Shown here: positions 1 to 64,000 of the stretch, one piece after another | Position numbering within the stretch: the stretch's first letter is position 1 | Layout of the letters: each line of letters opens with the position of its first letter | NCBI GenBank assembly: GCA_018657525.1 | Contig: JABHWZ010000003.1 | Coordinates: 14,840 to 78,839 of the forward strand | DNA from: an archaeon | GTDB lineage: Archaea > Nanobdellota > Nanobdellia > Pacearchaeales > GW2011-AR1 | Length of the DNA: 64,000 bases | Direction of reading: 5' to 3' | Translations under genes and position numbers: made by a program | The notes under the pieces: generated by a model | What the model was told of the DNA's origin: nothing | The model's input: the letters and a program-made list of their open reading frames with translations, nothing else | Database searches by the model: none

Positions 1-1
1 T

Positions 2-697
2 GATTTTAATGAGTTTCTTAATGGAGGTTATGAAAAAGATGTTATCACTATGATTGCTGGGCCGCCGGCGTCTGGGAAAACTAATTTGGGAATTCTTGCA
101 GGATGTAGTTGTTCGCGGGAGGGGAAGAAAGTTATTTTTATTGATAGTGAGGGCGGGTTTTCTGTTGAAAGGGTTAAGCAGATTGTCGGGGAAAACTTTG
201 AAGAAATTTTGGAGAGGTTTTTTTTGTTGGAGCCTGTGAATTTTAAGGAGCAGGCAGAATCGTTTAAGAAACTTTTGCAATATTTGAAAAAGGAGCAGGT
301 AGGTTTGATTGTTATTGATGGGATGTCAATGCTTTATCGGATTGAATTAATGGATGCGTCAAAATCTAAAGATATTGAAAAAGTGCGTGGGGTAAATGGG
401 GAGATGGCAAAACAGATGAGGACTTTGGCAGAGATTGCGCGGAAGCAGAAGATTCCGGTTTTGATCACTAATCAAGTTTATTCAAGTTATGTTGAAGGGG
501 ATGCATTTTCTGAGGAGAAAAAAGTAAATATCATTGGGGGAGATTTGTTTAAGTATTGGAGTAAATGTATTATTCAATTAAATAAAAGTTCGAGTAAACG
601 GAAAGCTATTTTGTTAAAACATCGAAGTTTGCCAGAAAAAGAAATGAGTTTTGAGATTCGGGATAAAGGAATTTTTAAGAAAAAGGGTTTGTTTTAG
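2..697 (+). CDS. radB: RadA/RadB-family recombinase (RadB-like). The frame is open to the window edge, so the 5' end may be truncated; first in-frame ATG is at 50.
   Basis: Walker A GPPASGKT is preceded by ...GGYEKDVIT as in RadB N-termini. Walker B LIVIDG. About 220 aa. Confidence 0.8.
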   Translation, partial: DFNEFLNGGYEKDVITMIAGPPASGKTNLGILAGCSCSREGKKVIFIDSEGGFSVERVKQIVGENFEEILERFFLLEPVNFKEQAESFKKLLQYLKKEQVGLIVIDGMSMLYRIELMDASKSKDIEKVRGVNGEMAKQMRTLAEIARKQKIPVLITNQVYSSYVEGDAFSEEKKVNIIGGDLFKYWSKCIIQLNKSSSKRKAILLKHRSLPEKEMSFEIRDKGIFKKKGLF

Positions 698-729
698 GTG
701 TTCCTATAAAGTGATTACATTTAGAAAGA

Positions 730-737
730 TTTATAAA
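730..737 (+). promoter_or_regulatory. TATA box (TTTATAAA)
   Basis: 10-22 nt upstream of the two candidate ATGs (747, 759); suggests a short leader or none. Confidence 0.4.
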
Positions 738-746
738 TGGTTTTGA

Positions 747-1439
747 ATGATAAAATTTATGGAAAAATATTTGACTTTGGATGAGATGAGACAAGAATAT
801 CCAATTGTGTTAGTTGATACTTCAGCGATTGCCCGTTATTGGACTATTGATCCAGATAAATCTAATCGTTGGATAAATGATTGTTCAGATCAATTAAGAC
901 TTAATGCTTTATCTTTTTTTGATAGACTTTCTGAGGAGGATACTGTTTCTTTTTATATTATAGGTGGAGTTTATAATGAATTAAGGAGTGCTTCTAAAAA
1001 AAAGGTTAAAGGAAAAAAGGATAATAGATTTAAGGGGGGGAAGAGAATAAAAATCAGGAGTAATGGGGATAAGGATAGAGGTTTAACTAAGGTATTGGCG
1101 GGAAATACAAGAAGGTTAGGAAATAGACTTAAGTCAAGAGGTTTTGTTGTTGATTTAAGTGAGGAAGAAAAATTAGCTAAGCAAAGATTTGAAAGTGAAT
1201 ATTTTGGACTTAAAGGAGAGTATGGATTGAGTGAGGTTGATTTTGAACACTTATCTACTGGGGCTGTCTTATCTAAATCAAGAGGTTCTACAGCATTGGT
1301 TTCATTAGATTTGCCTTTGGTTAATTCTTGGAAGAGATTAGTTAGAGAAGGAGTTTGTTCTTATTCTTCTTTGGGGTTTTTTTTGAGAAAAGGTGGAATA
1401 AATTCTTTTGAAAGAAATTTGGTAGATCTTAGAGGTTAA
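747..1439 (+). CDS. hypothetical protein (N-terminus VLVDTSAI is faintly PIN-like)
   Basis: Long ORF with a TTTATAAA box at 730-737. No diagnostic motif recognised. Confidence 0.4.
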   Translation: MIKFMEKYLTLDEMRQEYPIVLVDTSAIARYWTIDPDKSNRWINDCSDQLRLNALSFFDRLSEEDTVSFYIIGGVYNELRSASKKKVKGKKDNRFKGGKRIKIRSNGDKDRGLTKVLAGNTRRLGNRLKSRGFVVDLSEEEKLAKQRFESEYFGLKGEYGLSEVDFEHLSTGAVLSKSRGSTALVSLDLPLVNSWKRLVREGVCSYSSLGFFLRKGGINSFERNLVDLRG

Positions 1440-1444
1440 GATTT

Positions 1445-1831
1445 TTAATTAGCGTAAAGTTTTGTTCTTGTTTTGTTTAGTATTTCTTTTTCTCTTTTTG
1501 ATAAGGGTTGTCGGTAGATAGCATTACATTTTGGACATTGATATGTTGATATTGGTTCTTCCATGTCGGGTAAGTGTTCACTACTAGTTGATTTATTTAA
1601 TTTTGTTTCATCAAAAAAACAAGTATCTCTATGGGATGTTTTTGAAATAAATGCTAATCTATAAGATGCTCTTCCCCAGGGAATTATTATTAAGCCGCTT
1701 ATTCCCTCTGCATCTAATTCTTCTCTTTTTCGTTGGAACTTTTCTTCCCACATTTTGTGAATTTTATCTTGTCTTTCACATGCTCTTGTATTTGCTTCAC
1801 GACTTCTTTGTACATCTCCTAAGTTTGCCAT
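1445..1831 (-). CDS. hypothetical small protein with a C-terminal zinc-ribbon-like CPKC motif
   Basis: 128-aa ORF with YQCPKCNAIY, filling the gap between flanking genes. Confidence 0.4.
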   Translation of the reverse strand: MANLGDVQRSREANTRACERQDKIHKMWEEKFQRKREELDAEGISGLIIIPWGRASYRLAFISKTSHRDTCFFDETKLNKSTSSEHLPDMEEPISTYQCPKCNAIYRQPLSKREKEILNKTRTKLYAN

Positions 1832-1943
1832 CTCCTCTCTAATTGTTTGTCCTTTTTAAGAATTGTTATCTTGTTTTGTTAAATTTGAGATTGGTTAGTT
1901 TGAGAATATAAATGTTATTATAGTTGTAAGTTTATTTTTATTT

Positions 1944-3152
1944 ATGGGGGATAATATTCGTTTTGAAGTTGTGAAGAAAATTGCTGAGACTAATTTTAAA
2001 CTTAAGAATTTAGATAAAATTTCGCAGTTGAATTCTGTTAGTCCGCCGAGTGTTTTTATTGGTTCGAAGTTGAAGTATCCGTTTATGAATGTGGGGATTT
2101 TGTCTCCGATTCAACGGGAGGAAAATGCGTGGGTTTATGATGATGCGAAATATTGGGCGCAGAATGATTTTCAGATTTCTGATGTTATTAAATTGAGAGA
2201 GAGTTTGTTGAATTCTAGATTTAGAACTCGGGCAGGAGATGTGCGTCGGAAAAATAAGTTTTTGGATATTGCAAAAGAGTTAGCTGTTGCTTATAAGCCG
2301 GTTGATGTTGAGATTGAATTAAAGCGACGTGTTAAAGTTTATAGGCAGAAAGACCGTGTTACAATGCCGCAGGCGATGGGTGCTCCGTTGCAAAAAGCAA
2401 GGATTACTTCAAATGTTAAAGTTCATCAGAAAGTTGATAAAATGATGAATGATGAGGTGAAGGCTTCAGAGGCTTTGGGAATTTTGTATAAGACTAATAT
2501 TGATGAATATGCTTTGAGTAAAATTTTGAGTATTGGTGCTTTGGGTTTAAAGAAAAATAAAAAGTTGGTTCCGACGCGTTGGTCGATTACTGCTACTGAT
2601 GATTCTCTTGGGAAAAATTTGTTAAGTAATATTCGAGATTATAAATGGATTGAAGATTATGAATTGTTTTTTGGAGAGTTTATGGGAAATCAGTATTTGA
2701 TTATGCTGTTTCCGAATGTTTGGAGTTATGAGCTGTTTGAATTGTATTATCCTGGAAGTTCTTGGAATCCGAGTTCGGAGATTAAGGCTTCGACGGATTT
2801 TGAAAGTTATGGTGGGCGGAAGAGTTATGCATTTAATTGTGCAGGAGGGTATTATGCTGCGCGGTTGCCGATTTTAGAGTATTTGGAATCAATTAAGCGA
2901 CAGGCCAGTGTTTTGGTTATTCGTTTGGAAACGCCATCTTATTGGGCGGCTTTGGGGGTTTGGGTTGTGAGGGAAAGTGTCAGGAAAGCGATTAAAAATG
3001 GAGTTAGATTATTTGATTCTCGAGAGGAACTTTTGGAGAGTGTTAAAAAAATTGCAAAGATAAAATATGATTTTGATGCACATCAGATTTTGAATCAAAG
3101 TAAATTATTATTGCAGATAAAAAATCAGCGGAATTTGGGAGAATGGTTCTAA
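1944..3152 (+). CDS. nreA: NreA-like archaeal DNA-repair protein (Nre N/C domains) with a C-terminal PIP box
   Basis: About 400 aa with a conserved-looking PTRWSITATDD block. The extreme C-terminus QRNLGEWF matches the PCNA-interaction consensus Qxx[LIM]xx[FWY][FWY]. Family assignment is from memory of this family. Confidence 0.6.
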   Translation: MGDNIRFEVVKKIAETNFKLKNLDKISQLNSVSPPSVFIGSKLKYPFMNVGILSPIQREENAWVYDDAKYWAQNDFQISDVIKLRESLLNSRFRTRAGDVRRKNKFLDIAKELAVAYKPVDVEIELKRRVKVYRQKDRVTMPQAMGAPLQKARITSNVKVHQKVDKMMNDEVKASEALGILYKTNIDEYALSKILSIGALGLKKNKKLVPTRWSITATDDSLGKNLLSNIRDYKWIEDYELFFGEFMGNQYLIMLFPNVWSYELFELYYPGSSWNPSSEIKASTDFESYGGRKSYAFNCAGGYYAARLPILEYLESIKRQASVLVIRLETPSYWAALGVWVVRESVRKAIKNGVRLFDSREELLESVKKIAKIKYDFDAHQILNQSKLLLQIKNQRNLGEWF

Positions 3153-3194
3153 GTCAAGGGTAAAGATTTTGGGAATTTTTTAGTTAATTTTAAA

Positions 3195-5630
3195 TTAATT
3201 TGCAGAATTTTCCATATCTTTTTTATACTCTTCTTTCTTTTTTTCCCAAGCTTGATTTGTGGGGCATTTTGGATTAAAGCAGAATATCCATGGTTTCTTT
3301 TTTGGTTGAAGTGCCATTAGCAGAGGGTATTGACATTCTTTGCAAATTTGTTTTGTTTTTTTGATTGTTCTATTTGGAGGAAGACTAAGAGTATTTTTAC
3401 AATTTGGGTAAGAATCGCAAGCGATGAAAGATCTTTTCCATTTTTTTGAATAATTTATTGCAAGGTCTCCTTTTTTACATTTTGGACATTGGATTATTTT
3501 GTTTTCAATTTTTTGCTGTTCTCGCTGTTTAACATTTGCTTCAAGTAATTCTTTTCCAATATCTTTTTCATTTTTTTCAAAATCTTTGGCTATCTGGGTA
3601 ATTTTTTCCTTTGCTTGATTTAATGTTTCTTGTTCTTTTTCTATTAGGTTTTTTTTGTTTTTTGTTTCGCGGATTTTTTCCATTTCTCCTTCAAATTTTC
3701 TGGTTAGTTCTGCATCAATTATTATTGGAGAATATTTTTCCAATGTATCTATTAAAGATATCCCTAATGATGTAGCTTTGATGCTTTCTCCTTGGATGTA
3801 TCCCCTGTCGTAAAGAGTTTCTAAAATTGATGCTCTCGTTGCCTTTGTTCCTAAATTCCTTTTTTCTAGTTGTGTTAATATTGAGGCCGGAGAAAATCTT
3901 TTCGGAGGCTGTGTTTCTTTTTCTTCTATCCTTGAATTGGTGATTTTTACTTCTCCCTCCATATCAGGGATTTTTTCTTCTTTTATTTTTGCGGGGTAAA
4001 TTTTTAGCCAATTTTTTTCTCGTATTACTGCACCTCTAGCTGAAAAGATTAATTCGTTCATTTTTGTTTTGACAGTTTTGTTATCAATTATTGCGTCCTC
4101 GCAGAATAGAGATAAGAATCTTCTTGCGATTAAATTATAAATTTTTTCTTCATTGCCTGATAAAATTTGTTCGTTTCCGGTAGGGTAGATGGATGGATGG
4201 GCAGGGTCTTCTTTTTTACCTTCAGTGGGGGTATTTTTTTTAATTAAGTTTTCAACCTTATATCTTTTGGAAATTTTTTTTAAAATTGTTTTGTATCCTA
4301 TTTCTTTAGGAAGTTTTTGTGAAGAGGTTCGGGGGTAAGATATTAATCCAGATAAATAAAGTGCTTGCGCGGAACGGAGAGTTTTACTGGGGGTGATTCC
4401 ATGTAATTTGTATGCTTCTCTTTGGAGGTCTGTTAAATTAAAGGGGGTTGGTGGAGGCAATATTTGTTCTCTTTTTTTTGTTTCAGCGATGGTTGTTTTT
4501 CCATTAAGATTTTTAAATTTTTCAAGTTCTTTTTTATCGAAGATATCTTGATTATGTTTTAATTCTAATTTATTTTTTTTATTGTTAATTGTTATGAATA
4601 TTTGCCAAAAAGGTTCTGATTTAAATTTGGAGATTTCTTTTTCTTTATCAACTATTAATTTTAGTGCTGGACCTTGTACTCGTCCAATTGACATAATTCT
4701 AAATTTGCCTGTTGTTTTTATTGCATTCATTAAAGCTCTTGAAAGATTGATTCCATAAAACCAATCTAGATAGTGTCTGGTTTCTCCTGCTATTGCTTGT
4801 CCCCATTCAATGGTGGGGAGTTTGTTTTCATAGGCATTATTAAGTTCATCTTTTGTTAAGGTCGAGAATTTCATTCTTTTTGCATCTTTTTGATTACAAA
4901 TATAACGAACAATGTTCATGCCGATTACTTCCCCCTCTATGTCAAAATCTGTTGCGACAGTTAATGATCCTGCATTTTTTGTTAATTTTAAAATTGTATC
5001 ATGATATTTTTTTGTGAAGTCTCCTTTTCTGGCTAAATAGTTTGGAATCCATTTGACTTCAAATATTGGAATACTTGATCCAGCAATTATTTGTTTGAGA
5101 GTGAATAAATGACCCACTGCACAAGCGACGATTATTTTTTGTCCGTTTCTATCAACTTCATAATAGGGTATTTTATTATTTTCTTGAGTTATTGTATCTC
5201 CAAGTGCGGTTGCTATTTTAAGAGCGGCTTGTGGTTTTTCAGTTATAATTAATTCATATCCTGTATTTTTTAATCCTATTTTTTGAGGATTATATTTGAC
5301 TATTTTTGAAGTTGTTGTCTTTGCTTTTTTTTTGGCTTTTTTTCTTGTTCCCTTTCTTTTTTTATATTTTCTTTTTGGTTTTATTGGAGTTGATTCAATG
5401 GTTTCTAAAGATTCTCTATCAGGTCTGCTGAACTTTTTCTCAATGGTTGCTTTGGAGATTTGTTCTTTTGATAATGGCATTTCAGGTATTTTTCTTTCTG
5501 TAATTTTTTTTTCTTCTACGATTGTGTTTTTTACTTTTTTTTCGGTTGCTCTTTCTACATTTGATTCATCTACTCTAAAAAAGTTTTCTACAATTTTTTC
5601 TTCTCGGGGTTTTTGTTTTTTTAGGGGCAT
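3195..5630 (-). CDS. topA: DNA topoisomerase, type IA, with C-terminal zinc ribbons and a lysine-rich N-terminal extension of about 120 aa
   Basis: Toprim motifs LIITEKPQAA and ATDFDIEGE; active-site region ISYPRTSSQ; C-terminal CPKC..C..C and CKEC..C..C fingers. Confidence 0.9.
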   Translation of the reverse strand: MPLKKQKPREEKIVENFFRVDESNVERATEKKVKNTIVEEKKITERKIPEMPLSKEQISKATIEKKFSRPDRESLETIESTPIKPKRKYKKRKGTRKKAKKKAKTTTSKIVKYNPQKIGLKNTGYELIITEKPQAALKIATALGDTITQENNKIPYYEVDRNGQKIIVACAVGHLFTLKQIIAGSSIPIFEVKWIPNYLARKGDFTKKYHDTILKLTKNAGSLTVATDFDIEGEVIGMNIVRYICNQKDAKRMKFSTLTKDELNNAYENKLPTIEWGQAIAGETRHYLDWFYGINLSRALMNAIKTTGKFRIMSIGRVQGPALKLIVDKEKEISKFKSEPFWQIFITINNKKNKLELKHNQDIFDKKELEKFKNLNGKTTIAETKKREQILPPPTPFNLTDLQREAYKLHGITPSKTLRSAQALYLSGLISYPRTSSQKLPKEIGYKTILKKISKRYKVENLIKKNTPTEGKKEDPAHPSIYPTGNEQILSGNEEKIYNLIARRFLSLFCEDAIIDNKTVKTKMNELIFSARGAVIREKNWLKIYPAKIKEEKIPDMEGEVKITNSRIEEKETQPPKRFSPASILTQLEKRNLGTKATRASILETLYDRGYIQGESIKATSLGISLIDTLEKYSPIIIDAELTRKFEGEMEKIRETKNKKNLIEKEQETLNQAKEKITQIAKDFEKNEKDIGKELLEANVKQREQQKIENKIIQCPKCKKGDLAINYSKKWKRSFIACDSYPNCKNTLSLPPNRTIKKTKQICKECQYPLLMALQPKKKPWIFCFNPKCPTNQAWEKKKEEYKKDMENSAN

Positions 5631-5680
5631 TTTTATGCTTTTATAAGGGAATTAGTTTTTATATGTTTTTGTTTGTTGGA

Positions 5681-6523
5681 TTATATCTTAAAATATTTGT
5701 TTATTTCTTCCAGTCTTTTTTCAGAATCCATTGAAGAAGAAAACATTTTCCAGAAGATTTTTTTTATCCACTCTGTCCATTCTTTATCTTTGATTGTATA
5801 GAAGACAAATATTTTTTTGTTTAATTCTCCGGTTTTTCCAGTTGGTTCTTTTATTTCTTTTAGTCTAAATGTTTTATCATCAAAAATTATTGCTCTTAGT
5901 GGCTGTTCTCTATGCCTTATTTCTATTAGATTTTTATTGTGTTTGAAATTTAAGGCTAAAACTTTTTCTATGTTTTCTTTTCCTATTAAATCTACTCTAC
6001 AGATTATCTTTATCTTTATATTTTTTTTGATTAATTTTTCAAGTAATTTTAAGAAATTTGTTGCCTTATCTTTGAGGTTGGTCCAAGACAAATTTCCTGA
6101 GAAAATAATAACTTCTTTTTTGGCTTTTTCAAAAAGTTCTGTTAATTCTTGGAAATTTGTTTTATCTTCGGAGCTTGCTTTTTCGATTGTTATTTTTTTA
6201 TCTTTATCTTTGACTTGTTGGAAAATATCAAAACCTGAAAAAGATTCTTTTGTTTTAGAATTCATTATTTGATTTTCTAAGTTTTCTTGAAGTTTGGTTT
6301 GTTTAGCATTTTCATTTAAATTCCAGTAAACTATTTTTAATGCTCCTCGTGTTCCGCCTCGGAAAGTTCTTGTTTCGATTGTTCCAAATTCTTGAGTTAT
6401 TTGTTGGATATATCTATCGGCTGTCCTCCAATTTTTTTTAATATATTCAGCCACTTCATTTATGCTTCGTGGTTTTTGAGAAACAAATTCTTCTATTTTT
6501 TTGATTATTTCTCGATTTAACAT
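5681..6523 (-). CDS. putative winged-helix regulator (TrmB-like architecture)
   Basis: N-terminal wHTH-like segment (RSINEVAEYIKKNWRTADRYIQ) plus a C-terminal alpha/beta domain. Weak assignment. Confidence 0.35.
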   Translation of the reverse strand: MLNREIIKKIEEFVSQKPRSINEVAEYIKKNWRTADRYIQQITQEFGTIETRTFRGGTRGALKIVYWNLNENAKQTKLQENLENQIMNSKTKESFSGFDIFQQVKDKDKKITIEKASSEDKTNFQELTELFEKAKKEVIIFSGNLSWTNLKDKATNFLKLLEKLIKKNIKIKIICRVDLIGKENIEKVLALNFKHNKNLIEIRHREQPLRAIIFDDKTFRLKEIKEPTGKTGELNKKIFVFYTIKDKEWTEWIKKIFWKMFSSSMDSEKRLEEINKYFKI

Positions 6524-6610
6524 ATAGAAATTAATATTTTGAAGTTTTTAACTATTGTGCAACTATGTGTATATATTTTTGTAGGTAAATGTCATAAATA
6601 ATACAACTCT

Positions 6611-7219
6611 TTGAATATTATGGAAAAAAATAGGTTGATTTTAATCGGCGGGTGTCCTGGAACAGGTAAAACAACTTTGGCAATTAAACTTGCGGATAAA
6701 TTGGGGATTGATCAGGTCGTTTCTACTGATACTGTTAGGGCGTGTTTAAAAAGTGTTTCTGATTGTGATTCTAACCCTTTTTTATTTACTGTTACTCATG
6801 AGGCTTGGAAGATTCTTGGAGAGAGAACAAATGAAAATATTTGGGGGGGATTTCTCAAACATTGTGAGATAATTTATTCAAGTTTAAAATTTATTATAAA
6901 TAAATCTGCAATAGAGGGGAGAGATGTAATTATTGAAGGAGCGCATCTTATACCAAATTTTTGCAAATTTATTGATACAAGTAAATTTGATGTTCACTTC
7001 TTTTTTTTAAGAGTTGAGTCTGATTCTGGTTTAATCAGAAGGTTTGATTTGAAAAATTCTTGTAGAAGGATTAATTATTCTGGATGGGGGAAAAATTTAA
7101 AAATTATACGTTTTATTGAGGGTAAAATTTTTAAGAAATTGCCAAATAATGTTTTTGTTTTGAAAAATGAGGATCTTATTTTTTCTTTAAATAAATGTTT
7201 GGAGACTATTTTTAAATGA
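6611..7219 (+). CDS. P-loop kinase, 2-phosphoglycerate-kinase-like
   Basis: LIGGCPGTGKTTLAIKLADKLGIDQVVSTDTVR resembles the 2PGK/COG2074 N-terminal signature. Confidence 0.5.
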   Translation: MNIMEKNRLILIGGCPGTGKTTLAIKLADKLGIDQVVSTDTVRACLKSVSDCDSNPFLFTVTHEAWKILGERTNENIWGGFLKHCEIIYSSLKFIINKSAIEGRDVIIEGAHLIPNFCKFIDTSKFDVHFFFLRVESDSGLIRRFDLKNSCRRINYSGWGKNLKIIRFIEGKIFKKLPNNVFVLKNEDLIFSLNKCLETIFK

Positions 7220-8385
7220 GGTTTTATATTTTTAATTCTCAAATTTGTATGAGGTTAAAATTGTTTGGAGAGGATTTGAAGAAATTATTTATCTTGAACG
7301 GATGGGAAGAAACTTCTTTAGAGACCGCAGATTATATTTTTATTAATTCTTGTAGTTTTTTAAAATCTAAAGAAGATTTTTTTATTAAAAAAATTGGAGG
7401 TTATGATTTTTCAAAAAAGAGAAGTCAAAAAATATTTGTTTTTGGGTGTTTATCTTCTTCGAATCCATCTAGAATTGAGGCGATAAATAAGGAGATTGTT
7501 TTATTTGGTAGAGGATTGGAGCAGTTTGTTGAATATTTTAAATTTAAAAAGACAGACTTTTCTTGTAGTTATACTTCCGTTGAAAAATTATCTTTTTATA
7601 AACAATTTTTGTCTTTTATGAATTTTTTTTTATGGCAGAATCCAAATATTGATTATCGGTTAAAAAGGGATAAGATTTTTCATTTGAAGATTTCTGAAGG
7701 TTGTTTGGGTAATTGTAGTTATTGTTCAGAAAAGTTCACCACTAAATTAAAGAGTAGGAAGATAAACAATCTAATTTTTGAATTCAAGGAGGGGATAAAA
7801 AGAGGATTTTCTATTTTTTGTTTTAATTCAGATGATACTTCTGTTTTTGGAAGGGATAATGATGAAAATATTTATGATTTGTTGGCAGGAGTCTTAAATT
7901 TGAATGGAGATTTTTTATTAGCAGTCACAGAATTTAATCCGGGAGGTTTATTGGATGAAAGGGCAGTGGATTTATTAACTTCTTCTAAAATTTGTTATAT
8001 CACTTTGCCGATTCAGAGTGGAAGTCAAAAAATCTTGGATAAAATGAATAGGTGTTATAATATCAATGAGATTATTGATAAAATTTTACTTATTAAAAAG
8101 TTAAATCCTTTAGTTAAAATAAATACTCATTTAATTGTGGGCTTTCCTGGGGAAACAGATTTTGATTTTGATAAGACCCTGTCTTTGGTTAAAAGTGGAG
8201 TTTTTGATAGAGTTAAAATTTTTAAATATAGTAATCGGCCATTTACTAAAGCTTCTAAATTTATAGGTAAAATTTCTGAGGAAATTAAAGATAAGAGGGT
8301 TAGAATGATTAAGAAGGCTATTTTACTCAATATTATTAAAAAAGGGAGTTTCCCAGATTTCATTCTTAATTTTGGGGGTATATGA
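7216..8385 (+). CDS. radical SAM methylthiotransferase-like enzyme (MiaB/MtaB/RimO family)
   Basis: Three N-terminal Cys in MTTase-like contexts (..QIC.., FINSCSF, VFGCLSS). Radical SAM motif CLGNCSYC. Start overlaps the upstream stop. Confidence 0.7.
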   Translation: MRFYIFNSQICMRLKLFGEDLKKLFILNGWEETSLETADYIFINSCSFLKSKEDFFIKKIGGYDFSKKRSQKIFVFGCLSSSNPSRIEAINKEIVLFGRGLEQFVEYFKFKKTDFSCSYTSVEKLSFYKQFLSFMNFFLWQNPNIDYRLKRDKIFHLKISEGCLGNCSYCSEKFTTKLKSRKINNLIFEFKEGIKRGFSIFCFNSDDTSVFGRDNDENIYDLLAGVLNLNGDFLLAVTEFNPGGLLDERAVDLLTSSKICYITLPIQSGSQKILDKMNRCYNINEIIDKILLIKKLNPLVKINTHLIVGFPGETDFDFDKTLSLVKSGVFDRVKIFKYSNRPFTKASKFIGKISEEIKDKRVRMIKKAILLNIIKKGSFPDFILNFGGI

Positions 8386-9251
8386 TGTTTCAAGATTGTG
8401 ATTATATTTTGGATGAAGAAGATAATTTTTGGATAGTTCATAAAGGGGGAAAAGAAGTTTATGCTAATCGGGTTTTTAATGTGGATGAAAATGGGGATCG
8501 ATATAATGCTTTAACTAAAAAAAAATATTCTAAGGTTATTTTAGATAATTTTTCTATCCAGATTTTTAAGGGAAAGATAAAACGTATTTTTAAACCACGA
8601 GAATTTTTTAAAGATAACTTTGAGGTAATGTCCCTTTCTTGGAAAAAAATTCCTCTTGCTTTAATGAGTGTCGGCATTTCCAAGGAGAATATAGGAATTT
8701 TTGGATCATATATGTTAGGGTTTGAAATTATTAAAGATGTGGATTTTATTGTTTATGGATTGGCTAATTTTAAAATTATTAAAAAGAATATAAAAAAAAT
8801 AAAAGAAATTTTGCATACTTCAGATATAACCCCCGAGCATATAGATTATCAAATTAAAAAATATGCTTTTTTATATTCCTCTGAAAATCAATTCGGAAAA
8901 ATTCTTCAAAGAAATTGGGCAGGGATACAGATTGGAAAAGGAGTTTTGAGTACAATTAGATTCGTTTATTTCAATGATGAATCTCCTAAAGATCTATTTA
9001 TTAAATTTGGAGCAAAAACTATTTTGAAAGGAATTGTTGTTGAATCAGAGGGAACTAATTTTGTTCCCCGTATAGCTTTTATAGATTCTCCTTTTGGAAG
9101 AATTAGAATTCTTAGTTATTTTTGGATGTTTAATTCTTTTTTGAAAAAAGGAGAAGAGATTAAGATTTGTGGGGATTATTGCGAAGAGAATAAAACAATT
9201 TATCTTTCAGATGATGACTCTTGGATTAAATATCTGGGGGAAGATTGTTAA
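8382..9251 (+). CDS. predicted nucleotidyltransferase-fold protein
   Basis: GIFGSYMLGF..KDVDFIVYG fits the G[SG]x9-13DxD Pol-beta NTase signature. ATGA overlap with the upstream gene. Confidence 0.4.
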   Translation: MMFQDCDYILDEEDNFWIVHKGGKEVYANRVFNVDENGDRYNALTKKKYSKVILDNFSIQIFKGKIKRIFKPREFFKDNFEVMSLSWKKIPLALMSVGISKENIGIFGSYMLGFEIIKDVDFIVYGLANFKIIKKNIKKIKEILHTSDITPEHIDYQIKKYAFLYSSENQFGKILQRNWAGIQIGKGVLSTIRFVYFNDESPKDLFIKFGAKTILKGIVVESEGTNFVPRIAFIDSPFGRIRILSYFWMFNSFLKKGEEIKICGDYCEENKTIYLSDDDSWIKYLGEDC

Positions 9252-9252
9252 A

Positions 9253-9813
9253 ATGATTAAAAATATTAAAATTGTCTTTATTGGAAGAAGTAGTTCCGGA
9301 AAAACAACTTTGTTAAATGAATTTGGAAGAAGAGGATGTAAGTGTTTGCATGAGACTGCAAGAGAAGTTTTGAAAGAAAGAAAACAGATTTTAGTCAGAG
9401 GGAAATATGAAAATCCTGATTTGCAAGAACATTTTATTAGACAAAAATTAATGTATGAAAAACAATTGGAAAATGAAAAAAAATCTTCTGGGTTGGTTTT
9501 TCATGATCGAAGTTTAGTTGATGTTTTGGCTTATACAAATTATTTTGGGGTTGACGATTCATTTATTGATAAAAATTTATTGAGGGGGAGATATGATTTG
9601 GTTTTTAATCTCGAACAAAGAGAATTTATTGTAGATGAAGAAAGAATCGAAAGCGGAGCGGAAGAGGCTCAAAGGATTCATGATTGCGTGTTGGAGACTT
9701 ACAAGAATTTGGGTTATTCATTAATTATTGTTCCTAATTTTCGTGAAGATAGATTAGATAATGCAATGCAGCGAGCTTGGTTTGTTAAGAATTCTATTTG
9801 TGAAAGGAGGTGA
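9253..9813 (+). CDS. P-loop NTPase (AAA_28/NadR-kinase-like)
   Basis: MIKNIKIVFIGRSSSGKTTLLNEF Walker A. Start chosen 2 nt after the upstream stop; the longer track ORF from 9169 overlaps the previous gene. Confidence 0.55.
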   Translation: MIKNIKIVFIGRSSSGKTTLLNEFGRRGCKCLHETAREVLKERKQILVRGKYENPDLQEHFIRQKLMYEKQLENEKKSSGLVFHDRSLVDVLAYTNYFGVDDSFIDKNLLRGRYDLVFNLEQREFIVDEERIESGAEEAQRIHDCVLETYKNLGYSLIIVPNFREDRLDNAMQRAWFVKNSICERR

Positions 9814-10109
9814 AAAATAAAATGAAAAGAGATATGAGAAAAAGTGAATTTTCTTTTGAATGCTTGGGACCAGATTCTTTTGGAGGGCGAGATGTAAATT
9901 TTAATTGTCTCCCGGATGGTCATCAACATCAGTGCCCATTAAGAAAATTTTTGCATAATGATATTTTGTATGGAGATAATTCAGGAGAATGGAAGTGTAC
10001 TTCTCCCAAAGGTGAAAGAGAGGTTGGAGATTTAGGAGGTCCAGGAGATTTTTCTAAATGTGATTATTTTGGAGAGTATCGGGATTGTAAATTTTTTATT
10101 TCAGAGTAA
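9810..10109 (+). CDS. small Cys-rich hypothetical protein
   Basis: 99-aa ORF with 6 Cys. GTGA start/stop overlap with the upstream gene (GTG at 9810, upstream TGA at 9811-9813). Confidence 0.3.
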   Translation: MKNKMKRDMRKSEFSFECLGPDSFGGRDVNFNCLPDGHQHQCPLRKFLHNDILYGDNSGEWKCTSPKGEREVGDLGGPGDFSKCDYFGEYRDCKFFISE

Positions 10110-10119
10110 AAGGATTAAT

Positions 10120-10725
10120 CTAAATTTCGAAAATGGCAGGTTTTCGTGCAACATTTATTACTTTTGTTTTTCCTATTTTTTCTTCAATTCCTCCTGCCTC
10201 GTGAATGTGGGCAGTTATTGCAATGTCTGGGGAGAATTTTTTAATTGCTTTAGTTACTGCTTCTGAGCCTGGGAAACCTGTGAATTCTGCTTGGCCACCT
10301 TTAGGATGCATGTGGGTTACCATTATTTTTCTTTTTGAATCTTTTAATTTTTTATTTCCTTTTTCAAGTAAATTAAATAATTGTTTAGATTTGTGTCCCT
10401 TAATTCCCCAATCAACTGTGCCTGCTCCAAAAATTCCTAAATCTCCTTTTTTAATTGAATAGCCATGGAGATTTGTAGTTCCTGGTCCGTACATTTCTGC
10501 GAGGAATTCTGTTGTTGCTACAGATTCATGATTTCCCGGGATTATGATGACTTCTTTTTTTTCTTTTAAAAAAGGACCAATTAAATTTTTGGTAGACATT
10601 TCTCCCATTGTTAAATCGCCAGCTAGAATGACTAAATCTACTTTTTCTTTTGTTGCTCTTTTTGCTAGTTTTTTTACGAGGCCAGTATCTCCGTGAATGT
10701 CTCCGACCGCTAAAATTTTTGTCAT
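10120..10725 (-). CDS. metallophosphoesterase (YfcE/MJ0936-like)
   Basis: Motifs ILAVGDIHGD, GDL, GNHE, VTHMHP and AHIH. Confidence 0.8.
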   Translation of the reverse strand: MTKILAVGDIHGDTGLVKKLAKRATKEKVDLVILAGDLTMGEMSTKNLIGPFLKEKKEVIIIPGNHESVATTEFLAEMYGPGTTNLHGYSIKKGDLGIFGAGTVDWGIKGHKSKQLFNLLEKGNKKLKDSKRKIMVTHMHPKGGQAEFTGFPGSEAVTKAIKKFSPDIAITAHIHEAGGIEEKIGKTKVINVARKPAIFEI

Positions 10726-10775
10726 ATTTTATTAAAGAGGATAATGTTTATAAACAATCTGTATTTTTTTAATTG

Positions 10776-11411
10776 ATGGATTCAGAATTTAATTGGATAA
10801 AACTCAACTTGCACTTTCCTGAATGGGCTTCAGTGGATGGGAAGAAAGAGGAAGTTTCTTGGAAGGGGTTTACTTTGTCTCCGACTTTTAAAAATGGAGT
10901 AGTGGACTTTGCTTTGGGAGATTATGGTTTTCAATTGTTTGTGCAAAATTTTTTGCCTTGGTTGGGCCAAGTGCCCGGGGTTGAGGAGAGATATAAAGTT
11001 AAATTGAAGCAAGTTTATGAACAGGTTAGAGAAGAGTTGGAACAATGCATGTCAATATTTGAATCTTGGAGGCCCAATGTTAATCGTGGTACTTTGCATG
11101 GACATGAAAGCAGAAGTCTTTCAAATCATTTAGAATTTACTCAATCTTATGAGAAAGTTCATGTTTGGGATTATTGGAAAATTGCAGGCAAAAAAGATGT
11201 TTCTCCAACAGATCAACTTTTATTTTTAAAGGGTTTGCCTACGGAAATTTTAAATGAAAAATTTTTAGCTATACAAAAGCTTGGAGACTTTGTTTCTGAA
11301 TCTAATTGGGATTGTAATAATATTTCTGGAGATAGTTTAGTTGATTGTGTTAATAATGCAAATGCAATTTATTTGAGGGTTTCTCGAGGAGAATTTTTGA
11401 ATTTGGAATAA
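10776..11411 (+). CDS. hypothetical protein
   Basis: 212-aa ORF; ATG at 10776, one codon after the TTG used by the track. Confidence 0.4.
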   Translation: MDSEFNWIKLNLHFPEWASVDGKKEEVSWKGFTLSPTFKNGVVDFALGDYGFQLFVQNFLPWLGQVPGVEERYKVKLKQVYEQVREELEQCMSIFESWRPNVNRGTLHGHESRSLSNHLEFTQSYEKVHVWDYWKIAGKKDVSPTDQLLFLKGLPTEILNEKFLAIQKLGDFVSESNWDCNNISGDSLVDCVNNANAIYLRVSRGEFLNLE

Positions 11412-11434
11412 TTCTCTTTTTCACAATTCGCATT

Positions 11435-11481
11435 CACGCTTAAAAATTTTATTTTTACCTCCGGGATTAAATTTCGCGTAA
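11435..11481. repeat. module F1 (CACGCT..AAATTT..CCTYCGG..AATTTCGCGTAA), copy 1
   Basis: Aligns by eye with 22365..22411 and partly with 32078..32113 (inside polB). Confidence 0.7.
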
Positions 11482-11488
11482 TTGCTCA

Positions 11489-11714
11489 CCCACTATGTAA
11501 TGAATATCTATATATTACAAAAGTTTTATGTTTCGCGAACAAGTCGCTCACTGCATTTTGAAATTATCTAAAGTTTTTCAAAACACAACGTCGGATATAA
11601 AATCCTTGCTGCATTTTGAAATTATCTAAAGTTTTTCAAAACACAAAGGTTCCCTTATAAAACTTTATTTTCACTCCCACTATGTAATGAATATATATAT
11701 TACAAAAGTTTTAT
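11489..11714. repeat. nested direct repeats A-x-B-y-B-z-A
   Basis: A = cccactatgtaatgaatat(ct)atatattacaaaagttttat at 11489-11529 and 11676-11714. B = a 38-nt perfect repeat at 11551-11588 and 11609-11646, separated by 20 nt. Confidence 0.9.
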
Positions 11715-11770
11715 AAGGACAACCCTATCTGAATATATAGGTTAAAGTATATATTAGCCTACTAAATAAA

Positions 11771-12037
11771 ATGAAAGATAATTTTGATATCTTTTTTAGA
11801 CGAAAGCCGGCCTTGATGTTGGTATCTCTGAAGAAGAATACGCGAATGCGGTATGGAAGTATTTTGGCAAAAGAAGTTGATTGCACATACAGTCATGCTG
11901 TGAAAATCCTGCAAACGCTTGAAATTTTGAAGTTGGTCGAGTTTGAGAAGAGAGGAAGAATAAAGATAATTAGACTGACTAAGAAAGGAAGAGATGTTGC
12001 AGATGCTATTGAAAATATTCAAAAGCTAGTTAAGTAA
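11771..12037 (+). CDS. small winged-helix DNA-binding protein
   Basis: 88 aa. YGSILAKEVDCTYSHAVKILQTLEILKLVEFEKRGRIKIIRLTKKG looks like a wHTH (helix-turn-helix plus wing). Confidence 0.55.
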   Translation: MKDNFDIFFRRKPALMLVSLKKNTRMRYGSILAKEVDCTYSHAVKILQTLEILKLVEFEKRGRIKIIRLTKKGRDVADAIENIQKLVK

Positions 12038-12178
12038 TTATTTTTGGCACTCTGAGGTGAGGTGCCCAATTTTTTTTAGAAAAGAAGGAAAAAAGAGATT
12101 TAGAATAATTATTCTTGATTCTGTAATAAAATATATTACAAGTTCTGTTTTCTTAGATAAATTTATAAAGATTATATA

Positions 12179-12391
12179 ATGAATAAAATTATGAAAAATA
12201 TTGAAACTCGTGTTGAAGTTTCTCCTAACTCTGGCGTGGAACATGATTTAGAAATTAACCAAGAGGTGCCGGGTTATGTGGCTATCTTATTACCCTTTTT
12301 GATTCTCGGAGCTGTTTATGGATTGTATAAAGCTGTGCTAGATATGCCTAATCAGATAGGAAAGAGTATGGGATTGAAAAGATATCAATAA
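12179..12391 (+). CDS. small single-TM protein
   Basis: 70 aa with hydrophobic helix GYVAILLPFLILGAVYGLY. Confidence 0.35.
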   Translation: MNKIMKNIETRVEVSPNSGVEHDLEINQEVPGYVAILLPFLILGAVYGLYKAVLDMPNQIGKSMGLKRYQ

Positions 12392-12395
12392 TTTT

Positions 12396-12620
12396 GAAAG
12401 ATTATAAATATGGCCTCGATAACCTAAAGGTCACGAGAACCTGTAGGCAGGAGGGATTTAGTCGCTTCGCTCTCAACTTCGCTGAACATCAATTTCGCTA
12501 AAATTGACATAAACCATCGACAACTTCTGTGGAAGTAAAATATTTTTGAATTTCCAAACATTAAAATTTCTTTCAGAAATTGTTATAATCTTTTTGAGAA
12601 AGATTATAAATATGGCCTCG
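12396..12620. repeat. 23-nt perfect direct repeat (tRNA-Lys acceptor 3' strand plus 15 nt of 3' flank) bracketing a 179-nt GC-richer insert
   Basis: gaaagattataaatatggcctcg at 12396-12418 and 12598-12620. The insert starts with module GATAACCTAAAGGTCACGAGAACCTGTAGGCAGGAG. Confidence 0.9.
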
Positions 12621-12687
12621 AAGGGATTTGAACCCTCGACACCCAGATTAAGAGTCTGGTGCTCTGACCAGGCTGAGCTACGAAGCC
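12613..12687 (-). tRNA. tRNA-Lys (anticodon CUU)
   Basis: Hand-folded cloverleaf: GGCTTCG/CGAGGCC acceptor, GCTC/GAGC D stem, CCAGA-CTCTTAA-TCTGG anticodon arm, GAGGG-TTCAAAT-CCCTT T arm. 75 nt. Confidence 0.85.
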
Positions 12688-12774
12688 ATATATAAAATAA
12701 CTATTTATTAACAATTTAAAAAGATGTTGTTTTATCACAATTTATTTTAAAAAGGAGAATCTCTATTTTTCTTT

Positions 12775-13980
12775 ATGGTTAAAAGAATTGATGCTATTCA
12801 AAGAGCTTTAAAGTTAAGACAAACTCTTTTAAGGGGGGATAAATTGCTTGTTGCGGATTTTTCAGAAACTCTCCAGGGTAAAGATACTTCTAGAGTTATT
12901 GATTTAATGCCAGATGTTGAAACAGGGAATTATGTTTTTCGAGCTAAAGTGAATGTTAAGGACATTGACCCTATTGCTGCTTCAAAGTATGGAGTGGATT
13001 ATTTTGATGTAACTAAAAAGGATGATTCTGAAATTGAAGATTTGATTAAAAGATCAGAGTTTGATTTTCCCCTATGGTATAAAAATGATTCTGGTTTTGA
13101 AATGAGGAGAGTGGGAGATTTTAATTTACCATTTATACTTCAAGTTGCAGGGTGCAATTTTCATGATGGGACAAAAGTGGGGGGATGTACTTATTGTTTT
13201 GTGGATGACGTTAGCAATGATGGAATTCCAGGGGAAGGAAAATCTTTCTTAAGTTATAAATCTGCTATTGAAAGTATGCTTCAGGCTAGGGAAAAAATTC
13301 ATGCCGCTTATCAAGAGCATGGTTTGGATTTAGGTATTAGAACTTTTCGAACTTCTGGAGGGGAACCTACAATTGCATTAGATTGGATTTTAAATGCTTG
13401 GAGGGAAATTGATAGAAGAGGTTTAGATTTTGTTGGACAATTAGATAGTAATTTATCCACTGGTCCTTTGGTAGATCAATTTGAAAATGGGGGCATATAT
13501 GAACAAGATATTTTAAGAAAATTAGGAGAATATCCAATTAAAGTTTTGACTGCTTTTAAGGGAACCGATGAAAGGAATATTCAAGAAAATGTTCAAGCTA
13601 TGACTTCTTTAGAAACTCAATTATATTCACTTAAAAAATTTATAGGAGCGGGTTTTGATATTTATCCTCAGCTTTATAATCCGAATCCTATGACTTTAAA
13701 AAGTTTTTTGGAAAGAGTAGATTCTGAGGTGGAAAATCTTTCTTTAAGAATTCATATTGGTCCTTTAAAATTATATGGTCCAAATAGTGAGAGATTGAAA
13801 TGTCAAGCAGATCAGCTGGGAGTTGATCCCGGTAAATTTATCGCTGATAAAAAGTCTGAATGGGATTCAAATTATTCTCATGGTTGTGAAATTATTGATG
13901 GCTATCTGAATGATACTTATGGAGTAGGATATAGAGACTTAGTTAGATCAGATGTTCCTCTTAAGATATTAAAGAAATAA
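12775..13980 (+). CDS. radical-SAM-like protein with an expanded Cys motif
   Basis: AGCNFHDGTKVGGCTYCF (C-x11-C-x2-C) and SGGEPT. No closer assignment. Confidence 0.5.
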   Translation: MVKRIDAIQRALKLRQTLLRGDKLLVADFSETLQGKDTSRVIDLMPDVETGNYVFRAKVNVKDIDPIAASKYGVDYFDVTKKDDSEIEDLIKRSEFDFPLWYKNDSGFEMRRVGDFNLPFILQVAGCNFHDGTKVGGCTYCFVDDVSNDGIPGEGKSFLSYKSAIESMLQAREKIHAAYQEHGLDLGIRTFRTSGGEPTIALDWILNAWREIDRRGLDFVGQLDSNLSTGPLVDQFENGGIYEQDILRKLGEYPIKVLTAFKGTDERNIQENVQAMTSLETQLYSLKKFIGAGFDIYPQLYNPNPMTLKSFLERVDSEVENLSLRIHIGPLKLYGPNSERLKCQADQLGVDPGKFIADKKSEWDSNYSHGCEIIDGYLNDTYGVGYRDLVRSDVPLKILKK

Positions 13981-13985
13981 TTTTT

Positions 13986-14129
13986 TCATATTTTCTTATA
14001 AATTATAATGAGTATAACTCCTAAAATAATTATCCAGTAAATATAACTAATTGCTTTTGGGGGGAAGAAAAATATTGAGGTAAATAAAATTAAAATTATT
14101 GTGAATAAAATTTTTTTGAAATCAGTCAT
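13986..14129 (-). CDS. possible 47-aa two-TM micro-protein, start overlapping the tfs stop
   Basis: MTDFKKILFTIILILFTSIFFFPP..WIIILGVILIIIYKKI. Its ATG lies within the last codons of tfs (TATGACTGA). Confidence 0.3.
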   Translation of the reverse strand: MTDFKKILFTIILILFTSIFFFPPKAISYIYWIIILGVILIIIYKKI

Positions 14130-14430
14130 AGTTTCGATGTGTGTGGCTGCACTTTGTGCATTTGAAGAATTTTGTTTCTGCTTCGTCTGATGCTCGTGTT
14201 TGGACTGTCCAGAAGTATGCTTCTTCGTTTCCACATTTTGTGCATTTATCCTGAACAATTGGTTCTGTTTGAATATTTTGTTTAAGGACAGTTATTTTTT
14301 TTATTTCTGGACCTTTTTCAGAAGTTTTTAATTTTGTGACTTTTCCTTTTGAAATGTAACTGCATCTTGGGCAACCTAATTTTTTAGTTTTTTTTATTAG
14401 TACTGCTCCGCATTTTGGGCAAAATTCCAT
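14122..14430 (-). CDS. tfs: transcription factor S / RNA polymerase subunit M (TFIIS-type)
   Basis: N-terminal CPKCG..CPRC ribbon and C-terminal CTKCG...QTRASDE..F.CTKC ribbon carrying the acidic loop. Confidence 0.85.
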   Translation of the reverse strand: MEFCPKCGAVLIKKTKKLGCPRCSYISKGKVTKLKTSEKGPEIKKITVLKQNIQTEPIVQDKCTKCGNEEAYFWTVQTRASDEAETKFFKCTKCSHTHRNYD

Positions 14431-14620
14431 TATATGAATCTCCCTACTAATTTTGCATCAACAATGCTTTGCTGTGTTAGACAAAACTCCATTAGAAGAT
14501 ACTCCTTACTAATTTTGCATCAACAATGCTTTGCTGTGTTAGACAAAACTCCATTAGAAGATACTCCTTACTAATTCTGCATCAACGATATTTGAAGTTA
14601 TTAGATAAAATTCCATTATA
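14421..14620 (-). repeat. about 3.2 tandem units of 62 bp, each restarting with the tfs start (ATGGARTTTTGY)
   Basis: aaaa[tc]tccat at 14421, 14483, 14545 and 14607. The units encode 20-codon uORFs linked by UAAUG overlaps. Confidence 0.9.
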
Positions 14621-14688
14621 GTTTTTATAAGTCACTCTTTTTAAAACTTTTTATTTAGGATTTATGAGATTTTAAATGTTTTGATTGG

Positions 14689-15315
14689 TTAATTTTCTTT
14701 ACAAAATCCTTTTTCTTGTGGTGCCTTTAAACCTTCAAAAAATATTAATTTAATCCAACCTAAATATGGAGCAACTTTGAAGACTGCTTTTCCAACTATT
14801 TGATTTTCTTGGATATTTTTTTCAATTGATAATTGTCCATTGTTATTGTCGCCAATTGTTGAAAATGTTTTTTTGTCTTCAGTTTCATTTATTGCTATTA
14901 TTCTGTGGATTATCGGATGGGCCCTACCTGCATTGAATATTACTACATCTCCAACTTTTAGTTTATTTGTATTTGCGCCGATTATAAATAAAATGTCTCC
15001 TTTGTTGAATCCGTTTTGGAATATGAAATTTTTGAATGCTTCTTGGGTTAAATCAAAGTTTGAATATTTTGTTTTATGATTTTCCCACCAATTGGCATTG
15101 TTCGACAGTAAATTTCCTGAGTGATACATTGAGCATGATTCTACAATTGCTAATGGGAGAGTTGTTCCAGTTACTAAACTTAGAGTCGGGAAAAAAATAA
15201 ATTTGATTAATATAAATAGGAAGATTATAGAGATTATCCAGCCTTTAAATGAGTCGTCTTTCCAAACAGTAAAATAAAATTTATTCCACCATTTTTTGAA
15301 ATCCTCTTTTTTCAT
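14689..15315 (-). CDS. signal peptidase I, archaeal/Sec11 type
   Basis: N-terminal TM; catalytic-Ser context VESCSMYHSG; GDILFI; HPIIHRII His box. Confidence 0.75.
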   Translation of the reverse strand: MKKEDFKKWWNKFYFTVWKDDSFKGWIISIIFLFILIKFIFFPTLSLVTGTTLPLAIVESCSMYHSGNLLSNNANWWENHKTKYSNFDLTQEAFKNFIFQNGFNKGDILFIIGANTNKLKVGDVVIFNAGRAHPIIHRIIAINETEDKKTFSTIGDNNNGQLSIEKNIQENQIVGKAVFKVAPYLGWIKLIFFEGLKAPQEKGFCKEN

Positions 15316-15345
15316 GGACTCAAGAACTTTTTTTAGTTTATATAA

Positions 15346-16329
15346 TTAGTGTTGTTGATTTGCTAATAAGATTTCTGGAAAGAATTTGTATTCATGTTTT
15401 TTGAATATTGGTATTATTTCAATGGATCTAATTTTTTCTTTTAGGTAATTTTGGATTTCTTTATAAAATTGCCACATTTCTTCTTGAGTTGCTGTTTCAA
15501 TAGTTATTGAGAAATTAAATTTTCCCACCATTTTTAATATTCCTATTGCGTTTTTTTTAGAAGATAAAAATTCTATAAAGTCTGTTTCTTCTTTTTTAGT
15601 CATTTTATTTAAATCAAGGTAGATTTTGCTTGGAAGATAACCTATTTTAGACAGATTAATAAATGGTCTGAATCCAGTTATTACTCCCTCTGTTTTTAAT
15701 TTTTTAATTTTTCGGATAATGGTTTTGTAATTGATACCGGTTTCTGATGCTATTTGGATTATATTTTTTCTGGCATTTTTAGAAAGGGCTTGTAATATTT
15801 TTAGTTCAGTTGCAGAAGGTGAAACTATCTTTTCTTCTCCGAATGAAATTGTTTTTCTTTCATTTTTTTTCTGATAAATATATTTTCTTCCAAAACTTGA
15901 ACCTCCCATTGAAATAAATAAATCATAATTTACAATTTGATCTGAATATTCTTCTAAAAGTTTTGAAAATTCTTTTTGAAAATTTACTGAATTTTTTGAA
16001 ATCGTATTTACAATTAGATCCCATTTGCCTCCACATTCAGAAACAGATAAGATTTCCTTTTTTTGATATAGCTCTTTTATAATTTTTTCTTTTTCTTTTT
16101 CATTTAAATTTTTTAGTTTTACCATAATTATATAATTGGAGAGTCCAAACGCTAAAAAGTGGATTACCGTAAAAAATTCAGTTATGATTTCTCTCTCGAT
16201 TAGTTGTTTAATTCTATAATTTATTACTTGTTGTGATTTTCCAACTTTTTTGCCTATCTGCGAATCTGTTTGTCTTGAATTGATGCTTAATTCATATAAT
16301 ATTTTTGAATCTAATAAATTTAGTTCCAT
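15346..16329 (-). CDS. tandem Lrp/AsnC-type HTH regulator
   Basis: Two HTH_AsnC-like segments (LDSKILYELSINSRQTDSQIGKKVG and LKILQALSKNARKNIIQIASETG), each followed by an alpha/beta domain. Confidence 0.6.
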   Translation of the reverse strand: MELNLLDSKILYELSINSRQTDSQIGKKVGKSQQVINYRIKQLIEREIITEFFTVIHFLAFGLSNYIIMVKLKNLNEKEKEKIIKELYQKKEILSVSECGGKWDLIVNTISKNSVNFQKEFSKLLEEYSDQIVNYDLFISMGGSSFGRKYIYQKKNERKTISFGEEKIVSPSATELKILQALSKNARKNIIQIASETGINYKTIIRKIKKLKTEGVITGFRPFINLSKIGYLPSKIYLDLNKMTKKEETDFIEFLSSKKNAIGILKMVGKFNFSITIETATQEEMWQFYKEIQNYLKEKIRSIEIIPIFKKHEYKFFPEILLANQQH

Positions 16330-16421
16330 ATTTGTATTATAGGTATTCTTATTTATAAATTTAACTATATTACAAAGATATCTTAAAAAAGCTTTAAATA
16401 TTTAGATGTTGTTACTATTGT

Positions 16422-17369
16422 ATGGAAATAAAATACAAAAAGTTCGATACGCATAGTCATATTGGAGTTGATGCGCGGCATCCTTTCATTTCAAATATCG
16501 AAGATTATGTAAGAAATGCCAAGCAAAATGGAATTAATAGATCTCTTTTAATTGGAGTGCCGTTACCGGTTTATCCTAAAGAAGGAGGGATATTTACCCC
16601 TCTTAATTGGAATCTTTCTGGAATTAATTTTGTTATTGCTTCTGAATTTGTAGATTCTGATGGAAATTTAATTCGCGGGAATGTTGAAGAAAACCCTTTT
16701 GCTGAATCGAATTCTCTTTTAGAAACACAGGTTAAGAATAATTCTTCTACAGATTTGAAGTTAGATTTTGTCCCTCATGTGCATCCTTTGTTGGATACTG
16801 AGATGCATTTAAATGAAACTTTGGAAAAAAAACCTCTTGCAGTAAAAGTACATGGTTCTTCTTGGGGGATTAATCCTAAAGATATTTCTCCTTCTTTTTT
16901 TCAGACTTTAAAAAAATATAATGTCCCATTAATAGTTCATACGGATTATAATCAAGATCCACAAAATGGTAGACATTTAATTCAAAAAATGAATGATCCA
17001 TTAGTTTGGATTGATCTGTGTCAAAGATATGGAGTGAGAGCTTCGCTGGCTCATGGTTTAAGACTTTGTCAAGAATCTTGGAAAAAAGTTTCTAAATCTG
17101 GAGGGCAGTTTATTGTTGGTTTTGGACCTAAGTTGGATACAAAACAATCTCATCGAGTAAAAACAACTGGAGTTGATTATACCCCTGCTTTGTTAGGTAT
17201 GGCAGATTTATCCAAACTTACTTATGATGTAGATTTTGCTTGGAATACTGAAAGTTATGACTTTCTTGATTGGACTCTGGGAGATGAATTAATTGGGAAA
17301 GTTTCTGAGGATGAATTAATGGCGGTTTATGCTGGCAATGCTAGAAGGTTTTATGGAGGGATAGATTAA
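16422..17369 (+). CDS. metal-dependent amidohydrolase-fold protein
   Basis: FDTHSHIG N-terminal metal motif, later HVH, VHTD and AHG. Confidence 0.5.
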   Translation: MEIKYKKFDTHSHIGVDARHPFISNIEDYVRNAKQNGINRSLLIGVPLPVYPKEGGIFTPLNWNLSGINFVIASEFVDSDGNLIRGNVEENPFAESNSLLETQVKNNSSTDLKLDFVPHVHPLLDTEMHLNETLEKKPLAVKVHGSSWGINPKDISPSFFQTLKKYNVPLIVHTDYNQDPQNGRHLIQKMNDPLVWIDLCQRYGVRASLAHGLRLCQESWKKVSKSGGQFIVGFGPKLDTKQSHRVKTTGVDYTPALLGMADLSKLTYDVDFAWNTESYDFLDWTLGDELIGKVSEDELMAVYAGNARRFYGGID

Positions 17370-17395
17370 TAAAATAATCTGTTTTTATATTTAAA

Positions 17396-17920
17396 ATGAT
17401 ATCGCCTAAATTAGAAAGTGAAAGATTGTTATTAAAGAATTGGGAATTGAAAGAGGCAAAGGAATTTGTCAAATTAGCTAAAGATCCTAAATTGATTTTT
17501 GGAGATATGCCTTTTCCGTATCTTTTAGAGCATGCTCAATTTTGGATTAAAAAAGTTTTGACCCTCGATGATAAATATTATTTTGCGATACATGAGAAAA
17601 CAACAAAGAAAATTGTGGGGTTTTGTTGGATTACTATTTATTTGAAAAAGAATGAAGGATTGATTGCTTATGGGTTAGGGAATGAGGCTAGAGGGAAAGG
17701 ATATGCTACTGAAGCAGGAAGGTTAATGGTAAATTTTGTCTTTAAAAAATTAAAGTTAAAGAAGTTGTTAGCTGAAACTAAAGCAGATAATTTTGGTTCA
17801 CACAAGGTTCTAAAGAAATTGGGATTTAAAGTTATTCGTAAAATGAAGAATGGACATAGAGATGTAATTACAGACGAAATTCAAGATCAGTGGTTTTGGG
17901 AAGCCAAAAATTTTCTTTAA
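17396..17920 (+). CDS. GNAT N-acetyltransferase (RimJ/RimL-like)
   Basis: RLLLKNWE.. N-terminus and an ARGKGYATEA acetyl-CoA-binding motif. Confidence 0.75.
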   Translation: MISPKLESERLLLKNWELKEAKEFVKLAKDPKLIFGDMPFPYLLEHAQFWIKKVLTLDDKYYFAIHEKTTKKIVGFCWITIYLKKNEGLIAYGLGNEARGKGYATEAGRLMVNFVFKKLKLKKLLAETKADNFGSHKVLKKLGFKVIRKMKNGHRDVITDEIQDQWFWEAKNFL

Positions 17921-18268
17921 CTTTGCTCACTTTTTAGTAATTCTATTTCACTTACTAATGCTCCTAAACTATTTTTTAGTTGTTATAAATGTTTAAATAA
18001 AAAGTGTATTTTAATTGGGTATGTTAAATCAAATGCTTCTTTGCAGTGATGTGAAGAACGGGGCTTGCTTAAGTTTGAGAGAAAGAGCGTATGTCCTCGA
18101 CAGTATTTCTCATTCGTCTTTTTATGCAGACGAGTTTGGAGAGTTGAATTCCAAGGACGAAGAGAGATTAATTGTTTCTATTTTTAATAAGATGCAGGCC
18201 CTTTGATCTGAGGGTTTGTTTCTTTTTTTATTTTAATTTTTAGATTTTTCCTTGATAATTTTTATAAA

Positions 18269-18487
18269 ATGACTTTTTTAATATGTGTTATGGAGCGAAG
18301 AGTAAAATGTGAGTATGCGCACAATATGAGGGTGAGAGGTTGCATTCATTATGAATCTGCTGAAGATTCTTTGGTTTGTTCTCATGAATGTGATTATGCT
18401 GAAGCAATGGATGAAGCTAGACAAGAGGATGATAGTAAAAAGATTGGAGAGCTTTTGGAATGGGGGAACATCGGAATATTTAAATAG
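18269..18487 (+). CDS. small Cys-rich hypothetical protein
   Basis: 72-aa ORF with 5 Cys. Weak. Confidence 0.25.
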   Translation: MTFLICVMERRVKCEYAHNMRVRGCIHYESAEDSLVCSHECDYAEAMDEARQEDDSKKIGELLEWGNIGIFK

Positions 18488-18524
18488 TGTATATTTATTG
18501 TGTATACAACTAAGTGTATATAAA

Positions 18525-18881
18525 ATGACAGATATATTTGACAATACGATTTTGTGTAAAAAATGCAAACGTCCAATGAAGAGGGCAAAGTTAATTAAAA
18601 ATGGATTTGGTTTTAGGGCGGTTGTATGTCCTAATCTTAATTGTCATGAAAAGATAATTCATCCCCTTGATCAAGAAAGTTATGATCGATTTAAAAATTT
18701 GAAACGTAAACAATTTAGTGTTAAAATGAGATTAGTCGGAAATAGTTATGCAGTTTCAATCCCAATGGAAATAGTAAATTTTATGAAGGAACAAGAAAAG
18801 GTAATGAATGATATGGTAAAATTATGTTTTGAAGATGTTGGAAGATTAAGTTTAAATTTTGGAGAATTGGACAATGAATGA
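18525..18881 (+). CDS. zinc-ribbon plus AbrB/SpoVT-like DNA-binding protein
   Basis: CKKCKRP...CPNLNC ribbon, then VGNSYAVSIPMEIV (looped-hinge-helix signature). Internal ATG chosen over the long track ORF. Confidence 0.5.
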   Translation: MTDIFDNTILCKKCKRPMKRAKLIKNGFGFRAVVCPNLNCHEKIIHPLDQESYDRFKNLKRKQFSVKMRLVGNSYAVSIPMEIVNFMKEQEKVMNDMVKLCFEDVGRLSLNFGELDNE

Positions 18882-19464
18882 AAGCTTACCCTTAAATAGA
18901 ACACAAGCAATTGAATTGTTGAAGTCGATGAATCAAGAAGAATCTAATATGAATCATTATTTGGAAAGTGAAGCAATCATGAAAAAACTTGCAGAGCGGT
19001 TTGGGATGAATGTGAATTATTGGGGTATGTTGGGGTTGTTGCATGATGTGGACTGGGCAGATACAAAAGATAATTGGGCAGAACATACAATTAAAGCAGA
19101 AGAGATATTAAAAGAAAAAGGTTTTGATGAAGATTTTATTCAGATTATTCAAAGTCATGGATATGGTTATGTTGAAATTCCTATCCATAAAGAAAAGGAA
19201 AGGAAAGAGAAAGTTGAAAATTCCCTCGCTGCTGCGGAAACATTGACTGGATTAATTTATGCATATGCTTTGATGAGGGGAGGAAAAATTTCAGATATGG
19301 AATCCAAGGGATTAAAAAAGAAATTTAAAGATAAATCTTTTGCAGCAAATTGTGATCGAGAGATAATTCTTGAAATTGAAAAAACTGGTTTAGAGTTAAG
19401 TGAATTTTTGGAGTTAGCTATTGACGCTATGAAAGGAATTAAAGATGAGATTGGATTAAATTAA
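18874..19464 (+). CDS. HD-domain phosphohydrolase
   Basis: LGLLHDVDW HD motif and later SHGYG. The start ATGAATGA overlaps the upstream stop. Confidence 0.7.
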   Translation: MNESLPLNRTQAIELLKSMNQEESNMNHYLESEAIMKKLAERFGMNVNYWGMLGLLHDVDWADTKDNWAEHTIKAEEILKEKGFDEDFIQIIQSHGYGYVEIPIHKEKERKEKVENSLAAAETLTGLIYAYALMRGGKISDMESKGLKKKFKDKSFAANCDREIILEIEKTGLELSEFLELAIDAMKGIKDEIGLN

Positions 19465-19465
19465 A

Positions 19466-21772
19466 ATGGTAGAAAAAAATAAAAAAATAAATTTGAGAGT
19501 TGCAGAATCTTTACAGGATGATGCATATAAGGGAATTGCTAGAATTGATATGGAAATGATGAGGGAGTTAGGTGTGCGGCGAGGTGATATAATTAAGATT
19601 AAGGGAAATAAGGAAACTGTGGCTGTTGTGGATCGAAGTTATCCAGCAGATGTTGGGACAGGAATAATTCGTATTGATGGTATTTTAAGAAGGAATGCTA
19701 AAACTGGAATTGGTGATAATGTAATTATTTTGAAGGCGGAAGTTAAAGAGGCTAAAAAGATTAGCATTGCTCCTGCTCAGCAAGGGATTATGGTCCAAGC
19801 AGATTCAGAAACTTTGAGAAGGGGTCTTTTGGGAAGAGCATTAGTTAAAGGAGATATATTGATGATTGGAGGTGCTCGTCGAAGAATGGATTTGATGGGG
19901 GGAGATATGGGGGATTTTGGTGGAATGTTAGGAGACATGTTGGGAAATGCAGGATTAGGGAATTTGGGGGGAGGAGTTACTCAAATTAAATTTGTTGTAG
20001 TAAATACTAATCCTAGTCAAGCAGTTGTAATTAATGAAACTACTGAGATTGTTTTAAATTCAAAAGCAGTAGATACTACTGATGAAAAAATTCCAGATAT
20101 TACTTATGAAGATATTGGAGGGTTAAGTGAAGAAGTTAAGAAGATTCGAGAGATGGTAGAAATTCCTATGAAGCATCCTGAAATTTTTCATAAGCTTGGG
20201 GTGGAGCCACCAAAGGGAGTTTTGTTGCATGGGCCTCCTGGGACTGGTAAAACGCTTTTAGCCAAGGCTGTCGCAAATGAATCAGACGCTAATTTTATTT
20301 TATTAAATGGGCCTGAGATTATGTCAAAATTTTATGGTGAATCAGAAAAGAAGATAAGGGATATTTTTGAGGAAGCAGAAAAAAATGCTCCTTCAATTAT
20401 TTTTATTGATGAGATTGATGCTATTGCTCCAAAACGAGAAGAGGTTCATGGGGAAGTTGAGCGAAGGGTTGTTTCTCAGATTTTGACAATGATGGATGGT
20501 TTAAAGTCTCGAGGGAAAGTTATTGTTATTGGTGCAACTAATCGAGTAAATGCACTTGATCCTGCTTTAAGAAGGCCAGGAAGATTTGACAGGGAAGTAG
20601 AAATTGGGGTTCCAGATAAAGCCGGAAGATTGCAGGTGTTAAAGATTCATACCCGGGGAATGCCTTTAATAAAAAATGTGAAGTTAGATGAAATTGCTAC
20701 TTTGACTCATGGGTTTGTTGGAGCTGATTTGGAATCTTTAACTAAAGAAACTGCAATGGTTGTATTAAGAAAATATTTACCTGAAATAAAATTGGAGGAC
20801 GGGTTTGAACAAATACCTCCTGAGATTTTATCAAAATTAGTAGTGAGTCATGAAGATTTTTTAGATGCACTTAAAGTTGTAAGACCTTCTGCTATGAGGG
20901 AAGTTCTTGTTGAGACTCCAAATATTAACTGGGAAGATGTTGGGGGATTAGATCTAGTTAAACAGGAATTAAAGGAAGCTGTTGAATGGCCTATGAAATA
21001 TCCTGAGAGTTTTGTTAGAATGGGGATTAGGCCTTCGAGAGGGATTTTACTTTATGGTCCACCTGGAACAGGAAAGACTATGCTTGCTAAGGCTGTCGCA
21101 AAAGAATCAGAAGCGAATTTTATAACTGTGAAGGGGCCGGAATTGTTGAGTAAATGGATTAATGATTCTCATGCTGGCTTGAAAAAAATGTTTGAAAGAG
21201 CAAGGCAGGTTTCTCCATGTATAATCTTTTTTGATGAGATTGAGGCAATAGCTAGAAGAAGAGGAGGGGAGTCTAATGTTGCAATTGAAGATTCTAAAGT
21301 TTTGAATCAGTTATTAGCAGAGATGGATGGTCTTGAAGATTTAAATGATGTTTTGATAATTGGAGCTACAAATAGGCCAGATATGTTGGACGCGGCTATT
21401 TTGAGACCAGGAAGATTTGATAAAATTTTATTTGTGAATGCTCCAGATGAAAAAGGACGAGAAAAAATTTTAAAGATTCATACTCGAAGTATGCCGATTA
21501 AGGGAAAGGAAAATTTAATTGGTAATCTTGTTAAAAAGACAGAGGGTTACACTGGAGCGGATTTAGAGGCTGTGACTCGTGAAGCTGCGATGTTGGCGTT
21601 GAGGGAAAATATGGATTCTCAAGATATTAAGAAAAGTCATTTTGATGAAGCTTTGAAAAAAGTGAAACCTTCTGTAACTAAAAATACTATTGCTAATTAT
21701 AAAAAAATTGAGGATAGTTTTTTACAATCTGCCAAGGCCGCAATTCCTGCTGCAGAGGGATATTTAGGATAA
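19466..21772 (+). CDS. cdc48: Cdc48/VCP-like AAA+ ATPase (paralog 1)
   Basis: N-domain plus two AAA modules (GPPGTGKT twice, DEID/DEIE Walker [20 protein letters not shown]). Confidence 0.95.
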
Positions 21773-22176
21773 TGGGATTTTTTGACGAAGACGGATTTGG
21801 AATAGAAGAGTTTTTTAAGAATTTTAATGGGGGAGAAAATGTTGCGGAATATACTACTGTTGGTTCAGACGGAAAAAAAAGAACTATGCGAAATACTCCT
21901 AGAAATTCAAAGGGTATTCCTGCGAAGCAGGTTGTTTCTCAAGATGAAGTTTTTTTTATTTTTGATTTTTCTGGAGAAAATAATGTTCATGTTGAAGTTG
22001 GAGATGAGTTAGTTTCTAATAATTATGGGGAAAAAGTTTCAACTGGACAAAAAGTTTTGAATATTAAATCATCTAGTAAAGATTTGGGAAATTTTGTTCT
22101 TTCTAAAAAGATTAAATTAAAAACGCTGGAGTTTACATTTAATAATGGAATCTTGGAGGTAAGTTTTAAAAAATGA
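21772..22176 (+). CDS. small Hsp20/alpha-crystallin-like protein
   Basis: The beta-sandwich-like C-terminal half ends in FNNGILEVSFKK (compare the NGVLxI motif). Sits between the two cdc48 genes with ATGA-type overlaps. Confidence 0.45.
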   Translation: MGFFDEDGFGIEEFFKNFNGGENVAEYTTVGSDGKKRTMRNTPRNSKGIPAKQVVSQDEVFFIFDFSGENNVHVEVGDELVSNNYGEKVSTGQKVLNIKSSSKDLGNFVLSKKIKLKTLEFTFNNGILEVSFKK

Positions 22177-22459
22177 AAAACGGATTAATGTTAGATATTG
22201 TTAAACCTAAAAGACACCCGCTGGTTTCTTTTGAACTTCCTCAAAGCTCGGCTCGGCGATTTCCAATTGCCTCCTGCGAAATCGCAAGGTTGTTAAGACA
22301 CTCGTTGATTTCTTTTGAACTTCCTCAAATATCGGTTCGGCAACATCTTTCAATAACTCAAGTCCACGCTCGTAAATTTGAAATTTGCCTTCGGAAGTTA
22401 ATTTCGCGTAAACTTTCGGCCTCCGAGGAATGTTGTGGGCTTCAACAAGGAGATAGAAA
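22173..22459 (+). repeat. 287-nt composite insert beginning with a diverged copy of the cdc48-2 start; the track ORF 22173..22463 is not considered a real gene
   Basis: ATGAAAAACGGATTAATGTTAGATATTGTT versus ATGAAAAATGGATTGATGTTAGATATTGTT at 22460. Internal 50-nt repeat (22213-22262 and 22297-22346), the GGAGGCAA-loop hairpin, and module F1. Confidence 0.85.
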
Positions 22460-24709
22460 ATGAAAAATGGATTGATGTTAGATATTGTTGAAGCAGAAAA
22501 AGATTATTTTGGGAAAAATGTTGTTACGTTGTCATTTGGTGATATGAAAAGATTAGAAATTGTTTCAGGAGATATTTTAAAAGTTAACGGAGAAAAGGAG
22601 TTATATTTTCGAGCAATTAGAACTAATTCCGAGGAAGGAACTATTGGGATTGATGGAGTAGCTAGATCAGTTATTGGGATTTCTGTTGGGGAAAAAGTTC
22701 GAGTTGAAAAAGCTAAAAAATTAGACAAACTAAAAGGGATTACTCTTTCTATTTTGCCAGATAATAATTATAGCAATGATCAGTTAAAGAGTTTTAATGC
22801 TCAGTTAAAAGAAAATGAATTTTTTAGGAAGGTGTTGATTGATTCTCCATTTACTTTAGGTCAGAAAATTTCTGTTCCAACTAATGTGGGCAATTTGACT
22901 TATGTTGTTTCAAAGTGTTTGCCGAAAAAATGTAGTTCGGGAATTGTTGCGGAAGGTACTCGTGTTGATGTAAGTGAGGAGGTTGGTGAGGGTTCAGGAG
23001 TTAATGTTTATTATGAAGATATTGGAGGGTTAAAAGAAGAGATAGAAAAGGTTAGAGAAATGATTGAGTTCCCAATGAATCATCCAGATATTTTCCAGAA
23101 GTTAGGGATTAGTGCACCGAAGGGAGTTTTGTTGACAGGCCCTCCTGGTACAGGTAAGACTCTTTTAGCGAAAGCTGTTGCAACTGAAACTGATGCTAAG
23201 TTTATTTCAATTGCAGGTCCAGAGATAATGAGTAAGTATCATGGGGGATCTGAAGAAAATTTAAGGGCAAAGTTTGAGGAGGCAGAAAAGAATTCTCCTG
23301 CGATTATTTTTATTGATGAGATCGATGCAATTGCTCCGAAGAGAGGAGAGACTCATGACCAGTCTGAGAAAAGGGTTGTTACTCAGCTTTTGACTTTGAT
23401 GGATGGTTTAAAGTCTCGAGGGCAAGTTGTGGTTATGGCAGCGACAAATCGTCCAGAAGATTTAGATGAGGCTCTTAGGCGGCCAGGAAGATTTGATCGG
23501 GAGTTAAGACTTAATCCTCCTTCTGATGCAGGTAGAAAAGAAATCTTGAAGATTCATACTAGAAATATGCCGTTAGGTAATCGGGAGGAAATTTTGGAAG
23601 AGTTTTCTAATAAGACTCTTGGTTATACTGGAGCTGATTTAGAAGTGCTTTGTAAAGAAGCAGCGCTTCGAGCGGTTAAACCATTTTATGCTAAGTTGGT
23701 GGGGATAGAGGATTCAGAAGAAGAGGCCTCGTCGCTGGATTTAAAGAAACAAGAATTGATTTCTCGGGTTGTTGTAACCAAAGAGCATTTTGATTATGCT
23801 ATGAAAATTGTGGAGCCGTCAGCGATGAGAGAAGTGTTGATTAAAAAACCTAATGTTAAATGGGAAGATATTGGAGGTCTTGAAAAAGCAAAGGATAAAT
23901 TACGTGAATTAGTTGAATTGCCGTTGGTGCGTCCGGATTTATTTGATATGGCTGGGATAAAACCCTCAAAAGGCGTTTTAATCTCTGGAGGACCTGGAAC
24001 GGGGAAGACACTTTTAGCGAAGGCAATTGCAAATGAGGCTAAGGCAAATTTCATTTCAGTAAAAGGACCTGAGCTGATTAGTAAATGGGTTGGTGAATCA
24101 GAAAAGCATGTTAGGGAAATTTTTAAGAAAGCTAGGCAAGTTGCACCAGCAATTATTTTCTTTGATGAGTTTGATTCAATTTCAAAATCTCGGGGGGGAA
24201 GTTTGAATGATTCTTCTGAGAAAGTTGTTAATCAGTTATTGACTGAGCTTGATGGAATTGAAGAGTTGGAAAAAGTTATTGTTATTGCGGCGACTAATCG
24301 GAAGGATTTAATTGATCCTGCTGTTCTTCGTCCTGGGAGAATTGATGCTTTGGTTGAATTAGAGATTCCAGATAAAGATACTCGAAAAAAGATTTTTGAA
24401 GTGCATACTAAGAAAATGCCTTTAGATAAATCTGTTAAATTAGATGAGTATGTTTCTAAGAGTGAAGGTTGGACTGGTGCAGACATTGAGGCTGTTTGTA
24501 GAAATGCTGGGATAAATGCGATTAAGGAAGTTTACAAGTTGGATAGTTCTAAAGGATTTAAAATTACAAAAAAAGATTTTGATTATGGCTTAGAAACTGT
24601 AGCACATTCTTCTGGAAGAGAAATTTTTGTAGATAAAAAGACTGGGAAAATTTCTGGGGCAGGGAAAAAAGGAAATTTAACTGAGAATAAAAAAATTAAG
24701 AAGAAATAA
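22460..24709 (+). CDS. cdc48: Cdc48/VCP-like AAA+ ATPase (paralog 2)
   Basis: Same two-AAA architecture ([16 protein letters not shown]). Confidence 0.95.
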
Positions 24710-24711
24710 AT

Positions 24712-25593
24712 TTATTCACTCGTTACAATCTTTTTATCTTTAGTGATTAGAATCGTATTCTCTGCCTGCGCGACTTTTTCTTTAGAGATTTCTATTAGTT
24801 GAGGATATTGATGTAAAATTCCTTGTGATTCTAATTGATGTAATGCGATTTTTGCTTTTGTTCCGAACTTTTTAATTAACCATCTTTCGCAAAAGGGTAA
24901 GCTTCCGTGTTCTTCTGTGATATAGCTTAGTATTTCTCTTGCTATCGGGCTTCGAGTGTTTTTGTCGTCGATTATTTGGTATATTCCAGAAGGTCTACCA
25001 TCTTGGACTTTTCCTGAGCCGGTTGTGCTAAATGGTTCGATTGCATAAAGTCCGTCTGTTAATTCAGTTTGATTTTGAGTATTAATATTTGGGATAGTGA
25101 TCCCGGCGTGAAGGTCGTATTGTTCCATGCTGTGTCCAGAAAGATTTAGTATTGGAGAGAATCCTTCTGCTTCAATTGTTTCTTGGATTGTTTTGCCAAT
25201 TTCTCCAAGAGTTGTTTTTTCTTTTTGTATTAAATCTATTGCGTTTTTTAGAGCAGCTTCAGCTGCATAAATTAATTTTTTATTTTTTTCTGAGTTTTCT
25301 AAATCTACTGAGAAAGCTGTATCTGCTACCCATCCGTCTATATGAACTCCCAAATCTATTTTTAAAAGTCCGTGTGCTTTTGTTTCATCGTCGAAAGTTG
25401 GAGTGTAATGCGCGGCTATTTCATTTATTGAAAGGTTTGTTGGGAAAGCTGATTTGCCTCCTAGTTTTTCTATTTTTGATTCTATTTTTTTTGCAATTTC
25501 TAAAAGTAGCATATCTTTTTTAATAAATGATTTTGCATATTCTTTAACTTGAGTTGCTATCTTTCCAGCTTGGATTATTTTTTCTTGTTCCAT
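24712..25593 (-). CDS. map: methionine aminopeptidase, type 2 (archaeal)
   Basis: FPTNLSINEIAAHYTP, DLGVHIDGW, GHS and EPF metal-ligand contexts. 293 aa. Confidence 0.9.
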   Translation of the reverse strand: MEQEKIIQAGKIATQVKEYAKSFIKKDMLLLEIAKKIESKIEKLGGKSAFPTNLSINEIAAHYTPTFDDETKAHGLLKIDLGVHIDGWVADTAFSVDLENSEKNKKLIYAAEAALKNAIDLIQKEKTTLGEIGKTIQETIEAEGFSPILNLSGHSMEQYDLHAGITIPNINTQNQTELTDGLYAIEPFSTTGSGKVQDGRPSGIYQIIDDKNTRSPIAREILSYITEEHGSLPFCERWLIKKFGTKAKIALHQLESQGILHQYPQLIEISKEKVAQAENTILITKDKKIVTSE

Positions 25594-25680
25594 TTTATTT
25601 TAAGAAATTTAGAGTTTAAGAATTTTTGTAATTTTTCTTTTTATGGCAATACTTAAATATTCTAGGGTCTTGTAAATATT

Positions 25681-26049
25681 ATGAAAGAATTAGTGCGAGA
25701 AAAATATGAATATCTTGGCAAAGACCCGGTTACTTTCGGGAAAATGGTAGTTGATAATTGTTCTAGAGCTTTTGGGGCGTATTCTCATGGTTCCTATTCT
25801 ATATCTGAGGAGGGGAAAAGTAAGAAGTTAGAAGTAAGCCTTTCCTTTCCACAAAGACAAGGGTTAAGTTTTCACATAATTCAAGGTCGTCGTAATAGTG
25901 CGTTGCCGGGATTAAATGATTTTTGTTGTGATGATAGTTATACTCTTTTCTATTTAGAGGGAGATGAAAATAGTGAAGAAGTTGAATTTGTTAGAAATCG
26001 GTTGATAAATGTAGTTGGATTTAGTTCTCATAGTGTTTGGGGAGATTGA
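25681..26049 (+). CDS. hypothetical protein
   Basis: 122-aa ORF in its own intergenic slot. Confidence 0.35.
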   Translation: MKELVREKYEYLGKDPVTFGKMVVDNCSRAFGAYSHGSYSISEEGKSKKLEVSLSFPQRQGLSFHIIQGRRNSALPGLNDFCCDDSYTLFYLEGDENSEEVEFVRNRLINVVGFSSHSVWGD

Positions 26050-26067
26050 TTTTTGAATCATTTTTAT

Positions 26068-26583
26068 TTATTGTTTAACTGCTTTTTCTTTGACTCTTCT
26101 GTTTTTTGGAATGAAATTTGAAATCTTTTTTTCTGAAACTTTTCCACAGCCCCAAAAATCTTCTTTGAACTTTATTACTTTGAATCCTCTAGTGAATTTT
26201 TCTGGTTCATTTGCAATTTCGTTTTCGGATTTGGAGGATAGATAATTTATTTCATCAAAATATAATTCTTCTCCTTTGAGATATTTTTTTGCTTGTTCTT
26301 CAGTGAGTTCTAAAATGTTTTCTGTTATTTGGTCTTTTAGTATGTGTGTGCCCTCGATACTCAATCTAATTTCGTTTTCTCCAGGGATTAATTTAGCAAA
26401 GTAAGTCCCAACTCTTTCTATTGGTATTGTCTTTTCAAGTTCCCATATCTCAGGAGCGGTTAATGAACCTTGATATAAAAATAATCTTTCTTCTCCTCGC
26501 TGAACAATTAATCCTTGAACTTCTTGAATTCCAAATTGTTTTTTTAGAAGTTGAACTATCTTTTCTTTTTCTTTTCTAGTCAT
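26068..26583 (-). CDS. Nip7-like (pre-PUA/PUA) RNA-binding protein
   Basis: The N-terminal half resembles Nip7 (..RLFLY.., VGTYFAKL). It lies next to the NSUN methylase. The 36 extra N-terminal codons of the track ORF are encoded by a repeat element. Confidence 0.45.
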   Translation of the reverse strand: MTRKEKEKIVQLLKKQFGIQEVQGLIVQRGEERLFLYQGSLTAPEIWELEKTIPIERVGTYFAKLIPGENEIRLSIEGTHILKDQITENILELTEEQAKKYLKGEELYFDEINYLSSKSENEIANEPEKFTRGFKVIKFKEDFWGCGKVSEKKISNFIPKNRRVKEKAVKQ

Positions 26584-26629
26584 TATTTTTAATCCTTTAT
26601 ATTCTCTGGAAAATTTGTGTTGTTTCATT

Positions 26630-26734
26630 GCGAGACAACCCCTTGTTTTCCTCGCGCTCCTTCCTCGAAGCTCTGATACTCCGAAGGGCACGAGAGGGTA
26701 GCATCTTTAAATTGCCTCCGTCGGATGCCACATG
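26630..26734 (-). repeat. 105-nt structured element, copy 1 (immediately 5' of an ATG on the minus strand)
   Basis: Near-full-length match to 42612..42716 in the opposite orientation. Contains the GGAGGCAA-loop hairpin and the GGGCACGAGAG module. Confidence 0.9.
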
Positions 26735-26760
26735 AGCTGATTAATTTATTTTGTTTTATT

Positions 26761-26966
26761 TTTGATATTTTCATTCTTTTATTTTCCTAAATTTACTTAT
26801 GAAGAACCCCTCTGCTCGTGAACCTTCATTGTTATTGAATCTTCTGCTTGTCATTTTATTTTTTTGAATTTTGAAATGAAGAACCCCTCTGCTCGTGAAC
26901 CTTCATTGTTATTGAATCTTCTGCTTGTCATTTTATTTTTTTGAATTTTGAAATGAAGAACCCCTC
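26761..26966 (-). repeat. triplicated NSUN gene 3' end (77-bp units) plus a codon-diverged displaced end
   Basis: Units start at 26799, 26876 and 26953. See findings. Confidence 0.9.
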
Positions 26967-28031
26967 GGTATTATTATCATGAGGATAAACTCTGCAACAT
27001 AATTTTACTTTTGGGTTGAAATTTATTTTTGGATTTTTTTCAGACTTTGCTGTTCCCTCCCGCGAACCACCCTGGGACTCGCTTAGCTCGCTTGATTTAA
27101 TTAACGCAAAGTCTTCTTTTTTTGGATTCCATTCTGTGATTCCTTCTCGACATTTTATTGGGAGTTCTACTTTTTTGATTTTAATTTTATCTCCAAATTC
27201 TTCTAGGGCCCAACTTACTATTGCTTCGTTTTCTTCTGGGGCGTGAGTGCAAGTTGAGTAAATTATTTCTCCGTCAACTTTTAAAATTTCAAAAGCGTGT
27301 TTGAATAATCTTTTTTGAATTTGTGGGAGTGCTTTTGTTACATTTTTTATGTTCCACATTTTGTAGGTTTTATAAGCGCTTCTTAAAGTTCCTTCGCCAG
27401 AACACGGGGCGTCCACAAGGATTTTGTCAAATTTTATTTCTGGGTTGAATTTTGCTAATCTTTTACAAAGTGCGGCTCCTTCTTTTCTGCTGATTATTGT
27501 ATTTGTGACTCCGCATCTTTCTAGGTTTGAAGAAAGAATTCTGAGTCGGCCCATTGAAATTTCATTGGCGATTATTGCTCCTTGGTTTTCCATTGCTGCT
27601 GCTATCTGAGTTGTTTTGGATCCGGGTGCTGCGGCTAGATCTAGGATTAATTCTCCTGCTTTTGGTTTGAGTGCAATTATCGGAAGCATTGAGGCAAGTT
27701 CTTGAATATAATAATATCCGAGTAAATGTTCTTCTGCCCTTCCGAGTTCTCCTGGTTCAAGTGAGATTAAATTATTTTCAGAATTATATTTTCCTTCGAT
27801 AATCATGACTTCCGGGTTTGATTCCCACGGGCGAGATATTTTCCATGTTTTTTCTTCTAATCTTTTTTTTAATTTTTCAGGAGATATTTTTAAGGGGTTG
27901 CAACGGATAGAATTTACTGGTTTTATTTTTAGGATATCCAAATAGGATTGAAAATCTTTTTTATCTGGAAGAAGCTGTTTTATTCGTTCTTCGAATTCAG
28001 GTTTCATTTCTGGAATTTTTATTTTTGTCAT
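26928..28031 (-). CDS. NOL1/NOP2/Sun-family RNA cytosine-C5 methyltransferase
   Basis: DLAAAPGSKT SAM motif; DAPCSGEG and YSTCT catalytic Cys motifs; C-terminal EGFFI. Confidence 0.85.
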   Translation of the reverse strand: MTKIKIPEMKPEFEERIKQLLPDKKDFQSYLDILKIKPVNSIRCNPLKISPEKLKKRLEEKTWKISRPWESNPEVMIIEGKYNSENNLISLEPGELGRAEEHLLGYYYIQELASMLPIIALKPKAGELILDLAAAPGSKTTQIAAAMENQGAIIANEISMGRLRILSSNLERCGVTNTIISRKEGAALCKRLAKFNPEIKFDKILVDAPCSGEGTLRSAYKTYKMWNIKNVTKALPQIQKRLFKHAFEILKVDGEIIYSTCTHAPEENEAIVSWALEEFGDKIKIKKVELPIKCREGITEWNPKKEDFALIKSSELSESQGGSREGTAKSEKNPKINFNPKVKLCCRVYPHDNNTEGFFISKFKKIK

Positions 28032-28067
28032 AAAAACAGAATAGAACTTGTGTTTTTAAATGTGGGG

Positions 28068-28679
28068 TTAACACTTACAACATTTAATTTTTTTGTTTAA
28101 GAAAAAGAAAGGGAATATTATATCTGAAACACAACACGGGATTATCACGGCAATTATGATAATTATTAATGCTGCTATGAAAAATAATGTGTTAAAGTTT
28201 TGACTGAAGGCTAGAAGATATGATGAACTGGCAAAGACAGATAAGAAAACATGGAGAGCGTGGGACATTTTTGTTTTTGTAGTTAAGGTTCCGATGCTTG
28301 CTCCAATTAAAGCGAAAGTTAAAATTTTTATTGGCTCGTTTATTATTGGTAAATGGAGTTGGACATTTAATCTAAAAATTAATCCTCCTAGATATGGAAA
28401 GAGAGTATCACTCACACTGCCGATAAGAATTGCTCCTGTTATTCCTACAAGGATTGCTTTTAATTTGTTTTTTTGATAACTATAGAATATTGCAGAAGTG
28501 ACAATTGCTGAAAAAATTATATGAATTGGATGAATTACTTCAAAAATAGATTCTGAAATGTTTGCTTGCAAAATATAGTTAATGAATAATATAGATGATA
28601 TTCCGATTAAACTAGCAATTGCAGTGAAGGGGAGGTGGTGTTTTAGTTCATGGAGCAGCTCTTTTGTTTTGAATTCCAT
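28068..28679 (-). CDS. polytopic membrane protein, unknown function
   Basis: About 6 hydrophobic helices, His-rich loops, C-terminal CCKC. Confidence 0.45.
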   Translation of the reverse strand: MEFKTKELLHELKHHLPFTAIASLIGISSILFINYILQANISESIFEVIHPIHIIFSAIVTSAIFYSYQKNKLKAILVGITGAILIGSVSDTLFPYLGGLIFRLNVQLHLPIINEPIKILTFALIGASIGTLTTKTKMSHALHVFLSVFASSSYLLAFSQNFNTLFFIAALIIIIIAVIIPCCVSDIIFPFFFLNKKIKCCKC

Positions 28680-28752
28680 AATTGATTTAATGTTGAGAGG
28701 TTTTTATTGTTTGGGGTTAATATTTAAAAAGTTTATTTTGTTTTATTTGTTT

Positions 28753-30243
28753 ATGGTTGAAAAAAGTTATAGTGAAGAATATAGTTCACGAATTGCTGGA
28801 AAATTACAAAAATTGGAGTCAAAGATAGGCAAAGAGAGAGTTCGTTCTATTGTTGATGTGTCTAAATTGTACAGTAGAGATTTGGAAGTTTTAAATGCTT
28901 TAGTTAATTATGGATTAAGAAATCCAGAATTAGTGGAAGGGGGAGTTGAACAATTTAGAGATAGAAAAGTGGTAGATTATTTAGGCAAATTAACTACCGA
29001 TAATCTTCCTTATAAGGTGGCTGTGCAGGGGTTGATGGATGCTCATCCTTATCTGGCTGCTTCTTTGGTAGATGTTTTAAAGAAATATTCTAAACCTCAA
29101 ATTTTAGATGTTGCTAATTGGTTAAAAAGGTTAAGTAGGAGAGCTAAGGAGAGAAAAAATATTGAAGATATTCCTGGTTTTATGTCTGATGCGATAAGTA
29201 GATTGGGGGATGAAACCGTTGTTAATAAATTGGAAGATGAATCTGGTGATTCTCAGAAGGATAAAAGAAGAGTCGTTCAAATAACGGGTATTGATCCGAA
29301 TGAAATTGGTTATGTTGTTCCAGTTAAAGGTTCGGGTAGAATTCCTGAAAATGAAGTGTCTCAGCTTGAACATTATTCAAGAGTATTTATGGAAGGTTTA
29401 AGAAAATCAGATCCTGATTGCGTATTTCTTTGTGCTGCTTCTGGAGTTCCAATGGGGTGGGCAGTTAAATCAGCTTGGAAGGCTGCTTATCCTGGAGAGA
29501 AGATTCCGGCTTTTTATACTATTGATCCAAAAGCACCTTTTAGGTCAGATAAAATTCTTAAAGATTTTTTTGGGAAAAAAATTCCTCAAAATGCGAGAGT
29601 TGTTATTTCAGATGATCAGTTAGGAACTTCTTCTGGTTTTGCTAGGGATATGGTTAATAAATATGCAAAAATATCTGGCACAAAATTAGATTTACTGAAG
29701 CTCAAGGAGTGGGTATATCCGGGATATTTTTATAGATTATTTGATTATAAAGGTTTGCCTGGTCCGGTAGACGAGGGTAAGGAAGTTGCTCCGGTAGTAA
29801 GATTTTTTGGGGCTCATCGTAAATCTGCAAGAAAAGTTCCTTTTTATGGAGAGCTTTCTCCTGGACAATTGAAGAAATTAGAAGCAGAGGGAAAAGCTAG
29901 TTTGGCAGGGAGGAGAAAACCTAGGGGGGCTGAAAAGGGGGCTTTAACTTATATTAGGACTTTGAAGAAAATTGGACAGGTTGCTGGAGAAAAATTAAAG
30001 AGAGAAATGGAAGGGGGAAAATCTACTTTTAATTTAGAAAAACAACTTTATTCTATTTTAGCAGTTGGAGGAATTCTTTTTGGATTAATTTTTGGAGGAT
30101 TTAATTTGACAGGGAATGTTATTTTAGGGTTCTCAAGTAGAATTAGTTCTTCAATAAGTGGGATTTCTTTTTTGTTAGGAATATTTGCTAGTTTTTTATG
30201 GTTAATGGAAAATAAACGTGGACGTTATTATAAAAAATATTAA
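28753..30243 (+). CDS. hypothetical protein with a phosphoribosyltransferase-like motif and a C-terminal TM-NLTGNVI-TM module
   Basis: ARVVISDDQLGTSSGF resembles a PRPP-binding loop. C-terminal hairpin anchor. Start moved to MVEKSY because the track N-terminus is antisense to the neighbouring gene. Confidence 0.45.
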   Translation: MVEKSYSEEYSSRIAGKLQKLESKIGKERVRSIVDVSKLYSRDLEVLNALVNYGLRNPELVEGGVEQFRDRKVVDYLGKLTTDNLPYKVAVQGLMDAHPYLAASLVDVLKKYSKPQILDVANWLKRLSRRAKERKNIEDIPGFMSDAISRLGDETVVNKLEDESGDSQKDKRRVVQITGIDPNEIGYVVPVKGSGRIPENEVSQLEHYSRVFMEGLRKSDPDCVFLCAASGVPMGWAVKSAWKAAYPGEKIPAFYTIDPKAPFRSDKILKDFFGKKIPQNARVVISDDQLGTSSGFARDMVNKYAKISGTKLDLLKLKEWVYPGYFYRLFDYKGLPGPVDEGKEVAPVVRFFGAHRKSARKVPFYGELSPGQLKKLEAEGKASLAGRRKPRGAEKGALTYIRTLKKIGQVAGEKLKREMEGGKSTFNLEKQLYSILAVGGILFGLIFGGFNLTGNVILGFSSRISSSISGISFLLGIFASFLWLMENKRGRYYKKY

Positions 30244-30252
30244 TTCTTAGTT

Positions 30253-32871
30253 TTAAAAATCTCCAAGAGTCATTTGTTTTTTGCCCTCGAGAATTTCTTT
30301 GATATTGACATCTAAAACTTGGAAAATATTTTCTACTGCCGGAAGAATTTGTTTGTTCAAATAATATTCAATTTCGTATTCTCCTTTTTCAGTTGGAAGT
30401 TTTACTTTATCTCGTACGAGTTTTACTTTTTTCCCTCCTGTCTCGGCGATGTAATATTCAATTAAATTCCCTTGAGAAACAGGGATTTCTTGTTCTTTCA
30501 TTTTTTTTGCTGCAATCACATGTGGGCCCTGAGCTTTGTATTCTGAGAGGGGTTTTTTCAGTTGGGTTTTAATCATTAATTCTTTTAATTTAATTTCTCT
30601 GTTTTTTATTTTTTTTACAATTTCTTTGATATAAATTAAGGCTTTTTTTTCGTTTCCGTCTTTTAAAACTAACTGGATAATTTTGTTTTGTGTTTTTCTT
30701 GCTAGTTTACACCAGTCTCTTCGAACTGTTTCAAAACCGCGGATTTTTATTTTGTCTTCTTTGTCGATTAAGGCGTATTTCTTTTTCGCACCTGTTGTTC
30801 CTGCGCGAGTTGTTACCCAAAGTCCTTTTTCAAAAAATCCTTCAAGTTCGAGTTCCATTATTCCTGGAAGTTTGGAGTTGATTTGTTTTAGAGTTTCTTT
30901 GACTTCTTTTTTGGTCTTTTCGTTGATTAAAAATGCGATTGAATCTGTGTCAGAGTAAATTGTTTTGTAGCCTTCTTTGTCAATTCCCTTGATTGTGTTT
31001 TTAATGAAGTCGCGACTGATTGCGGTTGCTGCTCCAGAGGCTTCAGGACAATAATATCTTGCGCCGAAAAATCCCATATAACCATAAGATGCGTTTGCTA
31101 AAAGTTTGAAAGCATTGCTTCGCGCTTTTTTTAAAACGTCTGGTTTTTCAAACAGTTCTTTTTTGTATTGTTTTCTTTTTTCAATTATTTCTTTTAATAG
31201 TTCTGGAAAGAAACCTGTTTTTTTTGTGAAGTAAACTTTTTTTCCCAGGACTTCAGCTTCGACGGAATCTTTTTCTTTTTTTTCTAGGAGGGTTGATTTT
31301 GATAAATTAAATGTTACTATTATGCTTGGCCAAAAACTTGTGAAATCAAACATTGCAATGTTTTCGTATAAATTTGGGATTGGTTCGAAGACAAATGCGC
31401 CTTCGTATTTTTCTCTTTCTCTTCTTTCTTGGATTTCTTTGTAGCCTGCTTTTCTTTCTGGAATTTCGTTGAAGCGTTTTAAATTATGTAGAATATAATC
31501 TTCAACATTTGAAGACATTCCTTTCCTTGAGACATCAAAGGGGGGTTCTTGAATTACTCTTGAGAATTCTAAAATGTCTGGCCAGAATTTATTGAATAAC
31601 TGGAATGTTAAGAGTGAATCGTGCAAATTGTATTCATAATATTTCTCCCATTCGTTTTCTTTTATTTTTGAAGAGTGTTTAAATTCAAAGTCTTTTTTTG
31701 TGTCGCCTAAAAATTCTTTTGAAACTTCATTTAGCGAGAGAGTTTCTGATTGCATGTACTGAGAGTATGCGGTTCTGATGAATTTTAATAAGTCAATATG
31801 GGGAATGCCTTTTATTTTGCATTTTAAATCTCTGCCTCCGCCGGTTCTTGAAAATCTTGGTTGTGAGTCGTCGAGTCCTAGGTTTAATTTAATGTTGAAT
31901 TTTTGAGCTCTTGCTTTTATGTAGGGTAAGTCAAAACCGTCTGAATAATATCCTACTAAAAAATCAGGGGAGATTTTTTTTACATATTCAATAAATTTTT
32001 CAATTAGTTCTGCTTCGTCCTCGACATATTCCACTTCATTTGATTTATGTTCTGATGGCTCCTGACCTCGCTCGGAATTTTTATTTTTACCTTCGGAATT
32101 TTTTCTCGCAAAATCACTCGTTTTCCATGTTATAACTTTTTTGAAATTGTCTGAAACTAAAGACACCATAAGAATTTCTCCTTCCCCGATTCCGATTTCA
32201 TCTGTTTCAATATCAAAGGCAAGGGTTTTTGGAGTAAAAGTTTTTTTGATATCCTTTTCTCTAATTTTTTTTATTGTGTTTACTTTTATGCACATATCAA
32301 CATCAAGTGCCATGTCAATGCCTCCGAATTCTTCTGAGTTGTTGAGTAATTCTCCTTCAATTTTATACCAGTTTAGTGGGACTAATTCTTTTTCTATAAT
32401 GTAATGGCTGATATATCCCAAGTCATAGCCTCTTCTTTTGTCAATTTCTGGGAAGTCGATGTGGCTTGCAATGTCGTGCATGTCTTTATAGTTTGTCGCG
32501 AATACTTTTAGGGCCTGGACTTTTTGCCCAAGGAAATTTTTTTCATGTAACTCTACTTTTTCAACTTTTGTTTTTCTGCCTTTTACATCTAATTGAATTT
32601 TAAGAATTTTTTTAGTTATTTTTTCAACACTGCTCAGTGTGCCTTTCTTTGCGGACCGATCGGCATACTCCAAAAAGTTTGAATTCTGGAGCAAGTGCTT
32701 GGGTGTTTTGATTTGAGAAATTTTTGGTTTTAGAATTGCCCAGAGATAAACTGGACATTCATCTATAATGCAAATTTGTTTGCCTGTTTCGTTTCTTCCG
32801 ATGATTCGCGCGTAGTTTCTTCCTTTAAAATCAAAGTAATCGTAGTCAATTGGGATGAATTTTGTTTCCAT
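30253..32871 (-). CDS. polB: family-B DNA polymerase
   Basis: Exo motifs FDIET and YSDGFDLPYI. Pol motifs SFWPSIIV, KLLANASYGY and YSDTDS. C-terminal QMTLGDF is PIP-like. Start at METKFIPIDYDYF; upstream track codons are rejected. Confidence 0.95.
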   Translation of the reverse strand: METKFIPIDYDYFDFKGRNYARIIGRNETGKQICIIDECPVYLWAILKPKISQIKTPKHLLQNSNFLEYADRSAKKGTLSSVEKITKKILKIQLDVKGRKTKVEKVELHEKNFLGQKVQALKVFATNYKDMHDIASHIDFPEIDKRRGYDLGYISHYIIEKELVPLNWYKIEGELLNNSEEFGGIDMALDVDMCIKVNTIKKIREKDIKKTFTPKTLAFDIETDEIGIGEGEILMVSLVSDNFKKVITWKTSDFARKNSEGKNKNSERGQEPSEHKSNEVEYVEDEAELIEKFIEYVKKISPDFLVGYYSDGFDLPYIKARAQKFNIKLNLGLDDSQPRFSRTGGGRDLKCKIKGIPHIDLLKFIRTAYSQYMQSETLSLNEVSKEFLGDTKKDFEFKHSSKIKENEWEKYYEYNLHDSLLTFQLFNKFWPDILEFSRVIQEPPFDVSRKGMSSNVEDYILHNLKRFNEIPERKAGYKEIQERREREKYEGAFVFEPIPNLYENIAMFDFTSFWPSIIVTFNLSKSTLLEKKEKDSVEAEVLGKKVYFTKKTGFFPELLKEIIEKRKQYKKELFEKPDVLKKARSNAFKLLANASYGYMGFFGARYYCPEASGAATAISRDFIKNTIKGIDKEGYKTIYSDTDSIAFLINEKTKKEVKETLKQINSKLPGIMELELEGFFEKGLWVTTRAGTTGAKKKYALIDKEDKIKIRGFETVRRDWCKLARKTQNKIIQLVLKDGNEKKALIYIKEIVKKIKNREIKLKELMIKTQLKKPLSEYKAQGPHVIAAKKMKEQEIPVSQGNLIEYYIAETGGKKVKLVRDKVKLPTEKGEYEIEYYLNKQILPAVENIFQVLDVNIKEILEGKKQMTLGDF
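32622..32672. repeat. hairpin element AACACTGCTCAGTGT..TTTGCGG.., copy inside polB (in frame)
   Basis: Aligns with 39901..39951. Confidence 0.8.
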
Positions 32872-32967
32872 GTTTTGGTAAAAGACTGTAGATTTATATA
32901 TTTGATTGTATTTTTTGTTACCCCTCTTAAATGCTAAATACCAAAGATTTATATAGTCCTGGGCCCT

Positions 32968-33429
32968 ATGAGTAATATGGATACAACTGGTTATTCGGAA
33001 GGATTTCTCTCCAGTGAAGGAGGAGCACTTGTATCTGTTGGTGTCGCAAATCAACCAGATCCTGTTGATTATGATGCTTTGGAAGTAAAATATGGCCGAA
33101 CAAAGGATCAAGAACCTAGCGTTAAAGAATTGATTGATATTTCTGAAGAATCGTGTAGGGGAAGACAAGTACTTTTAGGAGATGAATTTGAGACTCTTGA
33201 AGATAATGCTGAGTTAAGGAAAGCTAGAAATTTATTGGGCAGATGTGATTTTGCTTGGGGTGTTTGGGGCGAAGATACTTGGAGGATATATGGTTTGCCA
33301 GTTCTTAGAGCGGTTGAAAAAGAGTATGGTCTTGCACCTATTAAATCTAGGAAAATTCCTCTTTCAAAGAAACTTTGGATGAGAAGAGATTTTTTAGCTA
33401 ATAAAATAACTGAACTGCAACATCAATAA
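32968..33429 (+). CDS. hypothetical acidic protein
   Basis: 153-aa ORF divergent from polB. No motif. Confidence 0.35.
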   Translation: MSNMDTTGYSEGFLSSEGGALVSVGVANQPDPVDYDALEVKYGRTKDQEPSVKELIDISEESCRGRQVLLGDEFETLEDNAELRKARNLLGRCDFAWGVWGEDTWRIYGLPVLRAVEKEYGLAPIKSRKIPLSKKLWMRRDFLANKITELQHQ

Positions 33430-33468
33430 ATATTTATATTCTGTTTTTCTTAGTTTTATTAATAGAAT

Positions 33469-33561
33469 AAATTTAATCAGCCCAATTCGCTCTCGCTCAT
33501 TTTCCCAACCGCGAGTCCTATTTGCTGAAATTTCATAGAAATTTCAGTTATGAATAAATTT
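33469..33561 (+). mobile_element. MITE-like element A, copy 1 (93 nt, 10-11 nt terminal inverted repeats)
   Basis: AAATTTAATCA...TGAATAAATTT ends, internal CAGCCCAATTCGCTCTCGCTCATTTTCCCAACCGCGAG, and a subterminal hairpin. Confidence 0.75.
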
Positions 33562-33602
33562 ATTAAAAAGTAAAAGGAATAAAATTTAAAAATAAAAATA
33601 AA

Positions 33603-34640
33603 ATGGGATTAAATATTCGAGATATTATACCGAAAAAAGAATTGCAACTTGAGAGTTTGAATGGGAAGACTCTTTGTGTTGATGCGTTTAATACTTTATA
33701 TCAGTTTTTGTCAAGTGTGCGGCAGATGGATGGGACGCCTTTGATGGATTCTAAAAAACAGATTACTTCTCATCTTTCTGGGATTCTTTATCGTAATGCG
33801 GCTTTGTTAGAGCAAGGAATTAAATTAGTTTATGTTTTTGATGGGAAGGCCCCAGATTTAAAAGCGAAGACTCACAAAAAGAGAAAGGAAGCTAAAGAAC
33901 TGGCTGCTGAAAAATATGAAGAGGCAAAGCAAGAAGAGGACATTATGAGAATGAAAAGATATTCTAGCCAATTAGTTCGTTTAGATGATGAGATGATTAA
34001 AGAGAGTAAAGAATTATTGATTGCTATGGGAGTGGCAATTGTGCAGGCACCGTCAGAGGGAGAAGCAGAGGCAGCTTATTTGGCAAAGAAAAAAGAAGTT
34101 TATGCTGCAGCGAGTCAAGATTATGATAGTTTGCTTTTTGGAACTCCTCGTTTAATTCAGAATTTGACTTTGGCAAGAAAGAGAAAAACTATTTCAGGTT
34201 ATCGAGAAGTAAATCCTGAATTAATTGATTTGCAAGAAGTTTTGGATAGATTGGAAATTGATTTAGATCAATTAATTTGTTTGGGAATTTTGGTTGGCAC
34301 AGATTATAATCCGAAGGGGATTCCAGGGATTGGACAAAAGAAGGCATTACAAATTGTTCAGAAATTTAAACAGCCGGTTTTAATTTTTAAGGAAATCAAT
34401 GAAAAAATTTCTTCTTTGCCAGAGGAAGATCAATTTGATTGGAAAGAAATTTTTGCATTGTTTCATAAACATCCTGTTAAGGATGTGGAATTTGATTTTG
34501 GGAAAATTGATGAAGATAAAATTCGTGAAATACTTGTGACAAGACACGAATTTTCTGAAGAGAGAGTTGAAAAACAGATTGAGAGATTAAGGAAAATTGA
34601 AGAGAAAGGAAAACAAAAAGGTTTGGATAAGTGGTTTTAA
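33603..34640 (+). CDS. fen: flap endonuclease 1
   Basis: MGLNIRDIIP.., VFDG, EGEAEAAYL, GTDYNPKGIPGIGQKKA (H3TH). C-terminal PIP box QKGLDKWF. Confidence 0.95.
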   Translation: MGLNIRDIIPKKELQLESLNGKTLCVDAFNTLYQFLSSVRQMDGTPLMDSKKQITSHLSGILYRNAALLEQGIKLVYVFDGKAPDLKAKTHKKRKEAKELAAEKYEEAKQEEDIMRMKRYSSQLVRLDDEMIKESKELLIAMGVAIVQAPSEGEAEAAYLAKKKEVYAAASQDYDSLLFGTPRLIQNLTLARKRKTISGYREVNPELIDLQEVLDRLEIDLDQLICLGILVGTDYNPKGIPGIGQKKALQIVQKFKQPVLIFKEINEKISSLPEEDQFDWKEIFALFHKHPVKDVEFDFGKIDEDKIREILVTRHEFSEERVEKQIERLRKIEEKGKQKGLDKWF

Positions 34641-34645
34641 GAAAC

Positions 34646-34738
34646 AAATTCAATCAGCCCAATTCGCTCTCGCTCATTTTCCCAACCGCAAACCCTAATT
34701 GTAAAATTTCTTTTAGAAATTTTATTATGATTGAATTT
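34646..34738 (+). mobile_element. MITE-like element A, copy 2
   Basis: AAATTCAATCA...TGATTGAATTT. The first 50 nt are nearly identical to copy 1. Confidence 0.8.
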
Positions 34739-34791
34739 AGAAATTAAATATGGAATAAAAAATAATTGAAATATATTTTACAAAATAAAGT

Positions 34792-35169
34792 TTATTTTTT
34801 ATGTTTATATTCTTGATAAACTATAATTCCTAGAATTACTAATACTAAAATAAATAGAACTTGACCGAATTCGAATTTGTCAAACCAATCCCAGATGTTC
34901 CAGCTGAAATTGAAACTCGGGCTTTTCATTGAACCTATTCCGTAAGTTATTAATATTGCTAGGGAGAGTGCAATTATGTTTCCTATTTTTTTGTTTTCGT
35001 CTTTGAAGAATTTTGTTAACGCGAAACTTAAAAGAGCGAAGGCAATAACGAAAGTTGTGATAAGAATTACCGAGGTGGAATCAACGCTGTCTATGAAGTC
35101 TCTTGCACCTTGTGCGCTTATTTGGCTTATTAAAAAAACACCAATTAAAAATAATCCTTTCTTTTCCAT
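34792..35169 (-). CDS. small membrane protein (signal peptide plus 3 TM)
   Basis: Hydrophobicity pattern only. Confidence 0.45.
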   Translation of the reverse strand: MEKKGLFLIGVFLISQISAQGARDFIDSVDSTSVILITTFVIAFALLSFALTKFFKDENKKIGNIIALSLAILITYGIGSMKSPSFNFSWNIWDWFDKFEFGQVLFILVLVILGIIVYQEYKHKK

Positions 35170-35226
35170 ATTATCTTTTGGGAATTGCTTTTTATAAATT
35201 TTTGGATATTTTAAATTAGGATAATC

Positions 35227-35234
35227 TTTATAAA
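35227..35234 (+). promoter_or_regulatory. TATA box (TTTATAAA)
   Basis: 21 nt before ATG 35256. Confidence 0.4.
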
Positions 35235-35255
35235 GTATTTTTGCATGAACATAAT

Positions 35256-36047
35256 ATGAAAAAGGGATTGAGTTTAGTGTTTGCGAGTTTGTTGGTGTTA
35301 ACTATTTTTAGTAGTGCTTTTATTTCTGCTCAAGAAGAAAAAGGATTTTGGGCAAGTTGGAAAACTGGAGAGATTAATAATGACCTTTTGAAATATATGC
35401 TTTTGATTATTGTCACACTTGTTGTTTTTATGTTTCTTGCAGTTATGAATTTTCCTTCGAAGGGGAGTGGAGTTATAAGATTATTACTTTCCGTCTTTGT
35501 AGGGTTTTTAGGAACTTGGTTAATTAAAGGTACAGAACTTTATGCTGTTTTGGTTTCTTATTCTGGTTTAGGATTTGCTATAACTGTATTTTTGCCAATT
35601 ATAATTTTGGTGTTTATTACTCTTGGAATGGGTAAGAAAGGGAATATGTTTGGAATTTATTCTTCTATAATTTTATGGGTGATTTACTCCTTATATGTAT
35701 TTTTTAAGGGAGCAGTGATTTTAATGAGTAAAGCTACCCCCACTTTTCTTGGAGACTTTTTTGGTCAGCCTTTTTGGTATGAAACTAGAGAGTTCTTTAT
35801 AAAAGCAGGACTTTCTGAGGAGAGTTTTAAAATTGTAGGGATAGAAAATATCGAGCCTATTTGGGGATATCTATTGATGATTTTAGGAATTGCAACTTTT
35901 GTGTTTGGGGTTTTATTAGTTGGGAAGTGGAGAAAATGGATGATGGAAAAATTAAGTGATTCTCAAATTGATATTTGGGCAGATACTGTGAAAAAAGCAA
36001 GCGCTAATCTTGGTGCAGCAGCTAATCTTGGTAGTGATGATAAATAA
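35256..36047 (+). CDS. polytopic membrane protein (signal peptide plus about 6 TM)
   Basis: Hydrophobicity pattern. TTTATAAA at 35227-35234, about 21 nt before this ATG. Confidence 0.45.
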   Translation: MKKGLSLVFASLLVLTIFSSAFISAQEEKGFWASWKTGEINNDLLKYMLLIIVTLVVFMFLAVMNFPSKGSGVIRLLLSVFVGFLGTWLIKGTELYAVLVSYSGLGFAITVFLPIIILVFITLGMGKKGNMFGIYSSIILWVIYSLYVFFKGAVILMSKATPTFLGDFFGQPFWYETREFFIKAGLSEESFKIVGIENIEPIWGYLLMILGIATFVFGVLLVGKWRKWMMEKLSDSQIDIWADTVKKASANLGAAANLGSDDK

Positions 36048-36174
36048 TTTTGTTTGAGATAGTTAATTTTTGAAGAGAAATAATTTTGAGAAGTTTTAGA
36101 ATGGAGTTTTAAATAATAAGTAATTTTGGTTGGAGTTTCTATAATGTTAGATTCAGGATATTTTTATGAGAATT

Positions 36175-37083
36175 TTATTTTCCTAATTCTTCTGCTGCTT
36201 CACCAACTGCTCCGAGAGTTTTTAATCCTTTGATTCCTGTCTCTGCAGTTCTTTTTGCTTTAGCTCGGAAGCCAAATGCTTCAGAAATTATTTTGTCTAA
36301 TAGTTTAAAGATTAACGCTAAAATCAATGCGATTAGTATCGACGCTATGATTGATATTATTAAAGTATTTTTAAAGTTGGGTTCAAATTTGATAATTCCA
36401 AAAAGAATTGTAACTAGTTTGAAGAGCCATTCTTTGAAAAAATTACTGAGACTAATTATTAATTTATTGTCTTGTATTGTATAAAAAAATGCTCCTCCCA
36501 ATACCAGCCAAAGACCTGTGTTAATACTTCCTCCAAATTTAAGAATTTCTGCTACGGGTTTGATTACAGGGATTTTATCTGCAATTAGTTCTAGAAGATA
36601 GAATCTTATTAGTATTATTATCACAAGAGGGATTAGGAAATATTTTAATATGTTCCAGATAGTATTGAATTCATTTTGGATAAAGTTTCCTAATAAATTT
36701 CTTAGTTCTTTTTCTTTTTCTTCTAGAGTGTTTTCTTTGTCTAGTAATTGCTGTTGTATTTCTGGAAGGCTTTCATAGAGTTTTATTAAAGCATTATCAT
36801 ATAATGTAGTTCCTTCTGCATCTTTATTTACTTCTTCAAAGTTATCTAATTCCTCGTTAACGGTTCCTAATTCATTTGCTAATTTTTTTATTTCTTCTTT
36901 TAATTCTTTTACATCTTTTTCTAATCCTTTCTTTGCTGTTTCGTACGCAGATTGGCTCGTTGCTGAAGGGGATGTGGTTGGAGGGGCGGGGGCATTTTGA
37001 GCTTGAACTGTTTGAATTGAGAAAACACTTATTAAAAAAATTGATAGAATCATTAATGATAAAAATATTTTTCCCTCTTTCAT
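36175..37083 (-). CDS. membrane protein: signal peptide, Pro/Thr/Ser linker, coiled coil, about 5 TM
   Basis: MKEGKIFLSLMILSIFLISVF.. then NAPAPPTTSPSATSQS, a heptad-like KELKEEIKKLANEL segment, and hydrophobic helices. Confidence 0.45.
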   Translation of the reverse strand: MKEGKIFLSLMILSIFLISVFSIQTVQAQNAPAPPTTSPSATSQSAYETAKKGLEKDVKELKEEIKKLANELGTVNEELDNFEEVNKDAEGTTLYDNALIKLYESLPEIQQQLLDKENTLEEKEKELRNLLGNFIQNEFNTIWNILKYFLIPLVIIILIRFYLLELIADKIPVIKPVAEILKFGGSINTGLWLVLGGAFFYTIQDNKLIISLSNFFKEWLFKLVTILFGIIKFEPNFKNTLIISIIASILIALILALIFKLLDKIISEAFGFRAKAKRTAETGIKGLKTLGAVGEAAEELGK

Positions 37084-37175
37084 GTTTGGAATATGAAAAG
37101 TTTCTTTAAATAGTTTATCATTTTTTGAATTGTGCAGAATGGTTTGGGTTTTGATTTTTTGGATTCCCACTATTA

Positions 37176-37226
37176 GTTGAGCTTTAGCTCAACGACCCAC
37201 CCTCGCCATCCCTCCCCCTTCGCCCC
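37176..37226. repeat. GC-rich element: perfect palindrome GTTGAGCT-TT-AGCTCAAC followed by GACCCACCCTCGCCATCCCTCCCCCTTCGCCCC
   Basis: Lies in the divergent intergenic region. Shares CCCTCGCC and CCCTCCCCC blocks with elements at 55129 and 58246. Confidence 0.6.
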
Positions 37227-37304
37227 AAAAATTTGTAAAAAATCAAACCTTATATAGAGTTAAATTATAAGAAGATATTTAAATAACATTTTCTATTTTA
37301 GTTT

Positions 37305-38201
37305 ATGAAAAGAAGAGGTTTAGTTGGTGATAAGCGAGGAGTTTCTTGGGATTTTTTAAAGAGTATAAAATTTTGGGCAATAGCCATAGTTTTCCTTCTT
37401 TTATTATTTTTAATTATTCGGGTATTTGATTATTCTTTTAATTCTAAATCTTTCCCAGATAAGGATGATTCTGTTGTGGTTAAGTATTTTCTTGAACCTT
37501 TTAGTAAGGGATTAATTGGTCCAAAAGGGATTCCTTTAAGTGTTGGTCCCGGGAAATATGGCGAGTTGTCTTGGAAAGAAATGTTTATAGATGATTCTTC
37601 AACAAAGAAATATGATCCTCCAATATTTCTTTCATTTAAAAATAAAGAATGGAAAGAGATGGGGTATTTTGTAAGATATAAATTTTATTCTATGTTAAAT
37701 TTGTCTGAAACGGCGTCAGGCACGGGTAAAATGATTGCTCGTTGGTTTGTGAGATCTGTTGGTAAATTTATTAGATTTTTTTTAATTGGGTTACTTGCGT
37801 TTTGGCCTGTGTCTGTACTTTTGTCTTTGTTAGTTAAATGGAGGGTTCTTGGAGGAGAAGAGGGATTTTTTGATAATTTTAAAGAAGGGAGTAAGACTAA
37901 AAAATCTATGGTGTTGATTGTTGCTTTAATTTATGCTGTTTTGATGGTTGTGCCTGTACTTGCAACTTTTATTGATATTATAACTTTAGGTATTATTTGG
38001 AGTGTTTTACCTTGGCCATTAAATCAGATTACAAGAATTTTTTTCTTAGCCATTTTTTTATTTATTTGTGCTTTTATAATTGGATTTTTTCCTGCGTTGA
38101 GAAGGAAGAAAAAAGAAACTGCTGAATTAGAAGGTATGAGAAATATGGCTGCTGGTTTAGCAATGAATCGTGTTATTGGTAAAATGGTTCGGGGAGATTA
38201 G
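37305..38201 (+). CDS. polytopic membrane protein
   Basis: N-terminal TM, an extracytoplasmic domain of about 110 aa, and 4 further TM. Confidence 0.45.
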   Translation: MKRRGLVGDKRGVSWDFLKSIKFWAIAIVFLLLLFLIIRVFDYSFNSKSFPDKDDSVVVKYFLEPFSKGLIGPKGIPLSVGPGKYGELSWKEMFIDDSSTKKYDPPIFLSFKNKEWKEMGYFVRYKFYSMLNLSETASGTGKMIARWFVRSVGKFIRFFLIGLLAFWPVSVLLSLLVKWRVLGGEEGFFDNFKEGSKTKKSMVLIVALIYAVLMVVPVLATFIDIITLGIIWSVLPWPLNQITRIFFLAIFLFICAFIIGFFPALRRKKKETAELEGMRNMAAGLAMNRVIGKMVRGD

Positions 38202-38210
38202 TAATTAAGT

Positions 38211-38876
38211 TTATTCTGGTTCAGGAGTGCTACCCATGTTAAAATTTGGATTTTGTCCATATTGTCCATTTATTGCTTGTTGATACATCATAGCTTCATA
38301 GAAGTCTTGCATCTTTGCTTTTCTTTCTGCTTTTTGTTGCATTTTTATTTGCTCCATTACTGCTTTGTAACCAGCTTCTATTTCTGGGGCTTTTTTTGCT
38401 CCTTCTTTAAAGAAGTATTTTCTTAAACCAGATAAATCTGTTTTTGTTCTAGTTTCTTCTTTTGCTTTTTGTATTTTTCTTTTTTCAAAAGTGTTATAGA
38501 GGTTTAACATTGTTTCATTTTCAGGTTGATCCTTAAAAAAGGTATCAAATTCTTTATTTTTATATTGCTCAAATACCTCTTCTGCTGTTGCATCTTCCCA
38601 TTGTCCAATTAGTTCCTTTTCTTTATCTGTTGCCACGTCTTCAATAGTATATTCTGCTATTTTTTCTTTAATTTTATCTCTTCTTTTTAGTGTGGGTTTT
38701 GATATTGAATATCCTGCTTGAGCCATTTCTGAACCTGCTTGAGTTAGTTGCCACCAGCATCTTCCAGCTTCGGAAATTGTGTCTAAAAATTGGGCTCCGA
38801 CTTCATAGATAGTTCCTAAAATTCCTGGTTTGTTTGAGGCATTTTCTACCAATTTTTGTGTTAATGTTTGTGTCAT
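38211..38876 (-). CDS. soluble charged/coiled-coil protein, unknown function
   Basis: 221-aa ORF with a Gln/Asn-rich tail. Confidence 0.4.
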   Translation of the reverse strand: MTQTLTQKLVENASNKPGILGTIYEVGAQFLDTISEAGRCWWQLTQAGSEMAQAGYSISKPTLKRRDKIKEKIAEYTIEDVATDKEKELIGQWEDATAEEVFEQYKNKEFDTFFKDQPENETMLNLYNTFEKRKIQKAKEETRTKTDLSGLRKYFFKEGAKKAPEIEAGYKAVMEQIKMQQKAERKAKMQDFYEAMMYQQAINGQYGQNPNFNMGSTPEPE

Positions 38877-38997
38877 TTTCTTACTTTTCTAAACACTTTA
38901 TTCTTTATAAACCTTTCTATTCTGTTACTACTTCAAAGTAAACTATTTGTTTTATTAATTGAGATAAGTTTAAAAGTTTATGATTTTTTATTAATCT

Positions 38998-39882
38998 ATG
39001 AGGGGGAAATTTATTTTTGGGGTGTTTTTTTTGTTCTTATTATTGGGGAATTTGGGTGCTCAAGTTGGTGGGGACGAGATAGTAAAGGGGGGGGAAGCTG
39101 TTGAAAAAGTTGAAGAGCTTTTTTCTGAACCAGATACTGCTCTGGATTATTTGAGGAGAGAGTGGACAAAGATTTTTGAAACAAAGCCGTATATTGGAAA
39201 AACACTTTCTGTTTTAGATTCTGTTTTTACTTGGGTGAGTCCTTTTTTTAAATATGTTTTAGGAATTTCTTATGCAATGAGTTTTGAGTTTTTTTTGACT
39301 TTACTTTTCTTTTTAGTTTTATCAATTTGGGGTTTTAGGATTTCTGCTTTTTTTATACCGTTTTCAATTAATTATGGGAGTTATTTAAGGTGGGCAGGAA
39401 CGTTTGGGATTATTTTAATTTTGAGGTTTACTCTTTTTCCGCATTTTATTTTGACTACTATTTTTAATCAGGTTTCTAAACTTGATGCTTGGTATAATCA
39501 GATTGTATTTGTGTTAGTCTTTTTTTCTATTTTAGCTGTTTTACATGCTTATTCTAAAAATTTGGAAAAAGCCTTTGAAAATTGGGGAACTGGGGTTAAG
39601 AGAAAGTTTTTTGACAATAAAACCCTAGAGGCAGAAGCGAAAGCAGAAGAAGCTAAGGAAGAAGTTAAAGCTATTGTTAGTGGTAAGATTCCTTTCAGAA
39701 AAGGAGCGGGAGCAGGAACTCCAATTATTCAATATGGAGATCCAATAACTGGAAAGAAATCCAAATCTGAATTATTTGAGAAAGCATGGGAAGATTCATT
39801 GGAAATTTCTAAGAAAATTAAAACGCCTAAGATTCCAAAAGTTCCAAAGTATGGTAAGAAGTTAAAAAAAGAAGGGCTTTAA
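38998..39882 (+). CDS. membrane protein (signal peptide plus about 5 TM, Lys-rich tail)
   Basis: Hydrophobicity pattern. Confidence 0.45.
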   Translation: MRGKFIFGVFFLFLLLGNLGAQVGGDEIVKGGEAVEKVEELFSEPDTALDYLRREWTKIFETKPYIGKTLSVLDSVFTWVSPFFKYVLGISYAMSFEFFLTLLFFLVLSIWGFRISAFFIPFSINYGSYLRWAGTFGIILILRFTLFPHFILTTIFNQVSKLDAWYNQIVFVLVFFSILAVLHAYSKNLEKAFENWGTGVKRKFFDNKTLEAEAKAEEAKEEVKAIVSGKIPFRKGAGAGTPIIQYGDPITGKKSKSELFEKAWEDSLEISKKIKTPKIPKVPKYGKKLKKEGL

Positions 39883-39900
39883 TTTTTTTGAGATTTATTT

Positions 39901-39951
39901 TTTTAACACTGCTCAGTGTACCCCTTTTTGCGGTTTGCTTGGGCATATTTC
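39901..39951. repeat. hairpin element AACACTGCTCAGTGT..TTTGCGG.., copy forming the 3' end of CDS 39913..40692
   Basis: Aligns with 32622..32672. Confidence 0.8.
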
Positions 39952-40692
39952 TTCTTTTTTAGCTTTTTTTGCGTTAGCTTTTGCAATTTCAATTAGTTTG
40001 TAAAGTTTGTTTGCGTTTCTCACTTTAATAAAAAGGGTTATGAATAAAACAAAAAAAATAATTGCGGTTAAATTTGTTATAGGTTTTGTTATTCCCCCAA
40101 TTGCGTTGCCAGTTATATTTGGTGTTGCTAAAAAAACTGAGATTAAAAGAAAACTTAGGAGGGTTATTATTATTTGGGCGGTTCCATATGTGCCTGTTCC
40201 GTCATCTTCTAAATCAGTAACTGGTTCTTCATCCTCTGCGGTGGGTCTTTGTTTTCTTGCGACGAGGTACTTTGCTATAGCAGTTTGTTGAGCTTGATTT
40301 CTCTCTTCTTGTTCTGCATATTTTCTAGATCTATTTGGATTATAATTTCCTTTTCCTTCAATATAATCTTCTAAATTACCTATGCCTCCAAAAACTTCTT
40401 CAATATTTTGATTTAATCCATAGGCAGATAAAGTTTCTCTTGCAGCTATTTCGTTGAGTATCATTTGGCGGGTGATAGTTCTTCCGGATTCTTTGCTTAA
40501 GCTTTCTGCCGCGTTACCAAGTTGTTGATGGATTGCAGAACCTTTAGAAATTGTTTGATATTCATCGTATAACGTTGCGGCTTTTACTGCACCAGATGCA
40601 ATGCCTTTCCATAATCTTCCGTAAAGTTTAGCAAGTCCCTTTGTAATTGTAAATGGAGAAGTTACTAATTTTCTCACCAAACTTTTTGCCAT
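39913..40692 (-). CDS. hypothetical protein with a C-terminal TM-NITGNAI-TM module; its last 12 codons lie in a dispersed repeat
   Basis: ..LLISVFLATPNITGNAIGG..IIFFVLFITLFIKV. The tail EICPSKPQKGVH* is encoded by the ACACTGCTCAGTGT element. Confidence 0.45.
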   Translation of the reverse strand: MAKSLVRKLVTSPFTITKGLAKLYGRLWKGIASGAVKAATLYDEYQTISKGSAIHQQLGNAAESLSKESGRTITRQMILNEIAARETLSAYGLNQNIEEVFGGIGNLEDYIEGKGNYNPNRSRKYAEQEERNQAQQTAIAKYLVARKQRPTAEDEEPVTDLEDDGTGTYGTAQIIITLLSFLLISVFLATPNITGNAIGGITKPITNLTAIIFFVLFITLFIKVRNANKLYKLIEIAKANAKKAKKEEICPSKPQKGVH

Positions 40693-40728
40693 ATAAAATT
40701 TAATCTTTTTTACTTTAAAATTCTTTCC

Positions 40729-40977
40729 CTACTCTCTTCTGTAACCAATTACTTTTTTACCTTGGTAAATTGGGATGTCGCCTTTGCTTTGTGAGTATTT
40801 TTTCCCTCGAAGCAATATAATCCCCATGACAATTACCACCACAGAGATTATCATCATTTGAAAATTTGTAATGGATTCTAGAAATTTGATTTGAGTAATT
40901 TCTTTAACTTTATCAAAAGTTAGGCTTAAGCCGATTAGACCCAATATTGAGAGAGTGTATCCCATCACCTTTTTCAT
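40729..40977 (-). CDS. small 2-TM protein
   Basis: 82 aa with two hydrophobic helices. Confidence 0.4.
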   Translation of the reverse strand: MKKVMGYTLSILGLIGLSLTFDKVKEITQIKFLESITNFQMMIISVVVIVMGIILLRGKKYSQSKGDIPIYQGKKVIGYRRE

Positions 40978-41057
40978 GTAATTAATAAGTCAATTAGTTT
41001 TATAAAGTTTTGTAAACAAAGAATATTATGAGATCTTATAGTGTTTAAATAAAAAGG

Positions 41058-41065
41058 TTTATAAA
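41058..41065 (+). promoter_or_regulatory. TATA box (TTTATAAA)
   Basis: 22 nt before ATG 41088. Confidence 0.45.
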
Positions 41066-41087
41066 CTATTTATGACACGTATAAATT

Positions 41088-41636
41088 ATGGTTAATAAGT
41101 ATGAACTTAAGTTTACCTCTTTACAAACTCGGATTTTTAGATTATTTTGTATAAAAACTGGAGAAACATTGAATCAGCGAGAAATTGCAAGAAATTTGGG
41201 GGTTTCAGCTACTGCTATTTCTAAATCTTTAGATTTATTAGAGAAAGAAAAATTAATTATTGTGAATAAAAATAAAACTATGAATTTAAATTTAATTGGA
41301 TTAAATCAAGATTCAAAAAAAGTTGTTGAATTAAAACGCGTTGAAAATATGGGATTTATTTATAAATCTGGGTTAGTGGATTTTCTTGAGGTAAATTTTC
41401 CTGGTTCAGTAATTATTTTATTTGGTAGTTATTCATATGGTGAAGATAATGTTGATTCAGATATTGATATTGCTGTTTTTGGGAGTTCTAAAAAAAATTT
41501 GAATTTATCTAGATTTGATGATTTTTTGGAAAGAGAAATTAGAGTTAATTTTTATAAAGATTTTAATGAAGTGAATAAAAATCTTATGAGTAATATTTTT
41601 AATGGAATTATTTTATCCGGGAGGATTAGTTTATGA
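41088..41636 (+). CDS. wHTH plus minimal nucleotidyltransferase (MNT-type)
   Basis: GSYSYGEDNVDSDIDIAV NTase signature after an N-terminal HTH (LNQREIARNLGVSATAISKSL). Confidence 0.65.
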   Translation: MVNKYELKFTSLQTRIFRLFCIKTGETLNQREIARNLGVSATAISKSLDLLEKEKLIIVNKNKTMNLNLIGLNQDSKKVVELKRVENMGFIYKSGLVDFLEVNFPGSVIILFGSYSYGEDNVDSDIDIAVFGSSKKNLNLSRFDDFLEREIRVNFYKDFNEVNKNLMSNIFNGIILSGRISL

Positions 41637-42055
41637 AAGATTTTGATGACTTTCTAAAAAGAGGGGTGGTTAAAAAACAATCTGTTAATGAGCCAAGAGC
41701 TAAAGATTTGGTTTCTGAAGCTGAAAGAAAATTAAGTTCAATGAATCGTGTTATTAAGAAAATAGGAATTGATGACGCAAATGCTAATGATATTATTGAA
41801 AATTGTTGCGATATTATTCTTAGTTTAATACGTTCGAAAATGTTTTTGAAGGGGTTTAGCGCTTCTGGAAGTGGAGCTCATGAAGCAGAAGTTTCTTTTT
41901 TAAAAAAATTGGAATTTAATGAACAACAAATCGAATTTATTAATTCTTTGAGATATTTTAGGAATGGAATTTTGTATTATGGAAAACGATTTGATAAAGA
42001 ATATGCAAAAAAAGTAGTCAAATTTTTAAAACAGGTAAAGGTTAAATTAAAATGA
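41633..42055 (+). CDS. HEPN-like domain protein (partner of the MNT)
   Basis: 140-aa all-helical protein with a 4-nt overlap with the MNT gene. The R-x4-H position reads FRNGILYY (His replaced by Tyr). Confidence 0.5.
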   Translation: MKDFDDFLKRGVVKKQSVNEPRAKDLVSEAERKLSSMNRVIKKIGIDDANANDIIENCCDIILSLIRSKMFLKGFSASGSGAHEAEVSFLKKLEFNEQQIEFINSLRYFRNGILYYGKRFDKEYAKKVVKFLKQVKVKLK

Positions 42056-42987
42056 GATCTTATAGTGTTTTGGGGAATATAGCGTTGGTTAATTTTCCGA
42101 GGGAATTTAAAGGAAGCAAAATTAATTTTGCTAAGAAAATTTTGAAAGAGAACAAATCAGTTAAGACTGTTTTGGAAAAAGTGGGAAAATTTTCTGGGAG
42201 GTTGAGGAAGATTTCAACTAAATGGTTAGCGGGGGAAAAAAATAAAGAAGTTTTGTATAAAGAAAATAATTGTGTTTTTAGATTTAATATTGATTCAACT
42301 TATTTTTCTCCGAGGCTGAGTAATGAGCGGAAAGAGATTGCAGGATTGGTTAAGAAAGATGAAAATGTTTTAGTTATGTTTGCAGGGGTGTCACCGTTTT
42401 CAATTGTTATTGCGAAGAATTCAAAAATTGGGCGTAGTTCTGCGTACCCTAAATTGCGGAATGCTAAGGTATATTCAAATGAGATAAATCGCGAAGCAAA
42501 TAAATACGCGAAGTTAAATATTGAATTAAATAAATTGAAAGAGAGGGTTGAATTGTTGCCTGGTGATATCAAAAAAGTTACTGAGAAAATTTTGAAGGGG
42601 TGGAGGGAAAACCATGCGGTATCTGTAGGAGGCAAAGAAAAGATGCCGCCCTCTCGTGCCCTTGAGGGTATCAGTGTTTCGAGGAAGGAGCGCGAGGAAA
42701 ACAAGGGGTTGCCTCGCTTTGATGTGATTGTAATGCCGCGACCGCAGTTGAAAGATAGTTTTTTGGAGCAGGCGTTTAAGTTGTCAAAACGCGGAACGCG
42801 AATTTATTATTATGATTTTTGTAAAATTGATGCTCTTGAAGGAACAAAGTATTTTGATTTGATTATTAAGAAGATTAAAGATGAGGCAAAAAAAGCTGGG
42901 AAGAAAATTAGAATTGTGAATAAGAAATTGGCGGGAGATATTGCTCCGTATAAGTATCGTGTGCGGGTTGATTTTATAATTTTGTAA
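42052..42987 (+). CDS. Trm5/Taw22-like tRNA (m1G37) methyltransferase carrying two in-frame repeat insertions
   Basis: YFSPRLSNER, VLVMFAGVSPFSI, YSNEIN, and FDVIVMPRP (NPPY-equivalent). Confidence 0.7.
   Translation: MRSYSVLGNIALVNFPREFKGSKINFAKKILKENKSVKTVLEKVGKFSGRLRKISTKWLAGEKNKEVLYKENNCVFRFNIDSTYFSPRLSNERKEIAGLVKKDENVLVMFAGVSPFSIVIAKNSKIGRSSAYPKLRNAKVYSNEINREANKYAKLNIELNKLKERVELLPGDIKKVTEKILKGWRENHAVSVGGKEKMPPSRALEGISVSRKEREENKGLPRFDVIVMPRPQLKDSFLEQAFKLSKRGTRIYYYDFCKIDALEGTKYFDLIIKKIKDEAKKAGKKIRIVNKKLAGDIAPYKYRVRVDFIIL
42612..42716 (+). repeat. 105-nt structured element, copy 2, in frame inside the Trm5-like CDS
   Basis: Encodes ..HAVSVGGKEKMPPSRALEGISVSRKEREENKGLPR.. between conserved Trm5 motifs. 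Confidence 0.9.
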
Positions 42988-43001
42988 TCTTTTTGTTTTA
43001 T

Positions 43002-43077
43002 ATCGAAGATTTTATCTTCTCGTGTAGTGTACTACACTTCGAAGACACGTTTTACTTTGTAAAATAAAATCTTCGAT
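43002..43077 (+). terminator. long imperfect hairpin just after the Trm5-like stop codon (possible terminator or small RNA)
   Basis: ATCGAAGATTTTAT (43002-43015) pairs with ATAAAATCTTCGAT (43064-43077). Inner palindrome GTGTAGT-GT-ACTACAC. Confidence 0.4.
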
Positions 43078-43149
43078 CTAATTTCAAAAATCTTCACAAA
43101 ATTATGGTGGTATGGGGATAAGGGAAAGAAGGAGAGAGGTTTAGAAAAG

Positions 43150-43158
43150 TTTATAAAA
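43150..43158 (+). promoter_or_regulatory. TATA box (TTTATAAAA)
   Basis: 17 nt before ATG 43176. Confidence 0.4.
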
Positions 43159-43175
43159 TTAATTTACTTATTTTA

Positions 43176-43613
43176 ATGATGACTAAAAAAGAGTATACTC
43201 CTGAGCAAATTGCAGAGAGAATTAAGAATCCTCAAGAAACAAGTGAGGAATATGGGCAGAAAAGTTTTCTTGAGAGGATGATTGCTGATTTATATCGTGG
43301 CCCTTCAGGTGAGGGAGGAGATTCAGAAAAAAGAGAGAAACGTGAGAAGAACTCCCGAATTTATAAATTGCTTTCTATGAAGGCTAGAAGAGATCCTTTG
43401 GATTTCGAGGGAATTTCTAAAGCGTTTAATGAATTAGCTAAAGATCGTCCTTCTTATTTTGCTTTTTTATTTATCTTTTCGCTACTATTTTTGTCCCCTA
43501 ATATGACCGGAAATGCAATCATGGATTTGTCAAATTCTGCTTCGAATTTTTTAGGAATTATTTTTTTCGTTCTAGGATTGATTTTAACTTATGTTTGGGT
43601 TAAAAGAAATTGA
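43176..43613 (+). CDS. hypothetical protein with a C-terminal TM-NMTGNAI-TM module
   Basis: ..FIFSLLFLSPNMTGNAIMD..IIFFVLGLILTYVWVKRN. Confidence 0.4.
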   Translation: MMTKKEYTPEQIAERIKNPQETSEEYGQKSFLERMIADLYRGPSGEGGDSEKREKREKNSRIYKLLSMKARRDPLDFEGISKAFNELAKDRPSYFAFLFIFSLLFLSPNMTGNAIMDLSNSASNFLGIIFFVLGLILTYVWVKRN

Positions 43614-43692
43614 CTTTGGGGTTTAGTCGGGATATGATATCTCGGAGCGCAGCTTGGTCGCCGTTAATTTTGACTGCGGTGGGAGCCTCGCC

Positions 43693-43802
43693 AATTCCCA
43701 ACCCTGATTTTTTTCCCATTACCCCTTTTTTATTTGAAAGCCCCAAAAATCAAAGTTGCTCGCCATGCCAGACACTCCAGCGAATCACAACCGCTTCTTC
43801 AT
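43693..43802 (-). repeat. 110-nt insert at the HerA-like gene 3' end (TTCCCAACCCTGATTTTT...AAAATCAAAGTTGCTC module plus a new 5-codon tail)
   Basis: Bracketed by two copies of the GEAPTAVK-coding 24-mer (43669-43692 and 43803-43826). Confidence 0.85.
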
Positions 43803-45095
43803 TTTGACTGCGGTTGGTGCTTCCCCTCCGTGCCAAGTAAATCTCGGACGAATTCTCATTGGATAAATTCTTTCTGAATTGTCATCTAAAATTATGGCTG
43901 AACCTTTCAGGGTTGGTAAATCATTCATATACTGTTGAATACTATTTAAAAGATAGCTTTGCATAATTTGATTTAGGGCTTCTATGTCGGGTTGAGAAGT
44001 AACTCTGTGTGAAATAACTATATCTGACTGAGTCATAACGTCGGTGTGGATTTTCCCGGGTTGTTGTGTTGCGAGAACTACTGAAATGCCGGGTTGTCGT
44101 CCTTCTCTCAATAATTGAATCAATGCATCTGTTGCCAAAGTTTTTCCTTCTTTGGGTAAAAATTCATGACCCTCGTCGATAAATATCCAAACAAGGGGGT
44201 ATTCTTTTTTTTCTTGCGTCGTTAAAATATCCAACCCTTGTGAAACTGCATTTATTTCTTCTTTTTTTCTTGCGTCCATTCGCTGATTGAAAATTTTTCT
44301 TGAAATTAAACTTATAACTAATGCCCGCACATTAAATGCTCCAACAGAATTGTAAACGCTTAAATCTAAAATGGAAGTCATACCTCGATTTATTAATTCT
44401 GTTACCGCTGTTGGTTTGTCCCCTGATTTTGCAAATACCCCCCATGTGTTCGCTGCTTCGAATAATCCCATTGTTGCATTTTTGGTTTCTTGAGAAGATT
44501 TTTCATCTTTTTCAATTTCAGAAATTATTTCTTCTAAAAAATAATTTCCTTCTTCTTTTAATTTTGTGATTGTTCTTTCGATTAAAACTGCGATTGGATG
44601 AGTTAAGTCTAAGTTAAAAGTTAGAATCCAATCTTCGGGATTCATTTCTGCAATGTCTAGTGCGAATTTTTCGTCGATGGGAATGCCTTTTTCAAGATAT
44701 GAATTAAAATGTCCAGCTGGGACAAAAACTTTTATTGGTAAGTTTTTGGCTTTTAAATCCCATTCTTCTAAAAGTTCCCTATCCTTTTTATTTTGATATT
44801 TCATTGTCCAGTAAATTCCCATTGTGTCAAAAATTAGAGAGGATAAGTTTTGAGAAACTTTTTTTGGTAAGTTTGTAAGTTCTTCTGCTAATGAACCCAA
44901 TGTGTAACTTTTACCTGAACCTCTTTTTCCTGCCACTAGGACAACGTGCGATCTGGCGACGTCCATGAAAATTTTATTTGAAAGAGAAGTGTATTGCCCC
45001 ATTTTTACAAATCCTTTTCCGATATAAATTAAACCTTCTTTTCCAAATGTTTTTTTATCACTTGCATTTCTTCCAAGGATTATATCATAAGCCAT
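43785..45095 (-). CDS. HerA/DUF87-type P-loop ATPase (VirB4/FtsK-HerA superfamily)
   Basis: VLVAGKRGSGKSYTLG Walker A, VWIFIDEGHEF Walker B, and VVLATQQPGKI..SDIVISHRV. Confidence 0.75.
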   Translation of the reverse strand: MAYDIILGRNASDKKTFGKEGLIYIGKGFVKMGQYTSLSNKIFMDVARSHVVLVAGKRGSGKSYTLGSLAEELTNLPKKVSQNLSSLIFDTMGIYWTMKYQNKKDRELLEEWDLKAKNLPIKVFVPAGHFNSYLEKGIPIDEKFALDIAEMNPEDWILTFNLDLTHPIAVLIERTITKLKEEGNYFLEEIISEIEKDEKSSQETKNATMGLFEAANTWGVFAKSGDKPTAVTELINRGMTSILDLSVYNSVGAFNVRALVISLISRKIFNQRMDARKKEEINAVSQGLDILTTQEKKEYPLVWIFIDEGHEFLPKEGKTLATDALIQLLREGRQPGISVVLATQQPGKIHTDVMTQSDIVISHRVTSQPDIEALNQIMQSYLLNSIQQYMNDLPTLKGSAIILDDNSERIYPMRIRPRFTWHGGEAPTAVKMKKRL

Positions 45096-45181
45096 TAAAA
45101 AATTCCTTCTTTTTTCATATTTTATTTTATGTCTTCAGGGTTTTTAATATTTTGTAGTTTGAAACAAATTTTACCAAAATA

Positions 45182-45189
45182 TTTATAAA
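45182..45189 (+). promoter_or_regulatory. TATA box (TTTATAAA)
   Basis: 22 nt before ATG 45212. Confidence 0.45.
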
Positions 45190-45211
45190 TGAATTTTTAC
45201 TGAATTAAAAT

Positions 45212-46225
45212 ATGGAAGAGTTTGAGCATAAAAATGAGGTGGTTTCAAGTATGGATTATTCTGAGGAGAAACCTGACGAGAAAAAGGAAAATAATATTCG
45301 TGAAACTAAAAAAGCATTGACTGAACGAATGAGAGAAAATCCTTGGATGTTTGCAACTATGATTTTGGGAGTTGTCACATTAATTTTATTAATTGGTAAT
45401 TTTCAGGGAGGGATGACTGGCGACGTTATTGATTCAGACGTTGCTGGAGCAAAACTTTTAGCTTATTATGAATCAACTGGGGCTCAAGGATTAGTATTAG
45501 AATCAGTTGAGGAAGAGAATGGATTGTATAAAGTTAATTTTGAATATCAAGGAGCTATTGTTCCAATTTACATGACGCAAGATGGGGCATTGGCAGGTTC
45601 GATGAATTCGTTGGTTGTTGAAGCTACTTCTGATATTGGAACTGATGCTCAAGAAGTGCCTAAATTAGATAAACCAAAAGTTGAATTATTTGTTTGGAGT
45701 TATTGCCCGTATGGTGTTCAAGCTCAAGGTCCTATGGCTGAAGTTGTTTCTCTTTTGGGAGATGCTGCCGAATTTGTAATTGTTCCTTATTACGATGGAC
45801 ATGGGGAATATGAAGCGCAACAAAATAAAATTCAATCATGTATTCAAAAATTAGATACAGATAAATATTGGGCTTACGCTGCAGGTTTTGTAGAAGATAT
45901 TTATGATACTTGTGGTTCAACTCGGGACGCTGAATGTGACAAAAGTGAATCAATTAAGTTAATGGATTCTTTGGGAATTGATTCTGATGAAGTGATAAAA
46001 TGTGTGGATTCAGAAGGAGATGATTTGTTTGAAGAAGCAGTTTCCTATTCGAGGCAGAATGGAGTTCAAGGCTCACCAACAATTTTAGTTAATGGAGTTA
46101 AAGTAAGTGTAGCAAGAAATGCTGAATCAATTAAGGCAGCAGTTTGTGAAGCATTTAATGACGCGCCTTCAGAGTGTTCAGAAGTTTTAGATTCAAGTGC
46201 AGCAGCAGCTGCAGGTAATTGTTAA
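45212..46225 (+). CDS. membrane-anchored thioredoxin-fold (DsbA-like) protein with a single-Cys CPYG site
   Basis: N-terminal TM. WSYCPYGVQ stands where CxxC is expected. GSPTILVNG cis-Pro loop. Confidence 0.5.
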   Translation: MEEFEHKNEVVSSMDYSEEKPDEKKENNIRETKKALTERMRENPWMFATMILGVVTLILLIGNFQGGMTGDVIDSDVAGAKLLAYYESTGAQGLVLESVEEENGLYKVNFEYQGAIVPIYMTQDGALAGSMNSLVVEATSDIGTDAQEVPKLDKPKVELFVWSYCPYGVQAQGPMAEVVSLLGDAAEFVIVPYYDGHGEYEAQQNKIQSCIQKLDTDKYWAYAAGFVEDIYDTCGSTRDAECDKSESIKLMDSLGIDSDEVIKCVDSEGDDLFEEAVSYSRQNGVQGSPTILVNGVKVSVARNAESIKAAVCEAFNDAPSECSEVLDSSAAAAAGNC

Positions 46226-46281
46226 AATTAATTTGATGTTATTATATAAATTCTTATAAATGGGGGATTAGTTAAGTATTG

Positions 46282-46617
46282 ATGGATGAAGAAAGAGAAG
46301 TTTTTTACGGAAAGGAGGGTATGTGTTCTGGTTATTTTGTTTTAAGGGATACGCCTCGAGGTGAGAATGTAGTTAGAGTTGAGACTTTTTTTTCGGGGGG
46401 TTTTCTTGGACAGAGAGCAGAAACTTCTGAAACAGATTTTTTTAATGTATTGACCCTTCCTTATGGGATTTATTCAGATCTTGCTGTGTCTTTTGCAAGG
46501 AACCTTAGAGAAAGTTTAAGAGATACAGATTATGGTGCGATAATTACCATGAAAAAAATTGGATCTAATGAGGTTTTAGTAAATTTTCCTAAAAGAATTA
46601 AATTAACTAGAATTTAA
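46282..46617 (+). CDS. hypothetical protein
   Basis: ORF with CTTATAAA at 46253-46260. Confidence 0.35.
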   Translation: MDEEREVFYGKEGMCSGYFVLRDTPRGENVVRVETFFSGGFLGQRAETSETDFFNVLTLPYGIYSDLAVSFARNLRESLRDTDYGAIITMKKIGSNEVLVNFPKRIKLTRI

Positions 46618-46675
46618 TGAGGGGTGGAATATTTTTTAAGTAAAACTTTTTAAATGGATAATCCATTTTTGAGAT

Positions 46676-47029
46676 ATGGAAAAAATGCTCCAATTGAATA
46701 ATCAAACAGGAATAAGTAATGATTACGTGAATGCTTTTGTGCTTTTATCTATAAATTGTATGGCGTATAGACGTCGTTTAAAAAATTTTGAATCTAATCT
46801 TCCAGCAATTCGAAGTACATTAAAAAAGTATGGGGAACGTTATCCTGCTGAAACATATGAAAAAGTAATTACGCCTAAAAATCAAAAAGCTGTTAAGAGA
46901 CTTGATGAACTTGTTGATGCGTTAAGAAATATTTTAGAAGAAGATTATTTAGAGATTGTGGCTAAAATTGATTCCCATTTATATCCTTTGCTTGATGAAG
47001 TAACCAAATTAATTTATGGTGCTTCTTAA
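46676..47029 (+). CDS. hypothetical helical protein
   Basis: 117-aa ORF. Confidence 0.35.
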   Translation: MEKMLQLNNQTGISNDYVNAFVLLSINCMAYRRRLKNFESNLPAIRSTLKKYGERYPAETYEKVITPKNQKAVKRLDELVDALRNILEEDYLEIVAKIDSHLYPLLDEVTKLIYGAS

Positions 47030-47064
47030 AATTAGCTAGTTTTTTAAGCTTTAATGTAGAAATA

Positions 47065-47072
47065 TTTATAAT
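47065..47072 (+). promoter_or_regulatory. TATA box (TTTATAAT)
   Basis: 21 nt before ATG 47094. Confidence 0.4.
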
Positions 47073-47093
47073 ACACTTTTTATTCAGTAGAAT

Positions 47094-47921
47094 ATGAAAA
47101 AAGTTGTGATTGTTTTTTTGTTTATTTTTTTGATAAGTGGATTTGTTAATGTGGATTTTTCTGCGGGTTTAGAAGATATGCCCCCAGAAGTTACAATTCT
47201 TTTTCCTGAAAATGGTTCTAGTTATGTTCGGTCTCCTTTAGCGTTGAAGTATTCTGTGTTTGATGACGTTGCTGTTGATAGATGTTGGTATTCTTTGGAC
47301 GGGGGATTATTTAATGTAACTCCTATTAGAAAGGTGGGCAATTTTACGAATCTTGTTGCTGTCGAGGGGATTAATGTTTGGACTGTTTATTGCAATGATA
47401 GTTCTGGAAATGAAGTTAGTTCTGTTGTGGAATTTATTTTTGACACTACTGGTCCTTATTTAGTTGGATTAGAAAATATTACAATTTTTGATAATGAAAG
47501 TTTGGAATATCCTATTAATTTTTCTGATGATGGCGTTGGAGTCAGTTCTTATTCGCTTTCTCCAAGGGGACTTTTTTTAATTAATAGAAACGGGTTGCTA
47601 ATAAATATTTCAGAATTAATTGTTGGAGAGTATAGTCTTAATTTCCGTGTTATGGATTTTCTTCGTAATACAAATAGTGTTGCTTTTTTGGTGAAAGTTA
47701 TTTCTTCAGATATTGAACCTCCTGAGGAAGAGCATTATAAATTAGAAAAAGAGGAAAAAGACGACGCGGATGAAGATGAAAATCAGGATGGATATGTTAC
47801 TTTGAGTGAGGTTGAGGATATTAAAAATAAATGGTTAAGAGGAGAATTAAATGAGTTGCCTTTGCATAAGGTTGCTAAAGCTGTTCATCGATGGAATAAA
47901 AAGAATCATATTAATTTTTAA
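47094..47921 (+). CDS. secreted protein with Ig-like repeats and an EF-hand/dockerin-like Ca-binding loop
   Basis: Signal peptide MKKVVIVFLFIFLISGF. DEDENQDGYVTLSEVED fits a DxDxDG loop. Confidence 0.45.
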   Translation: MKKVVIVFLFIFLISGFVNVDFSAGLEDMPPEVTILFPENGSSYVRSPLALKYSVFDDVAVDRCWYSLDGGLFNVTPIRKVGNFTNLVAVEGINVWTVYCNDSSGNEVSSVVEFIFDTTGPYLVGLENITIFDNESLEYPINFSDDGVGVSSYSLSPRGLFLINRNGLLINISELIVGEYSLNFRVMDFLRNTNSVAFLVKVISSDIEPPEEEHYKLEKEEKDDADEDENQDGYVTLSEVEDIKNKWLRGELNELPLHKVAKAVHRWNKKNHINF

Positions 47922-49099
47922 TGAGTTTCTAAATATGCAATTTCGTCTTCGTTGAGTTTGAGTTCGCTTTGTATTTTTTCATCCGATTTAATAATTTGTT
48001 TTATTATTGGGAATTCTTTTTGTGCTCTTTTTTGACCGACATGAACTAGTTTTGCATATTTTTGTGCGATGGATTTTTTCTTTGCTGTTCTTTGATTATT
48101 TAACCAAATTTTTAGGATTCTAGATGGTTTGTTATATTTTGTAAAATTTTGTTTTGAAAAGTTTGAATTTTTTGCAGCTGATATTCCAAAACTCAAAAAA
48201 ATATTTTCGTAAACCATAAATCTCCAATATTGTTGTTTGTAAATTCTGCCTTTGAATAAATCTACGTGGGCAAGTGCTTTGTAAGCTTTTGCTAATTCAA
48301 GACCGTTGTATTCTTTTGGAATGTTTTCTTCTACCCACAGAATTATATTATCCATTGAAAGTTTTACTGAATCAAATACTCTAAGGATTTCGTTTGTTGG
48401 TTGTTCTTTGAAAACTCTTTGTAATGCGTGGAAAATATCTACTTCCTTGTTTCTTTCTGCAAGTTCAATTTGTGACGGGTCTGGGAGGCTTGCTGCTGTT
48501 TGTAAATCGTTTATTGCTGCTCTTATGTCCCCTTTTGCATTAATGGATATTTTAGTTAGAACATCTGAGTCAATGAATTGTTTTTCTTTTTTTAGTACAT
48601 TAATCAAAACGTCCTTGATAATTTTGTAGTGTGGTTCCTTAATTTGAATTAGGTCGCATTTTTTTCTTAGTGCACTGAATTTTGAATTCCAGATATCATT
48701 TGCAGTTATAATTATTGGAAATTTTGTATCTGCAATTAGTCTGATTAATTCGGGGACACCTCCCCTGTCTGTTCCAGAGATTCCATCTGCTTCGTCTACT
48801 AAAATTATTTTTCCTTTTTTTATTAGAGATTGTTGTTCGATTGCAGGTTTAAGAACTTCTTGTAATTTAGTTTTATTTCTGAAGTCAGATGCATTTAATT
48901 CAAAAATTTCTGAGTCTGTTTCAATTGCTGCAACTAATGCTAAAGTTGTTTTTCCGGTTCCAGGTGGGCCGTGCAAAATTATTGCTTTCTTTTTTGTTTT
49001 AGGAAAATTAGTGATAAAATTTTCAATTGTTACAACTGCTTCTTCTTGCCCTCTAATTTCTTCAAATTTTTTTGGACGGTGTATTTCTGTCCATGGCAT
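47918..49099 (-). CDS. rfcL: replication factor C large subunit (short form)
   Basis: [41 protein letters not shown], and a sensor region. Confidence 0.85.
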   Translation of the reverse strand: MPWTEIHRPKKFEEIRGQEEAVVTIENFITNFPKTKKKAIILHGPPGTGKTTLALVAAIETDSEIFELNASDFRNKTKLQEVLKPAIEQQSLIKKGKIILVDEADGISGTDRGGVPELIRLIADTKFPIIITANDIWNSKFSALRKKCDLIQIKEPHYKIIKDVLINVLKKEKQFIDSDVLTKISINAKGDIRAAINDLQTAASLPDPSQIELAERNKEVDIFHALQRVFKEQPTNEILRVFDSVKLSMDNIILWVEENIPKEYNGLELAKAYKALAHVDLFKGRIYKQQYWRFMVYENIFLSFGISAAKNSNFSKQNFTKYNKPSRILKIWLNNQRTAKKKSIAQKYAKLVHVGQKRAQKEFPIIKQIIKSDEKIQSELKLNEDEIAYLETH

Positions 49100-49171
49100 T
49101 TTATTTTAAGTCCTCCATTTTAATAATGTTGATAATGGATTTGAATTTATAAATAATTGTGTGATTCAAAG

Positions 49172-49561
49172 TTATTTTCTACAAAGAGAGTGATCGCTTC
49201 TCGCAATTTTAGCAAAGTGTGCTTTTTCTTTGGAAGTTAGGGCTGTTCCAAAGTAAGTTCCCTTTCCATATTCTGTTTCTATTTTTTCTATTCTTGAAAT
49301 GAATTTTTTTATTTGGGGAATTTTGTAAGGTTTTTGAGGAGAGTACGTGGTGCTAGTAAAGAGGATTTTTGTGGAAGTTGTTTGAAGTTGATTTAAAGTG
49401 TTTAAGTGTCTTGTAATATCTTCTTGTGTTTGGGAATTTCTTTGATATTTTTTTCTTCCTTTTGAATCATAGACACTTGTAAATACTATGGGATATCTTT
49501 CTGATATTTCTTGAAGTTTGTTTTCAAGATTTTTTATTGTTTGTAGTTTGAAAAATAGCAT
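49172..49561 (-). CDS. hypothetical protein, paralog of 50317..50733
   Basis: Shares QTIxNLExKLQEISERYP and a ..YSP.K......I..F..R.E.IE...GKG.Y.. pattern with the other copy. Confidence 0.45.
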   Translation of the reverse strand: MLFFKLQTIKNLENKLQEISERYPIVFTSVYDSKGRKKYQRNSQTQEDITRHLNTLNQLQTTSTKILFTSTTYSPQKPYKIPQIKKFISRIEKIETEYGKGTYFGTALTSKEKAHFAKIARSDHSLCRK

Positions 49562-49562
49562 T

Positions 49563-49943
49563 TTAGTTGCCTCTGGCATGATTTAAATAAGGTAAATATT
49601 CTCTTTCTAATCTTTTTAATTCTTTGTGGGATAATCTTCTCGGATTTTCGCAGAACTCTTCAGCCTCGGGTAGCTGTGCTAGGAGTAGTTCAGCTTTTTC
49701 TTTTTCTACTCGTGCTCTTATTTGTTCTCCAGTTAATTTGAGGCTGGTTCTCCAAGAGTATATATCAAAAACTATCAAATGTGGATGCTCTTCTTTTAGT
49801 TCTCTTATATCTTTTAGATATTGTACATAAGATTCTGGTGATTGATCTATTTCAGGGGGTGATTGTTTACTTGCGGATTTGACTGCTTCTACAAGTGCAG
49901 TATATCTTGCTGGGTAATCTTTTCCTATTATTAAAATTTTCAT
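49563..49943 (-). CDS. hypothetical protein
   Basis: 126-aa ORF with an ATGA overlap with the upstream gene. Confidence 0.4.
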   Translation of the reverse strand: MKILIIGKDYPARYTALVEAVKSASKQSPPEIDQSPESYVQYLKDIRELKEEHPHLIVFDIYSWRTSLKLTGEQIRARVEKEKAELLLAQLPEAEEFCENPRRLSHKELKRLEREYLPYLNHARGN

Positions 49944-50308
49944 TTTATTTTTTTTAATATTAATGCAGATCCTTTTGGATCCCTTGGATTTTCTAATCCT
50001 CTTCTTTCTATTTCTTCTCTATGTTCTTTTAAGATTGGATTGAATTCTATTTGATAGTTTGTTGGAAGTACCCAAAGACATTCTCTGTTTTTGCGCCCTC
50101 TTTTTTCTCCTTTACTTAAAACTTGATAGACTCTTCCTTCGGGAATATCCGTCGCATAATCTCCTCTTTCTAAGGGAGATTTTAGATAACTGCCTTGGAT
50201 AAATCTTTTAGATAATGATAATGAATGTTCTTGAGTTTTAAAATTAATACCATGAATTTGATATTTTAATTTTGTCGTTTTTATTCTTTTGGGTAGATTT
50301 ATTTTCAT
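49940..50308 (-). CDS. hypothetical basic protein
   Basis: 122-aa ORF. Confidence 0.4.
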   Translation of the reverse strand: MKINLPKRIKTTKLKYQIHGINFKTQEHSLSLSKRFIQGSYLKSPLERGDYATDIPEGRVYQVLSKGEKRGRKNRECLWVLPTNYQIEFNPILKEHREEIERRGLENPRDPKGSALILKKIK

Positions 50309-50316
50309 TTTATTTT

Positions 50317-50733
50317 TTAATGGCCATATTTTTTATGAAATGCTTCTGTTTCTTCTCTTTCCTCTTCAGGTGTCATGGCTGATATAGAATATGCTCCTTT
50401 TCCTGAAATAGATTCTATTTCTTCAACTCTTCTTACAAATCCTTCTATTCTCATTAATGTTCCTCGTTTCATGGGAGAATATCTTAGTTTGGTTAATGGA
50501 ATTCTTTTTGATTTATCTTTTAATGTCCTTAAAGTTGAAATGTGTTCTTGGATTTCTTGTTGGGTTAGATAATTAAAATGTCCTTTAAAACATTTGTTTT
50601 CTTCTTCATTGGATTTACTCGCTCCTATCTCTTGTGCCAGTTCTATTAAATTTCTTGCTCCCGCTGGATATCTTTCAGATATTTCTTGAAGTTTGCTTTC
50701 AAGATTTTCTATTGTTTGTGGTTTTAAAAACAT
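50317..50733 (-). CDS. hypothetical protein, paralog of 49172..49561
   Basis: See the paralog entry. Confidence 0.45.
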   Translation of the reverse strand: MFLKPQTIENLESKLQEISERYPAGARNLIELAQEIGASKSNEEENKCFKGHFNYLTQQEIQEHISTLRTLKDKSKRIPLTKLRYSPMKRGTLMRIEGFVRRVEEIESISGKGAYSISAMTPEEEREETEAFHKKYGH

Positions 50734-50751
50734 TTTAGTTTGTCATAATTA

Positions 50752-50834
50752 TAATTCAATCAGCCCACCCTTATTGTGGAATTCCGCGAACCCAAATTGC
50801 AAAACATAAAAGATGTTTTGTTATGATTAAATTA
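50752..50834 (+). mobile_element. MITE-like element A, copy 3 (diverged)
   Basis: TAATTCAATCAGCCCA...CCGCGAACCCAAATTGCAAAA-hairpin-TTATGATTAAATTA. Confidence 0.6.
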
Positions 50835-50885
50835 TAATTATTTTTATTAATGAATGTATTTTTATTCCTTTCCTAATCCTGCTAA

Positions 50886-50919
50886 GATACCCTAAAGGGC
50901 ACGAGAATCCTTGCAGTTA
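50886..50919. repeat. about 34-nt insert (GATACCCTAAAGGGCACGAGAATCCTTGCAGTTA) between two copies of the rfcS 3' end
   Basis: See findings. Confidence 0.85.
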
Positions 50920-51882
50920 TCATTCTTTTCCAAGTCCTGCAAGGACAAAACTTGCTAATAGAGCTTGGAGTTGAATAAATGGGTCAGAACCCTCGACGAT
51001 TCTAAATTCAGCCTCTCCTGTTTTTTCAGTTAGTTTAACTTTTATTTCTGGTTCAACTGGGAGGTTCCAAATTTCTTTTTGAATTCCCTTGATTACATCT
51101 TGACCTGAGATTGATTCTTTTAACATTACGTCTAAAAGTTTTTCTCTTGCCTTTAAGAAATCTCCTGATAAAGCGTAATCTAAAACTACTTTGATATCTT
51201 TTGGTTTTGCATTAGAGATAATTGTTTCAACTAGTTGAGAAGTTATGTTTGGGGATATTGAAGCAGTTGATTGAATAATGTTTGTTGCCCGACGGCAGTC
51301 GCCTTCTGAACCTTCATAGATAATTTCATATGCGTCTGGATTAATTGTTAATCTTTCGTTTTCAGCTATATGTTTTAAATATTCTTCAATGTCTTTTTTT
51401 TCTAGTAATTTGAATCTGAAAAGAGCGCATCGTGACTGTATTGGATCGATTATTTTGCTTGAGTAATTACATGATAATATAAATCTACAGGTCGCTGAGT
51501 AATTTTCCATTGTTCTTCTCAGGGCTTGTTGAGCTTCGGGGGTTAATGCGTCTGCCTCGTCGAGAAATATGACTTTGAATGGGACACCGCCAATGGATTT
51601 TGTTCGCGCGAAATTTTTAACTTTTTCTCTAACTATTTGGATTCCTCGTTCATCAGAAGCGTTTAGTTCTAAGTAATTGTCTTTCCAGTCTTTGCCGAAA
51701 AGTTGCTTTACGATAATTAATGCTAGTGTTGATTTGCCTGTTCCTGCTGGGCCTGCAAAGAGTAGATGTGGGATATTTAGCGAATTAGTCAGGGCTTCTA
51801 ATCTTTTGATTATGTCTGTTTGACCAACGACTTCGGAGAATTTTGAGGGTCTATATTTTTCAGTCCAGATTTCAGATGTCAT
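50920..51882 (-). CDS. rfcS: replication factor C small subunit
   Basis: WTEKYRP, FAGPAGTGKST, FLDEADALT, SCNYSSKII and SRCA motifs. Confidence 0.95.
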   Translation of the reverse strand: MTSEIWTEKYRPSKFSEVVGQTDIIKRLEALTNSLNIPHLLFAGPAGTGKSTLALIIVKQLFGKDWKDNYLELNASDERGIQIVREKVKNFARTKSIGGVPFKVIFLDEADALTPEAQQALRRTMENYSATCRFILSCNYSSKIIDPIQSRCALFRFKLLEKKDIEEYLKHIAENERLTINPDAYEIIYEGSEGDCRRATNIIQSTASISPNITSQLVETIISNAKPKDIKVVLDYALSGDFLKAREKLLDVMLKESISGQDVIKGIQKEIWNLPVEPEIKVKLTEKTGEAEFRIVEGSDPFIQLQALLASFVLAGLGKE

Positions 51883-51981
51883 ATTTTAATTTAGATGATT
51901 TGGCTTATAAATATTGTTATGGTTAATAGATAGAATTGGGGGGGTTAGTAAGAAGGAATTGTTAATGTTTTCTTCTCTGCA

Positions 51982-52200
51982 TTATGGTAGATATAATTCG
52001 GAATAATCACTTTCTGGAGCAGTAAGATTTTCTATTTCTGGATAGTTTACAAATTCTTCTAAGAGTTCAACTATTTGATCCTTCTCAACACTATCTAATT
52101 GAATTTTTCCTCTTTCTAAATCTTCTAAAAAATTAAGGGTTCTTTTTACTAGTCTTTGAACATCATTTTCACATTTTTTCCCTGTTGGATAATATGCCAT
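51982..52200 (-). CDS. hypothetical small protein
   Basis: 72-aa ORF. Confidence 0.3.
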   Translation of the reverse strand: MAYYPTGKKCENDVQRLVKRTLNFLEDLERGKIQLDSVEKDQIVELLEEFVNYPEIENLTAPESDYSELYLP

Positions 52201-52221
52201 ATTAAATCTTTAACTTATTTT

Positions 52222-52563
52222 TTAATAAGCATCAACTCTCACAAATTCATTTTTTCTATTTCGGTATAATCTAGCTAATAAGCTTGAATTTTTGGAGTTA
52301 GTAGATACTTCCAAAGTTAGTTCTGTCCCGTGAGTATTTCCCCTATATTGATGGCTTTCTAGTTCTAACCAATAATCTTCTTTTGGACAATATCTTGATT
52401 GTTCTCCATCTTCTAGTCCTGTATTTTTATAACCTAATGTACTTTTATGATTGTCTGTTAGTTGTAATGTTCCTGAACAACTTGGGCATCTAGTTAATTT
52501 AAGTTCTCGGAATATTTCTGTTACAATTTCTTGATTTAGGGGAATTTTTCTTCTTTTACTCAT
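52222..52563 (-). CDS. hypothetical protein with a CPSC zinc-knuckle
   Basis: 113-aa ORF. Confidence 0.35.
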   Translation of the reverse strand: MSKRRKIPLNQEIVTEIFRELKLTRCPSCSGTLQLTDNHKSTLGYKNTGLEDGEQSRYCPKEDYWLELESHQYRGNTHGTELTLEVSTNSKNSSLLARLYRNRKNEFVRVDAY

Positions 52564-52623
52564 ATTAATAAAATAATTATTCTCCTTTTAAAAATAAATC
52601 TATTCTCTAAACTCTATTTAGAA

Positions 52624-52740
52624 TTATCTAGATCTCGCTCTTCTTACTTTTCTCTTTCGCTTTTCTTTTCTAAGTTTTTTACGTTGCCACTTCCAACGCA
52701 TTTGTCCTTTCTTTTTCCATCTACGGCTTGATCTTTTCAT
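52624..52740 (-). CDS. rpl41e: ribosomal protein L41e (38 aa; below the ORF-track cutoff)
   Basis: Hand translation MKRSSRRWKKKGQMRWKWQRKKLRKEKRKRKVRRARSR* shows the extreme Arg/Lys/Trp composition and size typical of L41e. Confidence 0.7.
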   Translation of the reverse strand: MKRSSRRWKKKGQMRWKWQRKKLRKEKRKRKVRRARSR

Positions 52741-52794
52741 AAGAATTCTTAGAGAAATTGGTTTAAAAAGGTTTTGGGAAGAAAATTTGGGGGT

Positions 52795-53448
52795 TTATCT
52801 ACTTCTTTTAATTCCAATTTTTTTACAGAATTTGTTAAGTGGACATTTTGAGCACCAAGGAGAAATCGGTTGGCAGATTTCTCGTCCGAATTGAACAAAA
52901 ATTGAATTAAATTTTTGCCAGTATTTTTTTGGAAGGATTTGTTCGAGTGCGGTTTCGGTTTTTTCTGGAGTTTTGGTTTGAATCCATCCTATTCTATTTG
53001 GGATTCTGTGGCAGTGTGTATCTATTGGAAGCACGGGCTGATTGTATGCAAAATTTAAAACTATATTCGCTGTTTTTGGTCCAATTCCTTTTATAGATAA
53101 AAGTTCTTCTTTTGTTTTTGGAACTTGGGAATTGAATTTGTTTATTAATTCTTGAGAAACATGTTTTAATGTTTGGGCTTTTTTGTGATAATGTCCTGAA
53201 GAAAAAATTAATTTTTCTAATTTTTTGATTGAAAGTTTTAATATTTGTTTTGGTGTATCAGCTACTTTGAAAAGTTGTTTTGAAACTTTTTCTGTATTTT
53301 CATCTCGGGCTCTTAGAGAAAGTAAACAAGAAATTAAAATTTTAAAAGGATTTGTTTTGTCTTCTTGGCTCATCCTATTTAGAGTGGTAACTCCTCTATT
53401 AGGATATTTTTTAGAGAGGATTTTCATAATTTTATTAATATTTTTCAT
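52795..53448 (-). CDS. nth: endonuclease III (HhH-GPD, 4Fe-4S)
   Basis: LLSIKGIGPKTANIVL HhH. C-x6-C-x2-C-x5-C cluster CQPISPWCSKCPLNKFC. Start at MKNINK, 10 nt after the upstream stop. Confidence 0.85.
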   Translation of the reverse strand: MKNINKIMKILSKKYPNRGVTTLNRMSQEDKTNPFKILISCLLSLRARDENTEKVSKQLFKVADTPKQILKLSIKKLEKLIFSSGHYHKKAQTLKHVSQELINKFNSQVPKTKEELLSIKGIGPKTANIVLNFAYNQPVLPIDTHCHRIPNRIGWIQTKTPEKTETALEQILPKKYWQKFNSIFVQFGREICQPISPWCSKCPLNKFCKKIGIKRSR

Positions 53449-53458
53449 AAAGAATTGT

Positions 53459-54043
53459 TTATTTTTTTCTATATAAAATTTTGCCAAATGCATTTTTTGC
53501 GATTCCTGCGGCGTTTCCTTCGTCAGTATCTAAATGTAATGCCAGATTTCCTTCTTTGATTCTTACAATTACATCTTGGAAAATTATTTTCCTCTTATTG
53601 TCCACTTGGATATTTATTTTTTGTTTATCTTTTAATTTTAATTCTATTGCGTCTTCTTTTGAAAGATGTAAGTGGTTTTTAGCAATTATTATTGAAGATT
53701 TTATTTTTCCTTCAGGCCCATAAACTATAATTTTGGAAGTGTCGAAAAGATTTCCGGATATTCTAATTTCAGGAAGTGGGCTTAGTTTGAGATTGTATGC
53801 GTCAGTAAGAGAGATTTCTATTTGAGATTTTTTTCTTAATGGACCTAAAACAAGTAATTTTAATTCGTTGTTTTTATTTTTTATTTTAACTTTATCTATT
53901 GTTGAAAATTCTCCTTTTTGAGAAAGCATTTTTATTGGATTTAGTTTGTGGTCTTTTCCAAATAAAATTTTCATATCTGTTTCTGAAAGATGAATGTGTC
54001 TTCCCGAAATTTCTATTGGAATTTTTGTTTTTAAAATTTTCAT
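53459..54043 (-). CDS. pduL: PduL-type phosphate acyltransferase
   Basis: Two PduL half-domains with SGRHIHLS and AKNHLHLS, and HLDTDEGNAAG at the C-terminus. Confidence 0.75.
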   Translation of the reverse strand: MKILKTKIPIEISGRHIHLSETDMKILFGKDHKLNPIKMLSQKGEFSTIDKVKIKNKNNELKLLVLGPLRKKSQIEISLTDAYNLKLSPLPEIRISGNLFDTSKIIVYGPEGKIKSSIIIAKNHLHLSKEDAIELKLKDKQKINIQVDNKRKIIFQDVIVRIKEGNLALHLDTDEGNAAGIAKNAFGKILYRKK

Positions 54044-55074
54044 ATTATTTTTAATACTTCATTTAATATTATTTTTTCCTCATTTGTTTTACGAACATAA
54101 ACTTTTACTTTTGAAGTTCTGGATGATATTATTTCTTTGTTTTGTAAGTTTTTATTCTTATCTAATTTGATTTTTAAAAATTCTAAGTGACTGCAAATGT
54201 CTTTTCTTAATTTTGAAACATTTTCTCCGATTGGTCCTGTGAAGACTAAATTGTTTAGTCCGTTGAGTGCTGCAGTGTATGCTCCGATTTGTTTAGTTAT
54301 TTGATAGCACAGTATTTCGTAAGCTAGTTTATTGTTTGGTTTGCGGAGATTTTTTATTATTTTTCTGAAGTCTGAAAAGCCGGAAATTGCTTTTAGTCCT
54401 GATTGAGTATTTAAAATTTTATTTGTGTTAAATCCTTTTTTTTCTAAAAAGATTACTAATCCAGAGTCTATGTTTCCTGAACGAGTTGCCATTATTATTC
54501 CTTCATTGGGGGTTAGTCCCATTGTAGTATCTATTGAAATTTTATTTTTTATAGCAGTTATGCTTATTCCTGCCCCTAAATGGCAGGTGATAGTTTTTCC
54601 TTTTAAATTTTCTGAAACTGATTTATGTGAAAGCCCGTGAAATCCGTATTTTTGTAGGGAATATTTTTTTGCAATTTTTTTTGGGATTGGATAAATTTTT
54701 GCAACTTTGGGAAGTTTGGAAAAGAATTGAGTATCAAATACTGCATATTGTTTTGGGTTTATTTTTTCGGCTAAGTTTATAATTAATAGTTGTTTTGGAT
54801 TGTGGAGAGGAGCAAATTGGGAAAATTTTTTTATTTGATTTTTTATTTTTGAATTTATTCTGGAAGGTTTTTTGATTTCTCCTCCGTGGACAACTCGATG
54901 GATTATTAAATCAACTTTTTTCTTTTTGACTGATTCTTTTATTTTATTGAATGATTTTATGTAATCTGATTTGCTTTTTAGTTTTTCGTATTTGTTTGAA
55001 ATGATTAATTTTTTATTTTGAAATAAACTATATTTTATTGAAGAGCTTCCTACATTGAAAATTAGTATTTGCAT
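54040..55074 (-). CDS. ackA: acetate/propionate kinase (short form)
   Basis: ILIFNVGSSSIKYSLF, HRVVHGG, GFHGLSH, CHLGAGISITAI and TTMGLTPNEG. Confidence 0.8.
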   Translation of the reverse strand: MQILIFNVGSSSIKYSLFQNKKLIISNKYEKLKSKSDYIKSFNKIKESVKKKKVDLIIHRVVHGGEIKKPSRINSKIKNQIKKFSQFAPLHNPKQLLIINLAEKINPKQYAVFDTQFFSKLPKVAKIYPIPKKIAKKYSLQKYGFHGLSHKSVSENLKGKTITCHLGAGISITAIKNKISIDTTMGLTPNEGIIMATRSGNIDSGLVIFLEKKGFNTNKILNTQSGLKAISGFSDFRKIIKNLRKPNNKLAYEILCYQITKQIGAYTAALNGLNNLVFTGPIGENVSKLRKDICSHLEFLKIKLDKNKNLQNKEIISSRTSKVKVYVRKTNEEKIILNEVLKII

Positions 55075-55140
55075 TTTTCACCTTATAAATAAATAGGAAA
55101 ATGATTATATAAATGTATTTTAGAAAACGCCCTCGCCGAA

Positions 55141-55281
55141 AAAGTTCCCAACCCTGATTTTTAATTTTATAATTTACTTTCAGGATTTAATTAAAATCAA
55201 AGTTGCTCATCGAACTTATAAAAAGCTTTCTGAATTTACTCCAAAACTCTACGAGTTTAACAGCATTTAACAATGCTGGTT
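55141..55281 (-). repeat. 141-nt insert with the same TTCCCAACCCTGATTTTT...AAAATCAAAGTTGCTC module, bracketed by 14-nt tRNA-Glu 3'-end copies
   Basis: acgccctcgccgaa at 55127-55140 and 55282-55295. Confidence 0.85.
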
Positions 55282-63053: not shown

Positions 63054-63161
63054 GTTTTGTAAAAGGAAAGCGAGTTTATAAATTTTTGATTTTTAATTGG
63101 GTTATCCTAGGGATAGATTAATTTGGGAATATTTAAAAGGGAGTAAATTGCTTTTTTAATT

Positions 63162-63653
63162 ATGGTTTGGCGAGTTTGTTCAGGACAAGATAGAAATGAA
63201 GTAATAGGGTTTTTAACAGAGATGGATAGAGAAATTTCTCCTCCAGTTTCAACTTTTCCAGGAGGATTAGGGGGAGTTGTCGATTTATTTTTAAAAAAAG
63301 GAAAAATCTTAATTGCAGAATATAAAACTAAACCAGTTGGGTTATTAGGATATTGTTTGGGGGAGCCATCAACAGATTATTGTGATTCTTCTGTCGGATA
63401 CATATATTTGACTATTTTGCACCCAGAGTATAGGGGGAAACCCTCAATTTCTAAAGAATTATTAAAGAGAGTTACAAAGGAAATGGAAATTGATGGAGTA
63501 AAAGAAGTTCGGTTTAAAGCATATAAAGATAATGAATACACAACTGAATTGTATTCTAAACTTGCTAAACCTGTTAGAGAAGAACTTAATACTCAAGGAA
63601 AATTATGTGTTCTTTACGGGGTTGATTTGAAAGAGTGGAAAGAAAGATTTTAA
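63162..63653 (+). CDS. GNAT-family acetyltransferase
   Basis: YRGKPSISKELL in the acetyl-CoA loop position. About 160 aa. Confidence 0.55.
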   Translation: MVWRVCSGQDRNEVIGFLTEMDREISPPVSTFPGGLGGVVDLFLKKGKILIAEYKTKPVGLLGYCLGEPSTDYCDSSVGYIYLTILHPEYRGKPSISKELLKRVTKEMEIDGVKEVRFKAYKDNEYTTELYSKLAKPVREELNTQGKLCVLYGVDLKEWKERF

Positions 63654-63830
63654 TTTAAATTTATCCCTGAATTTCTGTGCCTATAAATTTCTTTTGATTT
63701 AGTAAATTATCTAATTGTTTCATGTTTTGTCCGAGGATGTAAGTCGGGATTTTATTTTGTTATCCTTGGCAAAAACTAACTTTTATTTTTAAACAAAAAC
63801 ATTTATAAGTGAGTTATAACATGTTATAAC

Positions 63831-64000
63831 ATGCAAAAATTAATAAAACCAATAGTTAAAGTAGGAAATTCAGCAGGAGTAATTCTCCCAAAAAAATGGT
63901 TACATCATGAAGCAAAAATAGAAATTATAGTTAAAACTCCAAATATTTTAGAAATCTTACAGCAGGAAAAAATACCTTTAGAAAAAGTAAAAGGAATCTA
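63831..64000 (+). CDS. AbrB/SpoVT-domain protein, 3'-truncated by the window end
   Basis: MQKLIKPIVKVGNSAGVILPKKW. Confidence 0.5.
   Translation, partial: MQKLIKPIVKVGNSAGVILPKKWLHHEAKIEIIVKTPNILEILQQEKIPLEKVKGI

What the first reader, a model, noticed from the sequence alone, without database searches (positions are those of the whole stretch)
32040..32700. Family-B DNA polymerase carries two different repeat modules in frame
(a) At 32078-32113 the sequence ttttatttttaccttcggaattttttctcgcaaaa is module F1 (compare 11445-11481 and 22381-22411). With its flanks it encodes ..ARKNSEGKNKNSERGQEPSEH.., sitting where archaeal PolBs have a short linker between VITWK and the YVE..E.ELI segment. (b) At 32622-32672 the hairpin element AACACTGCTCAGTGTGCCTTTCTTTGCGG.. 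(also at 39901-39951) encodes ..LEYADRSAKKGTLSSVEK.. in the N-terminal domain. Its flanks, KISQIK and KILKIQ (tttgatttgagaaattttt and attgaattttaagaattttttt), look like an imperfect duplication. Both insertions keep the reading frame and contain no stop codon. The same element at 39913 is read in another frame and provides a stop there.
Basis: partly seen in the sequence, partly recalled or inferred. Interest (0 to 1): 0.75.

Follow-up and report, generated by a model that had tools for sequence, protein, structure and literature searches.

The report
Hairpin repeat elements inside archaeal polymerase
The replicative DNA polymerase gene of this tiny (DPANN-type) archaeon carries two short extra segments, read in frame; one is a copy of a small hairpin repeat that is scattered through this genome and its relatives' genomes, as is known from Rickettsia bacteria but not reported so far in these archaea in the papers I searched.

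Summary
Both observations are real. The gene at 30253..32871 (-) is a complete family-B polymerase of 872 aa. Its closest orthologs, from Pacearchaeota/Woesearchaeota-like genomes (65-75% identity), are about 54 aa shorter.

Segment (b), T56-S81 (nt 32629..32706), is absent from 117 aligned orthologs and 87 related loci. Its 46-nt core recurs once in the window, at 39905-39951, where it is read in another frame and supplies a stop codon. No further copy was found anywhere.

Segment (a), T251-~E274 (nt 32057..32121), belongs to a real family, F1. The window holds four copies, all on the minus strand, and more than 10 related genomes hold others. The ends of F1 form a 10-bp helix with compensatory changes. 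Its in-gene copies are read in one frame ([TA]SDFA..ERG.E) in PolB, an RsmB-like methyltransferase and an M24 peptidase.

The loop after VITWK is a recurrent insertion site. At least four element types sit there in different lineages, and PolB genes 87-90% identical at the DNA level show empty and differently filled sites.

AlphaFold places both segments in low-confidence excursions from a confident core. The best reading is selfish, MITE- or RPE-like elements tolerated in surface loops. How they move is unknown. The flank duplication proposed for (b) is not supported.

The parts
30253..32871 (-). Family-B DNA polymerase gene, 872 aa, identical to P0001 (NCBI HN832_00275).
   Evidence: ORF and translation. 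The identical protein is seen on 23 public contigs. It matches Thermococcales PolB structures at E about 1e-114.
32057..32121 (-). Insert (a): a copy of the F1 element, read in frame as TSDFARKNSEGKNKNSERGQEP. It begins exactly at codon T251, directly after W-K (TGGAAA).
   Evidence: Covariance model R1 scores it at 82.7 bits. A profile made without this copy finds it at E=3.6e-5. It is absent from most orthologs. pLDDT is below 50 for residues 259-276.
32108..32117 (-). 5' strand of the F1 terminal helix P1 in the PolB copy (GTGATTTTGC).
   Evidence: It pairs with 32062-32071, with 9 of 10 pairs formed, three of them G.U. The single-sequence fold recovers the helix.
32062..32071 (-). 3' strand of the F1 terminal helix P1 in the PolB copy (GCGAGGTCAG).
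32629..32706 (-). Insert (b): 78 nt, encoding T56-S81 (TPKHLLQNSNFLEYADRSAKKGTLSS), in the N-terminal domain.
   Evidence: It is unique among 118 aligned orthologs and 87 loci. pLDDT is 54-70. The alignment to KOD PolB only starts after it.
32626..32672 (-). Repeated core of (b), including the small palindrome ACACT-GAGC-AGTGT. One edge of the core coincides with the 3' junction of the insert.
   Evidence: (family D20).
39905..39951 (-). Second copy of the (b) core. It lies between convergent genes, forms the last ~13 codons and the TGA stop of ORF 39913..40692, and is read in another frame.
22355..22419 (-). F1 copy, non-coding. It is part of a 287-bp composite that also holds alpha copies and is flanked by a 46-nt duplication of the CDC48-paralog start.
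11425..11489 (-). F1 copy, non-coding, at the edge of a repeat-rich intergenic region.
55143..55210 (-). Fourth F1 copy, intergenic, found only with the covariance model.
   Evidence: R1 scores it at 33.2 bits, E=2e-5. The sequence shows 9 of 10 P1 pairs and the loop CCTGAAAGTAAAT.
42615..42718 (+). Copy of the related two-hairpin 'alpha' element, read in frame inside the Trm5/TYW2-like methyltransferase gene 42052..42987.
26629..26731 (-). Alpha copy, intergenic. Its 3' end abuts an ATG.
60513..60598 (-). Alpha copy immediately upstream of the start codon of the PheRS beta-subunit gene.
22209..22354 (-). One full alpha copy (22209-22286) and one half copy (22295-22354), next to the F1 copy.

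Best explanation
Both segments are lineage-specific insertions of short, GC-richer dispersed repeat DNA into an essential gene. I think they are kept because they are in frame, free of stop codons, and land in loops where the extra hydrophilic peptide is tolerated.

Insert (a) is a copy of F1, a 55-80 nt non-autonomous element.
- Its two conserved ends (CGAG-CGAYTTCGCG ... CGAGCGAGGTCG-GGAG) form a 10-bp helix, or imperfect terminal inverted repeat, around a variable middle.
- F1 is related in design to other elements of these genomes: 'alpha', 'beta' and a 54-nt hairpin.
- These elements occur between genes and, in one orientation and one reading frame, inside housekeeping genes.
- The loop between exonuclease motifs I and II of PolB has been hit repeatedly and independently.

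Insert (b) is a single 78-nt insertion whose 46-nt core is shared with one other locus in the window.

Shown: the segments are insertions; F1 is a repeat family; the helix covaries; the site is used recurrently; empty and filled alleles exist.

Inferred: the elements are mobile and selfish; the segments are translated and form disordered surface loops. The enzyme that moves them is unknown.
For: The segments are insertions:
- Site B has 22 aa in 115 of 118 orthologs and 48 aa here. There is no site-B insertion in 87 loci.
- The alignment to KOD PolB breaks at both segments.

F1 is a repeat family:
- PolB against the window gives the two segments as the top hits.
- A profile built from the non-coding F1 copies finds the PolB copy at E=3.6e-5.
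- The covariance model gives 33 hits at E<=1 in 1.45 Mb of related genomes.

The structure covaries:
- In helix P1, 91-93% of cells are paired, against 75-77% in shuffles (0 of 500 shuffles reach this).
- 5 of 10 pairs (7 copies) and 8 of 10 pairs (20 copies) change on both sides, and slid controls give 23-50% pairing.

The reading frame is conserved: the in-gene copies in window PolB, L019 RsmB-like, L019 M24 peptidase, L077 and L060 all read [TA]SDFA..ERG.E.

Insertions recur independently:
- PolBs bearing alpha or beta are only 64-71% identical to each other, while closer relatives (75-92%) lack the insert.
- Beta inserts are 83-87% identical at the DNA level.
- L092 (empty), L006 (beta) and L091 (a 54-nt hairpin inserted right after TGGAAA, the same point as F1 here) lie in genes 87-90% identical.

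Copies spread within genomes: the two alpha copies of L058 (in PolB and RsmB) share genome-specific variants.

The segments are tolerated: mean pLDDT is 85.7, with dips only at residues 51-80 and 251-280.

Not an assembly artefact: the identical protein occurs on 23 contigs from several sources.
Against: - No transposase or other mobilising gene was found (10 large ORFs of the window; the test was limited).
- No clear variable target-site duplication was seen for F1. GAG is conserved on both sides.
- (b) has only two copies in 64 kb, and none in 1.47 Mb of relatives, the JGI metagenomes or IMG/VR. It may therefore be a one-off templated patch and not a mobile family.
- Single-sequence folding energies are no better than shuffles (z from -1.8 to +0.7).
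- I first read the helix by eye from the same sequences, and alignment A11 is fitted to the model.
- There are no expression or proteomic data, so translation of the segments is inferred.
Confidence: 0.8

Rival explanations
1. The elements are functional RNA modules and not selfish DNA. On this reading they are strand-specific hairpins with purine-rich GGAGG-type loops that act in the mRNA. They might bind the ribosome's anti-Shine-Dalgarno end or a protein, or tune translation or mRNA stability. They would be selected at particular positions of informational genes.
For: - The helices covary, with many U.G pairs that exist only on the sense strand.
- All alpha copies inside or directly upstream of identified genes are in sense orientation.
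- The 3' end of alpha abuts ATG, and in pheT (window), RFC (L070) and the gene at 26.6 kb that ATG is the likely start codon.
- Alpha recurs at the same sites of PolB, RsmB-like, Trm5/TYW2 and RFC genes in different genomes.
- The elements are more conserved than their host genes.
Against: - Several copies lie antisense to the flanking genes (F1 at 22.4 kb and 11.4 kb, alpha at 22.2 kb).
- Most orthologs do without them.
- The PolB F1 copy has lost the inner helix that the non-coding copies keep.
- Covariation between two ends can also arise from symmetric protein recognition of terminal repeats.
- No Rfam family matches.
Confidence: 0.12
2. The segments are ordinary fast-evolving, low-complexity surface loops. 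Their resemblance to other loci would then be chance or shared composition.
For: - Site A varies in length among orthologs, from 10 to 39 residues.
- The genome is AT-rich (32% GC), which inflates weak matches.
- F1 pairwise identities are only 63-70%.
Against: - The independent profile hit has E=3.6e-5.
- The repeat unit defined by the other two copies ends at the codon where the ortholog alignment puts the end of the insert (32050). The covariance-model hit starts exactly at T251, directly after W-K.
- Compensatory changes keep the helix intact.
- Site B is invariant in length in 115 of 118 orthologs.
- (b) shares an exact 15-mer and 79% identity over 56 nt with 39.9 kb, E=3.7e-8.
Confidence: 0.03
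3. The segments are removed before or during translation. The candidates are an archaeal bulge-helix-bulge (BHB) intron, a ribosomal bypass element like the mitochondrial byp elements, or a mini-intein. In each case the polymerase would be made without them.
For: - GC-rich hairpin inserts in the coding regions of an AT-rich genome resemble byp elements (from my own knowledge of Lang et al. 2014).
- DPANN splicing endonucleases are said to have broad specificity (from my own knowledge).
Against: - Every in-gene copy examined keeps the frame and lacks stop codons. Removal would make that unnecessary. There is some ascertainment bias here.
- The F1 helix is continuous, with no 3-nt bulges.
- The inserts are 21-26 aa and have no intein domains, whereas the true intein-bearing orthologs P0002 and P0026 are flagged with PF14528 and PF14890.
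Confidence: 0.04
4. Insert (b) only: it is a one-off templated insertion, that is, repair of a break in polB that copied about 46 nt from the 39.9-kb locus or the reverse. It would not be a member of a mobile family.
For: - There are only two copies, and none in 1.47 Mb of relatives, the JGI metagenomes or IMG/VR.
- Only 46 of the 78 inserted nt are shared.
- No significant secondary structure was found.
Against: - The rest of this genome could not be searched.
- The same window holds at least three other in-frame GC-rich inserts, in PolB (a), Trm5/TYW2 and RsmB-like genes. Element insertion is therefore the prevailing process here.
- The shared core ends at the insert junction.
Confidence: 0.35

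Closest known systems
Rickettsia palindromic elements (RPEs)
   Same: Both are short dispersed repeats with hairpin potential. Both are found between genes and inserted in frame into unrelated housekeeping genes. Each family encodes a conserved peptide in a fixed frame, at positions thought compatible with the protein fold (review PMC10969869, read). F1 shows all of these traits.
   Different: - These elements are in archaea (Pacearchaeota/Woesearchaeota-like DPANN), not alpha-proteobacteria.
- The sequence families look unrelated.
- F1 is 55-80 nt, against about 100-150 nt for RPEs.
- The middle of F1 is variable.
- The same loop of one gene (PolB) has been hit independently by several families in many lineages.
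[quoted passage not shown]
   Same: F1 is small, non-coding, multicopy and AT-rich in its interior, with conserved ends that are imperfect inverted repeats of about 10 bp.
   Different: - No variable target-site duplication was seen.
- No parent insertion sequence or transposase was identified.
- The two ends differ consistently at T/C positions, giving U.G pairs on one strand only.
- DPANN genomes are not among the archaeal MITE hosts that the review lists (PMC10969869).
IS200/IS605-derived elements (PATEs) and REP elements mobilised by Y1/HUH transposases
   Same: They rely on strand-specific hairpins, have no classical terminal repeats or duplications, and show an orientation bias. All four F1 copies and 3.5 of 4.5 alpha copies in the window lie on one strand.
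   Different: No fixed 4-5 nt target was found on the 5' side. No Y1 transposase was seen. The comparison rests on my own knowledge of those systems.
Mitochondrial byp elements of Magnusiomyces (translational bypassing)
   Same: Both are GC-rich hairpin inserts scattered through the protein-coding genes of an AT-rich genome.
   Different: Byp elements break the reading frame and are skipped by ribosomes. Here every insert is open and in frame, so read-through is the simpler reading. The comparison is from my own knowledge.

Membership tests
RPE-type in-frame palindromic repeat elements | Multicopy dispersed repeat family. | tested here: met
   F1 has 4 copies in the 64-kb window and 33 covariance-model hits at E<=1 in 1.45 Mb of related genomes. 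For (b), only 2 copies are known.
RPE-type in-frame palindromic repeat elements | Inserted in frame in unrelated protein-coding genes, encoding a conserved peptide. | tested here: met
   F1 is read as [TA]SDFA..ERG.E in window PolB, in the L019 RsmB-like and M24 peptidase genes, and in ORFs of L077 and L060.
RPE-type in-frame palindromic repeat elements | Palindromic or hairpin-forming sequence. | tested here: met
   In the 10-bp helix P1, 91-93% of cells are paired against 75-77% in shuffles, and 5-8 of the 10 pairs show compensatory changes. For (b) only a 5-bp palindrome exists and folding is not significant.
RPE-type in-frame palindromic repeat elements | Insert sits where the protein fold tolerates it (surface). 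| tested here: inconclusive
   The AlphaFold model gives pLDDT 36-70 in the inserts and 87 or more in the flanks. The inserts fall in gaps of the alignment to KOD PolB. Solvent exposure was not computed.
RPE-type in-frame palindromic repeat elements | Sequence homology to the Rickettsia RPE families. | not tested
   No RPE sequences were on hand. Homology is not expected, given the domain of life and the different consensus.
MITE | Terminal inverted repeats. | tested here: met
   The ends GCGAYTTCGC and GCGAGGTCGG are imperfect inverted repeats that are conserved while the middle varies. They cannot be told apart from an RNA or ssDNA stem.
MITE | Target-site duplication flanking each copy. | tested here: inconclusive
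   GAG lies on both sides of nearly all F1 copies, but it is conserved and so may belong to the element. Long direct repeats of 16-46 nt flank some alpha insertions or composites. None flanks PolB insert (b).
MITE | A related autonomous element or transposase in the genome. | tested here: not met
   No transposase domain was found in 10 large window ORFs. Among the genes annotated in the fetched loci, only one DDE transposase (L008) and one integrase (L005) appeared, and neither was linked to the elements. The test covers only a small part of each genome.
IS200/IS605-derived (PATE/REP-like) elements | Fixed tetra- or pentanucleotide target on the 5' side, and a Y1 transposase. | tested here: not met
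   The 5' flanks of 17 alpha copies share no fixed 4-mer. They are only A-rich, with ..CCA in some. No Y1 transposase was seen.
Intein / mini-intein | Splicing domain of at least ~130 aa with Hint motifs. | tested here: not met
   The inserts are 21-26 aa. P0001 carries only polymerase domains, whereas P0002 and P0026 carry PF14528/PF14890.
Archaeal bulge-helix-bulge (BHB) intron | Two 3-nt bulges separated by a 4-bp helix at the junctions. | tested here: not met
   Predicted and covarying structures show a continuous 10-bp helix without such bulges. All copies stay in frame.
Diversity-generating retroelement (DGR) variable region | Adenine-specific differences between two repeats, with a reverse transcriptase nearby. 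| tested here: not met
   The differences between the two (b) copies involve all bases. No reverse transcriptase was found among the ORFs examined.

The most novel reading that the evidence does not exclude
F1, alpha, beta and their relatives form a previously undescribed superfamily of strand-specific hairpin elements in DPANN archaea. They insert repeatedly at the same positions of conserved replication and translation genes: PolB between Exo I and Exo II, an RsmB-like methyltransferase, Trm5/TYW2, and the start of RFC. Either they use a new site-directed mobility mechanism, or they act as RNA modules. The RNA reading rests on GGAGG-type loops and on 3' ends that abut start codons. On either reading they would be more than passive junk.
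Probability: 0.25. Interest if true: 0.85.

Novelty: new variant of a known kind. Interest (0 to 1): 0.66.

Why it matters
In-frame colonisation of essential genes by selfish repeats is best known from Rickettsia. Here the same pattern appears in ultra-small DPANN archaea, with sequence families that look unrelated and with a covarying hairpin.

- It suggests that reduced, AT-rich genomes in two domains of life converge on this way of generating protein-length variation.
- Gene callers and alignments of DPANN marker genes such as PolB and RFC include repeat-derived peptides, which can mislead phylogeny and domain annotation.
- The empty and filled alleles in nearly identical polymerase genes give a direct handle for studying how an unknown archaeal mobile element moves.
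- The same alleles allow a test of whether a replicative polymerase tolerates, or uses, a 20-26 residue disordered loop next to its proofreading site.

Tried and rejected
- **Rfam**, at gathering and at E<=1: only two tRNAs in the window, so the elements are no known RNA family.
- **JGI metagenome scan** for the (b) core (GCAAA-N7-ACACTGAGCAGTGT): two short contigs with no extended similarity, which I judge to be chance.
- **IMG/VR scans** for (b) and for both halves of alpha: nothing.
- **Protein-word search** with the two insert peptides joined: no other protein. A first attempt was too short for the tool.
- **All-representative search** with ORF 39913..40692: no informative ortholog, so I could not test whether its element-derived tail is an addition.
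- **The alpha sequence profile does not detect F1**. The kinship of F1 and alpha rests only on the shared stem consensus GCGAYTTC and a loop motif of the type CGGAGGYAA, and is not established.
- **MAFFT put the alpha stems out of register**. I therefore counted alpha helix H1 with my own script on stem ends fixed by eye, which is weaker evidence than the F1 counts.
- **The 32-aa GC-rich insert in the window's RsmB-like gene** could not be aligned convincingly to F1.
- **The flank duplication proposed for (b)** is rejected.
- **A DGR explanation for (b)** is rejected, because the substitutions are not adenine-specific.
Full report
**What is in the window.** The region holds a complete family-B DNA polymerase gene on the minus strand, 30253..32871, 872 aa, starting METKF. 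The protein is identical to a public sequence (P0001, NCBI HN832_00275 '[archaeon]') seen on 23 contigs from several sources, so it is not a one-off assembly artefact. The window is 31.9% GC. The closest PolB relatives come from MAGs labelled Pacearchaeota, Woesearchaeota or Nanoarchaeia. Neighbouring genes include FEN1, two CDC48 paralogs, RFC, PheRS and topoisomerase. The organism is therefore a DPANN-type archaeon. This last step is an inference from the record titles.

**Checking the observation.**
- For (b), AACACTGCTCAGTGT is exact at 32626 and 39905, where 0.53 matches are expected at up to 3 mismatches.
- The two loci are 79% identical over 56 nt, with E=9e-7 in a self-comparison of the window.
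- At 39.9 kb the element forms the end of the minus-strand ORF 39913..40692. It is read one frame off and supplies the TGA stop.
- For (a), the repeat finder groups 11418-11481, 22348-22411 and 32050-32113 into one family (family D7).
- When the PolB gene alone is compared with the window, its three best non-self matches are exactly the two segments (E=3.7e-8, 2.2e-4, 2.2e-4). The next matches are AT-rich low-complexity sequence at E>=2e-3.

**Are they insertions?** Yes.
- In an alignment of 118 orthologs (64-75% identical), 115 have 22 residues between K48 and D95, and this protein has 48. The extra 26 residues are T56-S81, nt 32629..32706.
- No insertion at this site occurs in 87 related loci, 79 of which are GTDB species representatives.
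- The 18 native residues on either side align one-to-one with the orthologs.
- After VITWK the modal linker is 11-15 residues, against 32 here.
- HMMER's alignment to the solved KOD polymerase 1WN7 splits into three pieces exactly at the two segments. KOD has two residues (179-180) where this protein has 25.
- An AlphaFold model built on the 118-sequence alignment is confident overall (mean pLDDT 85.7, pTM 0.83). It dips only at residues 51-80 (pLDDT 54-70) and 251-280 (36-55, with 259-276 below 50), and the flanks are at 87 or more.

**Insert (a) is a member of a real element family, F1.**
- A profile built from the two non-coding window copies alone finds the PolB copy at E=3.6e-5 in 1.47 Mb. 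It also finds copies in another genome, L019 (archaeon GW2011_AR19).
- Comparing the copies showed that the element starts at T251. 'TSD' belongs to the element, not to the native linker.
- The two ends of the element pair. Columns 6-15 and 52-61 of alignment A7 form a 10-bp helix. In it, 91.4% of cells are paired, against 76.9% in shuffles (0 of 500 reach this). Five pairs change on both sides, and slid controls give 23-49%.
- Single-sequence folding recovers this helix in all three window copies, although the folding energies are not unusual.
- A covariance model (R1) then found 33 hits at E<=1 in 1.45 Mb. These include a fourth window copy at 55143-55210 and copies in at least ten other genomes.
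- Across 20 members, the helix is 93.4% paired against 75.4% in shuffles. Eight of ten pairs show double changes, and U.G pairs are frequent. That alignment is fitted to the model, which favours the structure.
- The ends are conserved (CGAG-CGAYTTCGCG ... CGAGCGAGGTCG-GGAG) and the middle varies in sequence and length.
- In-gene copies are read in one orientation and one frame, giving [TA]SDFA[KR]...ERG[RQ]E. This holds in window PolB, in the RsmB-like methyltransferase and the M24 peptidase of L019, and in ORFs of L077 and L060.

**Related elements and a recurrent insertion site.** Other PolB orthologs carry different inserts in the same loop.
- The 'alpha' element has two hairpins. H1 is GCGAYTTC-loop CGGAGGCAA-GAARTCGC. 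H2 varies between GAAAGA/TCTTTC and GCGAGA/TCTCGC.
- Alpha sits in PolB of seven genomes. It also sits in frame in RsmB-like genes (L008, L058), in Trm5/TYW2 genes (window 42615-42718, L045), and at the start of RFC (L070, L011). Further copies lie in intergenic DNA, including four and a half copies in this window.
- H1 is paired in 94% of cells across 13 distinct helices, against 77% in shuffles (0 of 2000). This was counted with my own script on stem ends fixed by eye.
- 'Beta' inserts in three PolBs are 83-87% identical at the DNA level. Their host proteins are only 64-71% identical to each other, and each has closer relatives (81-92% identical) without an insert.
- The cleanest case is a trio of PolB genes 87-90% identical at the DNA level. 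L092 is empty. L006 has a 60-nt beta element before TATGT. L091 has a 54-nt hairpin element directly after TGGAAA, the same point as F1 in this window.
- Within one genome, copies share private variants: the PolB and RsmB copies of L058, and the window copies at 26.6 kb and 42.6 kb. This argues for spread, or homogenisation, within genomes over inheritance at each site.

**Insert (b).** It is unique to this polymerase.
- Only 46 of its 78 nt (32626-32672) match the second locus. One edge of that match coincides with the insert junction.
- It holds a 5-bp palindrome and a possible 10-bp hairpin, but folding is not significant.
- No further copy was found in 1.47 Mb of relatives, the JGI metagenome collection or IMG/VR, and no protein shares its peptide.
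- The rest of this genome could not be reached.
- That (b) is an insertion is firm. Whether it is a mobile family or a single templated patch remains open.

**How it most likely works.** The simplest account is selfish, non-autonomous DNA. It inserts widely, and in genes it survives only where it is in frame, free of stops and structurally harmless. It is then translated into a hydrophilic, disordered loop.
- Shown: the segments are insertions; F1 is a family; the helix covaries; the site is hit repeatedly; alleles are polymorphic.
- Inferred: mobility itself, translation of the segments, and surface location.
- Unknown: the insertion chemistry. F1 looks like a MITE (inverted ends, variable middle), but I saw no variable target duplication and no transposase.
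- Some alpha insertions or composites are flanked by long direct repeats: 16 nt in L058, and 46 nt around the composite at 22.2 kb.
- All four F1 copies and most alpha copies in the window lie on the minus strand, whatever the direction of the neighbouring genes.

**Rivals.**
- *Functional RNA module.* For: sense-strand U.G pairs, sense orientation of the gene-associated alpha copies, alpha 3' ends that abut ATG, and recurrence at the same sites. Against: antisense intergenic copies, absence from most orthologs, and the fact that two ends can covary through protein recognition.
- *Chance or compositional similarity.* Essentially excluded.
- *Removal by splicing, bypass or protein splicing.* Disfavoured, because all in-gene copies stay open and in frame and no BHB or intein features exist.

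**Comparison with what is known.** The closest known system is the Rickettsia palindromic element: dispersed hairpin repeats inserted in frame into many unrelated genes, each family encoding a conserved peptide (PMC10969869). F1 meets the descriptive criteria I could test. It differs in host domain, sequence and size, and in the recurrent use of one polymerase loop. That review lists archaeal MITEs from Sulfolobus, Halobacterium, Haloquadratum and Desulfurococcus, not from DPANN. My literature searches found no report of such elements in DPANN genomes. I therefore rate this as a new variant of a known kind.

Noticed in passing
window 22167-22212 and 22454-22499: A 46-nt direct repeat duplicates the start of the CDC48 paralog ([10 protein letters not shown]). 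It brackets a 287-bp non-coding composite made of one F1 copy, one half and one full alpha copy. The arrangement looks like an insertion that regenerated the gene's 5' end.
   Followed up: partly
window 42615-42718: An alpha element of 104 nt is read in frame (HAVSVGGKEKMPPSRALEGISVSRKEREENKGLPR) inside the Trm5/TYW2-like methyltransferase gene. The ortholog in L045 carries an 80-nt alpha variant at the same site, read in another frame.
   Followed up: yes
window about 27036-27100 (gene 26928..28031, minus strand): The RsmB-like methyltransferase has a 32-aa GC-rich insert (DFALIKSSELSESQGGSREGTAKSEKNPKINF) that six orthologs lack. It sits at the same C-terminal loop where L019 carries an F1 copy, but it could not be aligned convincingly to F1.
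   Followed up: partly
window 26777-26966: A 77-nt unit is repeated three times in tandem. It is the triplicated 3' end of the RsmB-like gene (..TEGFFISKFKKIK*).
   Followed up: no
window 33443-33589 and 34621-34765: Direct repeats of about 148 nt (76% identical) flank the FEN1 gene on both sides.
   Followed up: no
window 12399-12422 and 12601-12624: A 24-nt duplicate of the 3' end of tRNA-Lys (CTT) plus its flank lies about 200 bp from the tRNA gene. Between the two copies is GC-richer DNA containing an AGGAGGGA motif. This may be the remnant of an integration site.
   Followed up: no
window 60513-60598 and 26629-26731; L070 415-492; L011 544-627: The 3' end of alpha abuts an ATG that is the likely start codon of the PheRS beta-subunit gene, of a PUA-domain gene and of RFC (L070). 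In L011 the element is read in frame as an N-terminal extension of RFC.
   Followed up: partly
window 43618-43855, 56011-56162, 56388-56554, 37173-37239: Further GC-rich islands (60-72% GC in a 32% GC genome) lie in intergenic DNA. One pair of them, 56044-56138 / 56450-56538, is a repeat near tRNA-Gln. They match nothing in Rfam and were not classified.
   Followed up: no
L058 16378-16449: The alpha copy inside the RsmB-like gene is flanked by a 16-17 nt direct repeat (AGTAATGATTGTTGAA), which duplicates the peptide EVMIVE.
   Followed up: no
PolB orthologs P0002 and P0026; L029, L049, L074: Two orthologs carry true inteins (PF14528/PF14890). Other PolBs have 20-27 aa inserts at two further sites (reference positions about 480 and about 525), one of them tandemly duplicated in L029.
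   Followed up: no
L005 60-863: A tyrosine-recombinase (phage-integrase family) gene lies directly upstream of an alpha-bearing PolB, where other genomes have a small unknown ORF.
   Followed up: no

Follow-up and report, generated by a model that had tools for sequence, protein, structure and literature searches.

The GC clusters of yeast mitochondria are short, GC-rich hairpin inserts in an AT-rich genome that also occur in coding sequence, and the GC-cluster insertions of VAR1 are translated in frame. The mitochondrial 'byp' elements of Magnusiomyces, which Lang and colleagues are said to have described in 2014, reportedly disrupt the reading frame, so that translation depends on ribosomal bypass. 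Either orientation is found among MITEs and REP/IS200-IS605-derived elements (Correia, ERIC, REP/BIME, PATE), which can be co-transcribed with neighbouring genes and change how these are expressed. In archaea, BHB introns in mRNA are known from cbf5 of Crenarchaeota. The system that most resembles the case described here is that of the Rickettsia palindromic elements (RPEs; Ogata 2000, 2002), which are about 100-150 nt long and, according to PMC10969869, carry a peptide conserved in one frame.

Here, we compare with these systems a repeat copy, termed e1, that interrupts a Trm5-like gene in a 64,000-nt stretch of archaeal DNA (the window). e1 belongs to a family of GC-rich, non-autonomous repeats, 85-105 nt long, that are dispersed in the genomes of Pacearchaeota-type DPANN archaea. 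Like the RPEs as portrayed in PMC10969869, it is a short hairpin-forming repeat, found between genes as well as in frame in many unrelated housekeeping genes of a small AT-rich genome. As with the RPEs in the same account (PMC10969869), the copies in genes are apparently translated as a surface loop that leaves the fold intact, a placement that for the present family was tested for Trm5 only (structure gap and low pLDDT). Measured against that account, the family differs in its archaeal (DPANN) host, in the lack of any sequence relation, in its length of 85-105 nt and in its use of all three sense frames instead of one frame with a conserved peptide; it is, moreover, strictly gene-sense, mostly placed 0-1 nt from start codons and equipped with a Shine-Dalgarno (SD)-like motif. 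Taken as a whole, the sequence evidence indicates that e1 in Trm5 is probably an RPE-like in-frame repeat that is translated and not spliced. Searches of the literature on Pacearchaeota/DPANN MITEs and on archaeal in-frame palindromic elements turned up no account of the family.

Materials and Methods

Metagenome contigs were scanned with a fixed 22-nt core of the element, yielding 57 loci, so that the metagenome copies are ascertained via that 22-mer. AT-rich sequence with a whole element was found at 47 of these loci; about 10 were dropped as chance matches within a GC-rich (64%) bacterial gene. Viral contigs scanned for the same core gave 0 matches. A covariance model (CM) was built from 40 copies and run on 1.4 Mb of related DNA. 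Profiles of short element peptides were also searched against protein sequences: a six-frame concatenated profile gave 6 matches and a 42-aa frame-0 profile gave 1, numbers that are small because a match of 30 residues can hardly reach a good E-value among 5.8 billion sequences.

The 120 closest Trm5 homologs (55-67% identity, 253-320 aa) were drawn from MAGs labelled Pacearchaeota, Woesearchaeota or Nanoarchaeota. The host protein was modelled with AlphaFold2, using an alignment of 53 orthologs as input.

Results and Discussion

The host gene and its two insertions

The features of the host gene and of the element copies in the window are given below.

42052..42987, plus strand: host gene, Trm5/TYW2-family tRNA methyltransferase by homology (ORF, 311 aa)
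42427..42462, plus strand: second in-frame insertion, 12 codons (IGRSSAYPKLRN), residues 126-137
42613..42717, plus strand: e1, an element copy of the long form (35 codons in 105 nt; HAVSVGG...KGLPR), residues 188-222, CM 90.5 bits, E 3e-18; insert junction in the Trm5 protein, GLPRFDVIVMPR
42616..42649, plus strand: hairpin P1 of e1, arms 42616-42623 (GCGGTATC) and 42642-42649 (GATGCCGC), loop with GGAGGCAA
42653..42670, plus strand: long-form-specific 18-nt stretch (CTCGTGCCCTTGAGGGTA) with a small internal hairpin, from alignments
42692..42717, plus strand: hairpin P3 of e1, arms GCGAGG (42692-42697) and CCTCGC (42712-42717)
26630..26734, minus strand: element copy e2, long form, CM 83.7 bits
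60514..60600, minus strand: diverged copy, subfamily 2, CM 33.7 bits, E 6e-5
22206..22290, minus strand: degenerate copy; it belongs to a repeat cluster flanked by two AAA (CDC48-like) genes, CM 24.7 bits, E 0.008
50886..50906, minus strand: 21-nt fragment, 20/21 to the long-form-specific stretch, blastn E 4e-4

The ORF at 42052-42987 matches Pfam families PF02475 (TRM5/TYW2; 98.2 bits, cut-off 28) and PF25133, the PF02475 match being broken into two stretches by the insert. Its matches in the PDB are Trm5b (5yac, E 3.9e-30), Trm5a (5wt1/5hji, E 4e-24) and also MJ0883, and both motif I (VLVMFAGVSPF) and the beta4 motif (FDVIVMPRP) align with the solved Trm5 enzymes. Judged by this homology the product is Trm5-like, with a predicted m1G37 methyltransferase activity; it comprises domains D2-D3 only and lacks the N-terminal D1 domain.

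e1 lies in frame between GDIKKV.. (beta3/alphaC) and FDVIVMPRP (beta4, motif IV), and its GC content of 55-58% compares with a window background of 32%. The alignment with Trm5b covers the query to residue 176 (GDIKKV) and resumes at residue 222 (FDVIVMP), so that about 45 query residues stand where Trm5b and Trm5a have 2-3; Trm5b residues 258-261 span the site, and e1 aligns to nothing in that protein. The model of the host protein has a mean pLDDT of 83 and a pTM of 0.82, and pLDDT falls below 50 only at residues 128-136 and 196-209, which correspond to the two insertions. Helix 173-189 runs on into the e1 insert with moderate confidence. The two sites fall in Rossmann-fold loops, one joining alphaA to beta2 and the other beta3/alphaC to beta4. 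Both insertions are predicted as low-confidence loops on an intact core.

The shorter patch, located between helix alphaA (..SIVIAKNSK) and strand beta2 (AKVYSNEIN), is somewhat GC-enriched and coincides with a gap of 12-13 residues in the alignments with both Trm5a and Trm5b. It is absent in 118 of 119 orthologs, the exception (P0044) having a different insert at this position. The best explanation is an independent in-frame insertion in a loop separate from that of e1. The initial annotation was right to see an insertion here, although it counted about 13 residues instead of 12 codons, and its proposed kinship with the ACCCTAATTG block of 'MITE-A' (33466-33562, 34643-34739) is not supported: the two have just ~10 nt in common, no better than chance, and a 16-mer, with 3 mismatches allowed, finds 3 sites in the window (0.5 expected) and 0 within MITE-A. 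The sole significant relative is a stretch of locus L089 (6812-6832; 20/21 nt, ~73% over 41 nt), which forms part of the tail of a small ORF and is read in the same frame as the patch (SAYPKLRN). A sequence common to the patch and to hairpin inserts at the other Trm5 site in L016, L030, L045 and L055, GGCGTACCC, hints at what may be a second small repeat family.

A dispersed, gene-sense repeat family

e1 and e2 are 84-87% identical over 105-110 nt and have an exact 31-mer and an exact 15-mer in common, for each of which 0.00-0.03 matches are expected by chance; no shuffle reproduced the 31-mer. The claim that e1 is a near-full-length inverted copy of e2 thus holds, with the earlier coordinates off by 1 nt. 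The 18-nt stretch at 42653-42670 is common only to e1, e2, L109, L112 and L120 and is lacking from most other copies. The 3' end of e2 is found 1 nt ahead of the ATG that opens the frame of a PUA-domain ORF (26071-26592; Pfam PF13636), the flank reading ...TCTCGC followed directly by AATGAAA. Similarly, the diverged copy at 60514-60600 abuts the ATG (60513) of the phenylalanyl-tRNA synthetase (PheRS) beta gene, assigned by Pfam on 58870-60513. The fragment at 50886-50906 is intergenic, upstream of a minus-strand gene. The degenerate copy at 22206-22290, where tandem repeats D18 and D19 are located, is the sole copy in the window that is not sense to a neighbouring gene.

In the related DNA, the covariance model identified 67 copies, including diverged subfamilies and the window copies at 60514-60600 and 22206-22290. 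They were found in the following contexts.

3' end 0 nt (24 copies) or 1 nt (14 copies) before the ATG of a long ORF: 38/67
Deep in ORFs (Trm5 x6, PolB x2, EndoIII x2, ERCC4, a second methyltransferase, LigD-PE, one unknown): 14/67
In-frame fusion near N-termini (GatE x3, RFC, LigD-PE): 5/67
Tandem, truncated or placed otherwise: 10/67

All 19 copies in ORFs are in frame. In the second methyltransferase the copy lies just before the beta4 motif FDLIIFNPPY, which is the same structural site as in Trm5; the copy at L030 is in frame in an endonuclease III, and a separate protein search revealed an MGMT-like protein (P0124) with the element just before its IPCHRV motif. Genes located 3' of start-adjacent copies include those for ribosomal proteins S3Ae, S10, L37Ae and L44e, EF-1beta, PheRS alpha and beta, SRP54, RFC, RNase J and HerA. 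Sense orientation is found in each of the 57 gene-associated copies. This polarity and the docking to start codons are absent from the initial annotation. Tandem copies occur at L046 and at 22.2 kb in the window, and one degenerate copy adjoins a tRNA gene.

At the PheRS-beta, RFC, S3Ae and Trm5 loci, the subfamily differs from genome to genome, indicating that copies move or are exchanged between loci. Across genomes, the 3' 50 nt of the element are 90-96% identical, compared with just 67-80% for the flanking Trm5 DNA, and this holds also for the pair formed by the window and L062, which was found independently of the search pattern. Such conservation beyond that of the flanks argues for selection on the element or ongoing exchange and not for passive selfish DNA.

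The available evidence supports a structure with a 5'-proximal hairpin, P1, and a 3'-terminal one, P3. For P1, 8/8 pairs show changes on both sides over 60 copies (98% of cells paired), and for P3 this is the case for 5/6 pairs across subfamilies (96% of cells paired), counts that were obtained on an alignment fitted to the covariance model itself. The covariation score of the whole structure is 0.395, against 0.19 in shuffles (0/500) and 0.06-0.10 for slid partners. Single-sequence folds of e1 and e2 are no better than those of shuffles (z -0.2 to -1.3); the structure emerges solely from covariation. No Rfam family reached its gathering score, the best hits around the element being of 10-20 bits with E about 1-8 in a scan that allowed E up to 10; at gathering score, the window returned two tRNAs and nothing else.

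Inserts in Trm5 orthologs

At the beta3/alphaC-beta4 site, 69 of the 120 orthologs have an insert of 16-66 residues; none is present in the other 51 or in the solved Trm5a and Trm5b structures. This is in line with the 35 extra codons that had been reported between GDIKKV and FDVIVMP, an observation confirmed by e1 being 35 codons that are stop-free in the ORF and that fall in the gap against Trm5a/b. At least 22 of the 69 inserts are recognisable as the element, either of subfamily 1 (..SRKEREENKG[CLF]PR directly before FDVIV) or of subfamily 2 (..REGRLSEGNRRCPR directly before FDVIV). Four further inserts resemble a degenerate form of it, four consist of an unrelated hairpin sequence (TQGRTPKNSFQEFLQG) and 39, some of them low-complexity, are unclassified. 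On a tree of the Trm5 core, presence and absence of an insert take at least 21 changes, versus 38.6 if random, and the nearest relatives of the window Trm5 are insert-free.

According to the initial annotation, an insertion would be contradicted by homologous segments in the Trm5 of repeat-free relatives. Homologous segments do exist at this site, in the 22 or more orthologs just mentioned, but their bearers are not repeat-free, since the family is present elsewhere in their genomes. Their occurrence at the same position therefore points to recurrent or old hot-spot insertion and not to an ancestral segment of Trm5. Likewise, as 69/120 orthologs have an insert at exactly the e1 site, this position is either a hot spot or has long been occupied, which is no evidence of a recent insertion.

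The same data bear on the idea that the extra segment is a lineage-specific functional loop of Trm5, for instance a charged tRNA-contacting arm, its resemblance to other loci being secondary. The segment is indeed charged (KEREENK), more than half of the orthologs carry an insert here, and helix 173-189 of the model reaches into it. We nevertheless consider this explanation improbable: inserts at the site fall into several unrelated sequence classes, the enzyme does without any segment in 51 orthologs and all solved homologs, and the same DNA is found upstream of genes and within unrelated proteins. It is, furthermore, read in another frame in the ortholog P0010 and partly so in subfamily 2.

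Reading frames of the element

Different hosts read the element in three sense frames, giving SRKEREENKG, RGRSARKIKG or FEEGARGKQG. Depending on the sense frame, 62-68% of 60 copies are free of stops, compared with 22% in shuffles of the same composition and 15-53% for the antisense frames. With three frames in use, all of them depleted in stops, conservation applies to the nucleic acid and not to any peptide, which excludes a functional peptide kept across hosts. The view that the absence of stops stems from the element itself is borne out by these figures and by the change of frame between hosts. The accompanying remark that the second locus is open in a different frame requires amendment, as e2 is also open in the Trm5 frame and two of its three sense frames are stop-free.

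Internal copies invariably have a length that is a multiple of 3, are stop-free and compensate for 1-nt length variants. At L083 (protein P0010) the whole element is read in another frame and, owing to a compensating junction, is still open; in P0017 a 20-aa insertion is nested within the element and the frame again remains open. Parsing of 72 genome loci at the DNA level showed that 12 of 12 insert-bearing Trm5 genes are in frame.

Translation of the insert or its removal

Translation through e1 and the lack of removal at the RNA level are what we infer from conservation of frame alone. The ribosome would most likely read through e1 in the Trm5 mRNA, which would add 35 flexible loop residues (~39 including the junction) to an otherwise intact enzyme.

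Alternatively, e1 could be removed from the message as a BHB intron, by other processing or by a ribosomal bypass as for 'byp' elements. Being GC-rich and structured while the gene around it is AT-rich, e1 is compatible with such an event, and a lenient BHB-like arrangement, commoner than in shuffles, surrounds e1 and two other internal copies. The arrangement is missing, however, from five of the eight internal copies, its position varies between the other three and its helices are of 4 bp with 2-3 G-U pairs, so that the earlier lead towards BHB splicing was not sustained. Two of the three arrangements at e1 would delete conserved FDV codons, and no Rfam family, ribozyme or intron model matches. 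Multiples of 3, freedom from stops and compensated 1-nt variants in all internal copies would be needless if the segment were removed. The inconsistent BHB motif, the universal stop-free state in multiples of 3 and the compensated variants together argue against both splicing and ribosomal bypass, and removal by any of these routes appears highly improbable.

Like the cbf5 introns, e1 is a short structured insert in an archaeal protein gene; unlike them, the family has no conserved BHB at its junctions, has internal copies that are stop-free multiples of 3, and occurs outside genes as well. With the yeast mitochondrial GC clusters and byps it has in common that GC-rich hairpin inserts are found in an AT-rich genome, coding sequences included. 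In contrast to byps, each internal copy keeps the frame; the DPANN family is, moreover, start-codon-associated and sense-only, which neither of these organellar, eukaryotic types is known to be.

Start-adjacent copies

In start-adjacent copies, the P3 loop holds GGGGTG or AGGTG at 7-9 nt from the ATG that follows, a distance typical of Shine-Dalgarno sites, given the archaeal 16S 3' end; the P3 loop of e1 has the SD-like GGGGTTG at 42705-42711. Most genes in the window are preceded, at ~22 nt from the ATG, by a TTTATAAA-type (TATA) box. SD-like motifs are present in only 9/54 cases, a pattern which suggests that the mRNAs are mostly leaderless.

Usually, another ATG is present 8-40 nt 5' of a start-adjacent element. 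In 25 of 31 cases the ORF from this upstream ATG crosses the element and terminates within -4 to +13 relative to the main ATG, with overlaps of the ATGA and TAATG type among them. In the window, the bridging ORF at 60514-60630 opens at the stop codon of the preceding gene and closes shortly after the ATG of PheRS-beta. At the HerA and RFC genes, where other genomes have the element, the window has empty sites with mini-uORFs. These observations fit an element that is tolerated only where ribosomes traverse it, although the statistical excess is modest and partly compositional. An N-terminal extension from the 5' ATG of the element itself was also considered and rejected, this ATG being in frame with the gene in 9/24 copies and not enriched.

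It is conceivable, though on balance doubtful, that the family is mainly a cis-acting mRNA module, that is a structured 5' leader supplying an SD site and/or a bridging uORF, and that the copy in Trm5 is a tolerated by-product. The position of 38/67 copies 0-1 nt before the ATG of housekeeping genes would be accounted for, as would a GGTG motif 7-9 nt ahead of the main ATG in a genome region of mostly leaderless genes, the 25/31 spanning ORFs that end near that ATG, the mini-uORFs already in place at the empty HerA and RFC sites, the covariation of the hairpins and a core better conserved than the flanking coding DNA. Of the features of leader RNAs, the family displays covarying structure, sense orientation and a position 5' of genes, but not restriction to leaders: for the 19 copies within ORFs no leader role is possible, and one degenerate copy adjoins a tRNA gene. 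The element tree is at odds with the loci, subfamilies differing at PheRS-beta, RFC, S3Ae and Trm5. Moreover, read-through in 81% of cases is only somewhat above the baseline of 62-68%, out-of-frame AT-rich sequence would in any case bring early stops once a GC-rich element has been left, and the 5' ATG of the element would be in frame with the gene, as stated above, in 9/24 cases.

Somewhat more speculatively, the family could be a mobile module that persists only where ribosomes cross it in sense, either in any frame within proteins or in uORFs that lead from a leaderless transcription start to the main start. For housekeeping genes it might then act as a portable translation-start cassette with an SD-like site, hairpins and sometimes an ATG of its own, selection at the mRNA level keeping the hairpins and the stop-free frames; we regard this proposal as rather unlikely in its entirety. 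For e1 itself, the reading as a translated in-frame repeat is the one retained below.

Mobility

The element ends in WTG-YGR... and ...CCTCGC, and no terminal inverted repeats (TIRs) were found at these ends; its repeats are the two internal hairpins. WTG is present at the 5' end and conserved in the 3' flank of many copies. Compared with the pattern of IS200/IS605-derived elements, hairpins P1 and P3 are present and the WTG of the 3' flank is kept, but a target of this length is not diagnostic. A 3-nt ATG target-site duplication (TSD) fits the start-adjacent copies but is mismatched in the internal e1 (ATG versus TTG), L030 and L095, and a long TSD shared by the 5' flank and the beginning of the gene was not consistent when flanks were compared by eye. 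In an unsystematic inspection of 1.5 Mb of loci, no partner transposase with the same ends was noticed. As neither TIRs, a clear TSD nor a transposase partner was seen, mobility is deduced solely from the distribution of copies.

Like MITEs and REP elements, the family is small, dispersed and hairpin-forming, encodes no transposase and includes some tandem copies (see above). Of the hallmarks of a classical MITE, TIRs and a clear TSD were not found; apart from this, the family differs from the MITE/REP group in the sense orientation of all of its gene-associated copies.

Biological significance

As a translated in-frame repeat, the element would be part of the products of essential enzyme genes (Trm5, PolB, EndoIII, RFC and GatE) in some of the smallest archaeal genomes. 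Strict sense polarity, the use of three frames and precise docking to start codons extend beyond what the RPE descriptions consulted for comparison contain. The inserts also come at a practical cost: they inflate or split domain matches, push ORF calls upstream of true starts (for example in P0125) and introduce non-homologous columns into the alignments of marker proteins used for DPANN phylogeny. Should the interpretation of the start-adjacent copies as leaders or uORFs prove true, the family would open a direct view of the ways in which leaderless archaea gain and control internal translation starts.

In-frame sequences in Trm5 and PolB

In the window, the Trm5 gene (42052-42987) carries an in-frame copy of the repeat element, e1 (42613-42717, +). 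In four genomes (L016, L030, L045 and L055; for example, L016 10505-10580), the Trm5 gene carries a short hairpin sequence of a second kind (..GGGCGTACCCCGAAAAATTC..GGGGCAAA) in the Trm5 loop where e1 lies, in frame and read as TQGRTPKNSFQEFLQG. This second hairpin sequence has GGCGTACCC in common with the 36-nt insertion of the window Trm5 (42427-42462, +) and with the tail of an ORF in L089 (6790-6850). The database representative of the window Trm5, P0001, differs from it by a single residue, E to Q, at residue 205 (approximately 42664), which is a population variant inside the element insert.

PolB also carries inserts. In two other genomes (L034 4923-5010 and L080 13064-13148), a diverged family copy lies in frame within the exonuclease domain. 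At the same insertion site, the window PolB (30256-33168, -) contains a degenerate insert, SDFARKNSEGKNKNSERGQEPSEHKSNE (approximately 32050-32113, tandem repeat D7), and a separate 26-residue insert is found closer to the N-terminus.

Repeat clusters of the window

The following repeats were recorded:
26737-26966, three 77-nt tandem units adjoining the element copy e2 (26630-26734, -); neighboring ORFs at 26928-28031 (-) and 26071-26592 (-)
22177-22459, clustered copies of the element in degenerate form, along with short tandem repeats (D18, D19 and D7), between two CDC48-like AAA genes
33466-33562 and 34643-34739, a 97-nt direct repeat with 77% identity, named MITE-A in the initial annotation

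The 77-nt units duplicate the codons that end an RsmB/F-like methyltransferase gene (..EGFFISKFKKIK*), together with the sequence flanking it downstream. The ORF 3' of e2 encodes a PUA-like domain (PF13636) that normally constitutes the RsmF C-terminus. Because the units copy the end of this gene and PF13636 is found on the ORF past e2, the RsmB/F-like gene may be split at the repeat cluster.

Within the 22177-22459 cluster, the copy detected by the covariance model of the family is antisense to both neighboring genes, the sole such case in the window. The two MITE-A copies lie on either side of a FEN-1-like gene (33603-34640).

Gene starts and transcription-unit 5' ends

Among all gene starts of the window (for example, 45096-45125 and 49100-49121), most are preceded by a TTTATAAA-like box approximately 22 nt 5' of the ATG and few by SD-like motifs, together suggesting leaderless mRNAs. 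HerA and RFC of the window have mini-uORFs of 5-7 codons ending on or adjoining the main ATG, at positions occupied by the element in other genomes.

Two further element copies adjoin gene 5' ends:
60514-60630 of the window (-), diverged family copy with an ORF across it; the copy ends exactly at the PheRS-beta ATG (60513)
L108 1176-1330 (-), degenerate copy (23.6 bits), whose end directly abuts a tRNA-Val gene of the same orientation at its 5' end

The 41-codon ORF (-) at PheRS-beta starts in an ATGA overlap with the preceding gene, at the stop codon of the latter (60628-60630). It then traverses the element copy, has its own stop at +5 relative to the PheRS-beta ATG, and has the appearance of a bridging uORF.

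In GatE (L111, L116 and L128) and RFC (L030 15544-15639), the ATG 3' of the element is absent, ATT, ATA or CTT being found there. The sole in-frame start of L111 GatE is an ATG within hairpin P1, 12 nt past the loop GGAGG. The element seems to donate the SD and the start codon here, and to extend the N-terminus by 19 residues.

Since the L108 copy lies directly at the tRNA-Val 5' end, the element may be tied to transcription-unit 5' ends and not to start codons in particular.

What the first reader, a model, noticed from the sequence alone, without database searches (positions are those of the whole stretch)
43600..43826. HerA-like ATPase: a 110-nt insert supplies a new short C-terminus and displaces an intact 30-codon ancestral tail
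The gene now ends ..WHG GEAPTAVK MKKRL*. The GEAPTAVK codons (GGG GAA GCA CCA ACC GCA GTC AAA, 43826..43803) recur at 43692..43669 as GGC GAG GCT CCC ACC GCA GTC AAA, with four consecutive third-position changes. From there the frame stays open for 22 more codons (INGDQAALRDIISRLNPKVNFF*) and ends by overlapping the convergent gene's stop. An uninterrupted 30-codon continuation in an AT-rich, stop-rich genome argues that this was the original C-terminus. The insert carries the module TTCCCAACCCTGATTTTT..AAAATCAAAGTTGCTC, which is also found at 55146-55220 beside tRNA-Glu-end repeats.
Basis: partly seen in the sequence, partly recalled or inferred. Interest (0 to 1): 0.8.

Follow-up and report, generated by a model that had tools for sequence, protein, structure and literature searches.

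The report
Hairpin cassette that replaces gene ends
The duplicated end of this HerA-like gene is real, but the short tail now in use is the normal one. The duplication was made by a small, apparently undescribed hairpin-containing insert that recurs at gene ends in many tiny (DPANN) archaea and brings its own copy of the gene end it displaces.

Summary
The eight codons GEAPTAVK recur 134 nt downstream with four third-position changes, and the insert carries a hairpin that is also found at 55.1 kb.

All 120 best HerA homologues end GEAPTA-x-K-xEKRL*, so the present short tail is the family's canonical tail. The 30-codon continuation is not ancestral. It reads through into a second, ~665-nt insertion carrying a 145-aa ORF, and 22 open codons are expected by chance with probability 0.23-0.34.

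The same layout occurs downstream of herA in about 14 of 80 related species: tail, stop, short spacer, a mimic of the W-H-G codons, a structured hairpin, then a second full tail. Some loci have stacked arrays.

- Tail copies differ by 66 synonymous and 9 non-synonymous codon changes; neutral expectation is 12 and 55.
- The hairpin shows strong covariation: 91% of cells paired, and 11 of 14 pairs change on both sides.
- A covariance model finds five copies in this window, all on one strand. One sits in frame inside polB; others sit at duplicated gene or tRNA ends.

Best reading: a small non-autonomous integrated cassette that supplies a replacement gene end. The way it moves is inferred, not shown.

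The parts
43785..45095 (-). HerA-like (DUF87) ATPase gene, 436 aa, ending FTWHGGEAPTAVKMKKRL*
   Evidence: ORF. Pfam DUF87, HerA_C and related families. 6284 homologues at E<=1e-10; the 120 best are nearly all 434-437 aa.
43785..43826 (-). Tail 1: the last 13 codons plus stop (GEAPTAVKMKKRL*). This is the functional, canonical tail; its 3' part (AAG AAG CGG TTG TGA) probably came with the module.
   Evidence: Canonical in 120/120 homologues. The CGG Arg codon is specific to module-bearing tails and pairs with the spacer.
43762..43784 (-). Spacer S plus U' (TTCGCTGGAGTGTC TGGCATGGC). U' mimics the herA W-H-G codons. S is an imperfect inverted copy of U', so the two form a small hairpin.
   Evidence: Conserved as ..CCGGAGTGCC(A)n(T)GGCAYGGY in 14 species. 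Folds shown.
43693..43761 (-). Hairpin H (GAGCAACTTTGATTTT..loop..AAAATCAGGGTTGGGAATT). The helix is 5'-GGY GA G[10-14 bp]..[ ]Y GA RUU-3' with a tandem G.A.
   Evidence: Covariation. CM R1 scores 58.8 bits, E 6e-14. The sense strand folds 6 kcal/mol better than the antisense strand.
43669..43692 (-). Tail 2: a displaced copy of the first 8 tail codons (GEAPTAVK), cut off after K.
   Evidence: D12. Complete second tails in relatives.
43600..43668 (-). The 22-codon open continuation INGDQAALRDIISRLNPKVNFF*. It is read-through into the second insertion, not a HerA tail.
   Evidence: No homologue has it. Chance of staying open 0.23-0.34. The sequence is absent from L001.
43004..43668 (.). Second insertion of ~665 nt between herA and the TYW2/Trm5-like gene. 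It carries a 145-aa ORF (43176..43613, plus strand) with no Pfam match.
   Evidence: In L001, L017 and L103 the TYW2-like gene directly abuts the last herA tail. No Pfam match.
42984..43043 (-). Tentative: a mini hairpin with tandem G.A (43043..43013), followed by a decayed tail-like stretch GAGAAG..AAAAGATTACAA that overlaps the end of the TYW2-like gene. This may be the resident tail.
   Evidence: Read by eye. The sequence is A-rich, so the similarity is weak. Inferred.
42052..42987 (+). Convergent TYW2/Trm5-like methyltransferase gene. In module-free relatives its stop codon is the complement of, or directly abuts, the last herA Leu codon.
   Evidence: Pfam families listed. Sequences.
55137..55217 (-). 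Second H copy, with the same stems and a different loop. It lies between two copies of the tRNA-Glu 3' end (55283-55295 and 55129-55141) and is preceded by a T-loop mimic, AAGTTCGAT.
   Evidence: R1 66.9 bits, E 3e-16. Sequences. tRNA-Glu.
32051..32128 (-). H copy inside the polB ORF: 63 nt, 21 codons, in frame, with no duplication.
   Evidence: R1 49.3 bits. ORF. The insert is absent from 14 of 15 aligned homologues.
22349..22426 (-). H copy nested in another repeat (E2), within a 287-nt insert between duplicated 5' ends of the cdc48-like gene.
   Evidence: R1 50.3 bits. D8 and D9. Sequences and ORFs.
11419..11496 (-). Intergenic H copy, placed directly after the second copy of a ~50-nt local duplication.
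   Evidence: R1 44.3 bits. D11 and D15. Sequence.

Best explanation
The herA gene still has the normal short tail of its family.

**What sits behind it.** Downstream lies a small, non-coding, non-autonomous inserted cassette built as [replacement tail + stop]-[spacer S]-[U', a mimic of the W-H-G codons]-[structured hairpin H]. It lies just upstream of the older tail copy, which it has pushed out of the gene.

**How it most likely got there (inferred).** The cassette, or its ancestor, entered as a small circular or linear DNA. It recombined with the chromosome within the ~42 nt of tail homology, in a Campbell-type single crossover. The crossover point varies between species. The gene therefore stays intact, and the two tails carry the synonymous differences that had built up between two herA lineages.

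**What happened next in this window (inferred).** The displaced copy was later cut after its eighth codon by a second, ~665-nt insertion. The '30-codon tail' is read-through into that DNA.

**What is shown.**
- H is a genuine repeated, structure-conserved element.
- It folds well only on the herA-sense strand.
- It recurs at duplicated ends of other genes and tRNAs.
- It can also sit in frame inside a protein gene (polB).

**What is not shown.** The mover is unknown; it could be host homologous recombination, a Xer-like or other recombinase acting in trans, or a single-stranded intermediate. The role of H is also unknown.
For: **The short tail is canonical.** All 120 best homologues have it.

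**The architecture recurs.** It is found in L001, L005, L008, L015, L038, L042, L051, L053, L058, L076, L079 and L104; L077 has a partial copy. The distribution on the herA tree is patchy, with close relatives that have empty sites: L017, L041/L024/L039 and L103.

**Both tail copies bear the mark of purifying selection.** They differ by 66 synonymous and 9 non-synonymous codons. A neutral simulation gives 12 and 55, and 0 of 2000 runs were as extreme. The stop codon is kept in place.

**Tail types are swapped between sister species.** The 3' 28 nt of L008 tail 1 match L015 tail 2 at 96%. The two species carry different hairpin subfamilies. This fits independent insertions with a variable crossover point.

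**The resident flank follows the second tail in L015.** Compare with L024.

**Tail 1 belongs with the module.** The CGG codon of tail 1 pairs with the spacer across the stop codon, and it is specific to module-bearing genomes.

**Cassettes stack.** L076 and L104 carry several different hairpin units.

**H is a real structure.**
- Covariation: 91% of cells paired, against 69% in shuffles and 32-42% in slid controls; 11 of 14 pairs change on both sides.
- CM R1 finds three further copies in the window that were not in the training set, at 44-50 bits. The next best hit scores 13 bits.
- The sense strand is more stable than the antisense strand in 15 of 16 copies.

**The same design occurs at tRNA ends.** It is seen at tRNA-Tyr (L100) and tRNA-Glu.
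Against: - No integrase, transposase or HUH enzyme was found in about 40 of the 50 window ORFs of at least 150 aa. The cassettes are far too small to encode one.
- A 130-bp double-stranded circle is an awkward recombination substrate.
- There is no constant identical core between the two tails. In L042 and L051 the longest shared run is 5 nt. Classical site-specific att recombination is therefore not supported.
- The model does not explain why a hairpin should split the mimic of the target (U'-H-V').
- The model does not explain how cassettes tailored to several different targets arise within one genome.
- No free or excised form was seen, and viral contigs hold nothing similar.
- Which tail is 'resident' cannot be decided for the window itself.
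Confidence: 0.55

Rival explanations
1. One reading: the long ..KINGDQAALRDIISRLNPKVNFF* tail is the ancestral HerA C-terminus, and the 110-nt insert replaced it with a novel short tail.
For: The frame is open for 22 codons after the second GEAPTAVK and ends on the convergent gene's stop.
Against: - All 120 homologues end with the short xEKRL-type tail, and none has an INGDQAAL-like extension.
- Second copies in relatives are complete canonical tails.
- The sequence after K belongs to a 665-nt segment missing from L001.
- The open frame is expected by chance at 0.23-0.34.
Confidence: 0.03
2. Intermediate-tail variant. The 665-nt element integrated first into the functional tail, so HerA for a time ended ..GEAPTAVK+INGDQ..FF*. 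The hairpin cassette then integrated upstream and restored a canonical tail.
For: - In stacked arrays the unit next to the gene is plausibly the newest (L076, L104).
- The frame is open to a stop.
- A hairpin plus a tail-like remnant sits at the far end of the 665-nt segment.
Against: - The open frame is unremarkable statistically.
- Recombination could just as well have hit the already displaced copy.
- No relative shows such a tail in use.
Confidence: 0.1
3. A purely local event. The herA end was tandemly duplicated within each genome, for example by slippage provoked by the hairpin. H inserted into, or was tolerated only in, the spare copy. No horizontally moving cassette is involved.
For: - In L053, L058 and L079 the tails are 41-42/42 identical and share genome-specific residues.
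- H can insert on its own without any duplication, as in polB and in the E2 loop.
- The window is rich in local duplications.
Against: - A neutral spare copy should gather non-synonymous changes and lose its stop. Observed: 66 synonymous against 9 non-synonymous changes, with stops kept.
- The spacer S is conserved across species yet unrelated to each genome's own downstream sequence.
- Tail types are swapped in L008 and L015.
- The CGG signature is shared by tail 1 of unrelated hosts.
Confidence: 0.17
4. An RNA-level device. H, or the whole stretch from tail 1 to H, is an intron or bypass element, so that tail 2 is translated in some mRNAs. That would explain why both tails stay coding.
For: - Both tails are under coding constraint.
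- H folds only on the sense strand and would be co-transcribed with herA.
- Removing GAG..RTT joins W-H-G to G-E-A-P in frame.
Against: - No herA among about 90 loci carries H alone. That would be tolerated if H were spliced.
- No bulge-helix-bulge or K-turn geometry fits (inspection).
- Insert lengths fall in all three phases.
- In the window tail 2 is truncated with no visible harm, and in L038 it starts with a stop.
- H lies antisense to cdc48 and to its neighbours at 11.4 kb.
Confidence: 0.08
5. Assembly artefact: two strain variants of the herA end were joined in tandem by the assembler.
For: In several MAGs runs of N sit exactly at this repeat (L058, L066, L079, L080). Assemblers evidently struggle with it.
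Against: - The sequence is identical in independent assemblies from different samples.
- The same ordered architecture, with a covarying hairpin, occurs in about 14 species.
Confidence: 0.02

Closest known systems
Integrative elements that target the 3' end of a tRNA or protein gene and carry a replacement copy of that end (attL/attR direct repeats), including the accretion arrays left at archaeal tRNA genes
   Same: - Direct repeats of the gene end flank the insert, and the gene is restored.
- Repeated hits at the same site build arrays.
- The same design is seen here at tRNA-Glu, tRNA-Gln, tRNA-Lys and tRNA-Tyr.
- Single small genes lie between repeats (MTase ORF, 145-aa ORF).
   Different: - The inserts are only ~90-290 nt and encode nothing.
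- No integrase is in sight.
- The two tails share no constant identical core.
- The downstream copy of the target is split by a structured hairpin.
- Targets include the 5' end of a protein gene (cdc48).
Rickettsia palindromic elements (RPEs) and other intragenic MITEs (reviewed in PMC10969869)
   Same: A short, palindromic, multicopy, non-coding element is found in frame inside an essential protein gene. Here it is in polB, 21 codons in a surface loop.
   Different: - The stems covary rather than being conserved terminal inverted repeats.
- No target-site duplication at simple insertions.
- Most copies sit at duplicated gene ends rather than inside ORFs.
Integron attC sites and the CTX-phage attP(+) folded single-stranded hairpin sites
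   Same: - A structure-conserved, sequence-variable, strand-specific hairpin of 55-70 nt.
- Units stack head to tail at one junction next to a fixed site (L076, L104).
- S and U' form a small duplex copy of the target arm.
   Different: - The integron core sites RYYYAAC and GTTRRRY are absent.
- No IntI or Xer link has been shown.
- These cassettes carry a long copy of the target (13-42 nt), which integron cassettes do not.
REP/PATE hairpins mobilised by IS200/IS605-type (Y1 HUH) transposases
   Same: - Strand-specific hairpins.
- No target duplication at simple insertions.
- Frequent location just behind genes.
- All five window copies lie on one strand.
   Different: - No TnpA/RAYT gene was found in the window.
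- H is longer and has a tandem G.A motif and a conserved apical mini-stem.
- REPs do not come with gene-end duplicates.

Membership tests
HerA/DUF87 ATPase (the host gene) | DUF87/HerA central P-loop domain | tested here: met
   Pfam PF01935 at E 3.8e-12, plus HerA_C, FtsK-like and TrwB-like hits. Precomputed domains of homologues agree.
Site-specific integrative element (tyrosine-recombinase type) | Direct repeats of the target end flank the insert, and the target gene is restored | tested here: met
   herA tails. tRNA-Glu, tRNA-Gln, tRNA-Lys and tRNA-Tyr ends.
Site-specific integrative element (tyrosine-recombinase type) | An identical core (overlap region) shared by attL and attR | tested here: not met
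   The longest identical run between tails is 5 nt in L042 and L051, and its position varies in the others. It is 13-24 nt and exact at the tRNA sites.
Site-specific integrative element (tyrosine-recombinase type) | An integrase gene in the element or nearby | tested here: not met
   No recombinase family among about 40 window ORFs. The rest of the genome could not be tested.
MITE | Conserved terminal inverted repeats and a fixed-length target-site duplication | tested here: not met
   The stems differ between copies and covary. No duplication at the polB or E2-loop insertions.
MITE | Multicopy, short and non-coding | tested here: met
   Five copies in 64 kb. Copies found in about 15 genomes.
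Integron attC | Core sites R'' RYYYAAC and R' GTTRRRY at the base of an imperfect hairpin | tested here: not met
   The base of H is GGYGAG..YGARTT on one strand and AAYTCR..CTCRCC on the other. Only some copies read GTTGGAG at the 3' edge.
Archaeal bulge-helix-bulge intron | Two 3-nt bulges separated by a 4-bp helix at the exon-intron borders | tested here: not met
   No such pairing could be drawn at any boundary (inspection). No herA carries H alone.
Known RNA families (Rfam 15) | A match to a curated covariance model | tested here: not met
   Only tRNAs reach threshold in the window. Nothing overlaps H even at E<=10.
Diversity-generating retroelement (TR/VR pair) | Differences confined to adenines of the template repeat, with a reverse transcriptase nearby | tested here: not met
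   The differences are synonymous third-position changes of all kinds. No RT was found.
REP/PATE (IS200/IS605-related) | A Y1 HUH transposase (TnpA/RAYT) in the genome | not testable with these tools
   None was found in the window. The rest of the genome is not available.

The most novel reading that the evidence does not exclude
H and its flanks (S-U'-H-V) may be a new kind of folded-hairpin recombination module, working somewhat like attC or CTX attP(+). On that reading, extruding the hairpin brings a split mimic of the target together. Tiny cassettes could then integrate, strand-specifically and repeatedly, into the very ends of essential genes (herA, cdc48, tRNAs) of ultrasmall archaea while supplying a working replacement end. 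That would amount to a gene-end 'integron' without a known integrase.
Probability: 0.2. Interest if true: 0.85.

Novelty: new variant of a known kind. Interest (0 to 1): 0.62.

Why it matters
If the reading is right, DPANN archaea with very small genomes carry a family of miniature, structured insertion cassettes that live at, and even inside, essential genes without breaking them. They do so by carrying a spare copy of the gene end.

- **Annotation.** It explains tandem pseudo-ends, spurious ORFs such as the 48-aa and 96-aa ones here, and N-gaps in MAGs at these sites.
- **Horizontal exchange.** It offers a marker for gene flow between uncultured lineages, because the tails are imported.
- **Method.** It gives a concrete, searchable RNA/DNA motif (model R1) for finding the enzyme that moves these cassettes.
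- **A caution.** An open frame after a duplicated gene end need not be an ancestral tail.

Tried and rejected
- **Rfam.** Searches of the window and both hairpin regions found nothing but tRNAs.
- **Viral contigs.** The 18-mer loop gave only chance hits in coding sequence, and the herA-module pattern gave none.
- **Metagenome scan.** The single scan, with the window-type stems, returned one locus (L100). That locus was informative but gave no genome-wide census.
- **Bulge-helix-bulge, K-turn and C/D-box readings of the hairpin base.** All rejected. The covariation supports GGY pairing with RUU in a continuous helix with a tandem G.A, not a 3-nt bulge.
- **Integron attC and DGR.** The defining sequence features are absent.
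- **Gene-60-style translational bypass.** Unnecessary, because tail 1 is complete and ends in a stop.
- **Homologues of the 214-aa methyltransferase-like ORF.** None in the database, so its original C-terminus could not be judged.
- **Recombinase hunt by Pfam in the window.** Negative.
- **Insertion in the polB of P0122.** Model R1 does not match it. It turned out to be a different repeat family, E2.
- **'Third tails' in L058 and L079.** They flank runs of N and were set aside as probable scaffold artefacts.
- **Literature searches.** No description of such elements was found.
Full report
**1. The observation**

On the minus strand, the HerA-like gene (43785..45095; DUF87/HerA domains) ends ..TWHG GEAPTAVK MKKRL*. 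The 24 bases coding GEAPTAVK (43826..43803) recur at 43692..43669. Twelve bases are identical, and the four differences all fall on third codon positions (D12). From there the frame runs 22 more codons to a stop at 43600.

Both halves of the hairpin in the intervening 110 nt recur exactly at 55145-55208. Three independent assemblies shown from the 24 contigs that carry the same protein have the same sequence with 0-1 differences per kb.

**2. Which tail is ancestral**

I searched with a protein carrying the long tail. It found 6284 relatives, and the 120 best (74-84% identical) are almost all 434-437 aa. Every one ends GEAPTA[VI]K-xEK[RK]L or a near variant, and none continues with INGDQAAL.

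From local base composition, the 22-codon open frame is expected by chance with probability 0.23-0.34.

**3. The arrangement recurs**

In the closest relative (L001, 84% identical) herA ends GEAPTAIKAEKSL*. It is followed by 86 nt containing a similar hairpin, and then by a second, complete tail with its own stop, GEAPTAIKAKNRL*.

About 80 species-level genomes were scanned. The same order occurs in L005, L008, L015, L038, L042, L051, L053, L058, L076, L079 and, in part, L077, and also in L104. The order is: tail 1, stop, spacer S, U' (..RTGCC(A)n(T)GGCAYGGY, a mimic of the W-H-G codons), hairpin H (GAG..YGARTT), tail 2.

- L076 and L104 carry two or three different hairpin units in series.
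- The 'third tails' of L058 and L079 flank runs of N and are probably scaffold artefacts.
- On a herA distance tree the trait is patchy. The window, L001 and L076 form one positive clade. Elsewhere positive species have close negative sisters: L005/L017, L058/L041-L024-L039, and the empty site in L103.

**4. The two tails**

Over eleven comparisons the tail copies differ at 85 bases, 71 of them at third positions. That gives 66 synonymous and 9 non-synonymous codon differences, and the stop stays in place. A neutral simulation gives 12 and 55, and none of 2000 runs was as extreme.

Both copies therefore spent most of their divergence as working HerA tails. The simplest account is that they come from different herA lineages: one tail arrived with the insert.

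- In L015 the second tail matches the single tail of the module-free relative L024 (27/30 against 22/30), and the resident flank follows it.
- In its sister L008 the order is reversed. The 3' 28 nt of L008 tail 1 are 96% identical to L015 tail 2, and the hairpin belongs to another subfamily.
- A fixed cut site does not explain this. Recombination anywhere within the ~42 nt of homology does.
- The Arg codon of tail 1 in '..KRL*' is CGG in 3 of 4 module-bearing genomes, but AGR in all 28 Arg codons at that place among module-free tails. CGG pairs with the CCG of the spacer across the stop codon. The 3' part of tail 1 therefore belongs to the module.

**5. The window's own history**

In L001, L017 and L103 the last herA tail abuts or overlaps the end of the convergent TYW2/Trm5-like gene. 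In the window, ~665 nt lie between the eighth codon of tail 2 and that gene. This stretch includes a 145-aa ORF with no Pfam match.

The 'INGDQAAL..' codons are the first bases of that segment. At its far end sit a small hairpin with a tandem G.A and an A-rich stretch (GAGAAG..AAAAGATTACAA) that may be the decayed resident tail. This last point is tentative.

**6. The hairpin**

I anchored 15 hairpins on the invariant GAG and YGAR. The helix 5'-GGY GA G[10 bp]..[10 bp]Y GA RUU-3' is paired in 91% of cells, against 69% in shuffles and 32-42% with slid partners. Eleven of 14 pairs change on both sides.

- The sense strand folds 5-9 kcal/mol better than the antisense strand in 15 of 16 copies, because of U.G pairs.
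- About half the copies share an apical motif AUYC-CY RAA RG-UAAA, whose mini-stem covaries.
- Rfam has no match.

A covariance model (R1) finds five copies in the window at 44-67 bits; the next hit scores 13 bits. All five are on the minus strand.

| Copy | Context |
|---|---|
| 43.7 kb | herA tail duplication |
| 55.1 kb | Between two copies of the 3' end of an intron-containing tRNA-Glu(CUC) |
| 32.1 kb | Inside polB as 21 in-frame codons, in a loop where 14 of 15 homologues have nothing |
| 22.4 kb | Nested in another repeat (E2), within a 287-nt insert between duplicated 5' ends of the cdc48-like gene; those ends again differ only synonymously |
| 11.4 kb | Behind the second copy of a 50-nt local duplication |

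A metagenome contig (L100) has the same stems behind an intron-containing tRNA-Tyr. There the hairpin is preceded by a T-loop mimic and followed by a duplicate of the tRNA 3' end.

The general layout is U-V-S-U'-H-V'. The gene end (U-V) is intact, and a second copy of it is split by the hairpin.

**7. Mechanism**

*Shown:*
- The insert exists and recurs.
- It restores the gene end.
- H is structurally constrained.
- It appears in several contexts.

*Inferred:*
- The unit [V-S-U'-H] moves as a whole. It integrates by recombination within V, and new units stack at the gene-proximal side.
- H is probably not an intron. No herA among about 90 loci carries H alone, which would be harmless if H were spliced. 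No bulge-helix-bulge geometry fits, and H is antisense to some neighbouring genes.

*Unknown:*
- The enzyme that moves the unit. No recombinase was found in about 40 of the 50 window ORFs of at least 150 aa.
- Whether the intermediate is double- or single-stranded.
- Why the hairpin splits the target mimic.

**8. Comparison with what is known**

It works like the classical integrative elements that carry a replacement 3' end of their target gene, and the tRNA sites here look like ordinary accretion arrays. It fails that family's tests for a constant core and for an integrase.

- It shares in-frame residence in a protein gene with the Rickettsia palindromic elements (PMC10969869).
- It shares structure-not-sequence conservation and stacking with integron attC sites, but lacks their core sites.
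- I found no description of such modules.

**9. Verdict**

The underlying object is a new variant of a known kind and of more general interest than the single gene. The mechanism remains open.

Noticed in passing
window 32051-32128 (minus), inside polB ORF 30253..33168: A hairpin H copy of 63 nt sits in frame in the family B DNA polymerase, between the ExoI and ExoII motifs, and adds 21 hydrophilic residues. A homologue (P0122, L101) has a different repeat (E2) in the same loop.
   Followed up: partly
window 22167-22499: The first ~10 codons of the cdc48-like AAA ATPase are duplicated 287 nt apart (85% identical, with synonymous differences). The insert holds two E2 repeats and one H. A stop-free 96-aa ORF runs through it and ends ATGA on the real start codon.
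   Followed up: partly
window 56106-56297 (minus): tRNA-Glu(CUC) with a 117-nt intron. Default ARAGORN and Rfam both missed it; ARAGORN finds it once introns are allowed.
   Followed up: yes
window 56034-56130 and 56435-56507 (minus): Behind tRNA-Glu and tRNA-Gln, the tRNA 3' end is repeated after a short module. The module is an inverted copy of the T-loop, a T-loop mimic, and a 32-nt 'X' element (GGCACRAGAACCTGAGGACAGGAT) that occupies the hairpin's place.
   Followed up: partly
window 55280-55924 (minus): A 214-aa methyltransferase-like ORF lies between two copies of the tRNA-Glu 3' end, like a single-gene cargo. It has no homologue other than itself in the protein collection.
   Followed up: partly
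window 12396-12419 and 12598-12621: The 3' end of tRNA-Lys(CUU) plus its trailer (24 nt, identical) is duplicated 202 nt downstream. The insert between the copies is not matched by model R1.
   Followed up: no
window 33466-33562 and 34643-34739: Direct repeats of 97 nt (77% identical) flank the FEN1 (XPG) gene exactly. On the minus strand they contain GAGCGAGAGCGAATTGG, which looks like a hairpin base without a stem.
   Followed up: no
window 11551-11588 and 11609-11646: Two perfect copies of a 38-nt palindromic unit (..TTTTGAAAAACTTTAGATAATTTCAAAATGCAG..) lie 58 nt apart in the spacer of the 11.4-kb module. They occur nowhere else in the window.
   Followed up: partly
window, all five H copies: All five H copies lie on the minus strand whatever the orientation of the neighbouring genes, in a window whose GC skew is positive throughout. 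This hints at a strand-specific process but is not significant on its own.
   Followed up: no
L058, L066, L079, L080 at the herA stop: Runs of N sit exactly at the tail repeat in four MAGs. The duplication probably breaks short-read assemblies.
   Followed up: no
window 49491-49555 / 50666-50730 and 58140-58275 / 58325-58460: Further local direct repeats: 65 nt at 92% identity, 1175 nt apart, and 136 nt at 83% identity, 185 nt apart. Their nature is unknown.
   Followed up: no
polB homologues P0121-P0203: Most database homologues of the polB N-terminal region are called as 300-490-aa fragments, and L101 has polB in two ORFs. polB may be split or interrupted in many of these genomes.
   Followed up: no

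What the first reader, a model, noticed from the sequence alone, without database searches (positions are those of the whole stretch)
50862..50946. rfcS stop region duplicated 58 nt downstream with synonymous recoding
The functional end is GTC CTT GCA GGA CTT GGA AAA GAA TGA (VLAGLGKE*, 50946..50920 on the minus strand). After the roughly 34-nt insert described above (GATACCCTAAAGGGCACGAGAATCCTTGCAGTTA on the plus strand, whose first three nt are also the Ile codon of the second copy), the sequence reads ATC TTA GCA GGA TTA GGA AAG GAA TAA (ILAGLGKE*, 50888..50862). There are about 8 nucleotide differences in 27 nt. All are synonymous except V/I, and the stop codon changes TGA to TAA. The insert also forms a 9-bp inverted repeat (TCCTTGCAG / CTGCAAGGA) with the functional gene end, spanning the stop codon.
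Basis: partly seen in the sequence, partly recalled or inferred. Interest (0 to 1): 0.8.

Follow-up and report, generated by a model that had tools for sequence, protein, structure and literature searches.

The report
Hairpin cassette duplicating rfcS gene end
The last eight codons of the clamp-loader gene rfcS are present twice because a small two-hairpin sequence sits between them, and the same arrangement recurs, sometimes in tandem, in many related tiny archaea, where a short reading frame usually carries ribosomes across it to the next gene.

Summary
rfcS (51882..50920, minus strand) ends VLAGLGKE*. After a 31-nt spacer, a second copy in another frame reads ILAGLGKE* (7 of 27 nt differ, 6 of them silent).

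It is not a one-off. The same layout sits at the rfcS 3' end in 5-6 of 81 related DPANN species genomes and in 26 metagenome contigs. In 8 loci it forms tandem arrays of 56-72-nt units.

Each unit holds:
- the last 8-9 codons plus a stop;
- a 9-nt segment complementary to the V-L-A-G codons (hairpin 1);
- the linker (A)UUCUC;
- a GC-rich hairpin 2.

Both helices covary (92% paired; 0 of 500 shuffles reach this). The hairpin-2 core is a dispersed repeat: 4 copies in this window against 0.01 expected. Elsewhere it lies beside duplicated tRNA 3' ends. The nearest relatives lack the insert.

In 28 of 35 units, an ATG at the rfcS stop opens a 19-24-codon sORF. It runs in frame into copy 2 and stops beside the next gene's ATG.

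In this window the unit is 58 nt, the sORF stops inside copy 2, and the next gene is 128 nt away. Copy 2 is therefore most likely the displaced resident gene end.

How the insert got there is unresolved. No BHB intron and no Rfam family fit.

The parts
50920..51882 (-). rfcS, replication factor C small subunit, 320 aa, with its working stop TGA at 50922..50920
   Evidence: ORF. Identical to P0001, named replication factor C small subunit by its sources. Pfam AAA, DNA_pol3_delta2 and Rep_fac_C.
50920..50946 (-). Copy 1 (X): GTC CTT GCA GGA CTT GGA AAA GAA TGA = VLAGLGKE*, the functional gene end
   Evidence: Contiguous with the ORF. The same peptide ends the gene in the 80 relatives.
50917..50919 (-). 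Second in-frame stop, TAA, directly after the TGA
   Evidence: A second in-frame stop lies within 3 codons in 30 of 35 family units.
50882..50923 (-). sORF whose ATG (50923..50921) overlaps the rfcS TGA (A-ATG-A). It reads MITARILVPFRVS* and stops at a TAG (50884..50882) inside copy 2. In this window it is out of frame with copy 2.
   Evidence: In 28 of 35 family units the equivalent sORF ends exactly at the stop of the next copy.
50907..50946 (-). Hairpin 1. The 5' strand is GUCCUUGCAG (50946..50937, the V-L-A-G codons). The 3' strand is CUGCAAGGAU (50916..50907, segment 'c' plus the first U of the linker). The 20-nt loop holds the codons LGKE, the TGA/ATG overlap and the TAA.
   Evidence: MFE fold. 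Pairing seen in 35 units. Covariation: UA 14 / CG 13 at one pair and GC/UA/CG/AU at another; helix 89.7% paired.
50903..50907 (-). Conserved linker UUCUC between the two hairpins
   Evidence: Near-invariant (A)TTCT in alignments A1 and A3.
50887..50902 (-). Hairpin 2: GUGCCC-UUUA-GGGUAU. Its last two bases are the first two of copy 2.
   Evidence: RNAalifold consensus with compensatory changes. 96.5% paired, 5 of 6 pairs with changes on both sides.
50862..50888 (-). Copy 2 (X'): ATC TTA GCA GGA TTA GGA AAG GAA TAA = ILAGLGKE*, the displaced gene end. It lies in the +1 frame relative to rfcS.
   Evidence: It uses the genome's preferred Leu codon (TTA 46%) and stop (TAA 34 of 48).
50734..50861 (-). 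128-nt AT-rich spacer between copy 2 and the next ORF (50733..50317). In most relatives the next gene starts 1-7 nt after copy 2.
56047..56087 (+). Sibling two-hairpin module, CCTGTCCTCAGG-TTCTC-GTGCCC..GGGTAT-CGAAC. It lies between the 3' end of an intron-containing tRNA-Glu(CUC) (56296..56107, minus) and a 15-nt duplicate of that tRNA end (56046..56032).
12419..12451 (-). Sibling module, CCTGCCTACAGG-TTCTC-GTGACC-TTTA-GGTTAT. It lies inside the second copy of a 32-nt direct repeat of the tRNA-Lys 3' end plus its flank (12629..12598 and 12459..12396).
42652..42672 (+). Hairpin-2 core TCTCGTGCCCTTGAGGGTATC inside a 105-nt GC-rich element (42613-42717) that lies in frame within a TRM5/TYW2-like ORF
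26675..26695 (-). Hairpin-2-like core TCTCGTGCCCTTCGGAGTATC inside the second copy of the 105-nt GC-rich element (26734..26630)

Best explanation
The feature is one unit of a small cassette. A roughly 30-nt two-hairpin module lies eight codons before the original end of rfcS, together with a second copy of those codons and a stop.

Reading 5' to 3' on the minus strand:
1. The working gene end (copy 1, TGA then TAA).
2. A 9-nt segment that pairs back onto the V-L-A-G codons (hairpin 1).
3. The linker UUCUC.
4. A GC-rich hairpin 2.
5. The displaced resident gene end (copy 2).

Shown here:
- The unit recurs at this exact place in many DPANN genomes and forms tandem arrays.
- Both helices are kept by compensatory changes on the sense strand.
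- The hairpin-2 module is a dispersed repeat that elsewhere lies next to duplicated tRNA 3' ends.
- The insert is present or absent among very close relatives.

Inferred:
- The module arrives by an event that duplicates, or brings along, the 3' end of its target. Units are then gained, lost, amplified and exchanged by recombination between the gene-end copies.
- The two copies differ almost only silently because each descends from a working gene end.
- The duplicated stretch often includes the next gene's start codon. The ATG overlapping the rfcS stop therefore opens an sORF that is kept in frame with copy 2. Ribosomes that finish rfcS can then be handed on by termination-reinitiation to the stop of copy 2 and from there to the next gene.
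- In this window the hand-on is broken: the unit is 58 nt, the sORF ends inside copy 2, and the next gene is 128 nt away. Copy 2 here is an untranslated relic.
For: Recurrence: the same layout is in L019, L045, L051 and L055 (L043 is cut off) among 80 species genomes, and in 26 metagenome contigs found with a pattern that did not specify the spacer. Arrays occur in L090, L092, L093, L098, L099, L102, L104 and L106.

Structure: hairpin 1 shows 8-10 of 10 pairs in most of the 35 units. Segment c fits its own upstream copy better than the next copy. Over 16 pairs, 92.2% of cells are paired against 84.8% in shuffles, 8 pairs change on both sides, 0 of 500 shuffles reach any of the five measures, and slid controls give 31-47%. 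Frequent G.U pairs place the structure on the sense strand.

Dispersed module: TCTCGTGCCCTTnnGnGTATC matches 4 times in the window against 0.01 expected. Copies lie beside duplicated tRNA ends in the window, L023 and L035.

Turnover: the nearest RfcS relative of every insert-bearing genome (90.6-97.8% aa identity) lacks the insert. In L045, copy 1 is identical to the relative's gene end. In L055 and L019, copy 2 is the resident-like one. Identity of the spacers does not track identity of the adjoining rfcS (r = 0.10).

sORF: the ATG overlaps the TGA in 30 of 35 units. The sORF ends at the next copy's stop in 28 of 35. Unit lengths of 56, 59, 62 and 71 nt are all 2 mod 3, and the rare ATG frames co-vary with unit length (61 nt with ATG +1; 72 nt with ATG 0). 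The spacer is read in two different frames in different classes, so its nucleotides are not conserved for a peptide.

Coupling: the last copy's stop lies 1-13 nt from the next ATG in most loci. In-frame units go with an adjacent next gene (19/1 against 2/3, Fisher p = 0.016). In published tests, an intergenic distance of about 20 nt almost abolished termination-reinitiation coupling (PMC10666635).

Second example in the window: a 77-nt exact tandem repeat at the end of an RsmB-like gene has the same ATGA overlap and an in-frame sORF.

Codon usage: copy 2 uses the native TTA and TAA.
Against: - No enzyme that could insert the module was found in the window, and no mechanism was shown.
- The duplications are 15-18 nt at tRNAs but 24 nt or more at rfcS, and they are diverged. 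A simple target-site duplication is therefore not demonstrated.
- Between the window and L101, differences cluster at unconstrained sites (the hairpin-2 loop and third codon positions in the hairpin-1 loop). The rest is identical. That pattern also fits old vertical descent under strong constraint.
- Segment c covaries with the host's coding sequence. This argues for a function in place, not only for a passenger.
- Copy 2 stays LAGLGK in nearly all loci. The metagenome sample was selected for that pattern. The unbiased cases are the 5 species genomes (window included) and 6 third copies in arrays.
- No expression data exist, so translation of the sORF and the hand-on are inferred.
- Clustered at 80% spacer identity there are only 10 independent groups, 7 of them in frame (p = 0.02).
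- The window's own unit is out of frame.
Confidence: 0.55

Rival explanations
1. This is an old, vertically inherited cis-regulatory RNA of the rfcS operon. The two hairpins around the stop/start overlap, together with the bridging sORF, would be a host device. It could set how much of the downstream product is made relative to RfcS, or stabilise the rfcS part of the transcript. The patchy distribution would reflect easy loss by recombination between the two gene-end copies.
For: - Both helices covary, including pairs made with the host's own codons.
- Window versus L101: 29 nt are identical from GAATGA to GTGCCC, while the loop of hairpin 2 and the third codon positions in the loop of hairpin 1 differ.
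- The frame of the sORF is conserved.
- L098 and L104 share a homologous downstream gene, and their last copies differ by 5 nt, all silent.
Against: - The hairpin-2 module also occurs at unrelated loci and in either orientation relative to the neighbouring gene.
- The downstream gene differs from locus to locus.
- Relatives with 95-98% identical RfcS lack the insert.
- Arrays hold units of different classes in swapped order (L098 versus L104).
- A regulator has no need for a duplicated gene end.
Confidence: 0.22
2. Copy 2 is the real C-terminus. The roughly 58-nt unit would be removed from the mRNA as an archaeal bulge-helix-bulge intron, or skipped by the ribosome as in T4 gene 60 and the mitochondrial byp elements.
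For: - Copy 2 keeps the coding sequence and a stop.
- DPANN splicing endonucleases accept relaxed substrates (PMC5829648, listed; abstract only).
- A hairpin holds the last codons with the stop in its loop, and GGA occurs in both copies.
Against: - A relaxed scan of the 35 units found no bulge-helix-bulge at conserved positions that would remove one unit. Hairpins 1 and 2 are uninterrupted helices.
- Copy 1 already gives the full protein and is followed by one to three stops.
- Unit lengths are held at 2 mod 3. That matters for an sORF and is irrelevant to splicing or hopping.
- The offset between the copies differs between loci (56, 58, 59, 62 nt), and synonymous codons differ between take-off and landing positions.
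Confidence: 0.06
3. A one-off local duplication, a chance similarity, or an assembly artefact with no wider meaning.
For: - Short tandem duplications at gene boundaries are common in this genome: 77 nt at 26799-26966 and 62 nt at 14420-14586.
- The single-sequence fold is not unusually stable (z = -1.27).
Against: - More than 30 independent loci carry the same architecture.
- Covariation supports both helices.
- Separate assemblies carry the identical insert.
- The background rate among other ORF ends is near zero.
Confidence: 0.02

Closest known systems
Integrative elements and casposons that insert into the 3' end of a tRNA gene or a conserved protein gene and keep the gene intact by duplicating its end (my own knowledge, not checked here: archaeal tyrosine-integrase elements; casposons with 14-15-bp duplications at tRNA or aEF-2 gene ends)
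   Same: A direct repeat of the target's 3' end flanks the insert, and the gene-proximal copy stays functional. Targets are tRNA genes and one highly conserved protein gene. Tandem insertions occur at one site. The duplications at the tRNAs are 15-18 nt.
   Different: The insert is only about 30-60 nt and encodes nothing. No integrase or Cas1 gene is nearby. The rfcS repeats are 24 nt or longer and diverged. No terminal inverted repeats were identified.
REP/REPIN and MITE-like palindromic repeats (my own knowledge)
   Same: Short, GC-rich, hairpin-forming and dispersed (4 copies in 64 kb). They sit just after stop codons or gene ends, are sometimes clustered, and are non-coding.
   Different: Long duplications of the gene end accompany the insert. 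One stem of hairpin 1 is made of host coding sequence. The family is strongly tied to one gene, rfcS, across many genomes.
Overlapping ATGA gene pairs coupled by termination-reinitiation (PMC6728339, PMC10666635)
   Same: The ATG overlaps the TGA by 4 nt at rfcS/sORF. The stop of the sORF lies 1-7 nt from the next ATG in most loci.
   Different: The middle ORF is a 19-24-codon bridge made of a hairpin module plus a spare gene end, and it can be repeated in tandem. Coupling was not measured here.
Archaeal bulge-helix-bulge introns in mRNA (the cbf5 case, PMC2738675)
   Same: A short insert in an archaeal protein gene, with a segment complementary to the exon.
   Different: No BHB motif. The gene is complete without removal. 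The insert lies after the stop codon.
Programmed translational bypassing (T4 gene 60; mitochondrial byp elements; my own knowledge)
   Same: A gap of about 50-60 nt, a hairpin containing the last codons, a stop right after them, and repeated codons on both sides.
   Different: Bypassing is not needed to make the protein. The frame relation fits an sORF. Codons at equivalent positions are often not identical.
CRISPR arrays and ectopic spacer integration (my own knowledge)
   Same: Periodic units of a 24-30-nt repeat plus a 30-35-nt insert, about 60 nt in all, growing in tandem. The repeat begins with a small palindrome (GTCCT TGC AGGAC).
   Different: The 'spacers' are all homologous to each other. 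The 'repeats' differ at silent sites. The Rfam CRISPR-DR35 hit is weak (17.5 bits, E = 0.49).

Membership tests
Archaeal BHB intron | Two 3-nt bulges separated by a 4-bp helix at the two exon-intron junctions | tested here: not met
   A relaxed scan (2-bp flanking helices, G.U allowed) of the 35 units gave only scattered motifs. None lay at conserved positions that would remove one unit. Hairpins 1 and 2 are continuous helices.
Archaeal BHB intron | Removal is needed to restore the reading frame or the product | tested here: not met
   Copy 1 ends the ORF with the same peptide as the insert-free homologues, followed by a stop.
Archaeal BHB intron | Spliced or circular RNA is observed | not testable with these tools
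   No transcriptome data are available.
Translational bypass element (gene 60 / byp) | A coding gap interrupts an ORF that is completed only by hopping | tested here: not met
   The ORF is complete at copy 1. A second in-frame stop lies within three codons in 30 of 35 units.
Translational bypass element (gene 60 / byp) | Matched take-off and landing codons | tested here: inconclusive
   GCA GGA is shared by both copies in the window. In many loci the equivalent codons differ.
Termination-reinitiation coupled overlapping ORFs | Stop and start overlap (ATGA) or lie a few nt apart | tested here: met
   A-ATG-A at 50923..50920. The overlap is present in 30 of 35 units. The last stop lies 1-13 nt from the next ATG in most loci.
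Termination-reinitiation coupled overlapping ORFs | A continuous chain of ORFs reaches the downstream gene (for this window) | tested here: not met
   The window's sORF stops at a TAG inside copy 2, and the next ORF is 128 nt further on. The chain is intact in 28 of 35 family units.
Termination-reinitiation coupled overlapping ORFs | Measured dependence of downstream translation on upstream termination | not testable with these tools
   Needs reporter assays or ribosome profiling.
MITE / REP-like dispersed repeat | Several near-identical copies at unrelated loci in one genome | tested here: met
   4 matches to the 21-nt core in 64 kb against 0.01 expected. Further copies occur in L023 and L035.
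MITE / REP-like dispersed repeat | Short target-site duplication of fixed length and terminal inverted repeats | tested here: inconclusive
   Flanking direct repeats are 15-18 nt at tRNAs and at least 24 nt at rfcS, and they are not identical. The outer stems vary with the locus.
MITE / REP-like dispersed repeat | A cognate transposase (for example RAYT/TnpA) in the genome | not testable with these tools
   None among the window ORFs scanned. The rest of the genome was not available.
Integrase- or casposase-type insertion at a gene 3' end | A direct repeat of the target gene's 3' end flanks the insert, and the gene is kept intact | tested here: met
   rfcS, tRNA-Glu and tRNA-Lys in the window, tRNA-Gln in L023 and tRNA-Glu in L035.
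Integrase- or casposase-type insertion at a gene 3' end | The element carries or neighbours an integrase or Cas1 gene | tested here: not met
   The insert is 31 nt. Neighbouring ORFs have no such domains.
CRISPR array | Identical repeats separated by unique spacers | tested here: not met
   The spacers are homologous to one another, and the repeats differ at silent sites.
Diversity-generating retroelement (VR/TR pair) | Differences between the two repeats are confined to adenines of the template | tested here: not met
   The differences are G/A, C/T, T/A, C/T, T/A, A/G and G/A.
Intrinsic terminator | A GC-rich hairpin followed by a run of T | tested here: not met
   0 terminator-like sites in 50650-51050.
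Any Rfam family | Match to a curated covariance model | tested here: not met
   The whole window at gathering score gives only two tRNAs. The region at E up to 10 gives only noise.

The most novel reading that the evidence does not exclude
The unit is a self-contained 'gene-end cassette'. It would be a mobile unit of about 60 nt carrying a spare copy of its target's last codons, the stop and the next gene's start codon. Any number of tandem units could then be crossed by ribosomes through termination-reinitiation without harming either gene. The two hairpins would be the recognition structure for an unknown target-duplicating integrase. That enzyme might be Cas1/casposase-like, given the 15-18-nt duplications at tRNA 3' ends and the CRISPR-like repeat-plus-insert periodicity at rfcS.
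Probability: 0.15. Interest if true: 0.85.

Novelty: new variant of a known kind. Interest (0 to 1): 0.66.

Why it matters
If the reading holds, these very small archaeal genomes carry a tiny insertion module that avoids harm in two ways. It restores the end of the essential gene it lands in, and it keeps the chain of coupled translation to the next gene intact through a bridging mini-ORF.

That would give three things:
- a natural test bed for how strictly termination-reinitiation depends on distance and frame in archaea;
- a marker of recent recombination at a conserved gene;
- a lead to an unknown insertion mechanism that also acts at tRNA 3' ends.

For annotation, it explains spurious 'extra' gene ends and short ORFs downstream of rfcS, and it flags a dispersed hairpin family absent from Rfam.

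Tried and rejected
- **Rfam.** The whole window at gathering score and three regions at E up to 10 gave nothing relevant.
- **BHB scan.** No conserved motif.
- **Single-sequence folding of the region.** Hairpin 1 is in the MFE fold, but z is only -1.27. The case for structure rests on covariation.
- **RNAalifold on the raw MAFFT alignment.** It found hairpin 2 but missed hairpin 1 because the spacer aligns poorly. I counted hairpin 1 on fixed-register pieces instead, with the register fitted by +/-1 nt, which leans slightly towards the structure.
- **Pseudoknot between the linker UUCU and the GGAA of the Gly-Lys codons.** The partner is not conserved, so I dropped it.
- **-1 frameshift at A-AAA-UGA.** Units ending UCA-UGA or CAA-UGA keep the ATG but offer no slippery site, so an overlapping start fits better.
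- **A conserved peptide encoded by the spacer.** The spacer is read in two different frames (..KILVP.. versus ..KDSCT..) in different classes, so no.
- **Viral origin.** A scan of viral contigs for the hairpin-2 core gave 10 hits, all in an unrelated phage gene of about 50% GC.
- **A third gene-end copy just upstream of rfcL (49125..49103, GGAGGACTTAAAATAA).** This would make the four-ORF island an insertion at the same site. The stretch resembles the end of another gene that often precedes rfcL about as well, so it is ambiguous and I did not use it.
- **Covariance model of hairpin 2.** Not built, because MAFFT placed the loop gaps inconsistently.
- **First search for the whole 28-nt spacer in the window.** It found only itself, because the 5' part is locus-specific. 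The dispersed family appeared only with the hairpin-2 core.
- **First regex for the module.** It was too strict and missed the tRNA-linked copies.
Full report
**Observation.** On the minus strand, a 320-aa ORF (51882..50920) encodes the small subunit of replication factor C.
- It ends GTC CTT GCA GGA CTT GGA AAA GAA TGA (VLAGLGKE*, 50946..50920).
- After the 31-nt spacer TAACTGCAAGGATTCTCGTGCCCTTTAGGGT, the sequence reads ATC TTA GCA GGA TTA GGA AAG GAA TAA (ILAGLGKE*, 50888..50862).
- Seven of the 27 nt differ: one is V->I, one is TGA->TAA, and the rest are silent.
- The offset of 58 nt puts copy 2 in the +1 frame.
- A blind scan of 1,620 ORF ends in the window and in related loci found such a downstream echo only at rfcS and at one other gene of this window.
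- Two independent assemblies of the same organism carry the identical insert.

**The window.** It is from a DPANN archaeon of the Woese-/Pacearchaeota kind with 32% G+C.

**It is a family, not an accident.**
- Eighty related species genomes were fetched through the RfcS protein. Four show the same layout after the stop codon (L019, L045, L051, L055), and a fifth contig ends inside it (L043). In the other 75 the next gene starts a few nt after the stop.
- A metagenome scan asked only for the FVLAGLGK codons, a gap of 25-55 nt and a second LAGLGK. It returned 26 contigs, and every one has the same kind of spacer.
- Eight loci carry two or more units in tandem. Some units are identical (L093, L099, L102, L106). 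Others belong to different classes (L092, L098, L104).
- After removing duplicates, 35 distinct units remain.

**Anatomy of a unit.**
1. The last 8-9 codons of rfcS and a stop, which is TGA in 30 of 35 units. A second in-frame stop follows within three codons in 30 of 35.
2. A 9-nt segment c complementary to the V-L-A-G codons of the copy just upstream. It forms hairpin 1, whose 20-25-nt loop holds the remaining codons and the stop.
3. The linker (A)UUCU(C).
4. Hairpin 2, consensus GYRCCC-loop-GGGYRY, whose 3' strand runs into the first codon of the next copy.

Hairpin 1 shows four different Watson-Crick pairs at the position of the third base of the Leu codon. In arrays with unlike units, each c matches its own upstream copy. 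I counted pairs on 33 units, using fixed-register pieces (register fitted by +/-1 nt):
- 92.2% of cells form standard pairs, against 84.8% in shuffles.
- 8 of 16 pairs show changes on both sides.
- None of 500 shuffles reaches any of the five measures.
- Sliding the partners by 1-3 columns drops pairing to 31-47%.

RNAalifold found hairpin 2 independently, with UA 15 / CG 11 at one pair. G.U pairs are frequent in both helices, and they would be A.C mismatches on the other strand. The structure therefore belongs to the sense strand, as RNA or single-stranded DNA.

**What it is not.**
- No Rfam family matches.
- No terminator-like site is present.
- A deliberately relaxed search found no bulge-helix-bulge at conserved positions that would excise one unit.
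- The differences between the copies are not adenine-specific, as they would be in a DGR.
- The 'spacers' of the arrays are homologous to each other, unlike CRISPR spacers.

**The hairpin-2 module is dispersed.** The 21-nt core TCTCGTGCCCTTnnGnGTATC occurs four times in the window, against 0.01 expected.
- One copy is on the plus strand at 56047-56087. It lies between the 3' end of a tRNA-Glu(CUC) with a 117-nt intron (56296..56107, missed by ARAGORN and Rfam) and a 15-nt duplicate of that tRNA end.
- Another (12451..12419) lies inside the second copy of a 32-nt direct repeat made of the tRNA-Lys 3' end and its flank.
- In L023 and L035 the module again sits next to a tRNA gene, flanked by 15- and 18-nt repeats of the tRNA's 3' end.
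- At the tRNA-Glu, tRNA-Lys and L035 sites the module is a small hairpin (CCUG-N4-CAGG or similar), UUCUC, hairpin 2. At rfcS, the place of the first hairpin is taken by the pairing of c with the gene's own codons.
- Two further copies of the core sit inside a 105-nt GC-rich three-hairpin element.
- A scan of viral contigs for the core found only an unrelated phage gene.
- No integrase, transposase or Cas1 domain was found in the neighbouring ORFs.

**Turnover.**
- For every insert-bearing species genome, the nearest RfcS relative lacks the insert: L019/L011 97.8% aa identity, L051/L037 95.9%, L045/L068 94.7%, L055/L035 93.4%, window/L001 90.6%.
- In L045, copy 1 is identical to the relative's gene end. 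The spacer, copy 2 and the downstream gene are different there.
- In L055 and L019, copy 2 resembles the relatives' end, including the KG* or GAGTAAAATG tail.
- Spacer identity between loci reaches 0.97 but does not track identity of the adjoining 300 nt of rfcS (r = 0.10; third positions about 0.54, near saturation).
- L098 and L104 carry the same two unit classes in opposite order.

Together these results point to gain, loss, amplification and exchange by recombination among the gene-end copies. They also explain the 'synonymous recoding': each copy descends from a working gene end. In this window, copy 2 uses the genome's preferred Leu codon and stop (TTA 46%, TAA 34 of 48). Copy 1 uses CTT (17%) and TGA.

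One caveat matters. Between the window and its closest spacer relative, L101, the differences lie only at unconstrained sites. That also fits long vertical descent under constraint. I therefore keep a host-function reading as the main rival.

**The bridging sORF.**
- In 30 of 35 units the codon before the TGA ends in A, so an ATG overlaps the stop (A-ATG-A).
- In 28 of 35 units, the sORF that opens at or near the stop runs through the spacer, enters the next copy in its own reading frame, and ends at that copy's stop.
- Unit lengths of 56, 59, 62 and 71 nt are all 2 mod 3. This matches the +2 frame of the ATG.
- The two units with an ATG in another frame have matching lengths: 61 nt with +1, and 72 nt with 0.
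- Length changes in the post-stop stretch, in the loop of hairpin 2 and in the number of codons compensate for each other.
- The conserved spacer nucleotides are read in two different frames in different classes. Their conservation is therefore structural, not peptide-coding.
- In several loci the duplicated stretch runs past the stop into the next gene's start: GATTAAAATGA in both copies of L091, and TAAAATGA in L092. The unit's ATG is therefore the duplicated start codon of the downstream gene.
- The last copy's stop lies 1-13 nt from the next gene's ATG in most loci.
- Loci whose sORF is out of frame are enriched for a distant next gene (19/1 against 2/3; Fisher p = 0.016; p = 0.056 if two ambiguous loci are counted against the idea).
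- Published work shows that coupling by termination-reinitiation needs overlaps or very short gaps. About 20 nt nearly abolishes it, and the last 15 nt of the upstream gene suffice (PMC10666635).

An insert of 35-45 nt would therefore uncouple the next gene unless a bridging ORF carried ribosomes across it. This is my inference. No expression data were available.

**This window's copy.** The unit is 58 nt. Hairpin 2 has a 4-nt loop where L101 has 5. The sORF MITARILVPFRVS* (50923..50882) therefore stops at a TAG inside copy 2. The next ORF starts 128 nt further on, after an AT-rich stretch. With nothing adjacent to couple to, the broken frame is what the relay idea predicts. Copy 2 is then best read as an untranslated relic of the resident gene end.

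**A second case in the same window.** An RsmB/NOP-like methyltransferase gene (28031..26928, minus) ends ..EGFFISKFKKIK* with AAAATGA. It is followed by an exact 77-nt tandem repeat (26799-26966). The sORF MTSRRFNNNEGSRAEGFFISKFKKIK* from the overlapping ATG is in frame with the next copy (77 = 2 mod 3). A third, diverged copy FFISKFRKIKE* is again overlapped by an ATG. This shows that the frame rule is not peculiar to rfcS.

**Comparison with known systems and verdict.** The feature works like three known things combined:
- an insertion that keeps its target gene whole by duplicating the gene's 3' end, as integrative elements and casposons do at tRNA and protein genes;
- a dispersed palindromic repeat, like REP or MITE elements;
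- an ATGA-coupled gene pair.

It fails the tests for a BHB intron, a bypass element, a CRISPR array, a DGR and a terminator. I could not show membership in any transposon or integrase family, because no enzyme or defined termini were found. I rate it a new variant of known kinds. I am moderately confident in the cassette-plus-relay reading (0.55). The mechanism of insertion and the role of the hairpins remain open.

Noticed in passing
window 26799-26966, with the gene at 28031..26928 (minus): An exact 77-nt tandem repeat (2.2 copies) lies at the 3' end of an RsmB/NOP-like methyltransferase gene. Each copy ends ..FFISKFKKIK* with AAAATGA. The overlapping ATG opens an sORF in frame with the next copy. 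A third, diverged copy (FFISKFRKIKE*) is overlapped by the ATG of a 49-aa ORF that in turn ends in an ATGA overlap with the next gene (PUA-domain protein, 26634..26068).
   Followed up: partly
window 26630-26734 (minus) and 42613-42717 (plus); related pieces at 60565-60597 (minus), L006 1601-1664 and L030 5209-5282: A 105-nt GC-rich element with three hairpins; the first has a covarying stem and the loop GGAGGCAAU. One copy lies in frame inside a TRM5/TYW2-like ORF (42052-42987) and splits its Pfam domain. Relatives without hairpin 2 end exactly at the start codons of rfcL, rfcS and other genes in many loci. No Rfam match.
   Followed up: partly
window 56107-56296 (minus): A tRNA-Glu(CUC) gene with an intron of about 117 nt at the canonical position. 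ARAGORN and Rfam tRNA both missed it.
   Followed up: partly
window 12396-12629 (minus): A 32-nt direct repeat (tRNA-Lys 3' end plus 15 nt of flank) brackets about 140 nt of AT-rich sequence. The second copy is split by a two-hairpin module.
   Followed up: partly
window 14420-14586: A 62-nt tandem repeat (2.7 copies, 93% matches) duplicates the 5' end and upstream region of a zinc-ribbon gene on the minus strand (MEFCPKCGAVL..). Each extra copy carries a mini-ORF MEFCLTQQSIVDAKLVRSIF* (21 codons). Short tandem duplications at gene boundaries seem common in this genome.
   Followed up: partly
window 49172-50733 (minus): Four small ORFs (138, 122, 126 and 135 aa) with no Pfam match lie between rfcS and rfcL. 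The first and last are paralogues (38% identity, E = 5e-24). In many relatives rfcS and rfcL are adjacent. An 18-nt inverted repeat (50745-50762 / 50824-50841) lies in the AT-rich spacer after copy 2.
   Followed up: partly
window 49103-49125 (minus): A mini-ORF MEDLK* directly upstream of rfcL (GGAGGACTTAAAATAAAATG). It resembles the rfcS end (AGGACTT..TAAAATG) and could be a third, decayed copy. It resembles the end of another gene that often precedes rfcL about equally well.
   Followed up: partly
L090 7220-7450: A variant array. The second copy is extended upstream (LASFVLAGLGKK*). The units are 72 nt. The last copy has a changed tail (VLAGLGERLHGGEN*).
   Followed up: no
L101 234-330: The stop of copy 2 is lost (TAA->CAA). 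The sORF then runs on to a TGA that overlaps the next gene's first codons.
   Followed up: no
proteins P0122-P0240 and P0002: Homologues of the RsmB-like protein range from about 320 to 430 aa, which suggests frequent in-frame insertions in this family in DPANN. One RfcS entry (P0002, 375 aa) contains an internal direct duplication of 55 residues.
   Followed up: no
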